This document shows, one piece after another, positions 1 through 64,000 of a DNA stretch of 64,000 nt; the stretch's first letter is position 1; each line of letters starts with the position of its first letter. This DNA comes from Eledone cirrhosa. Lineage: Eukaryota. Where the stretch lies: NCBI GenBank assembly GCA_964016885.1, contig OZ024757.1, forward strand, positions 22,506,001 through 22,570,000, in the 5' to 3' direction. Below the pieces are notes generated by a model. The model searched no databases. It saw only the letters and a list, made by a program, of their open reading frames with translations, and was not told where the DNA came from. The position numbers and the translations under genes are program-made.

Positions 1-259
1 ATGTTTGTTGTTGCTGTTTTTTTTTTAAATTTTGTTCCTTTAAAAGAGAATTATAATAAAGGAAACTTTATAATAAGGGAAAGCAATGCAATATAAGTTT
101 AAGTTTGTTGTGTTGTCTAGCAATAACAATTACCATTTGTAGAATTGCGTCTGGATGGTTTCAATTTAATGTTAGAAGTGGCAAATATATGTTCTTTGAG
201 AGGCAGCCATAGAGGAAATACTGCATAGTTCCAAACATTGGAATTATATGCTTTCATTG

Positions 260-463
260 TTATATATATATATATATATATATATACGGCAGACGTAAAA
301 TGAAGATGATATACACAAACACACACACACACACACACACACATATTTATATATATATATATATATACAATTCAATATATATATGTATACATATATGCAT
401 ACACACATATATATATATATATACAATTCAATATATATATGTATACATATATGCATACACATA

Positions 464-510
<47 letters not shown>

Positions 511-514
511 ACAT

Positions 515-575
<61 letters not shown>

Positions 576-660
576 TCAATATATATATGTATACATATAT
601 GCATACATATATATATATATATGATATATACATATATACATGATATATACATATATACAA

Positions 661-715
<55 letters not shown>

Positions 716-770
716 CTAATATATATATATATATATGTGTGTGTGTATATTTATATATATACATATATAT
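260..770. repeat. Compound (TA)n/(CA)n microsatellite with a block duplicated three times
   Basis: Long TA runs; the block acaattcaatatatatatgtatacatatatgcatac recurs at about 367, 423 and 570. Confidence 0.95.
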
Positions 771-1100
771 AAAACTGTTTTGTTTTGCTTTGTCTGTTGT
801 TGTTTCTTGGTTTTATCAAAGAGAAAGCCACATAAAATATATTGTATAAAATAAAAACCTAGAGACGGAACTATTTAACAATAAAAACGAAACAAGAATT
901 ACACATACACACAGACAGACGGAGAGACAGACATATACAAGTAGAGAAAGCGAATGTATAACAGTTCAAATACTTAATATTGATCTATTTTAGTACTTTA
1001 GTTCTAACATAGAATATTGATAAAAGAACAGTAAAGTGAAAAATACAAATGAATAGATAGAATTAAAAACAAACATCAAGCCATTTTGAGATGCCATATG

Positions 1101-1149
<49 letters not shown>

Positions 1150-1150
<1 letters not shown>

Positions 1151-1382
1151 AAAAAAACACACAGTCCACGCTGTAATGTGGCCGTGTAGGTAACACGGTA
1201 AAAAGTTCCCAGTTCTACACTGTAAATGTGGTTGGTGTTAGGAAGGGCATCCAGCCGGAGAAAACCTGCCAGATAGTCCTATATGAGTGAGACACGGTCA
1301 GTCGACCAACCTTGCCTCAAGTGGGACAACTCCCGTCTAACCCATGCTAGCGTGGAAGATGGATGTTAAACGAAGATGATGA

Positions 1383-1385
<3 letters not shown>
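1150..1385 (+). mobile_element. 5'-truncated 3' UTR of an RTE-clade LINE (family C)
   Basis: Matches the sequence directly downstream of the RTE ORF stop at 61995 (minus strand); contains ggtgttaggaagggcatcc and ends cccatgctagcgtgg...(GAT)n. Confidence 0.8.
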
Positions 1386-1422
<37 letters not shown>

Positions 1423-1796
1423 ACATATCTATGTATACATATATATGTATATATATATATACACATACATAAATATGTATATATATATGTATATATATAT
1501 ATATGTATATATATATATACATACTTATATATGTTTGGTGAACTGCTCCTCATACAACACATTAAGGGACCCTTTCTAGCTGCTATTAAAACTTAGCAGA
1601 GGCCCTGTTTGAATAGAGGAGCCCTGTTTTGGAGAGGCTGGAGGGGAGGCCTGTTCCTAGAAAGGGCTTTGTTTGACAAGGGGTGCATTGGCTATTCACC
1701 CACTCCACCCCATGACAAGGGTTAAATGGGTCTTCACAGACGGAAGTAGGCATGATGATTATGATGATGATATAGCTTGTGATTGTTAACTACAAA

Positions 1797-2178
1797 ATGA
1801 AGGCACATGGCTTAGTGGTTAGAGCATTGGCCTTGCAATCGAAAGGTTGTGAGTTCAATACTCAGACCGGGTGATGTGTTGTTTCCTTGAGCAAGACACT
1901 TTATTTCACATTGTTCCAGTTTACTCAGCTGTAGAAATGAGATGATAGGGACTGGGGTCCCTATCATTCCACTGCAAAGTGATCGTGGAGGTGCCATGGC
2001 AAAAAAGCACCCAGCACTCACTGAAAAGTGGACGTGGAGGTGCCACGGAAAAAAAGCACCCAGCCCACACTGTAAATGAGGTTGGTGTTAGGAAGGGCAT
2101 CCAGCTGTAGAAATCAAGCCAGAATCAGTTCCCGTCCCTCCCTTGCAAGCAGGGAAAAGCAGACGTAAAATGATGATG
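1797..2178 (+). mobile_element. tRNA-derived SINE, family A
   Basis: A box TGGCTTAGTGG, B box GAGTTCAATAC, CORE-like ccttgagcaagacacttta...ctcagctgtagaaatg, hairpin ATGATAGGGAC/GTCCCTATCAT, RTE-type tail ending (TGA)n; seven copies in the window. Confidence 0.9.
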
Positions 2179-2264
2179 AATCTATTTCAAACATGGGTGG
2201 GGTTAGGACCAACATCAAAGAGACAGCTACCTTAGATTTCTAGAATAGGTACAATGTAGCTCTG

Positions 2265-2600
2265 CATGTCATTAAAAGAGGCAACTAAAAGGGTTGGCAT
2301 GAGGAGGGGCATCCAGCTGTAAAACATTGTCCCAAACCATGCTGTCAAACCCATACCAGCATGTGAAAGCAGGTATGATGTTGATAATTAAGGGTAGAAT
2401 AGGTAGACAAATTGGTGGATGCATCTTTTGTGTATCCCTGTTTTTACTATAGGTACATGTTATTAGAAGAGTTGCATGTTTGTTATTAAGAAGAAACTAA
2501 AAGTGTTGGTGTAATGAAGGGCATCTGGCTGTAAGACATTGTCCCAAATCATCCCATCCAGCCCATGCTGGCATAAAAAAGTAGACGTAATATGGTGAAT
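2265..2600 (+). mobile_element. Two decayed tandem fragments with RTE-type tails
   Basis: Each has ctaaaag.gttgg...ggcatc..gctgtaa.acattgtcccaaa...cccat.c..gcat. Confidence 0.55.
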
Positions 2601-2822
2601 GATCAGAAAATTATAAACACTTGTATTTGGCGAATATAGCCATCATGTATCAGAGAATAAAAACTGATTTTTACCCACGGAAAGCACCACAAATATCCAT
2701 AAGATTTGTTTTACTTTAATATAAATGAGAAGCCGTGTCAGATATTATATACACACACACACATACACACATATATATATATATATATAAATCTATTATG
2801 ATGATATATATATACACACACA

Positions 2823-2860
2823 TTGAAAAGGCTTGCCGAATACAAGCCGAAACTATTAGG
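2823..2860 (+). ncRNA. Partial or decayed hammerhead-like motif
   Basis: TTGAAAA-GGCTTG-CCGAATA-CAAGCC-GAAA-CTATTAGG: perfect 6-bp stem II and GAAA, but the core deviates from CUGANGA. Confidence 0.4.
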
Positions 2861-2888
2861 TATCACGGACAGGTTTTTATCTCCCGAT

Positions 2889-2930
<42 letters not shown>

Positions 2931-3022
2931 ATAATTATGATGATATATACATGTATGTATCTACATATATATACATACATATACACACATATATGCACAT
3001 ATATATATACGGATGCATATAT

Positions 3023-3053
<31 letters not shown>

Positions 3054-3809
3054 CACACACACAAACACATATATATGCATATATGTACATATATACATAA
3101 ATTTCCCCCCAGCTAAATAAATCTTTATAATGGTAAAATACCAGCTAAATCTTTCATCCATTTTGAAATGTGCAACAAGATTCTGTTAAAAGTACATGAA
3201 AATAGTAATAAATTTGTTATATTTCTTTCTGTTTTGCTTTTGTTAGTTGGGTTGGGGTTTATTTATTTATTTATTATTTTCATTCTGTTTTATTTTGATA
3301 TCTCATATTATCAATAGTGGCAACTACACTAGGAAGTGTTTCTATCTTACATTCTACAAAATTGGTAGCAAGCTATCTTGAAGAAAAAATATCACTAACA
3401 AAAAGGCAGCGAGGAATTGGTGAATGGTAAAGAGAAGGGAAGGGAAGCAAAGAGGAATTGAAAGAGAAATAAGAGAGAGAAATAAAAGAAAGTAAAGGAA
3501 GAAGATCTGAAGACAATTGAATGAATTTATTTTCAAATATGGCATTGCTTTCTATGTTGTCCATATTTAATGAAGCAAAAAACTTTTGCCAACTAACTTC
3601 ATTTCTCACTCATACACACACTTATGTGTGTGTATGTATGTATGTGTGTATATATATATATAAATATATACATCATACATACATTTATAAGGATTTTCTG
3701 CCCTACAGTTAAGCTTTTACCATCCTGATAACAAATGAGATACTATATATATATATAAGGGATAACAAAATATCGTTATAGGTAATGTTATTCTTCACTT
3801 TTTCAATTA

Positions 3810-3831
3810 TATATATATATATATATAATAT

Positions 3832-3864
<33 letters not shown>

Positions 3865-3897
3865 AGATATATATATATATATATTATATATATATAT

Positions 3898-3940
<43 letters not shown>

Positions 3941-4022
3941 ATAATATATATATATATATATTATATATATATATATTATATATATATATATATTATATAT
4001 ATATATATATTATATATATATA
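3810..4022. repeat. (TA)n microsatellite with phase shifts
   Basis: About 210 bp almost entirely A/T. Confidence 0.95.
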
Positions 4023-4028
4023 TGTGTG

Positions 4029-4410
4029 ATGGAGGCACATGGCTTAGTGGTTAGAGCATTGGCCTTGCAATCAAAAGGTTGTGAGTTCAATTCTCAGACT
4101 GGGTGATGTGTTGTTTCCTTGAGCAAGACACTTTATTTCACATTGTTCCAGTTACCTCAGCTGTAGAAATGAGATGATAGGGACTGGGGTCCCTATCATT
4201 CCACTGCAAAGTGGACATGTAGGTGCCACGCCGAAAAAGCACACACTGTAAAGTGGACGTGTAGGCGCCACGGCAAAAAAGCACCCAGCACTCACTGTAA
4301 ATGAGGTTGGTGTTAGGAAGGGCATCCAGCTGTAGAAATCAAGCCAGAATCAGTTCCCGTCCCACCCTTGCAAGCAGGGAAAAGCAGGCGTAAAATTATG
4401 ATGATAATTA
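4029..4410 (+). mobile_element. SINE family A
   Basis: Near-identical to 1797-2178, with two internal modules. Confidence 0.9.
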
Positions 4411-4481
4411 TGATGATATATATAAATATATATATATATATATTGGAAAATGTGTGAGATCCTTGGTACAGTTAGGTATAC

Positions 4482-4638
4482 TTGAAAAAAAAGAAAAGAA
4501 TGACTTCACTTGTAGTGTTAAAAAATTTTTGATATAATTTTATATTATTATGAGTTGGTAGATCCAACACATAATATTATAATATTAAATCAAAAATTTT
4601 TTAACTACAAGTGAAGTCATTCTTTTCCTTTTTTTCAA
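4482..4638. repeat. Fold-back palindrome, about 75-bp arms and 5-nt loop
   Basis: gaaaagaatgacttcacttgtag...gagttgg TAGAT ccaacac...ctacaagtgaagtcattcttttc. Confidence 0.85.
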
Positions 4639-5036
4639 ATATATACACACACACAAACATACAATGGTACACATGACCAATGTATATTTTATATTCATAC
4701 ATGAAGTTGTGCATCCCATCAGCAATATATGTGTGCGTGTGTGTGTGTCTCTTTATATGACAGACTCTCCCGTCGTACATTGACGTCTGGGAGTCCAACA
4801 GCCTTCTCAGTTCAATTATCTATGGTTATGTCTTAAATGGCTCTTGAGTCCAGCTGATGCTTTACACATCAAGCTGTATTTTGTGCATATAATATTCATA
4901 TAGATATATATTTATATGAATACTATATGTATGTGTGTGTATTACTCTGAGTTAATATGTGTGTATTTGTGTGTATATATGTGATGACATGTGGCTTGGC
5001 GGTTAGGCTGTTCAGCTCATGATTGTAAGGTTGGAA

Positions 5037-6300
5037 GGCACTCCGTCGGTTAACATGGCAAGTGTTCCAGTTGATCCAATCAACGGAACAGCCTGCTCAT
5101 GTAATTAGCATGCAAGTGGACGAGCATTCCACAAACACGTGTACCCCTAACATAGTTCGTAGGGAGATTCAGCATGACACAGAATATAACAAGGCTGTAT
5201 ACACCCCCAACCCACTACCTAAACTCCACCCCACCACCCCACCCCCATCAACACCACCCCTTTCTCTGTAAAGTTATGTTGGTACCACAACATCCAGTCC
5301 TAAATGAGTGAGGTCGTGTAGGTGTCACGACAGAGAAACACATGGTCCACGCTGTAGTGTGGCTGTGTAGGTAACACGGTAAAAACCTCCCAGTCCACAC
5401 TGTAAACGTAGTTGGTGTTAGGAAGGGCATCCAGCCATAGAATACCTGCCAGACAGTCCTATAGTTCGCAGGGAGATTCAACATGACACAGAATATAACA
5501 AGGCTGTATACACCCCCAACCCACTACCTCAACTCCACCCCACCAGCCCACCCCCATCAACACCACCCCTTTCTCTGTAAAGTTATGTTGGTACCACAAC
5601 ATCCAGTCCTAAATGAGTGAGGTCGTGTAGGTGTCACGACAGAGAAACACATGGTCCACGCTGTAGTGTGGCTGTGTAGGTAACACGGTAAAAACCTCCC
5701 AGTCCACACTGTAAACGTAGTTGGTGTTAGGAAGGGCATCCAGCCATAGAATACCTGCCAGACAGTCCTATAGTTCGCAGGGAGATTCAGCATGACACAG
5801 AATATAACAAGGCTGTATACACCCCCAACCCACTACCTCAACTCCACCCCACCAGCCCACCCCCATCAACACCACCCCTTTCTCTGTAAAGTTATGTTGG
5901 TACCACAACATCCAGTCCTAAATGAGTGAGGTCGTGTAGGTGTCACGACAGAGAAACACATCGTCCACGCTGTAGTGTGGCTGTGTAGGTAACACGGTAA
6001 AAACCTCCCAGTCCACACTGTAAACGTAGTTGGTGTTAGGAAGGGCATCCAGCCATAGAATACCTGCCAGACAGTCCTATACGAGAGAGACGACCAATCT
6101 TGCCTCAAGTGGGACAATTCTCGTCTAAACCCATGCTAGAGTGGAAGATGGAAGTTAAACGATGATGATGATGATGATCCATCGAACTACAGGTACAACT
6201 CATTTTAGCCAGCTGAGTGAACTGGAGTAACACAAAATAATGTGTCTTGCTCAAGGACACAACGCACCACTAAATATTGAACCCATGAACTTACAATTGT
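5037..6300 (-). mobile_element. SINE family D interrupted by an RTE 3' UTR insertion
   Basis: 5037-5197 and 6178-6300 join to match the uninterrupted copy at 63545-63856 (aaggctg|accc.tcgaa.tacaggtacaactc). Confidence 0.75.
5152..6080 (+). repeat. 309-bp tandem triplication spanning the SINE-D/RTE 3' UTR junction
   Basis: Three near-identical copies; ORFs at 5248, 5557 and 5866 are offset by exactly 309. Confidence 0.95.
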
Positions 6301-6302
6301 TA

Positions 6303-6705
6303 AGGCACATGGCTTTGTGGTTAGGGTATTTGGCTCATAATCGTAAGGTCATGAGTTCGAATCCCAGCATTTATTCCATGTTGCTCCAGTTCACTCAGCT
6401 GGTAAAAATAAGTTGTACCTGTAATTCGATGGGTTCAGCCTTGCCATATTCTGTGTCACACTGAATCTCCCTGAGAACTAAGCTAATGGTACACTTGTCT
6501 GTGGAATGGCCAGGCACTTGCACGTTCATCTCTAAGCTGTCTGTTCCATTGTTCATACAACCAGAACACTCCCTATTTGAACAGCTAGATGTCCAACAAA
6601 CACACTCGTGCTGAATCTCCCTGAGAATTATGTTAAAAGTGCATGTGTCTGTGGAATGCCCAGGCACTTGCAAGTTAATTTCATAAGTAGGCTGTTTTAT
6701 TGTTC
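6303..6705 (+). mobile_element. SINE family D with a partly duplicated body
   Basis: A/B-box head tggctttgtggtta...gagttcgaatcc; ctgaatctccctgagaa block occurs twice. Confidence 0.75.
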
Positions 6706-6729
6706 GTCCACCTCCAGCCTCATACTTAA

Positions 6730-7100
6730 GTGTGTGTGTGTGTGTGTGTGTCTATGGGTGTATGTGTGTGTATGTGTTTGTTTTTGTGTGCATGCATGTG
6801 TGTGTGTGTGTATGTATTTGTACCTCTGTATGCGTGTGTGCATGCGTATATGTCAGCGTATTGTGACTGTTTCTGTGCATGTGCATGTGTGTGTGTGTGT
6901 GCCTGTGTGTGTGAGTGAGTGTCTGTGTGTGTGTGTCTGTGTGTGCGTGTGCATGTGTATCTGTGTCTGTCTGCATGTGAGTATATGTGCATGTGTGTGC
7001 ATGCATGTCTGTGTGCATGCATGTGTCTGTGTGTCTATGTGTGTGCATGGGTATGTCTATGTGTGTGCATGTGTGTGTGTGTGTCTGCATGTAAGCGTGA
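6730..7100. repeat. (GT)n-rich microsatellite
   Basis: Degenerate GT/GTGC/GTCT repeats. Confidence 0.95.
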
Positions 7101-7494
7101 CTGATTACATTGTTGTGTGTGAAATGATTACATATCATTACACTCCATAAATCTGTTGCCCCTTCACCCCCAAAAAACTAGGCGTGACTTAACCCCTAAT
7201 GGGTATTTAGTAAGGGGTAGGAAGAACTAACCAGCTGTAAACTAAATGTAAAGGAAAACTGGAAAACCCAGTCATGTGGATAATTCACGTAAATATCTAA
7301 ATTTCCATAACGAACCAATCAGTGCATTAATAAAACCCTTCCTCCACACCAAAGTTAATTATTATACAGCATGTCTCTTTAACAAACACTGGTTACCATC
7401 TTACCCACTACTAGAACAACATTGTTTCTGTTGGGGATGGGTGGGGGTGGGAGGGTTATTTCTTAGTGAAGAGGAAGGTAGTCCTATGATCGTT

Positions 7495-7815
7495 TACTGA
7501 AACCCTGAGACTAGAGGGAGACAGGAAGATGTCTTCTAGCTAAAGACAGGACCTTAATATTTAATAAGGATAGAAAATAGCTGTGGCCCTTTTCAGAAAT
7601 TCTGAAACTGAAGACCTGACCTTAATATTATTTAGGAAGTAGGGAAATATTCATGGCCCTTTTCAGAAACTCTGAGACCAGAGGAAGAAAACAAGGCATT
7701 TGTTAGCAGAAGACCTGATCTTAATATTTATTCTGGGGGTGCAGTCCCTATGGCCCTTTTCAGAAATACTGAAGCTGGAGGGAGCCAACAAGCTGAAGAC
7801 CTGACCTTGATATTT
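7495..7815 (+). repeat. Old degenerate tandem repeat (about 3-4 units of 70-100 bp)
   Basis: Recurrent ggcccttttcagaaa..ctga and gaagacctgaccttaatatt. Confidence 0.7.
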
Positions 7816-8001
7816 ACAACAGAGTTGACTCCACTAAGGTCACCACAAAATGAAAGACAGATGACGTTGGTGTGATTTAAACACAGAGGGCATGTTCCAC
7901 CAAGTGCACAGGAGAGGTTGTCATGTCTTTGACTTAACTAAAGCTCCCCCGTTGAGACAAAAATAAGCAACTAACAACAATGGTTGTATTTCTAACATCT
8001 A

Positions 8002-8338
8002 ATGGAGGCACATGGCTTAGTGGTTAGAGCATTGGCCTTGCAATCGAAAGGTTGTGAGTTCAATTCTCGGACCGGGTGATGTGTTGTTTCCTTGAGCAAG
8101 ACACTTTATTTCACATTGCTCCAGTTTACTCAGCTGTAGAAATGAGATGATAGGGCTGGAGCCCCTATCATTCCACTGCAAAGTGGTCGTGGAGGTGCCA
8201 CAGCAAAAAAAGCACCCAGCACTCACTGTAAATGAGGTTGGTGTTAGGAAGGGCATCCAGCTGTAGAAATCAAGCCAGAATCAGTTCCCGTCCCACCCTT
8301 GCAAGCAGGGAAAAGTGAACATAAAATGATGTTGATGA
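8002..8338 (+). mobile_element. SINE family A
   Basis: Full head-to-tail copy with one internal module. Confidence 0.9.
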
Positions 8339-8459
8339 TCGTCAAATATTTCTATCAAGACAGTGGACTGTTCAATAAATAAATAGCACATTCACTTCTT
8401 CTTCACCCAGTTACTTATTCCTGAGAGGGTCATGAAACCAGAGTCTTCAAACACTCCTT

Positions 8460-9365
8460 CCAGTGGGTCCTGTTAGAAGAAACCATTTCCAACTGATCCG
8501 GCTGGATGCCCAAGTGAGACTAACTAAGCTCATGGATGTTATCCAATCATCTTGCAAGTGGTATAACCCTGGGTCTCCTGCTAGTTGGCTTTGCCCATTA
8601 ACCCTTTAATGTTCAAACCGGCCAAAACTGGCCAGAATTCTCTACCTCTTTCTGTTGAAACTGGCTGTAACTGGTCGCTCAAACTGATGTTAAGGTACTG
8701 TTTTCAAAATAAATACTTTCGAAATCTCACAGATTCGATATTATGTGAGGTATTATGTGAGGTAAAGCCTTTACCGTGAAAATATAATAGTATATATAGA
8801 GTACTGTGAATGTTATGTGAGATATTATGTGAGGTAAAGCCTTTACCATGAAAATATAATAGTATATATAGAGTATTGTAAATGTTATGCAAGATATTAT
8901 GTGAGGTAAAGCCTTTACCATGAAAATATAATAGTATATATAGAGTACTGTGAATGTTATGTGAGATATTATGTGAGGTAAAGCCTTTACCATGAAAATA
9001 TAATAGTATATATAGAGTATTGTAAATGTTACGCGAGATATTATGTGAGGTAAAGCTTTACCATGAAAATATAATAGTATATATAGGCTAATGTAAATGT
9101 TATGTGAGATGTTATGTGAGATATTATGTGAGGTAAAGCCTTTACCATGAAAATATAATAGTATATATAGAGTATTGTAAATGTTATGCGAGATATTATG
9201 TGAGGTAAAGCCTTTACCATGAAAATACAATAGTATATATAGAGCAATGTGAATGTTACGCAAGATATTATGTGAGGTAAAGCCTTTACCATGAAAATAT
9301 AATAGTATATAGAGTAATGTGATTGCTAAAGGGTTAAATCTGTCCAGCGATTCTTTCCTGGGACA
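8460..9365 (-). mobile_element. Decayed RTE (Rex3/Expander-like) 3' fragment split by a TTAA MITE
   Basis: 8480-8597 plus 9338-9365 align with the uninterrupted homologue at 34240-34390. Confidence 0.7.
8602..9333 (+). mobile_element. piggyBac-type non-autonomous element with an internal 72-bp tandem array
   Basis: TTAA|CCCTTTA...TAAAGGG|TTAA; about 8 units of 72 bp; second copy at 31384-32322. Confidence 0.85.
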
Positions 9366-9557
9366 TAGTTTTTAGGTATGCACATTGAAGTGAATATACA
9401 AATTTACAAATTTACAAAAATATCTAACCCATGATAACAGTAAATAATGAACAAAAGCAAAGAATGTTTAAAAGAAAATAAATTAAAATTAAATTAAAAC
9501 TGAAATAACAAGATATAGTGTTTCATTTTATTGTTGGTGGTTTTTTTCTCTATTTCA

Positions 9558-10520
9558 AAGTGTATGTGTGTATGTGTCTGTGCATGTGTGTATGTGTGTG
9601 TGCATGTGTGTGTGCATGTGTGTATTTGTGTGTGTGCATGTCTGAGTATGTGTGTGTATATGTGCATGAGTACATGTGTCTGTATGCATGTGTCTGTATG
9701 TGTGCATGCATCTGTATGCATGTGTTTGTGTGGGCATGTGTGTGTGTGTGTGTGAATGTACAGTATATGTGTGTATGTATTTGTGTATATGTGTACATAA
9801 GTATGTATGTGTGTGTGTATGTGTGTATATGTACAAGAGATTGTGTGTGTTTATTTGTGCATGTGTTATGTATGTGTAAGAATATGTCTATATGTGTATA
9901 TTTGTGTACATGAATGTGTATATATATATATATATATATGCATGTGTCTGTATGCATATGAGTGTGTATGTGTAAGAATGTGTGTATATGTACATGTCTG
10001 TGTGTATGTGTGTATATGTGCATGTTTGTGTGTATGTGTAGATGAGAGTATAATGTACATGTCTCTGTGTGAGTGTGTATATGTACATGTCTGTGTGTAT
10101 GTGTAGATGAGAGTATATATGTACATGTCTGTGTGTATGTGTAGATGAGAGTATATATATGTACATGTGTCTGTGTGTGTGTGTGTATATGTACATGTCT
10201 GTGTGTGTGTGTGTGTGTAGATGAGAGTATATATATGTACATGTGTCTGTGTGTGTGTTTATGTACATGTCTGTGTGTATATGTACATGTCTGTGTGTGT
10301 ATGTGTAGATGAGAGTATATATATGTACATGTCTGTGTGTGTGTGTGTGTGTGTATGTACATGTCTGTGTGTGTATGTGTGTATATGTACATGTCTGTGT
10401 GTGTATGTGTGTATATGTACATGTCTGTGTGTGTGTGTGTATATGTACATGTCTGTGTGTGTATGTGTGTATATGTACATGTCTGTGTGTGTGTGTGTAT
10501 ATGTACATGTCTGTGTGTAT
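9558..10520. repeat. (GT)n microsatellite grading into a ~28-bp minisatellite
   Basis: Recurrent gtatatgtacatgtctgtgtgt and gtagatgagagtat. Confidence 0.9.
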
Positions 10521-10689
10521 GGAAGTTTCAGTTTTCTAAAAATCTTCATTCAACTCAGAATTAATGATTTAATCAGTAAATCGTTGCCAATAAATCACAG
10601 CAAAACAAAAGACTGTCAGATTTTGATGTAAATGTTAACCTTATATATTCCAACAGTGGTTACATCAATCTTGAAATATTGGTACAGGT

Positions 10690-11708
10690 CTAGTAGTGGT
10701 GGTGGTGGTAGTGGTGGTGGTGGTGGTGGTGGCTGTAGTAGTAGTAGAGGTGGTAGTAGTAGTAGTAGAAGTAGTGGTGGTAGTGGTAGTAGTAGTGGTA
10801 GTGGTAGTAACAGTGTAGATAGTGATAGGTTTTTTTAGTAGGATGTGTAGAGTTAGATGGGGAGGAATGGGGAGAGTGAGTGAGGAGAAATGGAAGAGAG
10901 GGTGGGAGAGAGGGTGGGAGAGAGGGTGGGAGATAGTGAGAGGGAGGGAGTGAAAGAAAGGAGAGAAGGGGAGAGAGTGAGAGGCATGGCAAACAGAAAG
11001 AATGATGAAGGAGAAAGGGAGACATACTGACGGGGGGAGGTGGAGGGAAGGTGAGAGGAGGAAGGAGAGGGAGAGCGGGGAGAAAGTAGAGAGAGAGGAA
11101 GAAGAGAGAAAGAGAGAGAGAGAGGAAGAAGTAGAGAGAAAGAGAGAGATGGAAGTAGAGAGAAAGAGAGAGAAGGAAGTAGAGAGAAAGAGAGAGATGG
11201 AAGTAGAGAGAAAGAGAGAGAAGGAAGTAGAGAGAAAGAGAGAGAAGGAAGTAGAGAGAAAGAGAGAGAAGGAAGTAGAGAGAAAGAGAGAGAAGGAAGT
11301 AGAGAGAGAGAGGGGGGGGAAGTAGAGAGAAAGAGAGGGGGAAGTAGAGAGAAAGAGAGGGGAAGTAGAGAGAAAGAGAGGGGAAGTAGAGAGAAAGAGA
11401 GAGAGGGGGGGGAGTAGAGAGAAAGAGAGAGAAGGAAGTAGAGAGAAAGAGAGAGAAGGAAGTAGAGAGAGAGGGGGAAGTAGAGAGAAAGAGAGAGAGA
11501 GGGGGGAGTAGAGAGAAAGACGGGGAAGTAGAGAGAGAGAGGTAGAGAGAAAGAGAGAGGGGGGAGTAGAGAGAAAGAGAGATAGAGAGGGAGAAGTAGA
11601 GAGAAAGATATAGAGAGGGGAAGTAGAGAGAGAGAGAGAGAGGGGTGTAGAGAGAAAGAGAGAGAGAGGAGGGAAGTAGAGAGAAAGAGAGCGAGAGAGA
11701 GGGGGAAG

Positions 11709-11743
<35 letters not shown>

Positions 11744-11775
11744 GGGGAAGTAGAGAGAGAGAGAGAGAGAGAGAG
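10690..11775. repeat. (GGT/AGT)n tract followed by a polypurine 24-bp minisatellite
   Basis: Unit agaaggaagtagagagaaagagag; about 900 bp almost entirely purine on the + strand. Confidence 0.9.
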
Positions 11776-11989
11776 TTACGACATGACTGGTGCAGAGTTG
11801 TATTGGCCATTACCTTTCCCTTGGACAACATCAATAACATGCAGAGGGGGAGACTGGTATGTATGGGTGACTGTTGGTCTTCCACTAACAGCCATGCCCG
11901 AACTTGAGCCTCAGAGGAGAACTTTCTAGGTGAAAATCCCATGGTCTTTCATGGCTGAAGAGGGCCTTTACCTTAACATACATTATATG

Positions 11990-12330
11990 TGGATTGGCAG
12001 TATCGGTAGAGGGTCGGACGCCATGCTTTGACGCATAGAGTTACAGCCCTTGCCATTCTGAGTTGAAATCCCGCCGAGGTTAACTTTGCCTTTCATCCTT
12101 ACGGGGTCGATAAAATAAAGTACCAGTAATAAAATAAAGTACAGTAATTATATATATAATTGTTTCTACTTTTGGCACAAGGCCAGCAATTATCCCAGTG
12201 TATTACTGGTACTTTATTTTATCGACCCCGTAAGGATGAAAGGCAAAGTTAACCTCGGCAGAATTTGAACTCAGACCATAAAGGGCGGCAACTCTTTGCT
12301 GCAAAGCATGGCGTCCGGCCCTCTACCGAT
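11990..12330. mobile_element. Two SINE family B copies in tail-to-tail inverted orientation
   Basis: + copy 11990-12130 and - copy 12157-12330; head tggcagtatcggtagag, B box, body gcctttcatccttacggggtcgataaaataaagtacc (resembles the Meta-type SINE body as I recall it). Confidence 0.85.
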
Positions 12331-12337
12331 ATATAAT

Positions 12338-12690
12338 GTAGGCACATGGCCTAGTGGTAAGGGTGTTGGATTTACAAGCATAATGTCATGGGTTCGATTC
12401 CTGGGCTGCATGTTGTGCTCTTGATTTCACATAGCTCCAGTACACTCAGCTGAAAATGGGTACCAACAATAGCTGTGGGTCTAACCCTGCTATGGACTGG
12501 CGTCCTGTCCAATGGGGGAATCTTGTACTCTCATTCACTTCATGCCATGAAACCGGGATAAGTACCAGTAAGAGCTGGGGGTTCAACCCTACGATGGACT
12601 GGCGTCCTGTCCAGGGGGGAGTCTTGTACTCTCAATCACTTCACACTATGAAACTGGGGTGAGTGCCGGCCAAATGAACCTTCTGGCTTA
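12338..12690 (+). mobile_element. tRNA-derived SINE family E with a duplicated ~110-bp body
   Basis: A box tggcctagtgg, B box ggttcgattcc; aaccct.c.atggactggcgtcctgtcca occurs twice; reverse copy at 29765-30028. Confidence 0.8.
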
Positions 12691-12869
12691 AGAAAAAAAG
12701 AAGATATAGTGGTTGAACACCGGAAGTTTATATCTGTAGTAAGTAAAGCACCCAGTCCATATGACGAGTTCGGTATAAAGTTACACTCAAGTTGAAAATC
12801 CGTTGGGTGAAACACGTGTATTCGAAGATGGTTTGCTAATATGTTGTGGAATTAACTTCATATATATAT

Positions 12870-13192
12870 ATCATCATCATTTCACATCTGCTTTTCCCTG
12901 CTTGCAAGGGTGGGACGGGAACTGATTCTGGCTTGATTTCTACAGCTGGATGCCCTTCCTAACACCAACCTCATTTACAGTGAGTGCTGAGTGCTTTTTT
13001 GCCGTCGCACCTCCACAACCACTTTACAGTGGAATGATATGGACCCCAGTCCCCATCATCTCATTTCTACAGCTGAGTAGAGTAAACTGGAGCAATGTGA
13101 AATAAAGTGTTTTGCTCAAGGAAACAACACATCACCCAGTCTGAGAATTGAACTCACAACCTTTTGATTGCACTAAGCCATGTGCCTCCATT
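12870..13192 (-). mobile_element. SINE family A
   Basis: Reverse complement of the family A sequence, with a small deletion in the head. Confidence 0.9.
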
Positions 13193-13224
<32 letters not shown>

Positions 13225-13562
13225 TATATATGTGTGTGTGTGTGTATGTGTGTACTATTTTGATAACAAATGAGAACCAAATAAACAGACATATTTCTCA
13301 TTTGTTATTGAAACGGTAAGAGATTAACTGTAGGGCAGAAAACCCTTGTAAATAATATCTGCACTCAAAAGTATATCGTACTAAGTTGAATAATGGTCAT
13401 ACTGGTCACAACTAGTAACATCTCATCCATATATGTATATATAAATGTATATGTGTGTGTGTATACATATGTGTGTGTGTATATATATATATATATTTGC
13501 GAACCTCCAACCGTCAAGGTTGTTCTTCTGCGGGTATGTCAACATTTATAAAACAAATTTTG

Positions 13563-13622
13563 TATTTTATCTGATGAAAGCGCACCAAAATCTGCCTTGG
13601 TTGAAATATATATAATAAAATA
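13563..13622 (+). ncRNA. Minimal type-I hammerhead-like motif (stem II damaged)
   Basis: TATTTTAT-CTGATGA-(imperfect stem II)-GAAA-TATATA-TA-ATAAAATA: 8-bp stem I, intact core boxes, palindromic stem III. Confidence 0.6.
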
Positions 13623-14001
13623 ATTATGGTTTTATAAATATAGTTTCCATTTATTAATATAATGAATATTTACTCCACCAAACTGTTGAGTGCTTTATAT
13701 CAGTTATATAACTTTTAAGTTTGTTGAATTCCAACAAATTAAATATAACCTTTGCATATTTATATATATATATATATCAGGATTGAATACTTGTCTATTG
13801 TATATTGTTCAGAAACAGATGTATGTACAACAGAATCCACAGATTACTTCGCCAACAAAAATGATGATTAATGACTGTAAACTGAGACCAAGAGCATATT
13901 TCCAATATAGTGAAGAAAAAACAATGGGATATGTCTTTAAGCAAGATGTCAGTGCGTTTATATGTGTGCATGTATATCATTATATATATCGATGCGTATG
14001 C

Positions 14002-14038
<37 letters not shown>

Positions 14039-14559
14039 CATCCACACAGTTGTATGTACATCAAAAGAAAAAGACAAAACAAGGAAAAGCAGACGCACAA
14101 GTATATATGTATGTGTGTGCCCAAATTTCCATTATTTTCAGTTATATCCAACAAAATAGTTAAGCTATTTATCTCCAGATCTGCTCTGAACCCAACAGAT
14201 CTACAATCAAATGTATCATTCCAGCTGTGACCATCATGCCCTTTTTTTAAAGCATACTTAACCTTTGCTTTATAATAGGAGGATGTGATTTGAGGGAAAT
14301 TTGGTTGTTATTTCTCGCAGATTAACAAGCCACATAGAAGACCACTCCATGACCAATATCTAGCACTTTCATAACTATATTCGAATTAAAAGATACTGCT
14401 TATTATACTGGTGTTTGGAACATAACTTAAAAAAGGTTTTTACATAAAATTAGGATAGAAAGTTTTAGATTAAATATGGTCGTGTTGGTGACAACACCAC
14501 CCAGTCCACCATGTGAGGTGGTTGTGTTAGTGACAAACCAATGTTCTTATATAAGAACA

Positions 14560-14764
14560 TAAGGGTTTCTTATATAGGCACAAGGCCAGCTATTTTGGGG
14601 GAGAGGAAAGTCGAGTAAATCGACCCCAGTGCGTGACTGGTACTTTATTTTATCGACCCCGAAAGAATGAAAGGCAAAGTTAACCTCGGCGGGATTTGAA
14701 CTCAGATCATAAAGAGCCGTAACTCTATGCTGCAAAGCATGGCGTCCGGCGCTCTACCGATACC

Positions 14765-14765
<1 letters not shown>
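14560..14765 (-). mobile_element. SINE family B, long-tail variant
   Basis: Family B head and body plus an extra ggggtcgattta.tcgactttcc segment. Confidence 0.85.
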
Positions 14766-14840
<75 letters not shown>

Positions 14841-14981
14841 ATATATATATATATATGTATGTATGTATGTATGTAAAAGTTAAGCAGAAATAGCAAAAGT
14901 TAAACAGAAATAACAAAACAAATGGTGTGCAGTACATGGAAGCAATATGTTAGTTTAATGCTTGAAATAGCAGGAAGAAAG

Positions 14982-15017
14982 TCTTAACGTTTCGGACACT
15001 AGTCCTACATCAGAAGA
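14982..15017 (-). ncRNA. Minimal hammerhead-like motif
   Basis: Minus strand TCTT-CTGATGTA-GGAC-TAGT-GTCC-GAAA-CG-TT-AAGA; one core deviation; decayed paralogue at 17887-17921 with homologous flanks. Confidence 0.6.
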
Positions 15018-15697
15018 TAGTGTCAGAAATAGAAGGTAGATAGAAAGTAAGGAGTTATAAGAGGAAAGAATGGGGAAAATTTGTGGGGAGGGAAAATGAG
15101 AAAGAAAAAAGACACACATATGTATTCAATCAGCCATGTGTAAGTGTGTGTGAGTGTGTGTGTGAGTGTGTATGTGTGAGTGTGTATGTGTGAGTGTGTG
15201 TGTGTGTGTGTGAGTGAATGTATTTAAAGCAGAAAGAAGAAAAACAGAACTCCATCCCAAAAACAAAAAACCCTAACTAATAACAAAAGCAATCACACAC
15301 ACTCCCCCCCCCCCCCCCACACACACACACAACCCACTCCCCCACACACCCACACTCACCCACTAACCTCCCCTACACACACATACACTCACCCACACAA
15401 CCACACACTCCCACTCGCCCACACAACCACCCACATCCACACATCCCCCACACACCCACTCACTCCCCACACATCCCCCACACACCCACTCACTCCCCCA
15501 TACACCCCACCCCCACCCACTCCACTTCTAAAATATCCATGTAAAAATTATTTGCGAATCATCTGAGTACAGAAATTTCCCCAAACTGGTTTTTTCACAG
15601 TTATTTAGGAAGAAGTAATTTATTTTATTGCTATATTTATTGGCTGGAATTAATATAATGAGAATGCATCCATAATACAGGTCAGTCACAGAATATT

Positions 15698-17254
15698 CCA
15701 GTACATAGTACTGGACACAGTATTGCAGTACATAGTACTGGACACAGTATTGCAGTACATAGTACTGGACACAGTATTGCAGTACATAGTACTGGACACA
15801 GTATTACAGTACATAGTACTGGACACAGTATTGCAGTACATAGTACTGGACACAGTATTGCAGTACATAGTACTGGACACAGTATTACAGTACATAGTAC
15901 TGGACACAGTATTGCAGTACATAGTACTGGACACAGTATTGCAGTACATAGTACTGGACACAGTATTTCAGTATTACAGTACATAGTACTGGACACAGTA
16001 TTGCAGTACATAGTACTGGACACAGTATTGCAGTACATAGTACTGGACACAGTATTTCAGTACATAGTACTGGACACAGTATTGCAGTACATAGTACTGG
16101 ACACAGTATTTCAGTACATAGTACTGGACACAGTATTTCAGTACATAGTACTGGACACAGTATTGCAGTACATAGTACTGGACACAGTATTTCAGTACAT
16201 AGTACTGGACACAGTATTGCAGTACATAGTACTGGACACAGTATTGCAGTACATAGTACTGGACACAGTATTACAGTACATAGTACTGGACACAGTATTA
16301 CAGTACATAGTACTGGACACACAGTATTACAGTATTACAGTACATAGCACTGGACACAGTATTGCAGTACATAGTACTGGACACAGTATTTCAGTACATA
16401 GTACTGGACACAGTATTGCAGTACATAGTACTGGACACAGTATTGCAGTACATAGTACTGGACACAGTATTACAGTACATAGTACTGGACACAGTATTAC
16501 AGTACATAGTACTGGACACAGTATTACAGTACATAGTACTGGACACAGCATTGCAGTACATAGTACTGGACACAGCATTGCAGTACATAGTACTGGACAC
16601 AGTATTGCAGTACATAGTACTGGACACAGTATTGCAGTACATAGTACTGGACACAGTATTGCAGTACATAGTACTGGACACAGTATTGCAGTACATAGTA
16701 CTGGACACAGTATTACAGTACATAGTACTGGACACAGTATTGCAGTACATAGTACTGGACACAGTATTTCAGTACATAGTACTGGACACAGTATTACAGT
16801 ACATAGTACTGGACACACAGTATTACAGTACATAGTACTGGACACAGTATTGCAGTACATAGTACTGGACACAGTATTACAGTACATAGTACTGGACACA
16901 GTATTGCAGTACATAGTACTGGACACAGTATTACAGTACATAGTACTGGACACAGTATTGCAGTACATAGTACTGGACACAGTATTGCAGTACATAGTAC
17001 TGGACACAGTATTTCAGTACATAGTACTGGACACAGTATTACAGTACATAGTACTGGACACAGTATTACAGTACATAGTACTGGACACACAGTATTACAG
17101 TACATAGTACTGGACACAGTATTGCAGTACATAGTACTGGACACAGTATTACAGTACATAGTACTGGACACAGTATTGCAGTACATAGTACTGGACACAG
17201 TATTGCAGTACATAGTACTGGACACAGTATTACAGTACATAGTACTGGACACAG
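15698..17254. repeat. 27-bp minisatellite, about 57 copies
   Basis: Unit cagtatt[g/a/t]cagtacatagtactggaca; 9-aa periodicity in the ORF track. Confidence 0.98.
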
Positions 17255-17767
17255 TTTTAAGAGCACCAATACTTGAATGGTTGCCATTGTAAACAAGATA
17301 AATAAAAGTGCACAATAATTCAAAGTGAGTGTGTGTACATTTGTGAATATGTATGCGTGCATGTGTCTGTGGGTGCATGATATATATATATATATATATA
17401 TATACACATTGGGTTTTGCCTACCGCAGTGTACAATTTGTCAAGCTATTTAAACGCATGTTATTACTCTAAGGACCTACCCTTATTGAGTGCTTTGCTAA
17501 CTCATTCCTATTGTAGGGCGACTTTGCTTGCCTACAGCCAAAGCTTCCACATGTGTGTGTGTGTGCGTGCGTGCGTGTGCGTGCGTGCGTGTGCGTGCGT
17601 GTGTATGTGTGTGTGTGTATCACTCTCTAACCTCCCAGTCTTACACTAATAAGGAAACCAGTAATTTATTTTATCAATAAGTAAGTAGCTGAAGGAACAG
17701 AACTGTTCTCTTACTCAATTAGGGGAATGAGACTTCACAATAGCAATTTTGAAGCATTATTCTACTT

Positions 17768-17809
<42 letters not shown>

Positions 17810-18714
17810 GTAAATAGAAACAAAGCAAACAATACAATAGAATGAAGAAATATATTTGTTTAACGCTTGATATAGTAGGAAATTATTCTTAATGTTTCAG
17901 ACACTGGTCTCTCATTGGAAGGTAGAATGAAAAATAAAAGAGGAAATAAAAAGATAGAAAAGGGAGAAGAGGAAGGAACAGAGAAAAAGGTTTTTAGGAA
18001 AAAACATGTGTGAATTCAATATTCAGCAATGGCTGGGCTCTCGTTCTTTGGGAACTAATATTTTCTAGAATTTCAAGATGTCTGTTGATGATTGCTTCAC
18101 CATTTGCCAATGCTAATCAATGGTAAATGCTGATGAGTTTTGCTATATGAAATGGTACAATATAGGTCTAGTAAAATATTAGTGGTTAAGTATAATACTT
18201 ATTCTGTCTCTATGATTTTTAATCTAATTAGATTGTTCTCTGCAAAATATGTGATTTTCTATGATATTGGCATGTGTGAGTTCTTAGATTTTTAACCCTA
18301 ATACTTTCATTGAACTGTCATATATATATTCTTCGTTTTTGAATTTGTTTTGCAAGATTTCTAATCTGAAAACCAACAGTTACTTTCGGATCTAGCTGTC
18401 AAAATGGCCGGAGCTCAGTCATCTGGGTGTCCTGACTATTTCCCTATATATATATATTTGATCGATTTAATTTTAATGTGGTTTGTCTACATGCAAACCG
18501 TCAAAGATTATTGAGAAATAAATACAAAAAAAAAACATATACATTTTCACCACAAAACAGTGTCATGAGTGTACACAGCATGGCTGAGTGGTTAAGAAGT
18601 TTGCTTAGCAAACATTAGAGTCCAGGTTCAATCCCTCTGCATGGAATCTTCATCAAATGTCATTTACAATAGTCTTGAATCAACCTAAGAATTATGTTAA
18701 AGGTACATATTCTA

Positions 18715-18975
18715 TTCTAAGGCGGGTAAAATTCCCGAGATCCATGGACGAGTTCTCTCCAGCGGTCTCATTATCGCTGCCATGTCCTGCGTCTCCAATA
18801 GACCAGTGTCTGTCCTTAGGGCATCAACATACGTTAACCTTGGTCTTCCTCTTCTAGTGTGTCCATGTAGGGGCTCCCAAAGGAGCACTGAGTGCAATGT
18901 CAACTCTGGATGTCGGTGAGCATGTCCAGTTAACCTCAGTCTCCTCTGTATATAAATTTGAGTGACTTCCATCAG
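18715..18975 (-). mobile_element. C-terminal ORF fragment of an RTE-X/RTE-like LINE
   Basis: RRLRLTGHAHRHPELTLHSVLLWEPLHGHTRRGRPRLTYVDALRTDTG matches the RRLRxxGH...RGRP..Y.D C-terminal motif of RTE-group ORFs. Confidence 0.8.
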
Positions 18976-19279
18976 TCCGTCACATAATGTGTGTATGTGT
19001 TTGTGTAAATGAATGTGTGTGTAAATGGAAGAAAGGGGATGGTGAAAAAACTATAACAAAATAGTCGCTGGCATTCCATTTGTTATGCTGTATGTGAGTG
19101 TGTGTGTGTTTAAATGTATGTGTGATTTTGTGAATGTATGTATGTGTATTTGTATGTCTGTGAGTGTGTATTTTTGTAAGTGTGTCTGTGCTTGTGCATT
19201 TATATTTATATACTCATACATATAAATGTATGCACATACACATGTACACAGTCTGAGGAATACTCAGCCACTTTTGGTT

Positions 19280-19700
19280 TTTTTTTCAGTTTAAATTTAT
19301 TTATTCAATATACAAAATCTCACAATGTCATCAAAGACGATTGACTTTACATGAAGATAATTAAGCAGTATCTGATAGAAACATAACATACTACTAAAGG
19401 GTACAGAAAAGGAAGAAGAAAAAAAGAAAATGAAAAAGAGAAAAAGAAAGAAGGATCGAGCAATACAAGAAAGGGTGAGAGGGAGGGACAGTCAGTACAC
19501 CCTAGTCTGAGCGATGCCTTTGTCGCAGACAAAATGGCAAAGACGTTATAGCAGAGAATGGCCAGTGACACCCGTGGTCACAGCCACCCATCTCACAAGT
19601 CTCCCTCCTCAAGAGACCAGTGAAAAGTGGAAGCAGTCAGTCAGGCCTCAGTTTTTGACTTCATTTCCTCCCCATCACAGGCAGCAGAAATACAAGTGTC
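19280..19700 (-). mobile_element. 3' UTR of an unclassified non-LTR element with AATAAA and an A-rich end
   Basis: Homologous to 53445-53955 (+) and 52990-53070 (-). Confidence 0.6.
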
Positions 19701-19711
19701 ATTTACCATAG

Positions 19712-20290
19712 TCTTCCGAGGCCATAGTATCTAGAATAAGGACGGGTTGGAAGAAGTTTAGGGAGCTGCTTCCTCTGCTGATGAAGAAGGGTTTCTCCCT
19801 GCGTACGAAAGGCCGGTTATATGATGCCTGTGTGAGGAGCGCGATGCTGCATGGTAGTGAGACATGGGCAGCAACTGCAGAGGATATGCAATGGCTGGAG
19901 AGAAATGAAGCAAGCATGCTCCGTTGGATGTGCAATGTCAATGTGCATGAACGACCCAGCATGAATGTGTTGAGAGAGAAACTGTGTTTGAGTGGGATAG
20001 AATGTAGTGTGCGAGAGAGGAGACTGAGGTGGTATGGACATGTGATGAGCATGGAGGTTGACCGATGGGTGAAGAAGTGCCGGGAAATGCCAGTTGAAGG
20101 AAGACGTGGCAGAGGTAGACCACGAAAAACATGAGCGGAGGTGGTGAGAACAGACCTCAGATCGCTGAAGCTCACGGTGGAGATGACGAAGGACCGTGAC
20201 AAGTGGAGAGATGCTGCGCTGAATAAGACCCATCCCACCCTTACAAGCAGGGAAAAGCGGATGTAAAATGATGATGATGATGATGATGAT
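19712..20290 (+). mobile_element. 5'-truncated RTE-clade LINE (ORF C-terminus and tail)
   Basis: GWKKFRELLPLL...KGRLYDACVRSAMLHGSETW...RRLRWYGHV...RGRGRPRKT; one premature TGA at 20132 in place of the expected Trp; the frame continues to TAA at 20264; (TGA)n tail. Confidence 0.92.
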
Positions 20291-20408
20291 TAAGTCAACC
20301 CATGTTTTGTGAATGTAACTGGATTGGTAGCCTGAGGGATGGATTGTATCTCACATTCTAAGGACTGCCAAATTGCCACCTATTTTTGTCATTCATCTTG
20401 ATTATAAT

Positions 20409-20584
20409 TGTTTCTACTTTTGGCACAAGGCCAGCAATCATCCCAGTGCATTACTGGTACTTTATTTTATCGACCCCGTAAGGATGAAAGGCAAAGTTAA
20501 CCTCGGTGGGATTTGAACTCAGATCGTAAAGGCCCGTAACTCCATGCTGCAAACCATGGCGTCCGACCCTCTACCGGCACTGCC
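20409..20584 (-). mobile_element. SINE family B with a ~19-bp target-site duplication
   Basis: Flanks cattcatcttgattataat (20390-20408) and cattcttcttgataataat (20585-20603). Confidence 0.88.
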
Positions 20585-20599
20585 CATTCTTCTTGATAA

Positions 20600-20850
20600 T
20601 AATCATTATCAAATGTGTTCACCTACTACACATCATCATCCACATTATCACCACCCTCATCATCACCACCCTCATCATCCATATCATCATCATCCACATC
20701 ATCATCATCACCACCACCACCATCACTACCACCATCATCATCATCCACATCATCATCATCACCACCACCATCATCACTACCACCACCATCAACATCCACA
20801 TCATCATAAACACCACCACCATCATCACTACCACCATCATCATCCATTTC
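20600..20850. repeat. (CAT/CAC)n microsatellite
   Basis: Triplet repeat; source of the poly-His ORF. Confidence 0.95.
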
Positions 20851-20887
20851 ACTTAGTAAACAGATTTGTAAGCTGAAACTATTCTAT

Positions 20888-20940
<53 letters not shown>

Positions 20941-21242
20941 CATGCACCCACTCATGCACACACACAGACAGACACGCACATATAGTGACCAGATTGTATT
21001 TTCAGCCTGACCATCTACTAATTATTATAGCTGTTGTGGTTACAGTTCATCAAAGCTGTCTCCATGGCTTTTATTAGCCTATAATCTGGACATATACCCC
21101 CCACCCCCCACCCACCCACCTCCCTTACTGATTTAGTTTGTTATTTTGTAATTTTGTTATTTAAACTAGCCATCATGCCAATTGTGAAGACATGAAAAGG
21201 AATCGAATTACACATCTGATAACTGATAAAATCTCATAGAAA

Positions 21243-21263
21243 ATAACTAACTAAATAACTAAC

Positions 21264-21330
<67 letters not shown>

Positions 21331-21335
21331 ATGAA
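21243..21335. repeat. (TAAA)n/(TAAC)n microsatellite
   Basis: Direct reading. Confidence 0.95.
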
Positions 21336-21657
21336 TAAGTAGAGAAATAATTAAATAGATGTATAAAGTGGAAACGAGAGTTTGTTTACTTTCCTATGTT
21401 GCTAGAATTTACAGATGTTTTTAGATGAAAATCAAAAGATATGCTGTTAAAAGGTATGTTGTTACCAACGGTACATTAAAACAATGATATATTGTATTTA
21501 GCTGTATCAGCTAAATGCAATACACTAAAGAATGTATATATTACCTGTCAGCCAATATCATAATCCTGGTACAGGTAGATAAGGCCGTGTCATTAAGAAA
21601 TAATATATACAATACTTAATGAATACTTCTTAGAGGATGAAAATATAATCATAAATA

Positions 21658-21840
21658 ATTGTTTCTACTTTAGGCACAAGGTCAGCAATTAACCAGTGCA
21701 TTACTGGTACTTTATTTTATTGACCCCGTAAGGATGAAAGGCAAAGTTAAGCTCGGCGGGATTTGAACTCAGATCGTAAAGGGACGTAACTATGCTGGAA
21801 AGCATGGCGTCCGACCCTCTACCGATACTGCCAATCCACC
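21658..21840 (-). mobile_element. SINE family B
   Basis: Full reverse copy. Confidence 0.88.
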
Positions 21841-22351
21841 ATAATGTACCAGTGATACACTAGGGTTGATTTAATCAACATCCTCCTCCTCCTCCAAAAT
21901 TGTTGGCCTTGTGCCTAAATGAGAAAGTATTATCTATCATCCAATGACATAATCATGGTAGAGGTAGGTATGACTGTGTGGTTAAGAAATCTGCTTCACA
22001 GCTATATTGTTTGGGGGGGGGTTCAATCCCACTTCACAGTACCTTGGACTCAAGTGTTTTCTACGTATAATTTCCAGTCAACCAAAGACATGAGAGTGAA
22101 ATTTCGTTGATGGAATCTATGCAAGTGCATGCAGATGGGTGAACCTTGCTTTTCCTCCTTTTGTGGTTGATAAAAAACACCAGTTCAATACCAGGGTCAA
22201 TTCTTCTTCTCTCTCTCTCTGTCTCTCCTTCTCTTTAAGGAATCACTTCTGATCAAAACTGGAGAAAGGATTGGCTTTGTAAAGCTTAAAATGCCCAAGA
22301 CTAGTACTGGAGGTCGATTCTTATATATCTCTTCCTCTTTATCCCTACTAG

Positions 22352-22398
<47 letters not shown>

Positions 22399-22402
<4 letters not shown>

Positions 22403-22659
22403 AGGCCGAAACAAATGAGGTCGTGTAGGTGTCACGACAAAAAAAACACACAGTCCACGCTGTAATGTGGCCGTGTAGGTAACAAGGTAAAAACCTCCCA
22501 GTTCCACACTGTAAATGTGGTTGGTGTTAGAAAGGGCATCCAGCCGTAGAAAACCCGCCAGACAGTCCTATGCGAGCAAGACAACCACTCTTGCCTCAAG
22601 TGGGAAAACTCCCGTCCAAACCCATGCAAGCGTGGAATATGGACGTTAAATGATGATGA

Positions 22660-22665
<6 letters not shown>
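22399..22665 (+). mobile_element. RTE 3' UTR fragment (family C)
   Basis: Near-identical to the reverse complement of 61608-61880; lies within a TA tract. Confidence 0.85.
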
Positions 22666-22705
<40 letters not shown>

Positions 22706-22909
22706 ATATATGTGTGTGTGTGTGTTCAGACCTCATCAGTGATAGACTCTGCAAGGATTAAAATCGCAAAGTGACATTGTATGTCACAACAATGCCTGTG
22801 CATGAAGATATGTTTTAAAGTGAGGAAAGACTGTGCACTGAGCCAATCCCACTCTCTGAGTGACAGTAGCTATAACCCGAAAAGAAGAAAAGATCAACAT
22901 CATTGATAA

Positions 22910-23290
22910 CTACTGAGCCGCAGGTTTTATATCGGAGTTATCCCAGTTTCCTGAGTTGCCTTCTCCTAGAAGAATGCCCTGACAAAGGCTAGGAGTCCTT
23001 AACTCCCAGTGGTTTAACCGCGCGATCGGGTGTCCAGCCTGACTATTTCTATGTCCCCATGCATATACATACATATTTACACGTATATATACATATTTAC
23101 ACACTTTCCGATGGCCGTTGACTCTTATGAGTTCTTCCGCCCTTTGTCAGGTTTTGTTTTTTTTTGTCCAAAATCACCTTCCTCACCAAGTAAACATGGT
23201 GAGGGTTGCCAGTTTAGTCGCCGACGACCCGACCATGTGACAGGTTGTACTGAGTTACATGTTACCAGTAGCACTCAAGAGTGACCCGGC
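22910..23290 (-). mobile_element. Possible 5' region of an RTE-like element, with structured RNA potential
   Basis: GC-richer island; tctaggagaaggcaactc resembles RTE 5' UTR motifs as I recall them; hairpin CCTCACCA/TGGTGAGG. Confidence 0.4.
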
Positions 23291-23809
23291 ATACATACAT
23301 ACATACACACACACACATACATACATACATAAATACAAACTAAAAAGAATTATAAAGAAAATACAAAAGAAAAAGAAAATAAAATAGACACCTTAGTCTG
23401 CAATTGTCAGGCTGGGAGAAAGTTTCCATTTAGCTCTGGTCCCCCTCCTACCTTAACCTATTGCCATATAGAAGTATGATCTTATATAACGTTATATTGG
23501 TAATCCATTTAGATGATTCCATTCTCCAATAACATTAAAAGAGCCACTCATTAAATCGGACCAAGGAAACCATGTTTCCATTTGTCTTTCTATTGCTAAT
23601 ACTATCTGCCGGTCACAACTCCTGCCATATTGTGTTATATTTCATTCACAGGCTGCTGCAAATGTAATTGATCTTGTTACTAGAGATACAGTTATGTTAT
23701 AAAGCTGACCGAACAATTATATGTCCACTTCACTGGACACAGAGAGAGAGAGTGGTCACCTGCAAACACCTTGGTTGTCTGTTGGAGTTGACTGGTGTTA
23801 TTTATCAAG

Positions 23810-24050
23810 AACAACAACAACAACAGCAACAACAACAACAGTAGCAACAACAACGATGACAGCAAGAACAGTAGCACCAACAACAATGATGACAGCAATA
23901 AGAGCAACAACGAAAACAACAACAACAACAACAGTAGCAACAACAACAACAGCAACAACAACAATGATGACAGCAATAACAGCAACAACGAAAACAACAA
24001 CAACAACAACCACAGTTTTCAGCAGCAACAACAACAACAGTAGCAACAAC
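23810..24050. repeat. (AAC/AGC)n microsatellite
   Basis: Direct reading. Confidence 0.95.
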
Positions 24051-24092
24051 CACACATCATTTAACTGTATCTCAAAGTAAAGGAATACTAGA

Positions 24093-24960
24093 CTAGAGCA
24101 CCGGACACCATGCTAGGGTGGTGTATTGGTAGAGCATCGGACACCATGGTAGGGAGGTGTATTGGTAGAGCATCGGACACCATGGTAGGGAGGTGTATTG
24201 GTAGAGCATTGGACACCATGGTAGGGTGGTGTATTGGTAGAGCATCGGACACCATGGTAGGGTGGTGTATTGGTAGAGCATCGGACACCATGGTAGGATG
24301 GTGTATTGGTAGAGCATCGGACACCATGCTAGGGTGGTGTATTGGTAGAGCATCGGACACCATGGTAGAGTGGTGTATTGGTAGAGCATCGGACACCATG
24401 ATAGGGTGGTGTATTGGTAGAGCATCGGACACCATGGTAGGGTGGTGTATTGGTAGAGCATCGGACACCATGCTAGGGTGGTGTATTGGTAGAGCATCGG
24501 ACACCATGGTAGGATGGTGTATTGGTAGAGCATCGGACACCATGGTAGGGTGGTGTATTGGTAGAGCATCGGACACCATGCTAGGGTGGTGTATTGGTAG
24601 AGCATCGGACACCATGGTAGGGTGGTGTATTGGTAGAGCATCGGACACCATGCTAGGGTGGTGTATTGGTAGAGCATCGGACACCATGATAGGGTGGTGT
24701 ATTGGTAGAGCATCGGACACCATGGTAGGGTGGTGTATTGGTAGAGCATCAGACACCATGCTAGGGTGATGTATTGGTAGAGCATCGGACACCATGGTAG
24801 GGTTGTGTATTGGTAGAGCATCGGACACCATGGTAGGGTGGTGTATTGGTAGAGCATCGGACACCATGGTAGGGTGGTGTATTGGTAGAGCATCGGACAC
24901 CATGGTAGGATGGTGTATTGGTAGAGCATCGGACACCATGGTAGGGTGGTGTATTGGTAG
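24093..24960 (+). repeat. 36-bp minisatellite, about 24 copies, derived from the SINE-B head
   Basis: Unit ggtagggtggtgtattggtagagcatcggacaccat; runs directly into the SINE-B B box at 24961. Confidence 0.95.
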
Positions 24961-25085
24961 TTCAAATCCCATCGAGGTTAACTTTGCCTTTCATCCTTAC
25001 AGGGTCGATAAAATAAAGCACCAGTAACACACTGGGATAATTGCTGGCCTTGTGCCAAAAGTAGAAACAATTATTATTATTACTA
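24961..25085 (+). mobile_element. SINE family B body and tail
   Basis: ttcaaatcccatcgaggttaactttgcctttcatcc...gtagaaacaattattatt. Confidence 0.88.
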
Positions 25086-25242
25086 TTATTGACATATCAA
25101 AGTGACATGGCAGTGTGCCAGCATTACAGCAGAATGTCAAAACAACACGGAAGACAACGTGCCAATGTTAACAAAAGCAAGCCAATAGCAGAACAATGCC
25201 AATGTCCATGTTGGATGTCTGTTAAGTGATGTTAGTTCTATC

Positions 25243-25800
25243 ATGTGACATCACCCCAGGGCATTGTAACTACCTCATGGTTGTGGGAATTAGGGTCCAG
25301 TTCTAACATATGTCATCACCCCAGGGCATTGTAACCACCTCATGGTTGTGGGAATTAGGGTCCAGTTCTAACATATGACATCACCCCAGGGCATTGTAAC
25401 TACCTCATGGTTGTGGGAATTAGGGTCCAGTTCTAACATATGACATCACCCCCAGGGCATTGTAACTACCTCATGGTTGTGGGAATTAGGGTCCAGTTCT
25501 AACATATGACATCACCCCAGGGCATTGTAACTACCTCATGGTTGTGGGAATTAGGGTCCAGTTCTAACATATGACATCACTCCAGGGCATTGTAACTATC
25601 TCATGGTTGTGGGAATTAGGGTCCAGTTCCATCATGTGACATCATCTCAGGCCATTGTAACCCCCTCATGGTAGAGGGATTTAGGGTTCAGTTCTATCTT
25701 TTGTAGGAGACAGTAATCATGTGACATCACCCCAGAGCACTGTAACCACCTCATGATTGCAGGGTTTAGAGTCTAGTTCTATCTTTCTTTTGTAGGAGAC
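25243..25800. repeat. 65-bp minisatellite, about 7 copies plus a decayed edge
   Basis: tcaccccagggcattgtaac at 25251, 25316, 25381 and onward. Confidence 0.93.
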
Positions 25801-26243
25801 AGTCAATTGACAAGATCCCAGACCTTGTCAAATCAGACTGAGGAAACAATGGACTTTCCAATTGCTAATGCTATCTGCTGGTCACAAATCCAGGCAGAAG
25901 GAGCAACGTGAAATAAAGTGGCTTGCTCAAGGACATAATGTATCGCCCGGTCTGGGAATCGAACACACAACTTCATGATTATGAATTCAATTCACTAACC
26001 ACTCAGCCATACACCTTCATTGTTATACCTTCTTTGCTAAACCATCAAATATACAATAGATAGCCAGCTATTGCTACACTATCAAAGAGCTGCGATAACT
26101 ATTTGTACACCGGGGTATGGAATAAAATGTGGTGGGGTAAATATATACATATACATCAGGTCCAAACACAATGGAACCTAACTCCCATTATCACTGCCTC
26201 TGTCTCTCCCGCTCTTCCCATCTCTCACCATTAAGAGCTAATG

Positions 26244-26630
26244 AAGGCGGTGGATTGGCAATATTGGTAGAGTCGGACGCCATGCTTTGCAGTACAGAGT
26301 TACGGCCCTTTATGATCTGAGTTCAAACCCCGCCGAGGTTAACTTTGCCTTTCATCCTTACGGGGTCGATAAAATAAAACACCAGTAACGTACAGGGGTC
26401 GATTTAATCGACTTTCCCTTCCCTCAAAATTACTGGCCTTGTGGATTGGCAGTATCGGTAGAGGGTCGGGCGCCATGCTTTGCAGCAAAGAGTGACGTCC
26501 CTTTATGGTCTGAGTTCAAATCCAGCCGAGATTAACTTTGCCTTTCATCCTTACAGGGGTCGATAAAATAAAGTACCAGTAATACACTGGGATAATTGCT
26601 GGCCTTGTGCCAAAAGTAGAAACAATTATT
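26244..26630 (+). mobile_element. Two head-to-tail SINE family B copies
   Basis: Long-tail variant followed by a short-tail copy. Confidence 0.88.
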
Positions 26631-26679
26631 AAGAGCAAATGGGGGGTCCATGCACTGCCCCCCCCCCTCCTCCCGCGGC

Positions 26680-26870
26680 CCCGGAAAACAGAACAGAGAA
26701 GGCATTTACCCCAAAGAATGGGGAGGGAGACACGCTAGAAGAGCCATTCCAGCTCGCTAGGCTCACACCTGTGGGTAGCCATCTCTGTGCCGATTGTGGA
26801 GTGGAAGGAGATAGACTAAAGACACCAGAAGTCTCCACGGCTACGGGCTTGACTGTAAACCTAACAGAGA
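26680..26870 (-). mobile_element. Frameshifted C-terminus of a CRE-clade-like non-LTR retrotransposon
   Basis: Across frames: VKPVAVETSGVF...IGTEMATHRCEPSELEWLF*RVSLPILWG..NAFSVL, fitting the P.A.ET.G...RE..L.QR.S.A..RGNA motif. Confidence 0.6.
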
Positions 26871-27559
26871 GTAATCAATATCGTTCCAGCACATTTAGAA
26901 CATTTGTCAGTGATGATTTAAATTAATTTGTTTCATTATACTTGTACTTTGGTTTTTAATTAAATTGATTTTCAATTGACTCTAAATATGCTAATATGAT
27001 CATGTTTTAAATTTTTTTCTTAGTCTCGTATTAGTAAGAAAAAAAAGTGTGAGCAAATAATAATAATACACATGTACAGTATATATAATTAAGCTCCCTT
27101 CCACCCCCATCCCGAAACTAACAGAAGTTCTGTCTCTAATGAAGGACTAACCATCCTAAGCCCCATCCATTTAATAACTGTAACATAAGTTACATGAAAA
27201 CGCAGGCTCTATCAGGAATTTTAATTAGCAAAATCAGTATAGGAGCAGAGAGCAGTGGCAAAAAGGTAGAAACATGTGTGTGTGTGTGTGCATATGCTTG
27301 TGAGTGTTTATCTGTGTTTGAATGTTTGTGTGTGTATGTGTATACATTTGTGCAGGTGTGTGTATTTATGAGCTTGTGCATGTTATGTGTTTCTGTTTGT
27401 GTGCGTGTGTCTGAGAGCATTTTTGTATATGAATGTGTGTGTCTGTGTGTATGTGTGTGTGTGTGTGATTGTGCATGAATGTGTTTGTGTGCATGAGTGT
27501 GTCTTTCATGTATACTTGTGTAAGATGTCAATGAAGACAAGTCTGTGTGTGTATGTGTG

Positions 27560-27594
<35 letters not shown>

Positions 27595-27689
27595 ATGCAC
27601 TTCTGTCTCTATGTGTGTGTGTGTGTACATGTATAATTTGTGATCCAGGTTCATTGATTACTATGTCATAGATAGCAGGAGTACTGTAA

Positions 27690-29727
27690 GAAATCAAACA
27701 CTTTAAACCACGTGGCTGTAAAACAAACACTTTAACCAGATAGCTATACATTTATTGATGATAGTGTCACTCTGAGGGAAATCAAACACTTTAAACCACG
27801 GGGCTGTAAAACAAACACTTTAACCAGAGAACTATATATTTATTGATGATAGTGTCACTCTGAGGGAAATCAAACACTTTAAACCACGGGGCTGTAAAAC
27901 AAACACTTTAACCAGAGAACTATACATTTATTGATGATAGTGTCACTCTGAGGGAAATCAAACACTTTAAACCACGGGGCTGTAAAACAAACACTTTAAC
28001 CAGAGAACTATATATTTATTGATGATAGTGTCACTCTGAGGGAAATCAAACACTTTAAACCACGGGGCTGTAAAACAAACACTTTAACCAGAGAACTATA
28101 TATTTATTGATGATAGTGTCACTCTGAGGGAAATCAAACACTTTAAACCACGGGGCTGTAAAACAAACACTTTAACCAGAGAACTATACATTTATTGATG
28201 ATAGTGTCACTCTGAGGGAAATCAAACACTTTAAACCACGGGGCTGTAAAACAAACACTTTAACCAGAGAACTATATATTTATTGATGATAGTGTCACTC
28301 TGAGGGAAATCAAACACTTTAAACCACGTGGCTGTAAAACAAACACTTTAACCAGAGAACTATACATTTATTGATGATAGTGTCACTCTGAGGGAAAACA
28401 AACACTTTAAACCACGGGGCTGTAAAACAAACACTTTAACCAGAAAACTATACATTTATTGATGATAGTGTCACTCTGAGGGAAATCAAACACTTTAAAC
28501 CACGTGGCTGTAAAACAAACACTTTAACCAGAGAGCTATATATTTATTGATGATAGTGTCACTCTGAGGGAAATCAAACACTTTAAACCACATGGCTGTA
28601 AAACAAATACTTTAACCAGAGAGCTATACATTTATTGATGATAGTGTCACTCTGAGGGAAATCAAACACTTTAAACCACGTGGCTGTAAAACAAACACTT
28701 TAACCAGAGAGCTATATATTTATTGATGATAGTGTCACTCTGAGGGAAATCAAACACTTTAAACCACGGGGCTGTAAAACAAACACTTTAACCAGAGAAC
28801 TATACATTTATTGATGATAGTGTCACTCTGAGGGAAATCAAACACTTTAAACCACGGGGCTGTAAAACAAACACTTTAACCAGAGAACTATACATTTATT
28901 GATGATAGTGTCACTCTGAGGGAACTCAAACACTTTAAACCACGAGGCTGTAAAACAAACACTTTAACCAGATAGCTATAACACTTTAAACCACGGGGCT
29001 GTAAATCAAACACTTTAACCAGAGAGCTATATATTTATTGATGATAGTGTCACTCTGAGGGAAATCAAACACTTTAAACCACGAGGCTCTAAAACAAACA
29101 CTTTAACCAGATAGCTATAACACTTTAAACCACGGGGCTGTAAAGCAAACACTTTAACCAGAGAACTATACATTTATTGATGATAGTGTCACTCTGAGGG
29201 AAATCAAACACTTTAAACCACGAGGCTGTAAAACAAACACTTTAACCAGATAGCTATAACACTTTAAACCACGTGGCTGTAAAACAAACACTTTAACCAG
29301 AGAACTATACATTTATTGATGATAGTGTCACTGAGGGAAATCAAACACTTTAAACCACGGGGCTGTAAATCAAACACTTTAACCAGAGAACTATACATTT
29401 ATTGATGATAGTGTCACTCTGAGGGAAATCAAACACTTTAAACCACGGGCTGTAAATCAAACACTTTAACCAGAGAACTATATATTTATTGATGATAGTG
29501 TCACTCTGAGGGAAATCAAACACTTTAAACCACAGGGCTGTAAAACAAATACTTTAACCAGAAAACTATACATTTATTGATGATAGTGTCACTCTGAGGG
29601 AAATCAAACACTTTAAACCACGTGGCCGTAAATCAAACACTTTAACCAGAGAACTATACATTTATTGATGATAGTGTCACTCTGAGGGAAATCAAACACT
29701 TTAAACCACGGGGCTGTAAAACAAACA
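27690..29727. repeat. 88-bp minisatellite, about 23 copies
   Basis: tctgagggaaatcaaacactttaaaccacg... at 27771, 27859 and onward; three units carry an internal duplication (about 28980-29280). Confidence 0.97.
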
Positions 29728-29764
29728 ATTAACCTCAGGGCTATAATTGTCTAAAGTCTGTCTC

Positions 29765-30028
29765 AAATCCGGAGGCACATCCGATTAGTGCTTATCCCAG
29801 TTTTCATGGCATGAAGTGACTGAGAATGCAAGACTTCCCCCTGGACAGGATGCATGTCTATCACAGGGTTAAACTCCCACTGATTGCTGGTACTCTTTTT
29901 CAGCTGGATATACTGGAGCAATGGAAAATGAAGTGTTTTGCTCAAGAACACAACACACAGTCAAGTCTAGGAATTAAACCCACAACATTATGGCTGTAAG
30001 TCCAGCGCCCTTACCACTAGGCTATACC
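29765..30028 (-). mobile_element. SINE family E (diverged)
   Basis: Reverse homologue of 12338-12570. Confidence 0.75.
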
Positions 30029-30184
30029 TGTATACATTTACTGAAGATGATGATGATGATGATGATGATGCCACTGGTGTTACTGTGTGGGAGATCAAAC
30101 ATTCTGAACCATGCCTCTTAAAAAACAAGCACCTTAACCACAGAGCTATACCTGTATACATTAACTGAAGACAGTGTCACTGGG

Positions 30185-30446
30185 CAGTGCCGGATTTAGA
30201 TTTAATGCGGCCCTAAGCTATTTGAGATAATGGGGCCCTTTATATGTTATAAAAAATGTTATAAAAACTGCAAAACATTCAATATTAAAGCAGAAAACTG
30301 TTTAAAACTATTGCATTATTTTAGTTCTTTTTTATCTTATATTTTGGAAATGTACACACCACTTTTTTTTTCAATTTTTTCGGGGCCCCAAGAAAGTGGG
30401 GGCCCTAAGCTATAGCTTGTTTAGCTTATACGTAAATCCGGCCCTG
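30185..30446. mobile_element. hAT-type MITE
   Basis: TIR CAGTGCCGGATTTA / TAAATCCGGCCCTG (13/14); 8-bp flanks TCACTGGG and TCGCTGGC (6/8); subterminal ggccctaagcta repeats. Confidence 0.8.
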
Positions 30447-30975
30447 TCGCTGGCAGATTGAACACACACTACACCACATGTAAAACAAACGCCTTAACCA
30501 CTGAGCTATACCTGTATTCACTGGTGAGGATTTAGAAATGCCAATAAGGAGAATTAATAAGCAGTGACTGAAGGGAAAAGGAAAGGAAGTGTACATAAAG
30601 AAGACAGTTCTATTTGGTGCGCAGTCAACTGGATCAGTAAGCAAAACGAAAAGATTAAAATCTAAAGAAATCAAATAAACACGACCATGTCTAAATCTAC
30701 CAGTACATCTCCATCGATTTCCTATCAACAGATTACACTGCTGTTCCAACTACTTGACTGTCCGATATATACAAGTAAAATCATAACACTAAAGCTACTA
30801 TCGTACTTAGTATTTCTTTTTATGTCTAGTATCATTACTATCATTACCATCATCATCATCATCATCATCAACACCAACATCATTATTATCATCATCATCA
30901 TCACCGTCGTCGACATCACTATCACAACCACCACCATTATCAGGATCATTACGACCCCACTTTCATCATCGTTGG

Positions 30976-31008
<33 letters not shown>

Positions 31009-31089
31009 TCTCGTCATCACTATCACAAATACAATCTCCACCACCATCATCAAGATCATTACAACTCCACTATCATCATTGCTATTATT

Positions 31090-31330
31090 ACGGGGGTCGA
31101 TAAAATAAAGTACCAGTAATGCACTGAGGTAATTGCTGGCCTTGTGCCAAAAGTAGAAACAATTATTATTATTATTATTATTCTGAATCCCGCCGAGGTT
31201 GACTTTGCTTTTCATCCTTACGGGGGTCGATAAAATAAAGTACCAGTAATGCACTGGGTAATTGCTGGCCTTGTGCCTAAAGTAGAAACAATTATTATTA
31301 TTCTGAATTCAAATCCCGCCAAGGATTTAT
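31090..31330. mobile_element. Cluster of 5'-truncated SINE-B fragments
   Basis: Repeated ggggtcgataaaataaagtacc...gtagaaacaattattatt. Confidence 0.8.
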
Positions 31331-31383
31331 CAACCCCTTAAGGATGAAAAGCAAACACTAGTAATATGCAGGGGTCGATTTAA

Positions 31384-32322
31384 TCCCTTAGCATTTACAT
31401 TACTCTATATATACTATTATATTTTCACAGAAAAGGCTTTACCTCACATAATATCTCACATAACATTCACATTACTCTATATATACTATTATATTTTCAT
31501 GGTAAAGGCTTTACCTCACATAATATCTCTCATAACATTCACATTACTCTATATATACTATTATATTTTCATGGTAAAGGCTTTACCTCACATAATATCT
31601 CACATAACATTTACATTACTCTATATATACTATTATATTTTCATGGTAAAGGCTTTTCCTCACATAATATCTCACATAACATTCACATTACTCTATATAT
31701 ACTATTATATTTTCATGGTAAAGGCTTTACCTCACATAATATCTCACATAACATTCACATTACTCTATATATACTATTATATTTTCATGGTAAAGGCTTT
31801 ACCTCACATAATATCTCACATAACATTCACATTACTCTATATATACTATTATATTTTCATGGTAAAGGCTTTACCTCACATAATATCTCACATAACATTC
31901 ACATTACTCTATATATACTATTGTAGTTTCACAGTAAAGGCTTTACCTCACATAATATCTCACATAACATTCACATTACTCTATATATACTATTATATTT
32001 TCATAGTAAAGGCTTTACCTCACATAATATCTCACATAACATTCACATTACTCTATATATACTATTATATTTTCATAGTAAAGGCTTTACCTCACATAAT
32101 ATCTCACATAACATTCACATTACTCTATATATACTATTATATTTCCATAGTAAAGGCTTTACCTCACATAATATCTCACATAATATCGAATCTATCAGAT
32201 TTTGAAAGTATTTATTTTGAGAACAATACCTTAACATCAGTTTGAGCGACCAGTTACAGCCAGTTTCAAATGAAAGAGGCAGAGAATTCTGGCCGGTTTT
32301 GGCCGGTTTGAACATTAAAGGG
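31384..32322 (-). mobile_element. piggyBac-type non-autonomous element with about 11 x 72-bp units, inserted in a SINE-B tail
   Basis: TTAA at 31380-31383 and 32323-32326; flanks rejoin as ggggtcgatTTAAtc.actttcc (compare 26395-26420). Confidence 0.88.
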
Positions 32323-32499
32323 TTAATCAACTTTCCCACGCCTTCAAATTGCTGGCCTTGTGCCTATATAAGAAACCATTATTATTGAAATGTTTGTAGA
32401 AGTTAATAACATTCTAAGAGTCCCAAAAGATAGACTTTCATGTACAAAGACTTTGGCTGTCAGTTCTTGGACTAATCTTTCATAATTTCTTAATATGAA

Positions 32500-32925
32500 T
32501 TGCAACAACAACAACATCAACAACAGCAAAACCAACAGCAACAGTAAAAACAAATACAACAGTAAAAACAACAAGAACATCAACATCAACAAAAACAATG
32601 TAAACAACAACAATAACAAAAACATGAACAGCAAAATCACTATTAACACCAACAACAACACCACCACCACCACCAACAACACCACCACCACCAACACCAG
32701 AACCACCAACAACACCGCCACCACAACAACTACACCAGCAGCAGTAACAACAACAACAGCAACAGCAACAGCAGCAGCACCAGCAACAACAACAACACCA
32801 CCACCAACAACAACAACACCAACATCACCACCAACAACAACATCACCACCACCACAACAACTACACCAGCAACAACAACACCACAACAACTACACCACCA
32901 ACACCACCACTACCATCACCAATAA
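32500..32925. repeat. (AAC/ACC/AGC)n microsatellite
   Basis: Direct reading. Confidence 0.95.
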
Positions 32926-32929
32926 TACT

Positions 32930-34135
32930 AGGCTTTGGTGTACTAGAATATACATCTCTAACCAATGACTTAGTGACAGCTTGGTACATTCAGCTACTTC
33001 CCAGCTTTAGTGTACTAGAATATACCTCTCTAACCAATGACTTAGTGACAACTTGGTACATTCAGCTAGATCCAAGGCTTTGGTGTACTAGAATATACCT
33101 CTCTAACCAATGACTTAGTGACAACTTGGTACATTCAGCTAGATCCAAGGCTTTGGTGTACTAGAATATACCTCTTTAACCAATGACTTAGTGACAACTT
33201 GGTACATTCAGCTAGATCCAAGGCTTTGGTGTACTAGAATATACCTCTCTAACCAATGTCTTAGTGACAACTTTGTACATTCAGCTAGATCCAAGGCTTT
33301 GGTGTACTAGAATATACCTCTCTAACCAATGTCTTAGTGACAACTTTGTACATTCAGCTAGATCCAAGGCTTTGGTGTACTAGAATATACCTCTCTAACT
33401 AATGACTTAGTGACAGCTTGGTACATTCAGCTAGATCCAAGGCTTTGGTGTACTAGAATATACATCTCTAACCAATGACTTAGTGACAGCCTGGTACATT
33501 CAGCTAGTAGATCCAAGGCTTTGGTGTACTAGAATATACCTCTCTAACCAATGACTTAGTGACAGCTTGGTACATTCAGCTAGATCCAAGGCTTTGGTGT
33601 ACTAGAATATACCTCTCTAACTAATGTCTTAGTGACAACTTTGTACATTCAGCTAGATCCAAGGCTTTAGTGTACTAGAATATACCTCTCTAACCAATGA
33701 CTTAGTGACAGCTTGGTACATTCAGCTAGATCCAAGGCTTTGGTGTACTAGAATATACATCTCTAACCAATGACTTAGTGACAGCTTGGTACATTCAGCT
33801 AGATCCAAGGCTTTAGTGTACTAGAATATACATCTCTAACCAATGACTTAGTGACAGCTTGGTACATTCAGCTACTTCCCAGCTTTGGTGTACTAGAATA
33901 TACCTCTCTAACCAATGACTTAGTGACAGCTTGGTACATTCAGCTAGATCCAAGGCTCTGGTGTACTAGAATATACCTCTCTAACCAATGACTTAGTGAC
34001 AGCTTGGTACATTCAGCTAGATCCAAGGCTTTGGTGTACTAGAATATACCTCTCTAACCAATGACTTAGTGACAGCTTGGTACATTCAGCTACTTCCCAG
34101 CTTTAGTGTACTAGAATATACATCTCTAACCAATG
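32930..34135. repeat. 73-bp minisatellite, about 16 copies
   Basis: Unit ggctttggtgtactagaatatacctctctaaccaatgacttagtgacagcttggtacattcagctagatccaa; a 72-bp variant contains acttccc. Confidence 0.97.
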
Positions 34136-34229
34136 TAAGTATGGAAATGTGTTTAAGACCCTTAAACATGGAAGACCATTGGAATATGCACTCCTAGATA
34201 CACTATATTTGCTTCTTCGCCCACTTATT

Positions 34230-34600
34230 ATTAAGGTCATGCAACCATCTCCAGTTGATCCAGCTGGATCCCCAACAAAGACCAGCCAAGCTCATGAATG
34301 TTATCCAACCATCTTGCTCGGGGTTTACTCCTGGGCCTCTTGTTGGTTGGTTTTGCCATAAAAAACTGTCCAGCAATTCTTTCTTGAGACCAAGACCGTA
34401 ATATTGAAGCTGTGATCTCTCAGTTCAGAGAAGTACCGACTTTACCTGGAGTGACTCTATAGTCTCTGAGCTATGCACTCTAGTAACATTACTCCAAAGA
34501 CCTTTTGAAGGAACTCCATTTTGGCTTCTTGTATTTGCAATCGTACTCTTTTGGTCATTACCCAAGATTCGTGATATAGGTAAGGGTTTGCAAAAATACT
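34230..34600 (-). mobile_element. Decayed RTE (Rex3/Expander-like) ORF C-terminus
   Basis: HESWVMTKRVRLQIQEAKMEFLQKV...ERSQLQYYG...KRPRSKPRARWLDNIHELGWSLLGI across frameshifts. Confidence 0.8.
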
Positions 34601-35149
34601 GAATTGAAGATCGCAAGTTTGGTTTTTACACCTACCTCCTTTCTGATTAATGCACTGTTCCATCTAACTTTACCTGCTGGAAATAGCAGCCGGCTCACTC
34701 ACAAATGACACCCCAGTCTTAAAAATGGATGAACATGTTGATATATGCACTCCTAGATACACTATATCGAAAAGTATAGCTAAATACACACGAGAACAAC
34801 AACCAAAAGCCAGTGGGGAATTTACATTGAATAAAACAGAGAGGTAATTATGATATGACGATGATGATGGTCATGGTGGTGGTGGTGGGGGGGAGGGGGG
34901 GGGCACATTTACAACCTTTTAATATAGAGGAAGATACATCAAACATCTAGCAGGATTTACATCAAAAGCAAGTTGTGAATATCTAAATTTGAATCAAAAA
35001 CATAGATAAACCGAAAAGAGGAATGGCTTGGCTTGAACTAACTAAAAAAAATGTTTCATATTTTACTAATAAAATAAACGATTTAGAAGATAGATGAAAA
35101 AAAACTGAAAATATAACATTTATGTTCATCATTCAGTTCTTTTATTAGT

Positions 35150-38100
35150 TTCAGCCATTATACTGTGGCCATGCTGAGGCATCACCAACCAGAGTTGTTA
35201 CTTCAGTCATTAGACTGTGGCCATGCTATGACATCACCATCCAGAGTTGTTACTTCATCCATTAGACTGTGGCCATGCTGTGGCATCACCATCCAGAGTT
35301 GTTACTTCAGTCATTAGACTGTGGCCATGCTGTGGCATCACCACCCAGAGTTGTTGCTTCAGTCATTAGACTGTGACCATGCTGTGGGATCACCAACCAG
35401 AGTTGTTACTTCAGTCATTAGACTGTGGCCATGCTGTGACATCACCAACCAGAGTTGTTACTTCATCCATTAGACTGTGGCCATGCTGTGACATCACCAT
35501 CCAGAGTTGTTACTTCAGTCATTAGACTGTGGCCATGCTGTGGGATCACCAACCAGAGTTGTTACTTCAGTCATTAGACTGTGGCCATGCTGTGGGATCA
35601 CCAACCAGAGTTGTTACTTCAGTCATTAGACTGGCCATGCTGGGGCATCACCAAATAAAGTTGTTATTTCAGTCAGACTGTGGCCATGCTGGGGCATCAC
35701 CAACCAGAGTTGTCACTACAGTCATTAGACTGTGGCCATGCTGTGGCATCACCATCCAAAGTTGTTACTTCAGTCATTAGACTGGCCATGCTGGGGCATC
35801 ACCAAATAAAGTTGTTATTTCAGTCAGACTGTGGCCATGCTGGGGCATCACCAACCAGAGTTGTCACTACAGTCATTAGACTGTGGCCATGCTGTGGCAT
35901 CACCATCCAAAGTTGTTACTTCAGTCATTAGACTGTGGCCATGCTGTGGCATCACCATCCAAAGTTGTTACTTCAGTCATTAGACTGTGGCCACGCTGTG
36001 GCATCACCATCCAGAGTTGTTACTTCAGTCATTAGACTGTGGCCATGCTGTGGCATCACCATCCAGAGTTGTTACTTCAGTCATTAGACTGTGGCCATGC
36101 TGTGACATCACCAACCAGAGTTGTTACTTCAGTCATTAGACAGTGGCCATGCTGTGGCATCACCATCCAGAGTTGTTACTTCAGTCATTAGACTGTGGCC
36201 ATGCTGTGGCATCACCATCCAGAGTTGTTACTTCAGTCATTAGACTGTGGCCATGCTGTGACATCACCATCCAGAGTTGTTACTTGTCATTAGACTGTGG
36301 CCACGCTGTGGCATCACCATCCAAAGTTGTCACTACAGTCATTAGACTGTGGCCATGCTGTGACATCACCATCCAGAGTTGTTACTTCAGTCATTAGACT
36401 GTGGCCATGCTGTGGCATCACCATCCAGAGTTGTTACTTCAGTCATTAGACTGTGGCCACGCTGTGGCATCACCATCCAGAGTTGTTACTTCAGTCATTA
36501 GACTGTGGCCACGCTGTGGCATCACCATCCAGAGTTGTTACTTCAGTCATTAGACTGTGGCCATGCTGTGGCATCACCATCCAAAGTTGTTACTTCAGTC
36601 ATTAGACTGTGGCCATGCTGTGGCATCACCATCCAAAGTTGTTACTTCAGTCATTAGACTGTGGCCACGCTGTGGCATCACCATCCAGAGTTGTTACTTC
36701 AGTCATTAGACTGTGGCCAAGCTGGGGCATCACCATCCAAAGTTGTTACTTCATCCATTAGACTGTGGCCATGCTGTGACATCACCAACCAGAGTTGTTA
36801 CTTCAGTCCTTAGACTGTGGCCATGCTGTGGCATCACCATCCAGAGTTGTTACTTCAGTCATTAGACTGTGGCCATGCTGTGACATCACCAACCAGAGTT
36901 GTTACTTCATCCATTAGACTGTGGCCATGCTGTGACATCACCATCCAGAGTTGTTACTTCAGTCATTAGACTGTGGCCATGCTGTGGGATCACCAACCAG
37001 AGTTGTTACTTCAGTCATTAGACTGTGGCCATGCTGTGGGATCACCAACCAGAGTTGTTACTTCAGTCATTAGACTGGCCATGCTGGGGCATCACCAAAT
37101 AAAGTTGTTATTTCAGTCAGACTGTGGCCATGCTGGGGCATCACCAACCAGAGTTGTCACTACAGTCATTAGACTGTGGCCATGCTGTGGCATCACCATC
37201 CAAAGTTGTTACTTCAGTCATTAGACTGGCCATGCTGGGGCATCACCAAATAAAGTTGTTATTTCAGTCAGACTGTGGCCATGCTGGGGCATCACCAACC
37301 AGAGTTGTCACTACAGTCATTAGACTGTGGCCATGCTGTGGCATCACCATCCAAAGTTGTTACTTCAGTCATTAGACTGTGGCCATGCTGTGGCATCACC
37401 ATCCAAAGTTGTTACTTCAGTCATTAGACTGTGGCCACGCTGTGGCATCACCATCCAGAGTTGTTACTTCAGTCATTAGACTGTGGCCATGCTGTGACAT
37501 CACCATCCAGAGTTGTTACTTCAGTCATTAGACAGTGGCCATGCTGTGGCATCACCATCCAGAGTTGTTACTTCAGTCATTAGACTGTGGCCATGCTGTG
37601 GCATCACCATCCAGAGTTGTTACTTCAGTCATTAGACTGTGGCCATGCTGTGACATCACCATCCAGAGTTGTTACTTGTCATTAGACTGTGGCCACGCTG
37701 TGGCATCACCATCCAAAGTTGTCACTACAGTCATTAGACTGTGGCCATGCTGTGACATCACCATCCAGAGTTGTTACTTCAGTCATTAGACTGTGGCCAT
37801 GCTGTGGCATCACCATCCAGAGTTGTTACTTCAGTCATTAGACTGTGGCCACGCTGTGGCATCACCATCCAGAGTTGTTACTTCAGTCATTAGACTGTGG
37901 CCACGCTGTGGCATCACCATCCAGAGTTGTTACTTCAGTCATTAGACTGTGGCCATGCTGTGGCATCACCATCCAAAGTTGTTACTTCAGTCATTAGACT
38001 GTGGCCATGCTGTGGCATCACCATCCAAAGTTGTTACTTCAGTCATTAGACTGTGGCCACGCTGTGGCATCACCATCCAGAGTTGTTACTTCAGTCATTA

Positions 38101-38303
38101 GACTGTGGCCAAGCTGGGGCATCACCATCCAAAGTTGTTACTTCAGTCATTAGACTGTGGCCATGCTGTGACATCACCATCCAGAGTTGTTACTTCAGTC
38201 ATTAGACTGTGGCCACGCTGTGGCATCACCATCCAAAGTTGTTACTTCAGTCATTAGACTGTGGCCATGCTGTGGCATCACCATCCAGAGTTGTTACTTC
38301 AGT
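35150..38303. repeat. 52-bp minisatellite, about 60 copies, with higher-order structure
   Basis: Unit cagtcattagactgtggccatgctgtggcatcaccatccagagttgttactt; ORF pairs offset by 1444 and 1392. Confidence 0.98.
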
Positions 38304-38427
38304 CTCTCGTTCACTTCAGAAACCTATAGACTATCAACTAGCTAATTTACCTATTTCACATTATCTCTTGTTGCTTTTTAACTTATGGTGTCAAACAGAA
38401 ATATAAACAAGGACACAAACACATAAA

Positions 38428-38610
38428 ATTGTTTCTACCTTTCGTACAAGGCCAGCAATTACCCCCAGTGCATTACTGGTACTTTATTTTATTGACACCA
38501 TAAGGATGAAAGGCAAAGTTAACCTCAGCAGGACTTGAACTCAGACCGCAATGGGCCATAACTCTATGCTGCAAAGCATGGTGTCCGACCCTCTACTGAT
38601 ACTGCCAATC
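38428..38610 (-). mobile_element. SINE family B
   Basis: Full reverse copy. Confidence 0.85.
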
Positions 38611-38721
38611 AAAGAACACATGATAATACAACCATATAAAGGCAAAAATCCTTTTAAAGCTCAATGTGATGTTATAGTCCACAGTAAGACAAATAAAAGA
38701 CAGTATTTGAATGGTATTTAT

Positions 38722-38878
38722 CTGTAAATGTGGTTGGTGTTAGGAAGGGCATCCAGCTGTAGAAAACCCGCCAGACAGTCCTATACGAGCAAGACAATCA
38801 CTCTTGCCTCAAGTGGGAAAACTCCCGTCCAAACCCATGCAAGCGTGGAACACGGATGTTAAACGATGATGATGATGA
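38722..38878 (+). mobile_element. RTE 3' UTR terminal fragment (family C)
   Basis: ggtgttaggaagggcatcc...cccatgcaagcgtggaacacgga.gttaaac(gat)n. Confidence 0.85.
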
Positions 38879-39754
38879 TATTTTCACTCTTCCATTGGAC
38901 TTCAAGGTCAAGTAAGGTATATATTATTTATATTGCTTCTAAGGAGTTTATTCTAACAGGAATGGAATATTCTGGTTAGTCTAATGAAACAGTCGTAAAT
39001 TAATTAGATGATTTAATTTAAATCCTTGTTAATCTTTAATATTTATGTGTATAAAGAAAAAGAAGAAACAATTATTCATATGTATGTGTGTGTGTATATC
39101 TATATATTAATTTCAACAATGTCAGTATTCCGTGTGTCATAATTCTCGATTATCATTGGTTCATAGGTTTCAAATGACTCCGCTCACCTCAACGACGCCA
39201 AACTTAAATTAATATGCATAATGCCAATGAGGGAGTGAGAGGGGAGAGTAAGAAACAGAGAAGCAAAGTGAACGCTGTGTTGGATACACTATGTATGTGT
39301 GTAAGTGTAAAGACGTGTGTGTGTAATGTGTGTGGAAATAAGAGGGGAAGGAAAGCAATAACTATTAACATGTGGGCGTGTGTATGTATGTGCGTGTATG
39401 TTTATGTGTGCGTGCGTGCGTGCGTGCAGCATTCCACAGAAAGTAAAAACTATCAACATGTGTGAGTGTGTGTGTGTGTAAATGCACGGGTGTGTGTGTG
39501 CGTGTGTCTCCATATGTGTATGTGTGTGTACGTGCGGCGTTCTACAATCGCCATGCAGTTTATCTGTCTGTGTGCCTGTCTGTCAGTCTAACATACACGG
39601 AGTTGTGAAGGGAGTAAATAGGGACCTTTTTTTTTACATTGAAGGACATCTTTTATATTTATTATTGTGTCATTTTTTGACAATTGTTCGAAATGAATAC
39701 TGATAATAAAAGCAATTCATCTGTTTACCCGCGTGAAGCTGAGTACCTCAGCTA

Positions 39755-39789
<35 letters not shown>

Positions 39790-39795
<6 letters not shown>

Positions 39796-40122
39796 AATGC
39801 CTTGGGAGGGTCATGTTGCCAATAAGAAACACATGCACCAGTTGCTTTCACTCCAATTTATTATAAATTAAATTTATAAATTTAAGAATTTGTGATGAAA
39901 GAACTTTGACAATATATGAACAATCGTCTGGTTGTGGAACCAACCAACCAACCAGAAATTTATAAATTCTTAAATTTATAAATTTAATTTATAATAAATT
40001 GGAGTGAAAGCAACTGGTGTGTGTGTTTCTTATTGGCAACATGACCCTCCCAAAGTATAACAATATCGGTTTTAACACACGTTTTCAGATAAAGAATCTT
40101 GCTAAACAAATTCAGAAACGAA
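39790..40122 (+). mobile_element. Penelope-like terminal fragment with an inverted 5' duplication
   Basis: 39891-40122 matches 45759-45977; preceded by a ~95-bp inverted copy of its own downstream part. Confidence 0.7.
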
Positions 40123-40229
40123 ATATATATTTATATATATATTATATACACATGTTTTACTGAAATGCGAGATTGTTATGCTCGAAAATTATCAAGTTGA
40201 GGGGCTGTCAGTAATATATTAACATATAT

Positions 40230-40259
40230 ACATGCATGTATGTAGACACACACACATAC

Positions 40260-40314
<55 letters not shown>

Positions 40315-41183
40315 TGAGCATATACATATAGGTGCATGTACACACACGGACACATATATACATACACATACATACATGTACACACACGGTCACATATATA
40401 GACATGTACATGTACACACATGGGCACATGCAAACAAGCATGCACACACACACAGAGACACATACATGTACACATGCATTTCACACACACATGAACATAT
40501 ACAGACACACACACACATTAGCACACATGTACAGACACACACACAGACATTAGCATAGATATACACACACACACATTAGCACAGACACACACATTAGCAC
40601 AGACATAAATACACACACACATTAGCAGACACACACACACATATACAGATACACACACACACACATTAACATACACACACACATTAACATAGACATACAT
40701 ACACACATTAACAGACATACATACACACACACATTAACATAGACATACATACACACACACATTAACATAGACATACATACACACATTAACACAGACAAAC
40801 ATACATTAACACAGACATACACACACACACACACATTAACATAGACATACATACATTAACACATACATACATACACACACACACACATTAACATAGACAT
40901 ACACACACACATTAACAGACATACATACACACACATTAACATATACATACATACACACACACATTAACATAGACATACATACATTAACACAGACATACAC
41001 ACACACATTAACATAGACATACATACAATAACATTCAACTACACACACGACATACATACATGTAGACATACACACACACAAACAGACACACCAAAATACA
41101 TAAATATATACATGTATATATGTGTGTGTGTGTGCGTGTGTCTGGGTGTGTGTATGTCTGTCTATGTCTATGTTAATGTGCGC

Positions 41184-41218
<35 letters not shown>

Positions 41219-41460
41219 CGTGCGTTTGTGTGTGCGTGTGTGTGTGCATGTCTGAGTGAGTTCATGTCAGTGTGTGTATGTCTATGTGTGTGTGTTTGTA
41301 TGTATGTATATGTCAGTGTGTGTGTATGTCTATGTGTGTGTATGTGTGTATGTATGTATGGCAGTGTGTGTGTATGTCTATGTGTGTGTATGTGTGTGTT
41401 TGTATGTATATATCTGTGTGTGTGTATATATGTATGTGTGTATATATGTATGTGTATATA
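40230..41460. repeat. (CA)n then (GT)n degenerate microsatellites with a cacattaacatagacata sub-unit
   Basis: Direct reading. Confidence 0.92.
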
Positions 41461-41519
41461 TCATTTATATTCTATTAAAACATTAGTTGTAACTTCTGTC
41501 TCATGAAGCAATTATAAAT

Positions 41520-41965
41520 TGGTGGTGATGGTGATGGTGATGGTGGTGATAATGGCATGGTGGTGGTGGTGGTGGTGGTGGTGGCGGTGGTGGTAGCACT
41601 GCTGCTGATGGTGGTGTGGGTATTGGTGGTTATGCTACTGGTGGTGGTGTGGTGGTGTTGTTGGTGGTGGTTATGCTTCTGCTGGTGGTGGTGGTGGTGG
41701 TAGCATTGCTGCTGATGGTGGTGTGGGTATGCTACTGGTGGTGGTGTGGTGGTGTTGTTGGTGGTTATGCTGCTTCTGGTGGTGGTGGTGGTGGTGGTGG
41801 TGGTAGTAGTGGTAGTAGTGGTGGTGGTGATAGTGGTGTCAATGGTAGTGCTGCTGTGAGTGGTGGTGCTGATGGTAGTAGTGGTAGTAGTGGTGGTGGT
41901 AGTAGTGGTGGTGGTAGTAGTAGTGGTGGTGGTAGAGGTGTCAATGGTATTGCTGCTGTGAGTGG
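41520..41965. repeat. (GGT)n-rich microsatellite with internal block duplications
   Basis: Direct reading. Confidence 0.92.
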
Positions 41966-42264
41966 TATATGCAATAGAAGGTGTTATATTTATGTTCAGG
42001 GAACCAGAACCAACTGGTTTGCCTCAAAGCTGTATACCTAGCTTAGCTCACTAGTTTCTAATGTTTTTACACTTATTTTACTATATTTTTTTTCATTTGA
42101 AAATGAAGTCACATTCTCTGCTTATTGATTTATATGAGGTTGATAGCCCCAGAGAGCAACCGGGTGATAGAAGTTCAAAGAGAAATAAAATAGATGACTT
42201 CAAGTGGGCATCACATACACCCAGTAAAAATCATCATTATCATCATTATCTTCGTTATCATTTA

Positions 42265-43575
42265 GGGTGGTAGGTAGGTAGATTGGCAGTATCGGTAGAG
42301 TGTCGGACAACATGCTTTGCAGCATATAGTTACAGCGCATAATGTTCTTCAGTAATTGTTTCTACTTTAGGAACAAGGCCAGCAATTACCCAGTGCATTA
42401 CAGGTACTTTATTTTATCGACCCCGTAAGGATGAAAAGCAAAGTCAACCTCGGCAGGATTTGAACTCATATCGTAAAGGGACGTAACTATGCTGGAAAGC
42501 ATGGCGTCCGACCCTCTACCGATACTGCCAATCCACCGCCATCATGTTCTTCAGTAATGCACTGAGTAATTGCTGGCCTTGTGCCAAGAGTAGAAACAAT
42601 TGTGCTCTTGGATTGGCAGCATCGGTAGAGGATCAGATGCCATGCTTTGAAGCATAGAGTTACCTCCCTGTATGATCTGAGTTCAAATCCCGCCGAGGTT
42701 AACTTTGCCTTTCATCCTTCCCGGGGTCGATAGAATAAAGTACCAGTAATGCATTGGGTAATTGCTGGCCTTGTGCCAAAAGTAGAAACTATTATGTTCT
42801 GTATTCAAAACCTGCCAGGGCCAGCTTTGCATTTCATCCTTACAGGATTGATAAAATAAAGTACCAGTAATGCATTGGGGATGATTTAATCGACTTTCCC
42901 TTCTCCCTCAAATCGTTGGCCTTGTGCCTAAATCAGAAACCATTATTATTATAAGGCAGTGGAATGGCAGTATCGGTAGAGGGTCTGATGCCATGCTTTG
43001 CAGCAATGAGTTACGGCCCTTTATGATCTGAGTTCAAATCCCGCCGAGGTTAACTTTGCCTTTCATCCTTACGGAGTCAATAAAATAAAGTACCAGTAAT
43101 ACACTGGGGTAATTGCTGGCCTTGTGCCAAAAGTAGAAACAATTATTATTATTAGGGTGGTGGATTGGCAGAGCATTAGAGACTATGCTTTGCAGCATAG
43201 TTATGGCCCATTAAGTTCCGAGTTTAAGTGCCGCCGAGGTTAGATTTACCTTTCGTCCTTACGAGCTTGATAAAATAAAGTACCAGTAATGCAGTGGGGG
43301 TTGATTTAATTGACTTTCCCCTCCCCAAAAATTGCTAGCCTTGTGCCTATAGTAGAAATCATTATTAAGGCAGAGTATTGGCAGTAACCGGTAGAGCATC
43401 AGACATTGTGCTTTGCTACGTCTAGTTACGGCTCTTTATATTCTGAGATAGAAACCTGCCAAGGTTGGCATTGCGTTTCATCCTTACGGGGGTAATAGAA
43501 TAAATTACCAGTAACACACTGGGATTGATCTTTTCCCTTCCACAAAATTGTTGGCCTTGTGCCTAAATCAGAAGC
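42265..43575 (+). mobile_element. Dense cluster of about 7 SINE-B copies, one nested in reverse
   Basis: Heads at about 42265, 42610, 42955, 43155 and 43368; reverse copy 42357-42540 flanked by atgttcttcagtaat on both sides. Confidence 0.88.
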
Positions 43576-43794
43576 CGTTAACTTCATATTCATCAGTTAA
43601 CATCCATGAGTATTCTGGTTTTTAGAACAGGGTACTTTGTATCCTTGCATGCCGTTAACCCTTTAGTCACTAAAAGGGTTAGTGTCAAAGAAGGGCATCT
43701 GCTTGTAGCAAAAACACTGTATCAAAACATCCCCTCCAACCCATTTCAGCATGGAATACTGGGCAAGAAAAGAAACCTATGATGATATACATTA

Positions 43795-44245
43795 TCATCA
43801 TCATCATCATCGTTTAACATCCATTTTCCACGCTAGCATGGGTTAGATGGGTTGTCTCGTTAGAGTCAAGTTGAGTCAATAGACTGTCTTGCTCATATAG
43901 AACTGTTTCTGGCGAGGTTTCTACAGCTGGATGCCCTTCCTAATGCCAACCATATTTACAGTGTGTACTGGGTGCTTTTTGTCGTGACTCCTACACGACT
44001 ACATTTAAAATGTGGGAGGGTGCTTTTTGTTGTGACTCCTACACGACTACATTTACAGTATGTACTGGGTGATTTTTGTTGTGACTCCTACATGACTACA
44101 TTTACAGTGTGGGTGGGTGCTTTTTGTCATGAGTCCTATATGACTACATTTAAAGTGTGGGTGGGTACTTTTTGTTTACAGTGTGAGGGTGGTGTGAACA
44201 GAAGTGGGTGGGGGTATATGGTTATGAGGTGCCTACTAGATGTAT
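43795..44245 (-). mobile_element. RTE 3' UTR relative with an expanded ~47-bp module array
   Basis: catttacagtgtg..ctgggtgctttttgt.gtgactcctacacgacta occurs 4-5 times; gaggtgcctact is shared with 61961. Confidence 0.75.
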
Positions 44246-44301
44246 GTTAGAGTCTGTGCACATGGAAAGGCATATCTTTTGTATTACTTACTGCAAAATG
44301 C

Positions 44302-44337
<36 letters not shown>

Positions 44338-45464
44338 TTTATAGTAGTAATAGTCAAATAATATATTTTATTTTTAGTATCATGGTAACTTTTGGGCCAG
44401 CCTGTGTGTGTATATATACACACACATATCTATATATATAATTGGAGAAATGACAAGACAAACACAGAGATGCCAAATCACCAAGTGATATTAGTTTCAA
44501 GCTTAGGAGAAAGTAGTGTGTATGGGCAGCACATATGAACGCCGCCGATTCCCCAGCAGCAACGCGCAAGTGTACGGGTTGGCATGGGCAGGTGTGTTTG
44601 TGTGTGAGTACAGGTGTACCCATGGCACAAATTTATGACAGGTTTTGTAAATATATTTATTCAACAATATTGGCAATTAAAATATATTTAAATGAAACAA
44701 AATGGAGAAAAAGGGGAAAAAAGAGAATGAAGCTAAGAAAGGAAGGGTGGTGTCGGGAGGGAAATGATTAGAGTTAAAGGGAGAAGGAATCTGAGCAGTT
44801 ATTCAGCCCTCCAACAGACTGAATGGTGAAAACATTACCTCAGAAAATAACAGCAATAAAATGTTTTTTCTCAATTGTCAAAAATCATGTGATACCTCTC
44901 ACTCCGACCTGTCTTAAACCGCTTACTATAACTCACTCATGGTTTTATTCTCTCACTTTCATTCTTATTTTTTTCTCCTACTACCACTCACCTTGTCATT
45001 TAACAGCCTCCTACCTCCACAATATCTCACATTTCTATGACAACAAAATGACACTCTACCACAAATTATTACTCTATGTTGAAACCTAGATTGAGCCGGC
45101 TCAAAATTAAGGTTTATTCTGTCGCGCATTAAGATTCCACGTCTAGCGAAATATGTCTTCGTTTTGTCTCACTTTAGAAATGGTTTTTATGTTTTCCCTA
45201 TGTTTTTTTTTATGTGTTTTGCACAAATAAACCTTTCAAAATAGTCGGAAATTATTTTAATTAACTTTTTAGTTAAATTGTATTCGTTCAAAACATCAAA
45301 AATCATAGGGAAAAAAATGCCACCTCCTAAACGAAACTTATAATATTCACACCCAAACTCGGGTATTCTTCTTGTCCTTCAACCCCACCGAATAAAAATA
45401 AAAAAAGCAACAATTTCCAACAGTTTTGAAAGACTATATTCGTTCAAAATATATATATATAAAC

Positions 45465-45974
45465 ATAAATGAACTCCAACCAAAATTAAATAGAAAACAT
45501 GAATGGAATAGCAACATCACAACTTACAATTAAGGACAAAATGAAAACACACACAGAACAAACAAACAAACAACCAACCAGTAACATGTAAATTAACAAA
45601 TAAATAAACAAATATAAACACACACAGACACCCAGATGTAACACATGCACAAACTAAGCACACAACACACACAAAAACAAGATGGCATAGGACAGAACAA
45701 AGGAGAGGCACAAAAACAAAGAAAAGAATCCCCAGTCACTGAAGAGGTCACAGAATGTGTGACGAAAGAACTTTGACAATATATGAACAATCGTCTGGTT
45801 GTGGAACCAACCAACCAGCCGGAAATTTATAAATTCCTAAATTTATAATAAATTGAAGTGAAAGCAACTGGTGCGTGTGTTTCTTATTGGCAACATGACC
45901 CTCCCAAAGCATAACAATATCGGTTTCAACACACGTTTTCAGATAAAGAATCTTGCTAAACAAATTCAGAAACG

Positions 45975-45977
<3 letters not shown>
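45465..45977 (+). mobile_element. Penelope-like element 3' end (ORF tail, hammerhead, pseudo-LTR-like segment)
   Basis: INELQPKLNRKHEW...stop at 45531 resembles the P.LN...E end of the PLE GIY-YIG domain; a hammerhead motif follows. Confidence 0.6.
45735..45777 (+). ncRNA. Minimal type-I hammerhead ribozyme motif
   Basis: GTCA-CTGAAGA-G-GTCACA-GAATG-TGTGAC-GAAA-GAAC-TT-TGAC. Confidence 0.7.
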
Positions 45978-46023
<46 letters not shown>

Positions 46024-46032
46024 TAAGATAAT

Positions 46033-46352
46033 TAAGTCAAATATTTAAAATTTGGCTTCGTTTATTAAAGATGTACTGCTATATATATATTGGTGACAGC
46101 CATCATTGGCTGTGACCTCTTCAGGCAGTCCGAATCATATGATTCCAGTTCCTCAGAGAAATAACAACCCAACCAGGAGCTGGACATATCGGAGTATTGA
46201 TGGAGTAAAACACTTCAACAACATGTGTACCTGTCTCTACCACACACCAATTCGGACTGCCTGAAGAGGTCACAGCTAATGATGGCTGTCACCGAAATAT
46301 ATATAGCAGTAAATCTTTAATAAAGGAAGCCAAATTTTAAATATTTGACTTA
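46033..46352. repeat. Inverted repeat with ~103-bp arms and a 114-bp loop
   Basis: 46033-46135 is the reverse complement of 46250-46352 with few mismatches. Confidence 0.93.
46256..46310 (+). ncRNA. Complete minimal type-I hammerhead ribozyme motif
   Basis: ACTGC-CTGAAGA-GGTCACAGC-TAATGATG-GCTGTCACC-GAAA-TATATA-TA-GCAGT: all three stems and both core boxes present. Confidence 0.82.
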
Positions 46353-46614
46353 CTTATTGTACATTACTCCGGAGTAACCAAACCAACCTGCGTACTTCAT
46401 CGAGTGCTCCAATCTGCATACTGAGGTGTCAGTAAACAACCAACATATACTCAAAATATATACATATATATATATAAAACATAGGAAAAACATAAATTTC
46501 AGCTCAAAAACGAAACTGTTGTAATATTCAACTCCAAACTCGAAATCTTTATGGGTCCCATCTAAAACAAACAGACAGGAACTGTATGTATGAATATATA
46601 TATATACATACATA

Positions 46615-46692
46615 CAGGGTGTCCACAAAAGATGTATATACACTTCAACAGCATTCTAATCAAAGTGTTTATACATTTTTGGGGGACATCTT
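46615..46692. mobile_element. Very small Tc1/mariner-type MITE
   Basis: TA|CAGGGTGTCCACAAAAGATGTATATACACTT...AAGTGTTTATACATTTTTGGGGGACATCTT|TA; imperfect ~30-bp TIRs. Confidence 0.6.
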
Positions 46693-47459
46693 TACAATGG
46701 AGGAAGAAAGAGACGTTTCAGTGAGAGAGGGGGAAGAGATACTATTATTTTATGTTAAACCCTTCCCCCCCCCCCCCCAACTCAGTCCTCCAAAACGAGG
46801 CAACAACTTATTAGAAATCTAAACTATAATAAAGTAAGAAGCGCGGGACTGCGTAGGGTTTGTAAGTTTTTATCCTCTTAGTAAAATAAGTTGGATTACT
46901 TTGAATAAATAATGAATGAATATTACATAATTTATCTACTAAATTTCGTAGCTGTTCATTAAATATATTTTATTACTTATTTAAAGATTCACTTCTTTAA
47001 AATTTTCCTTTGTCAACACTTCCGGTTAGTGACCGTTTAAATAAATATTCATATATTTCTGTCACTAATTTTCTCCTATTGAAGTTTATATATAATATAG
47101 TCTTTTTTTTAATGTATCATGAATTACGTTACTGATTACATAAGACAGTGTAACGCAGTCTTCGTTCAATTTCTGAGTATATTGTCAATTACGATTTTAT
47201 TTGATCATATCTACATGGATATATATGTGTGTGTGTGTCCCCGAATGTTTGCAAAGTCTATACAAATCCACATTTCTATTCCGATTGACTTCAAACTTGC
47301 ATTTATATATTCCTTGCGGTCTAAAGATATTAACTGCAGCTTTTATTTTTCACTTTTCTGTTGTTAAAGGGGTGTTAGGCGCCGGTTAGCGATCTCTCTC
47401 TCTCTCTCTTTCTTAGTCTGTCTTTTTAGATAGATACATAGCTATAACGTCGCGCCCTT

Positions 47460-48182
47460 ATAATATCTGTCTGTATGTCTGGCTGTCTGCATTACGACAT
47501 TATGAAAACATTGTTCTCATTGCTGACGTATCTTCGCTATTTTCCGTTCATTGCCAGGGACGTCTTCACGAACCAAAGAATCGTCTTCCTGTTTTTCTTC
47601 GGTTGCAACGTTTTTCGAAATACTTACTTCTACGTTCACAGATTGATTTTTTTTAGTTTCAGAAGAGTCAAGGTCAAACTTTCAAAACTATTGGTATAGA
47701 TCTGACAAACCCATGTTTCAGTCATGGCATGTTTTATGTGGCTGTTTCAAGGACTGGAACGTCAACAAAACTCTACATTTTAGCCAATCAAGAAATGTTG
47801 TTTACCCTTAAGTTCTTCATTAGGACAAAGTATGAAATATATTTTCAGATATTTATTATGTTAAAAAATAAATAATTAAACCTTGAATTTCTAATTTGAA
47901 AATAATGCTTTACACAAAAATGAAATGATCAAGTTTTGAATTGATATTTTGAAAAAAAATATTCACAAGAAATAAAATAAGAATAAGATTTAATAATGTA
48001 ATTTTGATTTGATATATTACAAAAAATAATGTTTTCCAACTTTTCATGCATTACATTTTACATTGAGTAATATTGAAATGTAGAGTTTTTCTCCCTAAAT
48101 AATATTACTGATTTAAAATCAATCATCATTTTCTTACAAAAAAAATGTGTGAAATACAGCAAGACGCGGGTAATTTGGCTAG
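47460..48182 (+). mobile_element. Helitron/Helentron-like non-autonomous element
   Basis: 5' (CTGT)-type repeats; 3' end gcaagacgcgggtaatttggCTAG|T; internal segment shared with 58900-59070. Confidence 0.5.
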
Positions 48183-48300
48183 TATATTATAAGAACAGAT
48201 TAAAGTTTAAGCAAAGAATCTCTGCTTATGAGATCTTCAGAAACTCCACATTTATTATTACGATATATATATATATAATATATATATATAATATATATAT

Positions 48301-48331
<31 letters not shown>

Positions 48332-48575
48332 ATATATATAATATACACACCCTTCCCCTGTTGTTTGCCCTGTTGTTTGCATAGTTCAAGATTAAAAAAC
48401 CCAAACATACACAAATATTTGTTTCACGCCACGCTTGTCAAAATTAATGTCAATATATATATATTGTTATTATTTATCTCTCACTATATATACGTGTATA
48501 TGTATGTATACTTGTCGATATATATATATGTATGTATACTTGTCGATATATATATATATGTATGTATACTTATCG

Positions 48576-48607
<32 letters not shown>

Positions 48608-49166
48608 ACTTATCGATATATATATATATATGTGTGTATACTTGTCGAATGTCAATTGTTTTAAATTTTGTAAATATCGCACATATATATATGAAAATAG
48701 AAAATCTTTCTAGAGAATATAATTTAGCATAGGTTCTACCTTAAATGTTCCGTGCTCCTTCTCACATTGTCCGAGTACTCCATGTATGATTATATATATA
48801 TATATATATAGTCCATCAACAAAGTTCTTTTAAACCACAATCTTACGAACGTAAAGCTCTGTAAATCCAAAATGTAGTTAATCCTATCCTAGCTGTCGTA
48901 AGCTTGATAAACCTTGCTTGAACACAACATGGCTTTCTCAAATAATTCACAGCTGAATAATGTCTTACAATGTCTCAGTGACCAACCATTTATGTTCGTT
49001 TTGACAGCCCAGTTCAATAAAATAATAATTTAAAAAAAACGTATATTTCAATGTCTTGTTCTACTGCTCAGAAAACTTAATATCCTTCTTCTATAGTAAT
49101 TTCCTTTGATGTGGTAAAATAATTGTTTCTACTTTTGGCACAAGGCCAGCAATACGTATGTATGTT

Positions 49167-49197
<31 letters not shown>

Positions 49198-49336
49198 ATA
49201 TAAATGAAGTAATTCCGTCGGAAAGATCCAGGAAAAAAGAGTGCTCTTTATGAATTACAGAGCTTATTATCTTATGTTGTTTATTACATAACTATATATA
49301 TATATATTTATATACATACATATGTGTGTGTGTATG

Positions 49337-49380
<44 letters not shown>

Positions 49381-49384
<4 letters not shown>

Positions 49385-49510
49385 GCTTCTACTTCTGGCA
49401 CAAGGCCTGCCATTTACAGGTACTTTATTTTATCGACCCCGTAAGGATGAAAGGCAAAGTTAACCTTGGCGGGATTTGAACTGAGAATGGCAACGGCCGT
49501 AACTCTATGA
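49381..49510 (-). mobile_element. SINE family B, truncated
   Basis: Body and tail match. Confidence 0.8.
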
Positions 49511-50219
49511 TAAAATAATAATAAATATACTTGCTTTCAACAACTTCAATAAAGCTGTCAAGTTTTTGTTTTTTTTAGGGATTATTTCCAATAAATTATT
49601 TACAAACGTCATCTAGGAAACTACCCCTGTCTACCATTTCTTGTTGGGAAACAGGTGCCTGTCCATTTTTTTTTTTTTTTTAATCTCTGTAGTGGAATAC
49701 AAGTTTGAAATACTAAAAAGGGGCTCCGCAATGAGTTAATAAACAATGCACCATGTTTATAATTACATAACTTCATAATACGACATTTTTTTGTATTGTT
49801 ACTGTCTGCTTTTCCTGTTGATCACGTGATACCTCCTACTCCAATCTACCTCAAACCTCTTACTGCAACTCACTCATAATTGTATTCTCTCACTTTCCCT
49901 CACTCGTAATTTTTTTTTATTTTCCTACTTTTCTAAAAATAGGGTGAAATTGTTGAATTTTAATTTTAAATTTTAAAATTTAATCTTGATTTTCTCGACG
50001 TTTAAACCATTTAATAGAAATGTCACTTTTCACCATTTGTTTCTGAAAATTCTCTGAAGAATCGTTATTGCTGCCTACCATTTCTAAGGCCCCCTGAAAT
50101 GCCATGATGGACACAGTAAAACATCGACAGTAGTGCCCTAACAACTGCCTGCACCAGTTACGGGATATTAGTGGGTTGATTGATTGATTTTCGCCTGTTG
50201 TCTGTCGTTTCATATCCTA

Positions 50220-50510
50220 CTATAGCGTGGTTAAGATATTCAGTTCATGATCGTAAGGTCGTAAGTTCGATTCTCGGCACGGGCAGCCAGTTCTCTCTTG
50301 AAGCAAAACGTATTAATTCATGTTGCTCCAGTTAAAGTTCACTGAACTGACCAAACTGAGTTGTACCTGTAATTAAAGAGGCCAGTCTTGTCACACATTT
50401 TGTCAAGGTGAATCTCCCTGAGAGCTACGTTAAGGGAGCACGTATTTGTGAAATATTCAGCTATTTACACGTTAATTTATCGTCGGAAACGACGGAGGTC
50501 CAACATCAAT
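50220..50510 (+). mobile_element. SINE family D (diverged)
   Basis: tggttaag...gttcgattc head; tgaatctccctgagagctacgttaaggg body. Confidence 0.7.
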
Positions 50511-50599
50511 TTCCACCGTCTACGAGAGGGCTTGAAAAAGATTGTGGAAAAACGACAGTTGGTAAAAATCGATTTAAGTTATGATGTTTAAAAAACTCT

Positions 50600-51880
50600 C
50601 GCACAAACAGGTAATACACGAATCCAAAACCACATACAACACACAAGCAGGTAATACACATCTCTAGGACCACATACAACACACAAGCAGGTAATAATCA
50701 CATCTAGGACCACATACAACACACAAGCAAGTAATACACACCTCTAGGACCACATACAACACACAAGCAGGTAATACACACAACTAGGACCACATGCAAC
50801 ACACAAGCCAGTAACACACACATCTAGGACCACATACAACACACAAGCCAGTAATACACACCTCTAGGACCACATACAACACACAAGCAAGTAATACACA
50901 CATCTAGGACCACATACAACACACAAGTCAGTAATACACACATCTAGGACCACATACAACACCCAAGCAGGTAATACTCACATCCAGGACCACATACAAC
51001 ACACAAGCAAGTAATACACACATCTAGGACCACATACAACACACAAGCAGGTAATATACACATCTAGGACCACATACAACACACAAGCAGGTAATACACA
51101 CATCTAGGACCACATACAACACACAAGCAAGTAATACTCACATCTAGGACCACACACAACACACAAGCAAGTAATACACACATCTAAGACCACATACAAC
51201 ACAAAAACAGGTAATACACACATCTAGGACCACATACAACATACAAGCCAGTAATACATACCTCTAGGACCACATACAACACACAAGCAAGTAATACACA
51301 CATCTAGGACCACATACAACACACAAGCAGGTAATACACACATCTAGGACCACATACAACACACAAGCCAGTAATACACACCTCTAAGACCACATACAAC
51401 ACACAAGCAAGTAATACACACATCTAGGACCACATACAACACACAAGCAGGTAATACACACATCTAGGACCACATACAACACACAAGCCAGTAATACACA
51501 CCTCTAAGACCACATACAACACACAAGCAAGTAATACACACATCTAGGACCACATATAACACACAAGCAGGTAATATACACATCTAGGACCACATACAAC
51601 ACACAAGCAGGTAATACACACCTCTAGGACCACATACAACACACAAGCAGGTAATACACACCTCTAGGACCACATACAACACACAAGCAAGTAATACACA
51701 CCTCTAGGACCACATACAACACACAATCAGGTAATACACACCTCTAGGACCACATACAACACACAAGCAAGTAATACACACCTCTAGGACCACATACAAC
51801 ACACAAGCAGGTGATACACACATCTAGGACCACATACAACACACAAGCAGGTAATACACACATCTAGGACCACATACAAC
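50600..51880. repeat. 40-bp minisatellite, about 32 copies
   Basis: Unit ggaccacatacaacacacaagcaggtaatacacacatcta in strict phase. Confidence 0.98.
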
Positions 51881-52239
51881 AAAAGGCTGGTGAAAGGACA
51901 AACAAACCGCATCCAGAACAAAAGTTTGGAGTTGGCTAATCAAAAACAAACTTCATTTCAAATTATATTCTAAACAAAATAATAATTTAAAATATAATTA
52001 AAAGTAACGCAGTCGAATGATCTTTAGTAAATTTAAGTCTTTTGTTTTGTTTTTGTTTTTTGTTTTTGACAAAATAAATTATTTCAGAGCTTTATTTATT
52101 TGTTTATTTATTTATTTTACGGCGATTTAGGGTATTATTACGGGTACTACTCGATATAAAACTGGTATACTGGATATTAAAATGGGGTATAGACAATATA
52201 AAAACGTATATACAATCTATGAACACTGGTATATTACTG

Positions 52240-52446
52240 TCGGTTAACTACGTTTTCCAGCCTATGGCGTACAAGACATTTGGAGGAATCGGACTGCTAA
52301 TTGCGAGATTCCTATCTTCACTGGCGGCTCACCTAACTGAGGTAACTGGTGATGCTCGTGAGGACGCTTCGCTGTTCCACAGCATCAGCCTCGCCATCAC
52401 CTGGGGTAGCGTTGCGAGCGTGCTGGCTTGTCTAAAAAATTATTAG
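52240..52446 (+). mobile_element. C-terminus of a CRE-clade-like non-LTR retrotransposon ORF
   Basis: YVFQPMAYKTFGGIG...FLSSLAAHLTEVTGDAREDASLFHSISLAITWGSVASVL fits the F.P...ET.G...GD.RE...QRLS.A..RGNA.SV motif. Confidence 0.7.
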
Positions 52447-53444
52447 AGAGGTTTTCCAGTGCTCCTCACGATACTGTCATCTTTTGTTCTGGCAGCAAGT
52501 TGGTTTGTCCACCCCTTTCGCCTGCCGTTTGCTGTATGTGGTCCTAGACGTATGTGCTACCTGGTTGTGTGCTTTTGTTTTCTCTTTCCTTTTTCCTTTC
52601 CTTTCTTTTTATCTCTTTCTATTTGTAATATGTTGACGGTTATGCCTTACAAAAATTAGTGTGTTTTGTAAAAATATAATACTCAATATTAAAACGCGTT
52701 TCACGATATTAAAACGGATATACCCGATTTAAATACGAGTATACTGGAAATGATAGTGGATAAATATGATATATAAACGGATATTTACGATATAAATACG
52801 AATAAATAGCGATATAAATACAAATATTTACAATATGAATACGATTTACAATACGAAAATCAATGAATGAATAAAATTTAGTCAGAAAGAAACTCACGAC
52901 TTTTTTTTTTTTATTAAGAAAGAGAAGACATTAAAACAAACAAATATTGCTTCATGAATTATAGTCCGATTGTTGCGAGGAGAGAACAATGAAAAGGAGA
53001 AAAAGAAAGAAGGATCAAGCAATGAAAGAGAGAGAGAGAGGGACAGATACTACACCACCGTCTGAGCTGTGCCTCAATCACCCCCAGCGGAGAATGACCA
53101 GAGACGCCCACTGCATCAGCCACCCCTCTTCAGATGGGCTACCGTCTTTCTGACTTTACGGTGGAAATCAGCAATGTGGGGGACCAAGATCACCAGGTCT
53201 CGACAAAGACCAGTGCAAGGGGGGAGGGGGGGAACAGTCAGGCCCCAGTATTTGACTATAACAGAGAATGCTGATGTTATCATCTAAAACTTATTGAAGC
53301 CTCGCAAAATATCATACTACGCGTAATAGCGAGGCTGAGACATTGGAACAGCTAAGTACCCCAACAAACATCACATGATACTTCAGTAAGGCAAATATTC
53401 AGATGACAAATATTTCGTCGTCAGTATCCCAATAGTATCCCTGT

Positions 53445-53955
53445 CTCTGGCCATTCTCCACCATAACACCTTTGCCATTTTTGTCCACTGGACTTGACTA
53501 AGGTACCACTCAGACTGGAGTATAGGTCCCTTCCCTTCCCCTCACTCTAGACTGAGGTGTAGTACCCTTCCCTCTCCTCGCCTCAGACTGGGGTGTAGCT
53601 CCCTTCCCCTCCCCTCACCCCAGGCTGGGGTGTAGTACCCCCCCCCCCCTCCCCTCAGACTGGGGTTAGTGCCCTTCCCCCCCTATCCCAATCTCAGACT
53701 AGGGTGCAGTGTCTGTCCCACCCACCCTCACCTCAGTCTGGGGTGTAGTGTCTGTCCCACCCACCCTCACTTCAGACTAGGGTGTAGTGTCTGTCCCACG
53801 CCTTCTCCCATTCTTCCACTGCTTGATTCTTTTTTTTTCTTTTCATTTCATTTTTTTTTTGTGCCCTTTAGTTTATGCTTTGTTTTTATTAGATACTGCA
53901 CAGTAATTTTTATATAATGTCAATGGCTTTTCAGGAGATTTTGTATATTGAATAT
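53445..53955 (+). mobile_element. Non-LTR 3' UTR (same family as 19280-19700) with an internal ~38-bp tandem expansion
   Basis: ctcagactggggtgtagt... occurs about 8 times at 53508-53800, versus once in the 19.5-kb copy. Confidence 0.65.
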
Positions 53956-54049
53956 GTTTGGTTTTCATTTCAATTATCTTTTACAAGTTATTCTTTTGTT
54001 TGAATAAAAGAGATAGATAGATAGATAGAGAGAGGGGGGGGGAGAAATA

Positions 54050-55550
54050 AAGAGAGGGAGGAAGACAGAGAATGGGTTGTTAGCTCCTTGTTCAAACATT
54101 TTGCCATTTTCTAGAGAAAGGGACATTGCAAGAGTGCGTGTGTGTTTGTGTTCGACTAGAGAATTGGAGAGAGAGGGAGAGAGAAAGAAAGAGAGGGAGG
54201 AAGACAGAGAATGGGTTGTTAGCTCCTTGCTCAAACATTTTTGCCCTTTTCTAGAGAAAGGGACATTGCAAGAGTGCGTGTGTGTTTGTGTTCGACTAGA
54301 GAATTGGAGAGGGAGAGAGAAAGAAAGAGAGGGAGGGAGGAAGACAGAGAATGGGTTGTTAGCTCCTTGTTCAAACATTTTTGCCCTTTTCTAGAGAAAG
54401 GGACATTGCAAGAGTGCGTGTGTGTTTGTGTTCGACTAGAGAATTGGAGAGAGAGAGAAAGAAAGAGAGGGAGGAAGACAGAGAATGGGTTGTTAGCTCC
54501 TTGTTCAAACATTTTTGCCATTTTCTAGAGAAAGGGACATTGCAAGAGTGCGTGTGTGTTTGTGTTCGACTAGAGAATTGGAGAGAGAGGGAGAGAGAAA
54601 GAAAGAGAGGGAGGAAGACAGAGAATGGGTTGTTAGCTCCTTGTTCAAACATTTTTGCCATTTTCTAGAGAAAGGGACATTGCAAGAGTGCGTGTGTGTT
54701 TGTGTTCGACTAGAGAATTGGAGAGAGAGAGGGAGGGAGAGAGAAAGAGAGGGTGGAAGACAGAGAATGGGTTGTTAGCTCCTTGTTCAAACATTTTTGC
54801 CATTTTCTAGAGAAAGGGACATTGCAAGAGTGCGTGTGTGTTTGTGTTCGACTAGAGAATTGGAGAGAGAGGGAGAGAGAAAGAGAGGGAGGAAGACAGA
54901 GAATGGGTTGTTAGCTCCTTGTTCAAACATTTTTGCCCTTTTCTAGAGAAAGGGACATTGCAAGAGTGCGTGTGTGTTTGTGTTCGACTAGAGAATTGGA
55001 GAGAGAGAGGGAGAAAGAGAGAAAGAGAGGGTGGAAGACAGAGAATGGGTTGTTAGCTCCTTGTTCAAACATTTTTGCCCTTTTCTAGAGAAAGGGACAT
55101 TGCAAGAGTGCGTGTGTGTTTGTGTTCGACTAGAGAATTGGAGAGAGAGGGAGAGAGAAAGAAAGAGAGGGAGGAAGACAGAGAATGGGTTGTTAGCTCC
55201 TTGTTCAAACATTTTTGCCCTTTTCTAGAGAAAGGGACATTGCAAGAGTGCGTGTGTGTTTGTGTTCGACTAGAGAATTGGAGAGAGAGAGGGAGAAAGA
55301 GAGAAAGAGAGGGTGGAAGACAGAGAATGGGTTGTTAGCTCCTTGTTCAAACATTTTTGCCATTTTCTAGAGAAAGGGACATTGCAAGAGTGCGTGTGTG
55401 TTTGTGTTCGACTAGAGAATTGGAGAGAGAGGGAGAGAGAAAGAAAGAGAGGGAGCAAGACAGAGAATGGGTTGTTAGCTCCTTGTTCAAACATTTTTGC
55501 CATTTTCTAGAGAAAGGGACATTGCAAGAGTGTGTGTGTGTTTGTGTGTT
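54050..55550. repeat. ~140-bp tandem repeat, 11 copies, with a variable GA linker
   Basis: Conserved gaagacagagaatgggttgttagctcc...cgactagagaattgga followed by a length-variable GA tract. Confidence 0.97.
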
Positions 55551-55771
55551 TCACTCAAAACCCTTCACAGAGCAACATAGTTCGACTGGAGAATGAGAGA
55601 GAGAATCAACCAGTTTTTGTCACCATATTTCTCATGAAATACTGCCTGGGTGTTTCAATTACTTTTGAAAATAAACCCAACTTTGGAGTAATTTTATAAA
55701 TAAATATATATATTTTTGACAAAAGAAACTTTCGCCTCCTGATTGTGGAGTTTTAAAAACACTCTAATAAT

Positions 55772-55960
55772 TGTTTCTACTTTTGGCACAAGGCCAGCAA
55801 TTATCCCAGTCCATTACTGGTACTTTATTTTATCGACCACGTAAGGATGAAAGGCAAAGTTAACCTCGGCGGATCTTGAACTCAGACCACAAAGGGCCGT
55901 AACTCTATGTTGCAAAGCATGGCGTCCGACCTTCTACCGATACTGCCAATCAACCACCCA
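55772..55960 (-). mobile_element. SINE family B with a target-site duplication, inserted in a palindromic element
   Basis: Flanks aaaaacactctaataat and aaaaacctctaataat. Confidence 0.88.
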
Positions 55961-56999
55961 ATCAAAAAAACCTCTAATAATGGAAAAAGATGAGCATCAA
56001 TACTCATCCTTTTTCATTTTTGGAAGGTTTTTAAAACGCCATTATCAGGCTAAAATTTCTTTAGTAAAAAATATGGCGAAAGCTTTTATTTCCAAAAAAT
56101 TTCAAACTTTGCTCACTGTTTCAAAACAAACTTCTTTTGTTTAAACATATATATATATATAGGGCTGTGAATTGGCAGTATTGTTAGAACAGACAAAAGT
56201 GGCACCCTCTTTCTAGTAGCGCCTGTGGCACATGCCACACTTTCCAGTCCCTAGTTACACCTTACACTATACTAATTTCTACAGCAAGCTAAGCTCAAAA
56301 TTACAATATGGTGGACACTTCTATAAATTTAATACACTATTGATAACAATAGCAACAATGGGAGAGAAACAGTGAAAGGTTTGGATTCAGAAATATTTTA
56401 CTAAATAATATATTTCATTGTGTTTGACAATATTACCGAATACATAAGTGAAAAAACATTAAAAACAGTGTACTCTGCTAATGGGCTCTCATGGAGAGTT
56501 GAAGAATTTCAGTTTTTAAAACCTAGATTTATTGTATCCTACACATATGAATACTAAATGTCCATTAGAGAGCACACACACACACACATGCACAAGTATA
56601 TATATATATTTATGTGCATGTGTGAATGTGTGCATGTATGAGTATATATATATATATACAAGAGGGAGAGGGGGGATAGATAGATGATATATATATATGT
56701 ATATATATATATGTGTGTGCATGTATGTGTACATAGATATACACACATATATGGACAGAGTCACTAAGAACTTATAATATATACAGATATATATTATATA
56801 TATACAGATATATATTATATATATATATATATATAAATAAATATATATAGTTATATATATATATAAATATGAAAATAAATATATATAGAGATTTATTAAG
56901 ACTTTTCCTACTATATTAAGCGTGAAATTAACATATATCTTCATTGTACTTCATCTGTTGTGTTTTTTCCATTTACTTTTCACTTACATACATACACAT

Positions 57000-57032
<33 letters not shown>

Positions 57033-57470
57033 AACACACACACACATATATATATATAAACACACATACACCTACACTGTTCCCTATCAACACATGCTAT
57101 ATTGTTGAAGAGATAGCAGGGTATAACATAGAGTTCAACACAACCTAACACAAAACAACATACAAAACAAGTGGAGTTAACAATATAGGTGTCATATTTC
57201 AGAAATATACTCTTCGGGTTGATTTTCTAATTTTTTCTGTTGTTTAGTAAAATCCATTAAAACTTACTGTGAAAGAAAAAAAATGTCTGGATTGAGTAAA
57301 ATAAGTGTGATGTTCAGAGATGAAACTAATACAATGTTGACTAACTTAAATCAATGTTTTATATATGGATATGTATAGATGTAAGATAAGTGCAGAGAGA
57401 GGGAAAGTGTGTATGTGTGTGTGTGTATACATATGTGTGTATATATATATATACACATACATACATACAT

Positions 57471-57805
57471 TGAGGCACATGGCTTAGTGGTTAGAGCATT
57501 AGCCTTGCAATCGAAAGGTTGTGAGTTCAATTCCCAGACCGGGTGATGTGTTGTTTCCTTGAGCAAGACACTTTATTTCACATTGCTCCAGTTTACTCAG
57601 CTGTAGAAATGAGATGATAGGGACTGGGATCCATATCATTCCACTGCAAAGTGGTCGTGGAGGTACCACGGCAAAAAAGCATCCAGCACTCACTGTAAAT
57701 GAGGTTGGTGTTAGGAAGGGCATCCAGCTGTAGAAATCAAGCCAGAATCAGTTCCCGTCCCACCTTTGCAAGCAGGGAAAAGCAGACGTAAAATGAAATG
57801 ATGAT
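57471..57805 (+). mobile_element. SINE family A
   Basis: Full copy. Confidence 0.9.
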
Positions 57806-57843
57806 CTATATATATATATACATGTCTATGTGTGTGAATGCAT

Positions 57844-57891
<48 letters not shown>

Positions 57892-58001
57892 ATGCATATA
57901 TATATATAAATGTAGGTATATATGTATGTATACGTATATATGTATATATATAAGTGTGTGTGTATTCAGATTGGCGCTTTGAAATAGTGATGTATACATG
58001 A

Positions 58002-58212
58002 ATGTATAGTATATTTGGCAATATACTGCATGCTTAATTAAAAACACTTTGAAGACCTTGCGCTATCATTTTTAAAGTAGTGACTATGTCATTTACTTCT
58101 TTATTTGGTAAAAGAAGTAAGTGACATAGTCACTTACTTTAAAAATGATAGCGCAAGGTCTTCAAAGTGTTTTTAATTAACCTTACGGTATATTGCCAAA
58201 TATACTATACAT
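58002..58212. repeat. Fold-back palindrome, ~100-bp arms and 8-nt loop
   Basis: ttaattaaaaacactttgaagaccttgcgctatcatttttaaagta / tactttaaaaatgatagcgcaaggtcttcaaagtgtttttaattaa. Confidence 0.93.
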
Positions 58213-58391
58213 ACATTCATGTGTGTATATGTATATATATATATTTATTAAAATAACAGATTAAAGTTATATGAATGTATATATATACACACATACATAT
58301 ATATACCGTCCAAACCCATGCAAGCGTGGAACATGGACGTTAAACGATGATGATGATGATGATACATACATACATATACATATATATATAT

Positions 58392-58424
<33 letters not shown>

Positions 58425-58735
58425 GTAATTGTTTCTACTTTAGGCGCAAGGCCAGCAAATTACCCAGTGCGTTACTGGTACTTTATTTTATCGACCTCGT
58501 AAGGATGAAAGGCAAAGTAAACCTCGGCGGGATTTGAACTCAGACCGTAAAGGGACGTAGCTCTATGCTGGAAAGCATGGTGTCCGACTCTCTACTGATA
58601 CTGCCATATATAATAATTGTTTCCACTTTAGGCACAAGGCCACCAATTGCCCAGTGCATTACTGGTACTTTATTTTATCGACCGCGTAAGGATGAAAGGC
58701 AAAGTCAACCTCGGCGGGATTTGAACTCAACCTCG
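58425..58735 (-). mobile_element. Two tandem SINE-B copies
   Basis: Two reverse bodies and tails. Confidence 0.85.
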
Positions 58736-58844
58736 ACGGGATTATATAGTAATAATAATAAATTTGAAGACTAAAATCCAAAGAGGGCTCGATAAGGATA
58801 AATATATATTCAAATATATAAGAACCGTAGAGCAAATATTTATT

Positions 58845-59175
58845 AAAATAACAGATTAAAGTTTATGGAAAGAATCGCTGCTTTCACCCTTAACGGGATC
58901 TTCTGAAACTAAAAAATCCATCTGTGAACGCAGAAAGTAGATATTTCGAAAAACGTTGCAACCGAAGGAAAACAGGAAGATGATACTTTGGTTCGTGGAG
59001 ACATTCCCTGGCAATGAACCGAAAAAAAGCGAAGATAATACGTCATTATGTGGAGCGATGAGAACAATTGCACGCAAAGACAAAACCACGTTTATGGTAT
59101 AAATGAAGCCGTAGACTAATATTCTATTTAGGAAACCGAATGAAAATCCCAAGCAACACCGGGCCATTCTGCTAG
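58845..59175 (+). mobile_element. Helitron/Helentron-like non-autonomous fragment
   Basis: Ends cccaagcaacaccgggccattctgCTAG|T. Confidence 0.5.
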
Positions 59176-59207
59176 TTATTACTATTATTATTATTACTAT
59201 ATATATA

Positions 59208-59537
59208 TCATCATCATTTTACGTCCACCTTTTCCTGCTTGCAAGGGTGGGACGGGAACTGATTCTGGCTTGATTTCTACAGCTGGATGCCCTTCCTAAC
59301 ACCAACCTCATTTACAGTGAGTGCTGGGTGCTTTTTTGCCGTGGCACCTACACGACCACTTTGCAGTGGAATGATATGAACCCTAGTCCCTATCATCTCA
59401 TTTCTACAGCTGAGTAAACTGGAGCAATGTGAAATAAAGTGTCTTGCTCAAGGAAACAACACATCACCCGGTCTGAGAATTGAACTCACAACCTTTCGAT
59501 TGCAAGGCCAATGCTCTAACCACTAAGCCATGTGCCT
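59208..59537 (-). mobile_element. SINE family A
   Basis: Full reverse copy. Confidence 0.9.
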
Positions 59538-59572
59538 ATATATATATAAATATGTGTGTGTATGTAAGTATA

Positions 59573-59650
<78 letters not shown>

Positions 59651-59698
59651 TATGTATGTATGTATATATGTATATATATGTGTGTATGTATGTATATA

Positions 59699-59747
<49 letters not shown>

Positions 59748-59830
59748 TCATGTATATAGAATTGTGCATAGATAGAATATTACTCAATCAAATTTCACCA
59801 CAGCCAGAATTTCATATCTTATATATTATT

Positions 59831-59873
59831 TTCAGAAGTACTTTCATGTCTTCTGGGACATTCTTCAGGTGAA
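59831..59873 (-). ncRNA. Minimal type-I hammerhead ribozyme motif
   Basis: Minus strand TTCAC-CTGAAGA-ATGTC-CCAGAA-GACAT-GAAA-GTAC-TT-CTGAA; palindromic AAGTACTT; one C-C mismatch at the base of stem I. Confidence 0.72.
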
Positions 59874-60241
59874 TGTTTACATCAAGACATTATTCTGGTG
59901 AATATTAATTTGGTAAAGATATCTAGGTGGAGTTGGTGTAGTTTGTATGACTTGTTCCCTGGTGCTGATGCCATGATTAAATGTATTCAGTAGAGCATGG
60001 CAAGATATGTAAGTGAAATGAAGGAACTTGGTCTGTCTAAGAGGTCAGTGTCTCCACTAGAGTGCTGACATACTCTGGGGTGACTCAGCCAACCCATGCT
60101 AGCATCTTAAATGGACATTAAATGGTGATAATGATGATGATGATGATGATTTATATGTGGATAGATATATAGACGGACAGACTGACGATCAGACAGACTG
60201 ATAGATAGATAGATAGACAGACAGATAGATACACAAATAGA

Positions 60242-60715
60242 TTTCTTTATTAGCCACAAGGGCACACAAGAAAAGGGAACAATACAAAGACATGCCGGGG
60301 ATTTTACATGCAATCGTGTAAAAATATTGAAACAACCAATTATAACAATCGAAATCCCCAATAGGCGGGAGGCGCCACGAATGGGCTGTTTAATACCCCG
60401 TCGATAGAATAACCCTCAACTCCAGGAGCATGTTGTGCAAGTTCTCCCTTCTTCCTTTTGCTCTCTTCTTCAGCCTACAGGCTTATAAACAGAGAAGGCC
60501 CAATCACTCGGGCCATTTTTGCCACATTCACCCACCTTTCAGTAAATTTACTGGGGTGCAGTGCCTCTCTCTCCACCCTGATTCTCCTTCTAAAGTGGTA
60601 CCTAAAGAAGGGAATCAATTGTTGTCCGGAGAGAAAGTCCTCTCAATCTCATCCACCATATAACCTCTTTCACCATAGCCACTATACAGAGGAAAACCGC
60701 CTCTCTTTCGTTTTT
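60242..60715 (-). mobile_element. 3' end of an L1/Tx1-like LINE, copy 1
   Basis: VAMVKEVIWWMRLRGL...YHFRRRIRVERE..F.ERWVNVAKMARV, then a UTR ending aataaagaaa. Confidence 0.65.
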
Positions 60716-60754
60716 GATAGATAAATAGATAGATAAATTGATAGATAGATATCT

Positions 60755-61125
60755 TTCTTTATTTGCCACTAGGGCATAAAAGATTGGGACAATTGCAAAG
60801 GGGCGGAAGTTTACATACAATAAACGCGTGTACAAAAATTATAACAGTTCAAAATCATACAAACGAAATCCTCAATAGGGAGGGGGCGTTGACATGGGTC
60901 ACACACACCCCCGAATAAAATGTGCAACCCTCCTACTCAGGAGCACAAAGAGCGGGTGCTCCCTTCCTCTCCTCCTTCTCCTCCTCTCTCACCTACAGGC
61001 TGATATAGAGAGAAGGCCCATTCACTCGGGCCATTCTCGCCACTTTCACCCACCTTTCATAACACTTGCTGGGGTACAGCACCTCTCCCTCCATCCTGAT
61101 TCTTCTTCTAAAGTAGTATTTGAAA
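60755..61125 (-). mobile_element. 3' end of an L1/Tx1-like LINE, copy 2 (diverged from copy 1)
   Basis: FFKYYFRRRIRMEGEVLYPSKCYERWVKVARMARVNGPSL; same terminal aataaagaaa. Confidence 0.65.
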
Positions 61126-61607
61126 AAAAAGGTAGACAGATAGATAGTAAGGCAGATAGGCAGATAGACTGTATAAAAGACAGGCAGATAGAAAGATAGA
61201 TACATAGATAGACAGACAAAGAGGCAGGCAAACAGATAAATAGACAAATAATTTGGTAGATGGAAGGATAAATTGACATCTAACTGTGAGTACAATAGCA
61301 ACAAGATGTATATTTACAATAGAAATACATCCATGGAAATACAAATCAACAAATCTATTCTGATATTTGTTTAGGTTTAATCATATCGGGTTTGGTATCA
61401 TTAAGGTTATTATTCTGCAGATATGAATGAAAATATATATATATATATATATATACTTGCAATACACACAAACACACACACACACACACATACTTACATT
61501 GCGTATGAACACACACGCATACATATATAAATATATATATAAACTTGTATTACATACATAAAATTGTATCACATATGAATATATATATATATATCTGTGT
61601 GTGTGTA

Positions 61608-62240
61608 TCATCATCATCATCATCAACGTTTAACGTCCGTGTTCCACGCTTGCATGGGTTTGGACGGGGGTATTCCCACTTGAAGCAAGATTGGTTGTCT
61701 TGCTCGTATAGGACTGTCTGGCGGGTTTTCTACAGCTGGATGCCCTTCCTAACACCAACCACATTTACAGTGTGGACTGGGAGGTTTTTACCGTGTTACC
61801 TACACGCCCACATTACAGCGTGGACTGTGTGTTTTTTTGTTGTGACACCTACACGACCTCATTTGTTTCGGGCTGGATGTTGTGGTACCAGCATAACTTC
61901 ACATTGTAGGGGGTGGTGTGGATGGGGTGGGGGTAGTGGGATGGGGGTGTATTTTTGTTAGAGGTGCCTACTGACTGTAGGTTTCGCTTTGTACTTAGGC
62001 AAGGCGGGTCTTCTGTATTACTGTGTAGCGCCAAAGATCTCGGTCCAGTGACATTGTCTTGGAGAGGTGTAAGTGTGTGAGGTCAGATTTTATCAGCTCG
62101 TCCCAGGTTTTTCTGGGTCTGCCTACTCCGTGGCTACCGTCAATTTTTATCGCCCTGCACTTTTTTATACAGTCTTTCATGTGCATTACGTGACCGTACC
62201 AACGTAGTCTTCTCTCGAGTAAACAACATCTGATCCCTCT
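61608..62240 (-). mobile_element. 5'-truncated RTE LINE: ORF C-terminus and complete ~390-bp 3' UTR
   Basis: GIRCCLLERRLRWYGHVMHM..CIKKC...GRPRKTWDELIKSDL...DRDLWR...stop at 61995; the UTR is family C. Confidence 0.9.
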
Positions 62241-62251
62241 TATATATATAT

Positions 62252-62484
62252 ACGACAAAAAACACACAGTCCACGCTGTAATGTGGCCATGTAGGCAACA
62301 CGGTAAAAACCTCCCAGTCCACACTGTAAATGTGGTTGGTGTTAGGAAGGGCATCCAGCTGTAGAAAACCTGCCAGACAGTCCTATGCGAGCAAGACAAC
62401 CACGCTTGCCTCAAGTGGGAAAACCCCCGTCCAAACCCATGCAAGCGTGGAACACGGACGTTAAACGTTGATGATGATGATGAT
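62252..62484 (+). mobile_element. RTE 3' UTR fragment (family C), inverted relative to its neighbour
   Basis: Reverse complement of about 61608-61845. Confidence 0.88.
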
Positions 62485-62485
62485 T

Positions 62486-62593
62486 AATTTAATATAGAAA
62501 TGGCTTCTACAGGACTGGAACTGTTTCATTCAAAAAATATCATCATTGAATGAAACAGTTCTAGTCCTGTAGAAGCCATTTCTATATTAAATT
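62486..62593. repeat. Fold-back palindrome with 48-bp arms
   Basis: aatttaatatagaaatggcttctacaggactggaactgtttcattcaa and its reverse complement with one G-T pair. Confidence 0.93.
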
Positions 62594-62754
62594 TTTGTAT
62601 ATACTCTACTAATGTATTGAATGCTTCACTTACTGTGGTTACTCCCGATTGAACACGGGAGTCACATACATATATAAAAATATCTATCTTGGTATTTTTT
62701 CTCAGAAGAAATCATCTTAGCAGAAATCATCAACACTTTTCTACATTCAATATA

Positions 62755-63096
62755 TCATCATCATCATTTCATTTTACATCCGCTTTTCCCTACTTGCAAG
62801 GGTGGGATGGGAACTGATTCTGGCTTGATTTCTACAGCTGGATGCCCTTCCTAACACCAACCTCATTTACAGTGAGTGCTGGGTGCTTTTTTTGCTGTGG
62901 CACCTCCACGACCACTTTGCAGTGGAATGATAGGGACCCCAGTCCCTATCATCTCATTTCTACAGCTGAGTAAACTGGAGCAATGTGAAATAAAGTGTCT
63001 TGCTCAAGGAAACAACACATCACCCGGTCTGAGAATTGAATTCACAATCTTTCGATTGCAAGGCCAATGCTCTAACCACTAAGCCATGTGCCTCCA
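62755..63096 (-). mobile_element. SINE family A
   Basis: Full reverse copy. Confidence 0.9.
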
Positions 63097-63109
63097 TATA
63101 TATATATAT

Positions 63110-63298
63110 AATTGTTTCTACTTTTGGTACAAGGCCACCAATTATCCCAGTGCATTACTGGTACTTTATTTTATCGACCCCCGTAAGGATGAAAGGCAAA
63201 GTTAACCTCGGCGGGATTTGAACTCAGACCATAAAGGGACATAACTCTTTTTTGCTGCAAAGCATGGCATACGACCCTCTACTGATTCTGCCAATCCA
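63110..63298 (-). mobile_element. SINE family B
   Basis: Full reverse copy. Confidence 0.88.
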
Positions 63299-63448
63299 CT
63301 AAGGAGTTGAAGGACCCAGCATATTTATCAATGCCAGGACTGGTTGTATCTCAGGGTACTCAATAGGTAATGTAGGATACATTCGCAGAGTATACACAGA
63401 GTTATTCGCTTCAATACACCACACGTAAAACAGGTGCCTATAGTAGTT

Positions 63449-63490
63449 CCCGGACTCGAGTTTCGGCTGCACTTTGTGCAGCATTAAGGT
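63449..63490 (-). ncRNA. 3' half of a hammerhead-like motif
   Basis: Minus strand GCTGCAC-AAA-GTGCAGC-C-GAAA-CTCGAG-TC: stem II, GAAA, palindromic stem III and GUC triplet; CUGANGA box lost. Confidence 0.5.
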
Positions 63491-63544
63491 GCACTGCACC
63501 ATCTGTCTGCATATATGATGCAACAATGCACAATCGGCTTATGT

Positions 63545-63856
63545 ACATGTGGCTAGCACTCTTTTGGTTACGATGGCGAGTGTTCCAATTGACCTCATCA
63601 ATGGGACAGCTTGCTTGTGAAATTAACATGTAAGTGGCTGAGCATTCTACAAACAGGCATACCCTTTATGCAGTTATCTGGGAGATTCAGCATGACACTG
63701 AACGTGGCAAGGCTGACCCTTCGAATTACAGGTACAACTCATTTTTGCCAGTGAAATAAAATGTTTTGCTCAAGGACCCAACATGTCGCCAGGAATCGAA
63801 CCCACAACCTCATGATTGTGAGCCAAATACCTTAACCACAGAGCCACGTGCCCTCA
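63545..63856 (-). mobile_element. SINE family D
   Basis: Head tggctctgtggttaagg...ggttcgattcc plus the family D body. Confidence 0.8.
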
Positions 63857-64000
63857 CACACACACATATATATGTGTGTGTGTGAGGGCATATATATATG
63901 TATATATATATAACGAAGGAAATGGGGTAAGGAACCAGGTGGACCATAACGCACCAGAGTATTCAATACTTAGGGTAGGAGAGTGGGTAATAGGAACAAG

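Follow-up and report, generated by a model that had tools for sequence, protein, structure and literature searches.

The window, the whole stretch of 64,000 nt that was analysed, is AT-rich, repeat-dense and full of microsatellites and tandem arrays, and some of its dispersed repeats may be octopus-like. It harbours a complete minimal type-I hammerhead motif (HHR-A) within a short unit made of a direct copy of a high-copy repeat and a shorter, inverted copy of the same repeat. This unit is referred to as the HHR-A stub. The features discussed are the following:

39789..40122, no strand assigned: second head-to-head stub (family B); sequence comparison
45735..45777, plus strand: HHR-B, another minimal hammerhead motif, from a family other than that of HHR-A; sequence and descriptor match
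45977..46025, no strand assigned: (TA)n microsatellite, left flank, also the 3' end of the neighbouring element B; sequence
46028..46135, minus strand: inverted, shorter copy (equals 46250-46357); sequence comparison
46132..46145, no strand assigned: 14-nt palindrome at the head-to-head junction; sequence and fold-back joint reads
46139..46453, plus strand: direct, 5'-truncated copy of the high-copy repeat; read and contig coverage, right boundary approximate (family coverage to 46450)
46256..46310, plus strand: HHR-A, complete minimal type-I hammerhead motif; sequence, descriptor match and folds
46414..46453, plus strand: candidate tail of about 37-40 nt, suggested by joints at 46414
46454-46476: TA-rich run, right flank; sequence

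Several other elements were noticed in the window. A C-terminal fragment of a Helitron/Pif1-type helicase is located at 47657-47875 (plus strand; best match a lobster protein, 91% over 60% of the query). The region 46612-46697 is a short hairpin element with imperfect inverted ends, which adjoins a TA/CA microsatellite and is possibly a MITE remnant. One 72-nt tandem unit forms arrays at 8741-9322 and 31392-32183, 22 kb apart and in opposite orientation, and further minisatellites have units of 27, 36, 40, 52, 65, 73, 88, 140 and 309 nt. No credible candidate for a host exon was found among the 144 complex reading frames of at least 62 aa in the window. The frame at 49983-50216 (minus strand), with a Pfam match to HSNSD_N at E 5e-4 (below the cut-off, and corresponding to approximately 0.07 after 144 tests), had no match among the sequences of solved structures at E <= 10 and was treated as chance.

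Hammerhead motifs in the window

The core boxes CUGANGA, GAAA and NUH are all present in HHR-A in the type-I order. The 5-bp stem I is formed by 46256-46260 and 46306-46310, and between its strands lie the box CUGAAGA (46261-46267), stem II (46268-46293), the box GAAA (46294-46297) and the strand of stem III, which is a perfect 8-nt AU palindrome (46297-46304, A15.1 to U16.1). The 10.1/11.1 pair is G46268-C46293, so that G10.1-C11.1 is present. A17 corresponds to position 46305, and the predicted cleavage 3' of A46305, already proposed in a preliminary description of this DNA, agrees with the standard hammerhead numbering. In that description stem II was given 9 bp and one C-C mismatch; the mismatch exists, while the number of pairs is 10, including one U-G. 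Helix I is short and helix II long, as required for minimal type-I hammerheads of the type found in Penelope-like elements.

A loose descriptor of minimal hammerheads matched the window twice; 300 block-wise dinucleotide shuffles gave a mean of 0.003 matches per window. In its strict form, set to the quality of HHR-A, the descriptor was matched by none of the 300 shuffled windows. Thus HHR-A is a real motif and not a chance product, and the full minimal type-I hammerhead reported earlier at 46256-46310 is present with all its boxes and stems. The Rfam hammerhead families gave no match at E <= 10 in 44000-48500 and in 46240-46330; the minimal form is possibly not modelled there.

We compared HHR-A with the minimal hammerheads of metazoan Penelope-like elements, as characterized in the accessible text of PMC4209133 (Cervera and de la Pena 2014). 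Common to both are the CUGANGA and GAAA boxes, the 5-bp helix I, the long helix II, G10.1-C11.1, the palindromic 15/16 strand and the predicted action as a dimer. At the level of the locus, the many dispersed solo copies and the arrangement in opposite-strand pairs, which in that work are 100-700 bp apart, are also shared. On the other hand, the extra nucleotide that precedes helix II and is counted as conserved there is missing from HHR-A, its helix II contains 10 pairs with an internal C-C mismatch, its 8-nt AU palindrome exceeds the bare minimal core, and no flanked ORF was found at its locus.

The second motif, HHR-B, was absent from the preliminary description. It is located 520 nt upstream of HHR-A on the same strand and has a 4-bp stem I, an extra G before a 6-bp stem II (offset 1, compared to offset 0 in HHR-A), AGAACU as stem III, and U17. 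The element carrying it ends at (TA)n near 45976 and has a paralogue with 91% identity at 39885-40148. This paralogue region contains the family-B stub, 6 kb from the HHR-A locus. Here the start of the direct copy lies within loop II. The inverted copy (39789-39890) is without a hammerhead, ends approximately 56 nt short and overlaps the direct copy by 5 or 6 bases at the junction; both ends of the stub abut (TA)n. A 54-nt piece at 18320-18373 (minus strand) resembles the 3' end of family B.

A third hammerhead-like motif at 59831-59873 (minus strand) consists of CUGAAGA, a 5-bp stem II, GAAA and the palindrome AGUACU. It has A-U at 10.1/11.1, the base of its stem I contains a C-C mismatch, and no paralogue is present in the window; it is probably decayed. 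Matches to the core boxes at 22728 and 63590 were rejected as hammerheads, the rest of the motif being missing.

The inverted repeat and its high-copy family

The arms of the inverted repeat, 46028-46135 and 46250-46357, are 108 nt long and 94.4% identical, with six differences; by another measure the repeat comprises 115 nt with 92% identity. The layout described earlier, an inverted repeat with HHR-A in its right arm, was found again, with arms longer than the 103 bp given at that time. The hammerhead copy of the left arm is devoid of G12 and A14 (two of the six arm differences), in line with the earlier statement that its GAAA box has been lost. The predicted hairpin of the two arms has an energy of -193.6 kcal/mol (z = -23), and none of 100 shuffles was equally stable.

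The arms are oriented head to head, with the 14-nt palindrome at the junction, a feature not contained in the preliminary description. The palindrome ends with ATTC (46142-46145). These four letters are found again at 46250-46253, the point from which the inverted copy is continued, 11 nt upstream of the core (46261) of the hammerhead. To the left of the centre of the palindrome, the sequence first mirrors the initial 7 nt of the direct copy and then continues from the second ATTC, with 108 nt skipped. No readable target-site duplication is present at the stub. The direct copy contains an upstream segment, HHR-A, AATAAA at 46319-46324 and an A/C-rich 3' part. Another 14-nt palindrome (46364-46377) lies directly 3' of the right arm, and opposite-strand joints of other copies were seen at 46360 and 46369.

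Paralogues were drawn from four public runs and aligned to 46136-46450 at 80% identity, which yielded 3006 contigs from X1, 27 from X5, 95 from X6 and 8241 reads from X21. X1 is possibly the sample of the window itself and is then not independent; X21 carries the species label of X1 and belongs to another study, and X6 carries another organism label. All 29 bins of 46136-46450 are covered in X1, X5 and X21. In X6 the 3' half of the motif has a depth (summed contig depth, not copy number) of approximately 11,700, against approximately 10 for the upstream segment. Since 2380 of the 8241 reads overrun the ends of the aligned stretch, the family extends beyond 46136-46450. The spacer and the 93 nt to the right of the right arm belong to the repeat, and thus the arms are not its ends. 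In the vicinity, 45166-45470 and 46476-46542 are older, approximately 76% related segments with an apparent head-to-head pair at 45256/45263. They may be further decayed element ends; the region may be a cluster of stubs, and family A may continue past 46453.

Among the 40 variants listed of 97, there are 38 variable places. The 29 nt that make up the core boxes together with stems I and III contain none of them (hypergeometric P 0.02 for these variants); rarer core variants may exist. Three variable places are inside the motif and all are benign: at 46277 the U-G of stem II is C-G in more than 95% of the family depth, 46280 is a change in the loop of stem II, and at 46293 the G-C pair at 10.1/11.1 is G-U in 24-44% of the family depth. 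A second subfamily, detected at loose ends in all four runs, has a changed N7 and one stem-II pair turned into a wobble. Because the core and stems I and III are without common variants and the changes in the motif are benign, the ribozyme fold is conserved at the level of the family. The preliminary description had looked to the paralogues for conserved boxes and covarying stems. The core boxes and stems are indeed kept; stem changes among the variants listed are one-sided (wobble), and two-sided covariation was not seen there.

Copies of the family are joined in variable ways. Among the 15 joints listed of 23, 11 connect opposite strands, and no two of these 11 share a pair of positions; single X1 contigs account for 7 of them and X21 reads for 4. 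One joint of the 15 is of the type that goes back. Six of the 11 have one side at 46136-46139, a cluster which may be due either to repeated turning at this point or to the position at which the query starts, and three use 46414. Further listed joints are at 46243, 46244 and 46256, near the start of the inverted copy upstream of the core. The joint of the HHR-A locus itself is not among the 15. One of the six joints with a side at 46136-46139 is a plain fold-back (46136/46142) at the junction palindrome, represented by 14 reads with 6 starts in X21. The 1543 read ends at 46249 in X21 were rejected as an end of an RNA or element; the site is AATT, and they probably correspond to a RAD restriction cut.

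Relation to Penelope-like elements

The architecture of the locus is of the Penelope type in several respects. The terminal repeat that contains the hammerhead belongs to a family which is dispersed and 5'-truncated; its 5' end adjoins an inverted, truncated copy in head-to-head orientation, with a palindrome at the junction; and the insertion is at (TA)n microsatellites, as is that of the family-B stub. The direct copy runs approximately 95 nt past the inverted one, and the joints at 46414 suggest a tail of 37-40 nt. For Penelope-like elements, the accessible text of Arkhipova et al. 2013 (PMC3846280) describes palindromes at the junctions of inverted copies, a preference for the head-to-head orientation and a model of self-priming, that of Craig et al. 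2021 (PMC8557442) describes an adjacent inverted, 5'-truncated copy and (TA)n targets, and a 30-40-bp tail of the insertions is reported in both. Thus the pseudo-LTR copies of the endonuclease-bearing elements in these two papers share with our stub the head-to-head inverted copy adjoining the 5' end, the junction palindrome, the extension at one end only, and the microsatellite target without clear duplication. In contrast to those elements, the stub has a total length of only approximately 425 nt and no ORF, and its inverted copy is approximately 95 nt short of the direct copy instead of 30-40 nt. Based on the layout, the palindrome and the (TA)n flanks, the Penelope-type inverted copy proposed in the preliminary description is the likely origin of the arm.

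A parent element was searched for at several levels. Pfam revealed no reverse transcriptase (RT) or GIY-YIG domain tied to the family in sets of 21 and 144 frames, protein searches gave no RT- or endonuclease-encoding parent, and DNA pattern scans had 0 matches in metagenome, viral and prokaryote genome contigs. The spacer frame (stops read as X) had no Pfam or protein match and 2-nt indels are common across the family in this region; therefore the spacer is likely non-coding. The frame 45402-45530, considered because of its resemblance to the C-terminus of a GIY-YIG endonuclease, was rejected: it had no match at E <= 10, and a search of 1.84 billion proteins gave a single match, to a junk protein of repetitive sequence. 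Among the matches listed, a literature search for octopus, hammerhead and Penelope retrieved no title on such a family, for which the supplements of PMC4209133 and PMC8557442 and Repbase are possible holders. Since no RT or endonuclease is tied to the family, the repeat is likely, rather than provenly, the pseudo-LTR end of a Penelope-like element.

Taken together, the HHR-A stub is probably a decaying head-to-head end piece of a high-copy repeat, likely a Penelope-like pseudo-LTR, with an inverted arm that is likely a by-product of insertion. The best of the other explanations is that of a non-LTR retrozyme monomer, or another non-autonomous hammerhead repeat of approximately 300 nt, which has no coding parent and uses Penelope enzymes in trans. 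The size of the family piece (approximately 315 nt), its low GC content, its type-I motif and the fact that no coding sequence was found would fit, and according to the accessible part of bioRxiv 10.64898/2026.07.22.740005 retrozymes are pLTR-derived and occur as monomers. As compared with the non-LTR retrozymes of this preprint and of PMC7229834, as far as the accessible sections go, the stub is likewise a short, non-coding, pLTR-related type-I hammerhead repeat; however, it has no motif-bearing tandem array, its motif is minimal instead of canonical, and its partner is inverted instead of direct. In PMC7229834 the minimal palindromic motif is assigned to Penelope and Terminon and not to canonical retrozymes. 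Moreover, HHR-A and HHR-B share only 15 nt, only one joint of those listed goes back, and the family continues past the aligned stretch, as the overrunning reads indicate. We consider the retrozyme explanation improbable.

Folding, decay and origin of the inverted arm

The active fold of the HHR-A monomer has a predicted probability of 0.3%. The minimum-energy fold of the homodimer is exactly a double hammerhead, in which stems I are swapped and stem III has 8 bp, at a predicted energy of -37.8 kcal/mol versus -30.6 kcal/mol for two monomers. Thus, HHR-A is predicted to be nearly inactive alone and active-shaped as a homodimer, and the earlier suggestion that the palindromic stem III serves in a dimer gains support from these models. 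The predicted behaviour agrees with the accessible text of PMC4209133, where minimal motifs were inactive as monomers and gave weak cleavage as dimers, and with that of PMC11167929, where the ribozyme of a lizard element cleaved only when the element protein was present; in the latter work, RNA-seq ends were not seen at the cleavage site of the lizard ribozyme. A matching same-strand hammerhead partner for HHR-A does not exist in the window. HHR-B was rejected as a dimer partner in cis, since it has another stem-III sequence and no predicted energy gain.

When the left arm was included in the prediction, the arms paired with a probability of 1.0 and hammerhead stems I and II had a probability of 0.0, on either strand, while an RNA starting in the spacer would form stem II with 0.999 and stem I with 0.18. 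The burial of the ribozyme in read-through RNA, anticipated in the preliminary description, is what these models predict, and by the same models it follows for any head-to-head stub.

It is tempting to read this burial as an evolved cis off-switch, as was done previously. The inverted arm would then be kept in order to silence the ribozyme in read-through RNA, and RNA started in the spacer would set it free; in variants of this idea, a host transcript would be protected, or cleavage would be gated by editing or unwinding. The contrast between the two predicted folds is in line with it, and so is the location of both private left-arm changes in the GAAA box (P 0.014 if they are independent, 0.12 if they arose in one event). 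However, the pattern of decay argues otherwise. At 7 of 315 places (2.2%) the direct copy departs from the letter found in more than 90% of the family depth, none of these seven changes being A-to-G. Three of them (46277, 46312 and 46325) are arm differences at which the left arm has the majority or a common letter, and they weaken the duplex or stem II; position 46353 is polymorphic. The inverted copy has two private changes in 108 nt (1.9%). As both arms have decayed by about 2%, an intact core is expected by chance: at 2.2% decay, the 13-nt core would stay untouched with P = 0.75, that is three times in four. G12 is part of a CpG beside the TA run, a mutable spot, and a single slip or CpG decay in the left arm is therefore plausible. 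In addition, the joints change from copy to copy, the monomer by itself has hardly any predicted activity, and no host exon was credible among the 144 complex frames. Finally, the family-B sister stub is inverted without an intact hammerhead, which indicates that inversion occurs also when there is no ribozyme to silence. Thus neutral decay fits the data, and we regard the off-switch as very unlikely and the antisense arm as likely an ordinary insertion scar.

For the insertion of a Penelope-like end piece we propose the following course. The hammerhead of the parent elements would cleave the precursor RNA as a dimer formed via the AU palindrome. Reverse transcription of the 3' end of the element would have stopped approximately 120 nt upstream of the hammerhead, and the new strand would have folded back on the junction palindrome, priming its own extension. 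A jump at the 4-nt microhomology ATTC to a point 11 nt upstream of the core may have followed, after which 108 nt would have been copied in the opposite direction, and the unit would have ended up between TA-rich tracts. With no matching hammerhead on the same strand of the window, and with its predicted burial in read-through RNA, HHR-A is likely a passenger at this locus. The alternative that a hairpin DNA transposon (a MITE with terminal inverted repeats of approximately 108 bp) or a template switch at a replication fork captured a hammerhead repeat would suit the arm-spacer-arm layout between TA-rich flanks, and the palindrome and microhomology fit a switch at the DNA level too, but it is the least probable explanation, as the family spans the spacer, the right arm and 93 nt beyond and the arms are thus not termini, the joints differ from copy to copy, and a second hammerhead-bearing family of the window has a like layout.

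Read-through RNA would bury HHR-A in a 108-bp duplex, which could be edited or diced like that of any inverted repeat. By analogy, A-to-I editing of this duplex is plausible but generic. The accessible parts of PMC5625713 and PMC3681739 describe, respectively, hyper-edited Penelope repeats in lizard and inverted Penelope copies as a dsRNA source of siRNAs in Drosophila. The HHR-A stub resembles them in that a long duplex open to Dicer and ADAR is predicted to arise by read-through; it differs in being known from DNA alone and in the masking of a ribozyme, which those parts do not mention for Penelope dsRNA. One may speculate that burial, which would follow from the start of the inverted copy shortly upstream of the hammerhead, is a built-in safety catch. 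Fold-back stubs would then be able to persist in transcribed regions from which solo ribozymes are purged, and A-to-I editing of the AU-rich duplex could free the palindromic stem III and gate cleavage. We give this idea little credence; in open-access full text, we found no paper proposing that the geometry of insertion controls the toxicity of a ribozyme to host RNA.

In summary, the HHR-A locus is a real feature with a layout of an already described kind, a truncated inverted stub of Penelope type with a minimal hammerhead. It provides a clean worked example of fold-back followed by a microhomology jump, and is thus relevant to the way in which inverted copies of Penelope elements are made. 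Should it turn out that fold-back stubs are enriched over solo hammerheads in transcribed DNA, or that editing frees cleavage, the geometry of insertion would control the toxicity of the ribozyme to host RNA.
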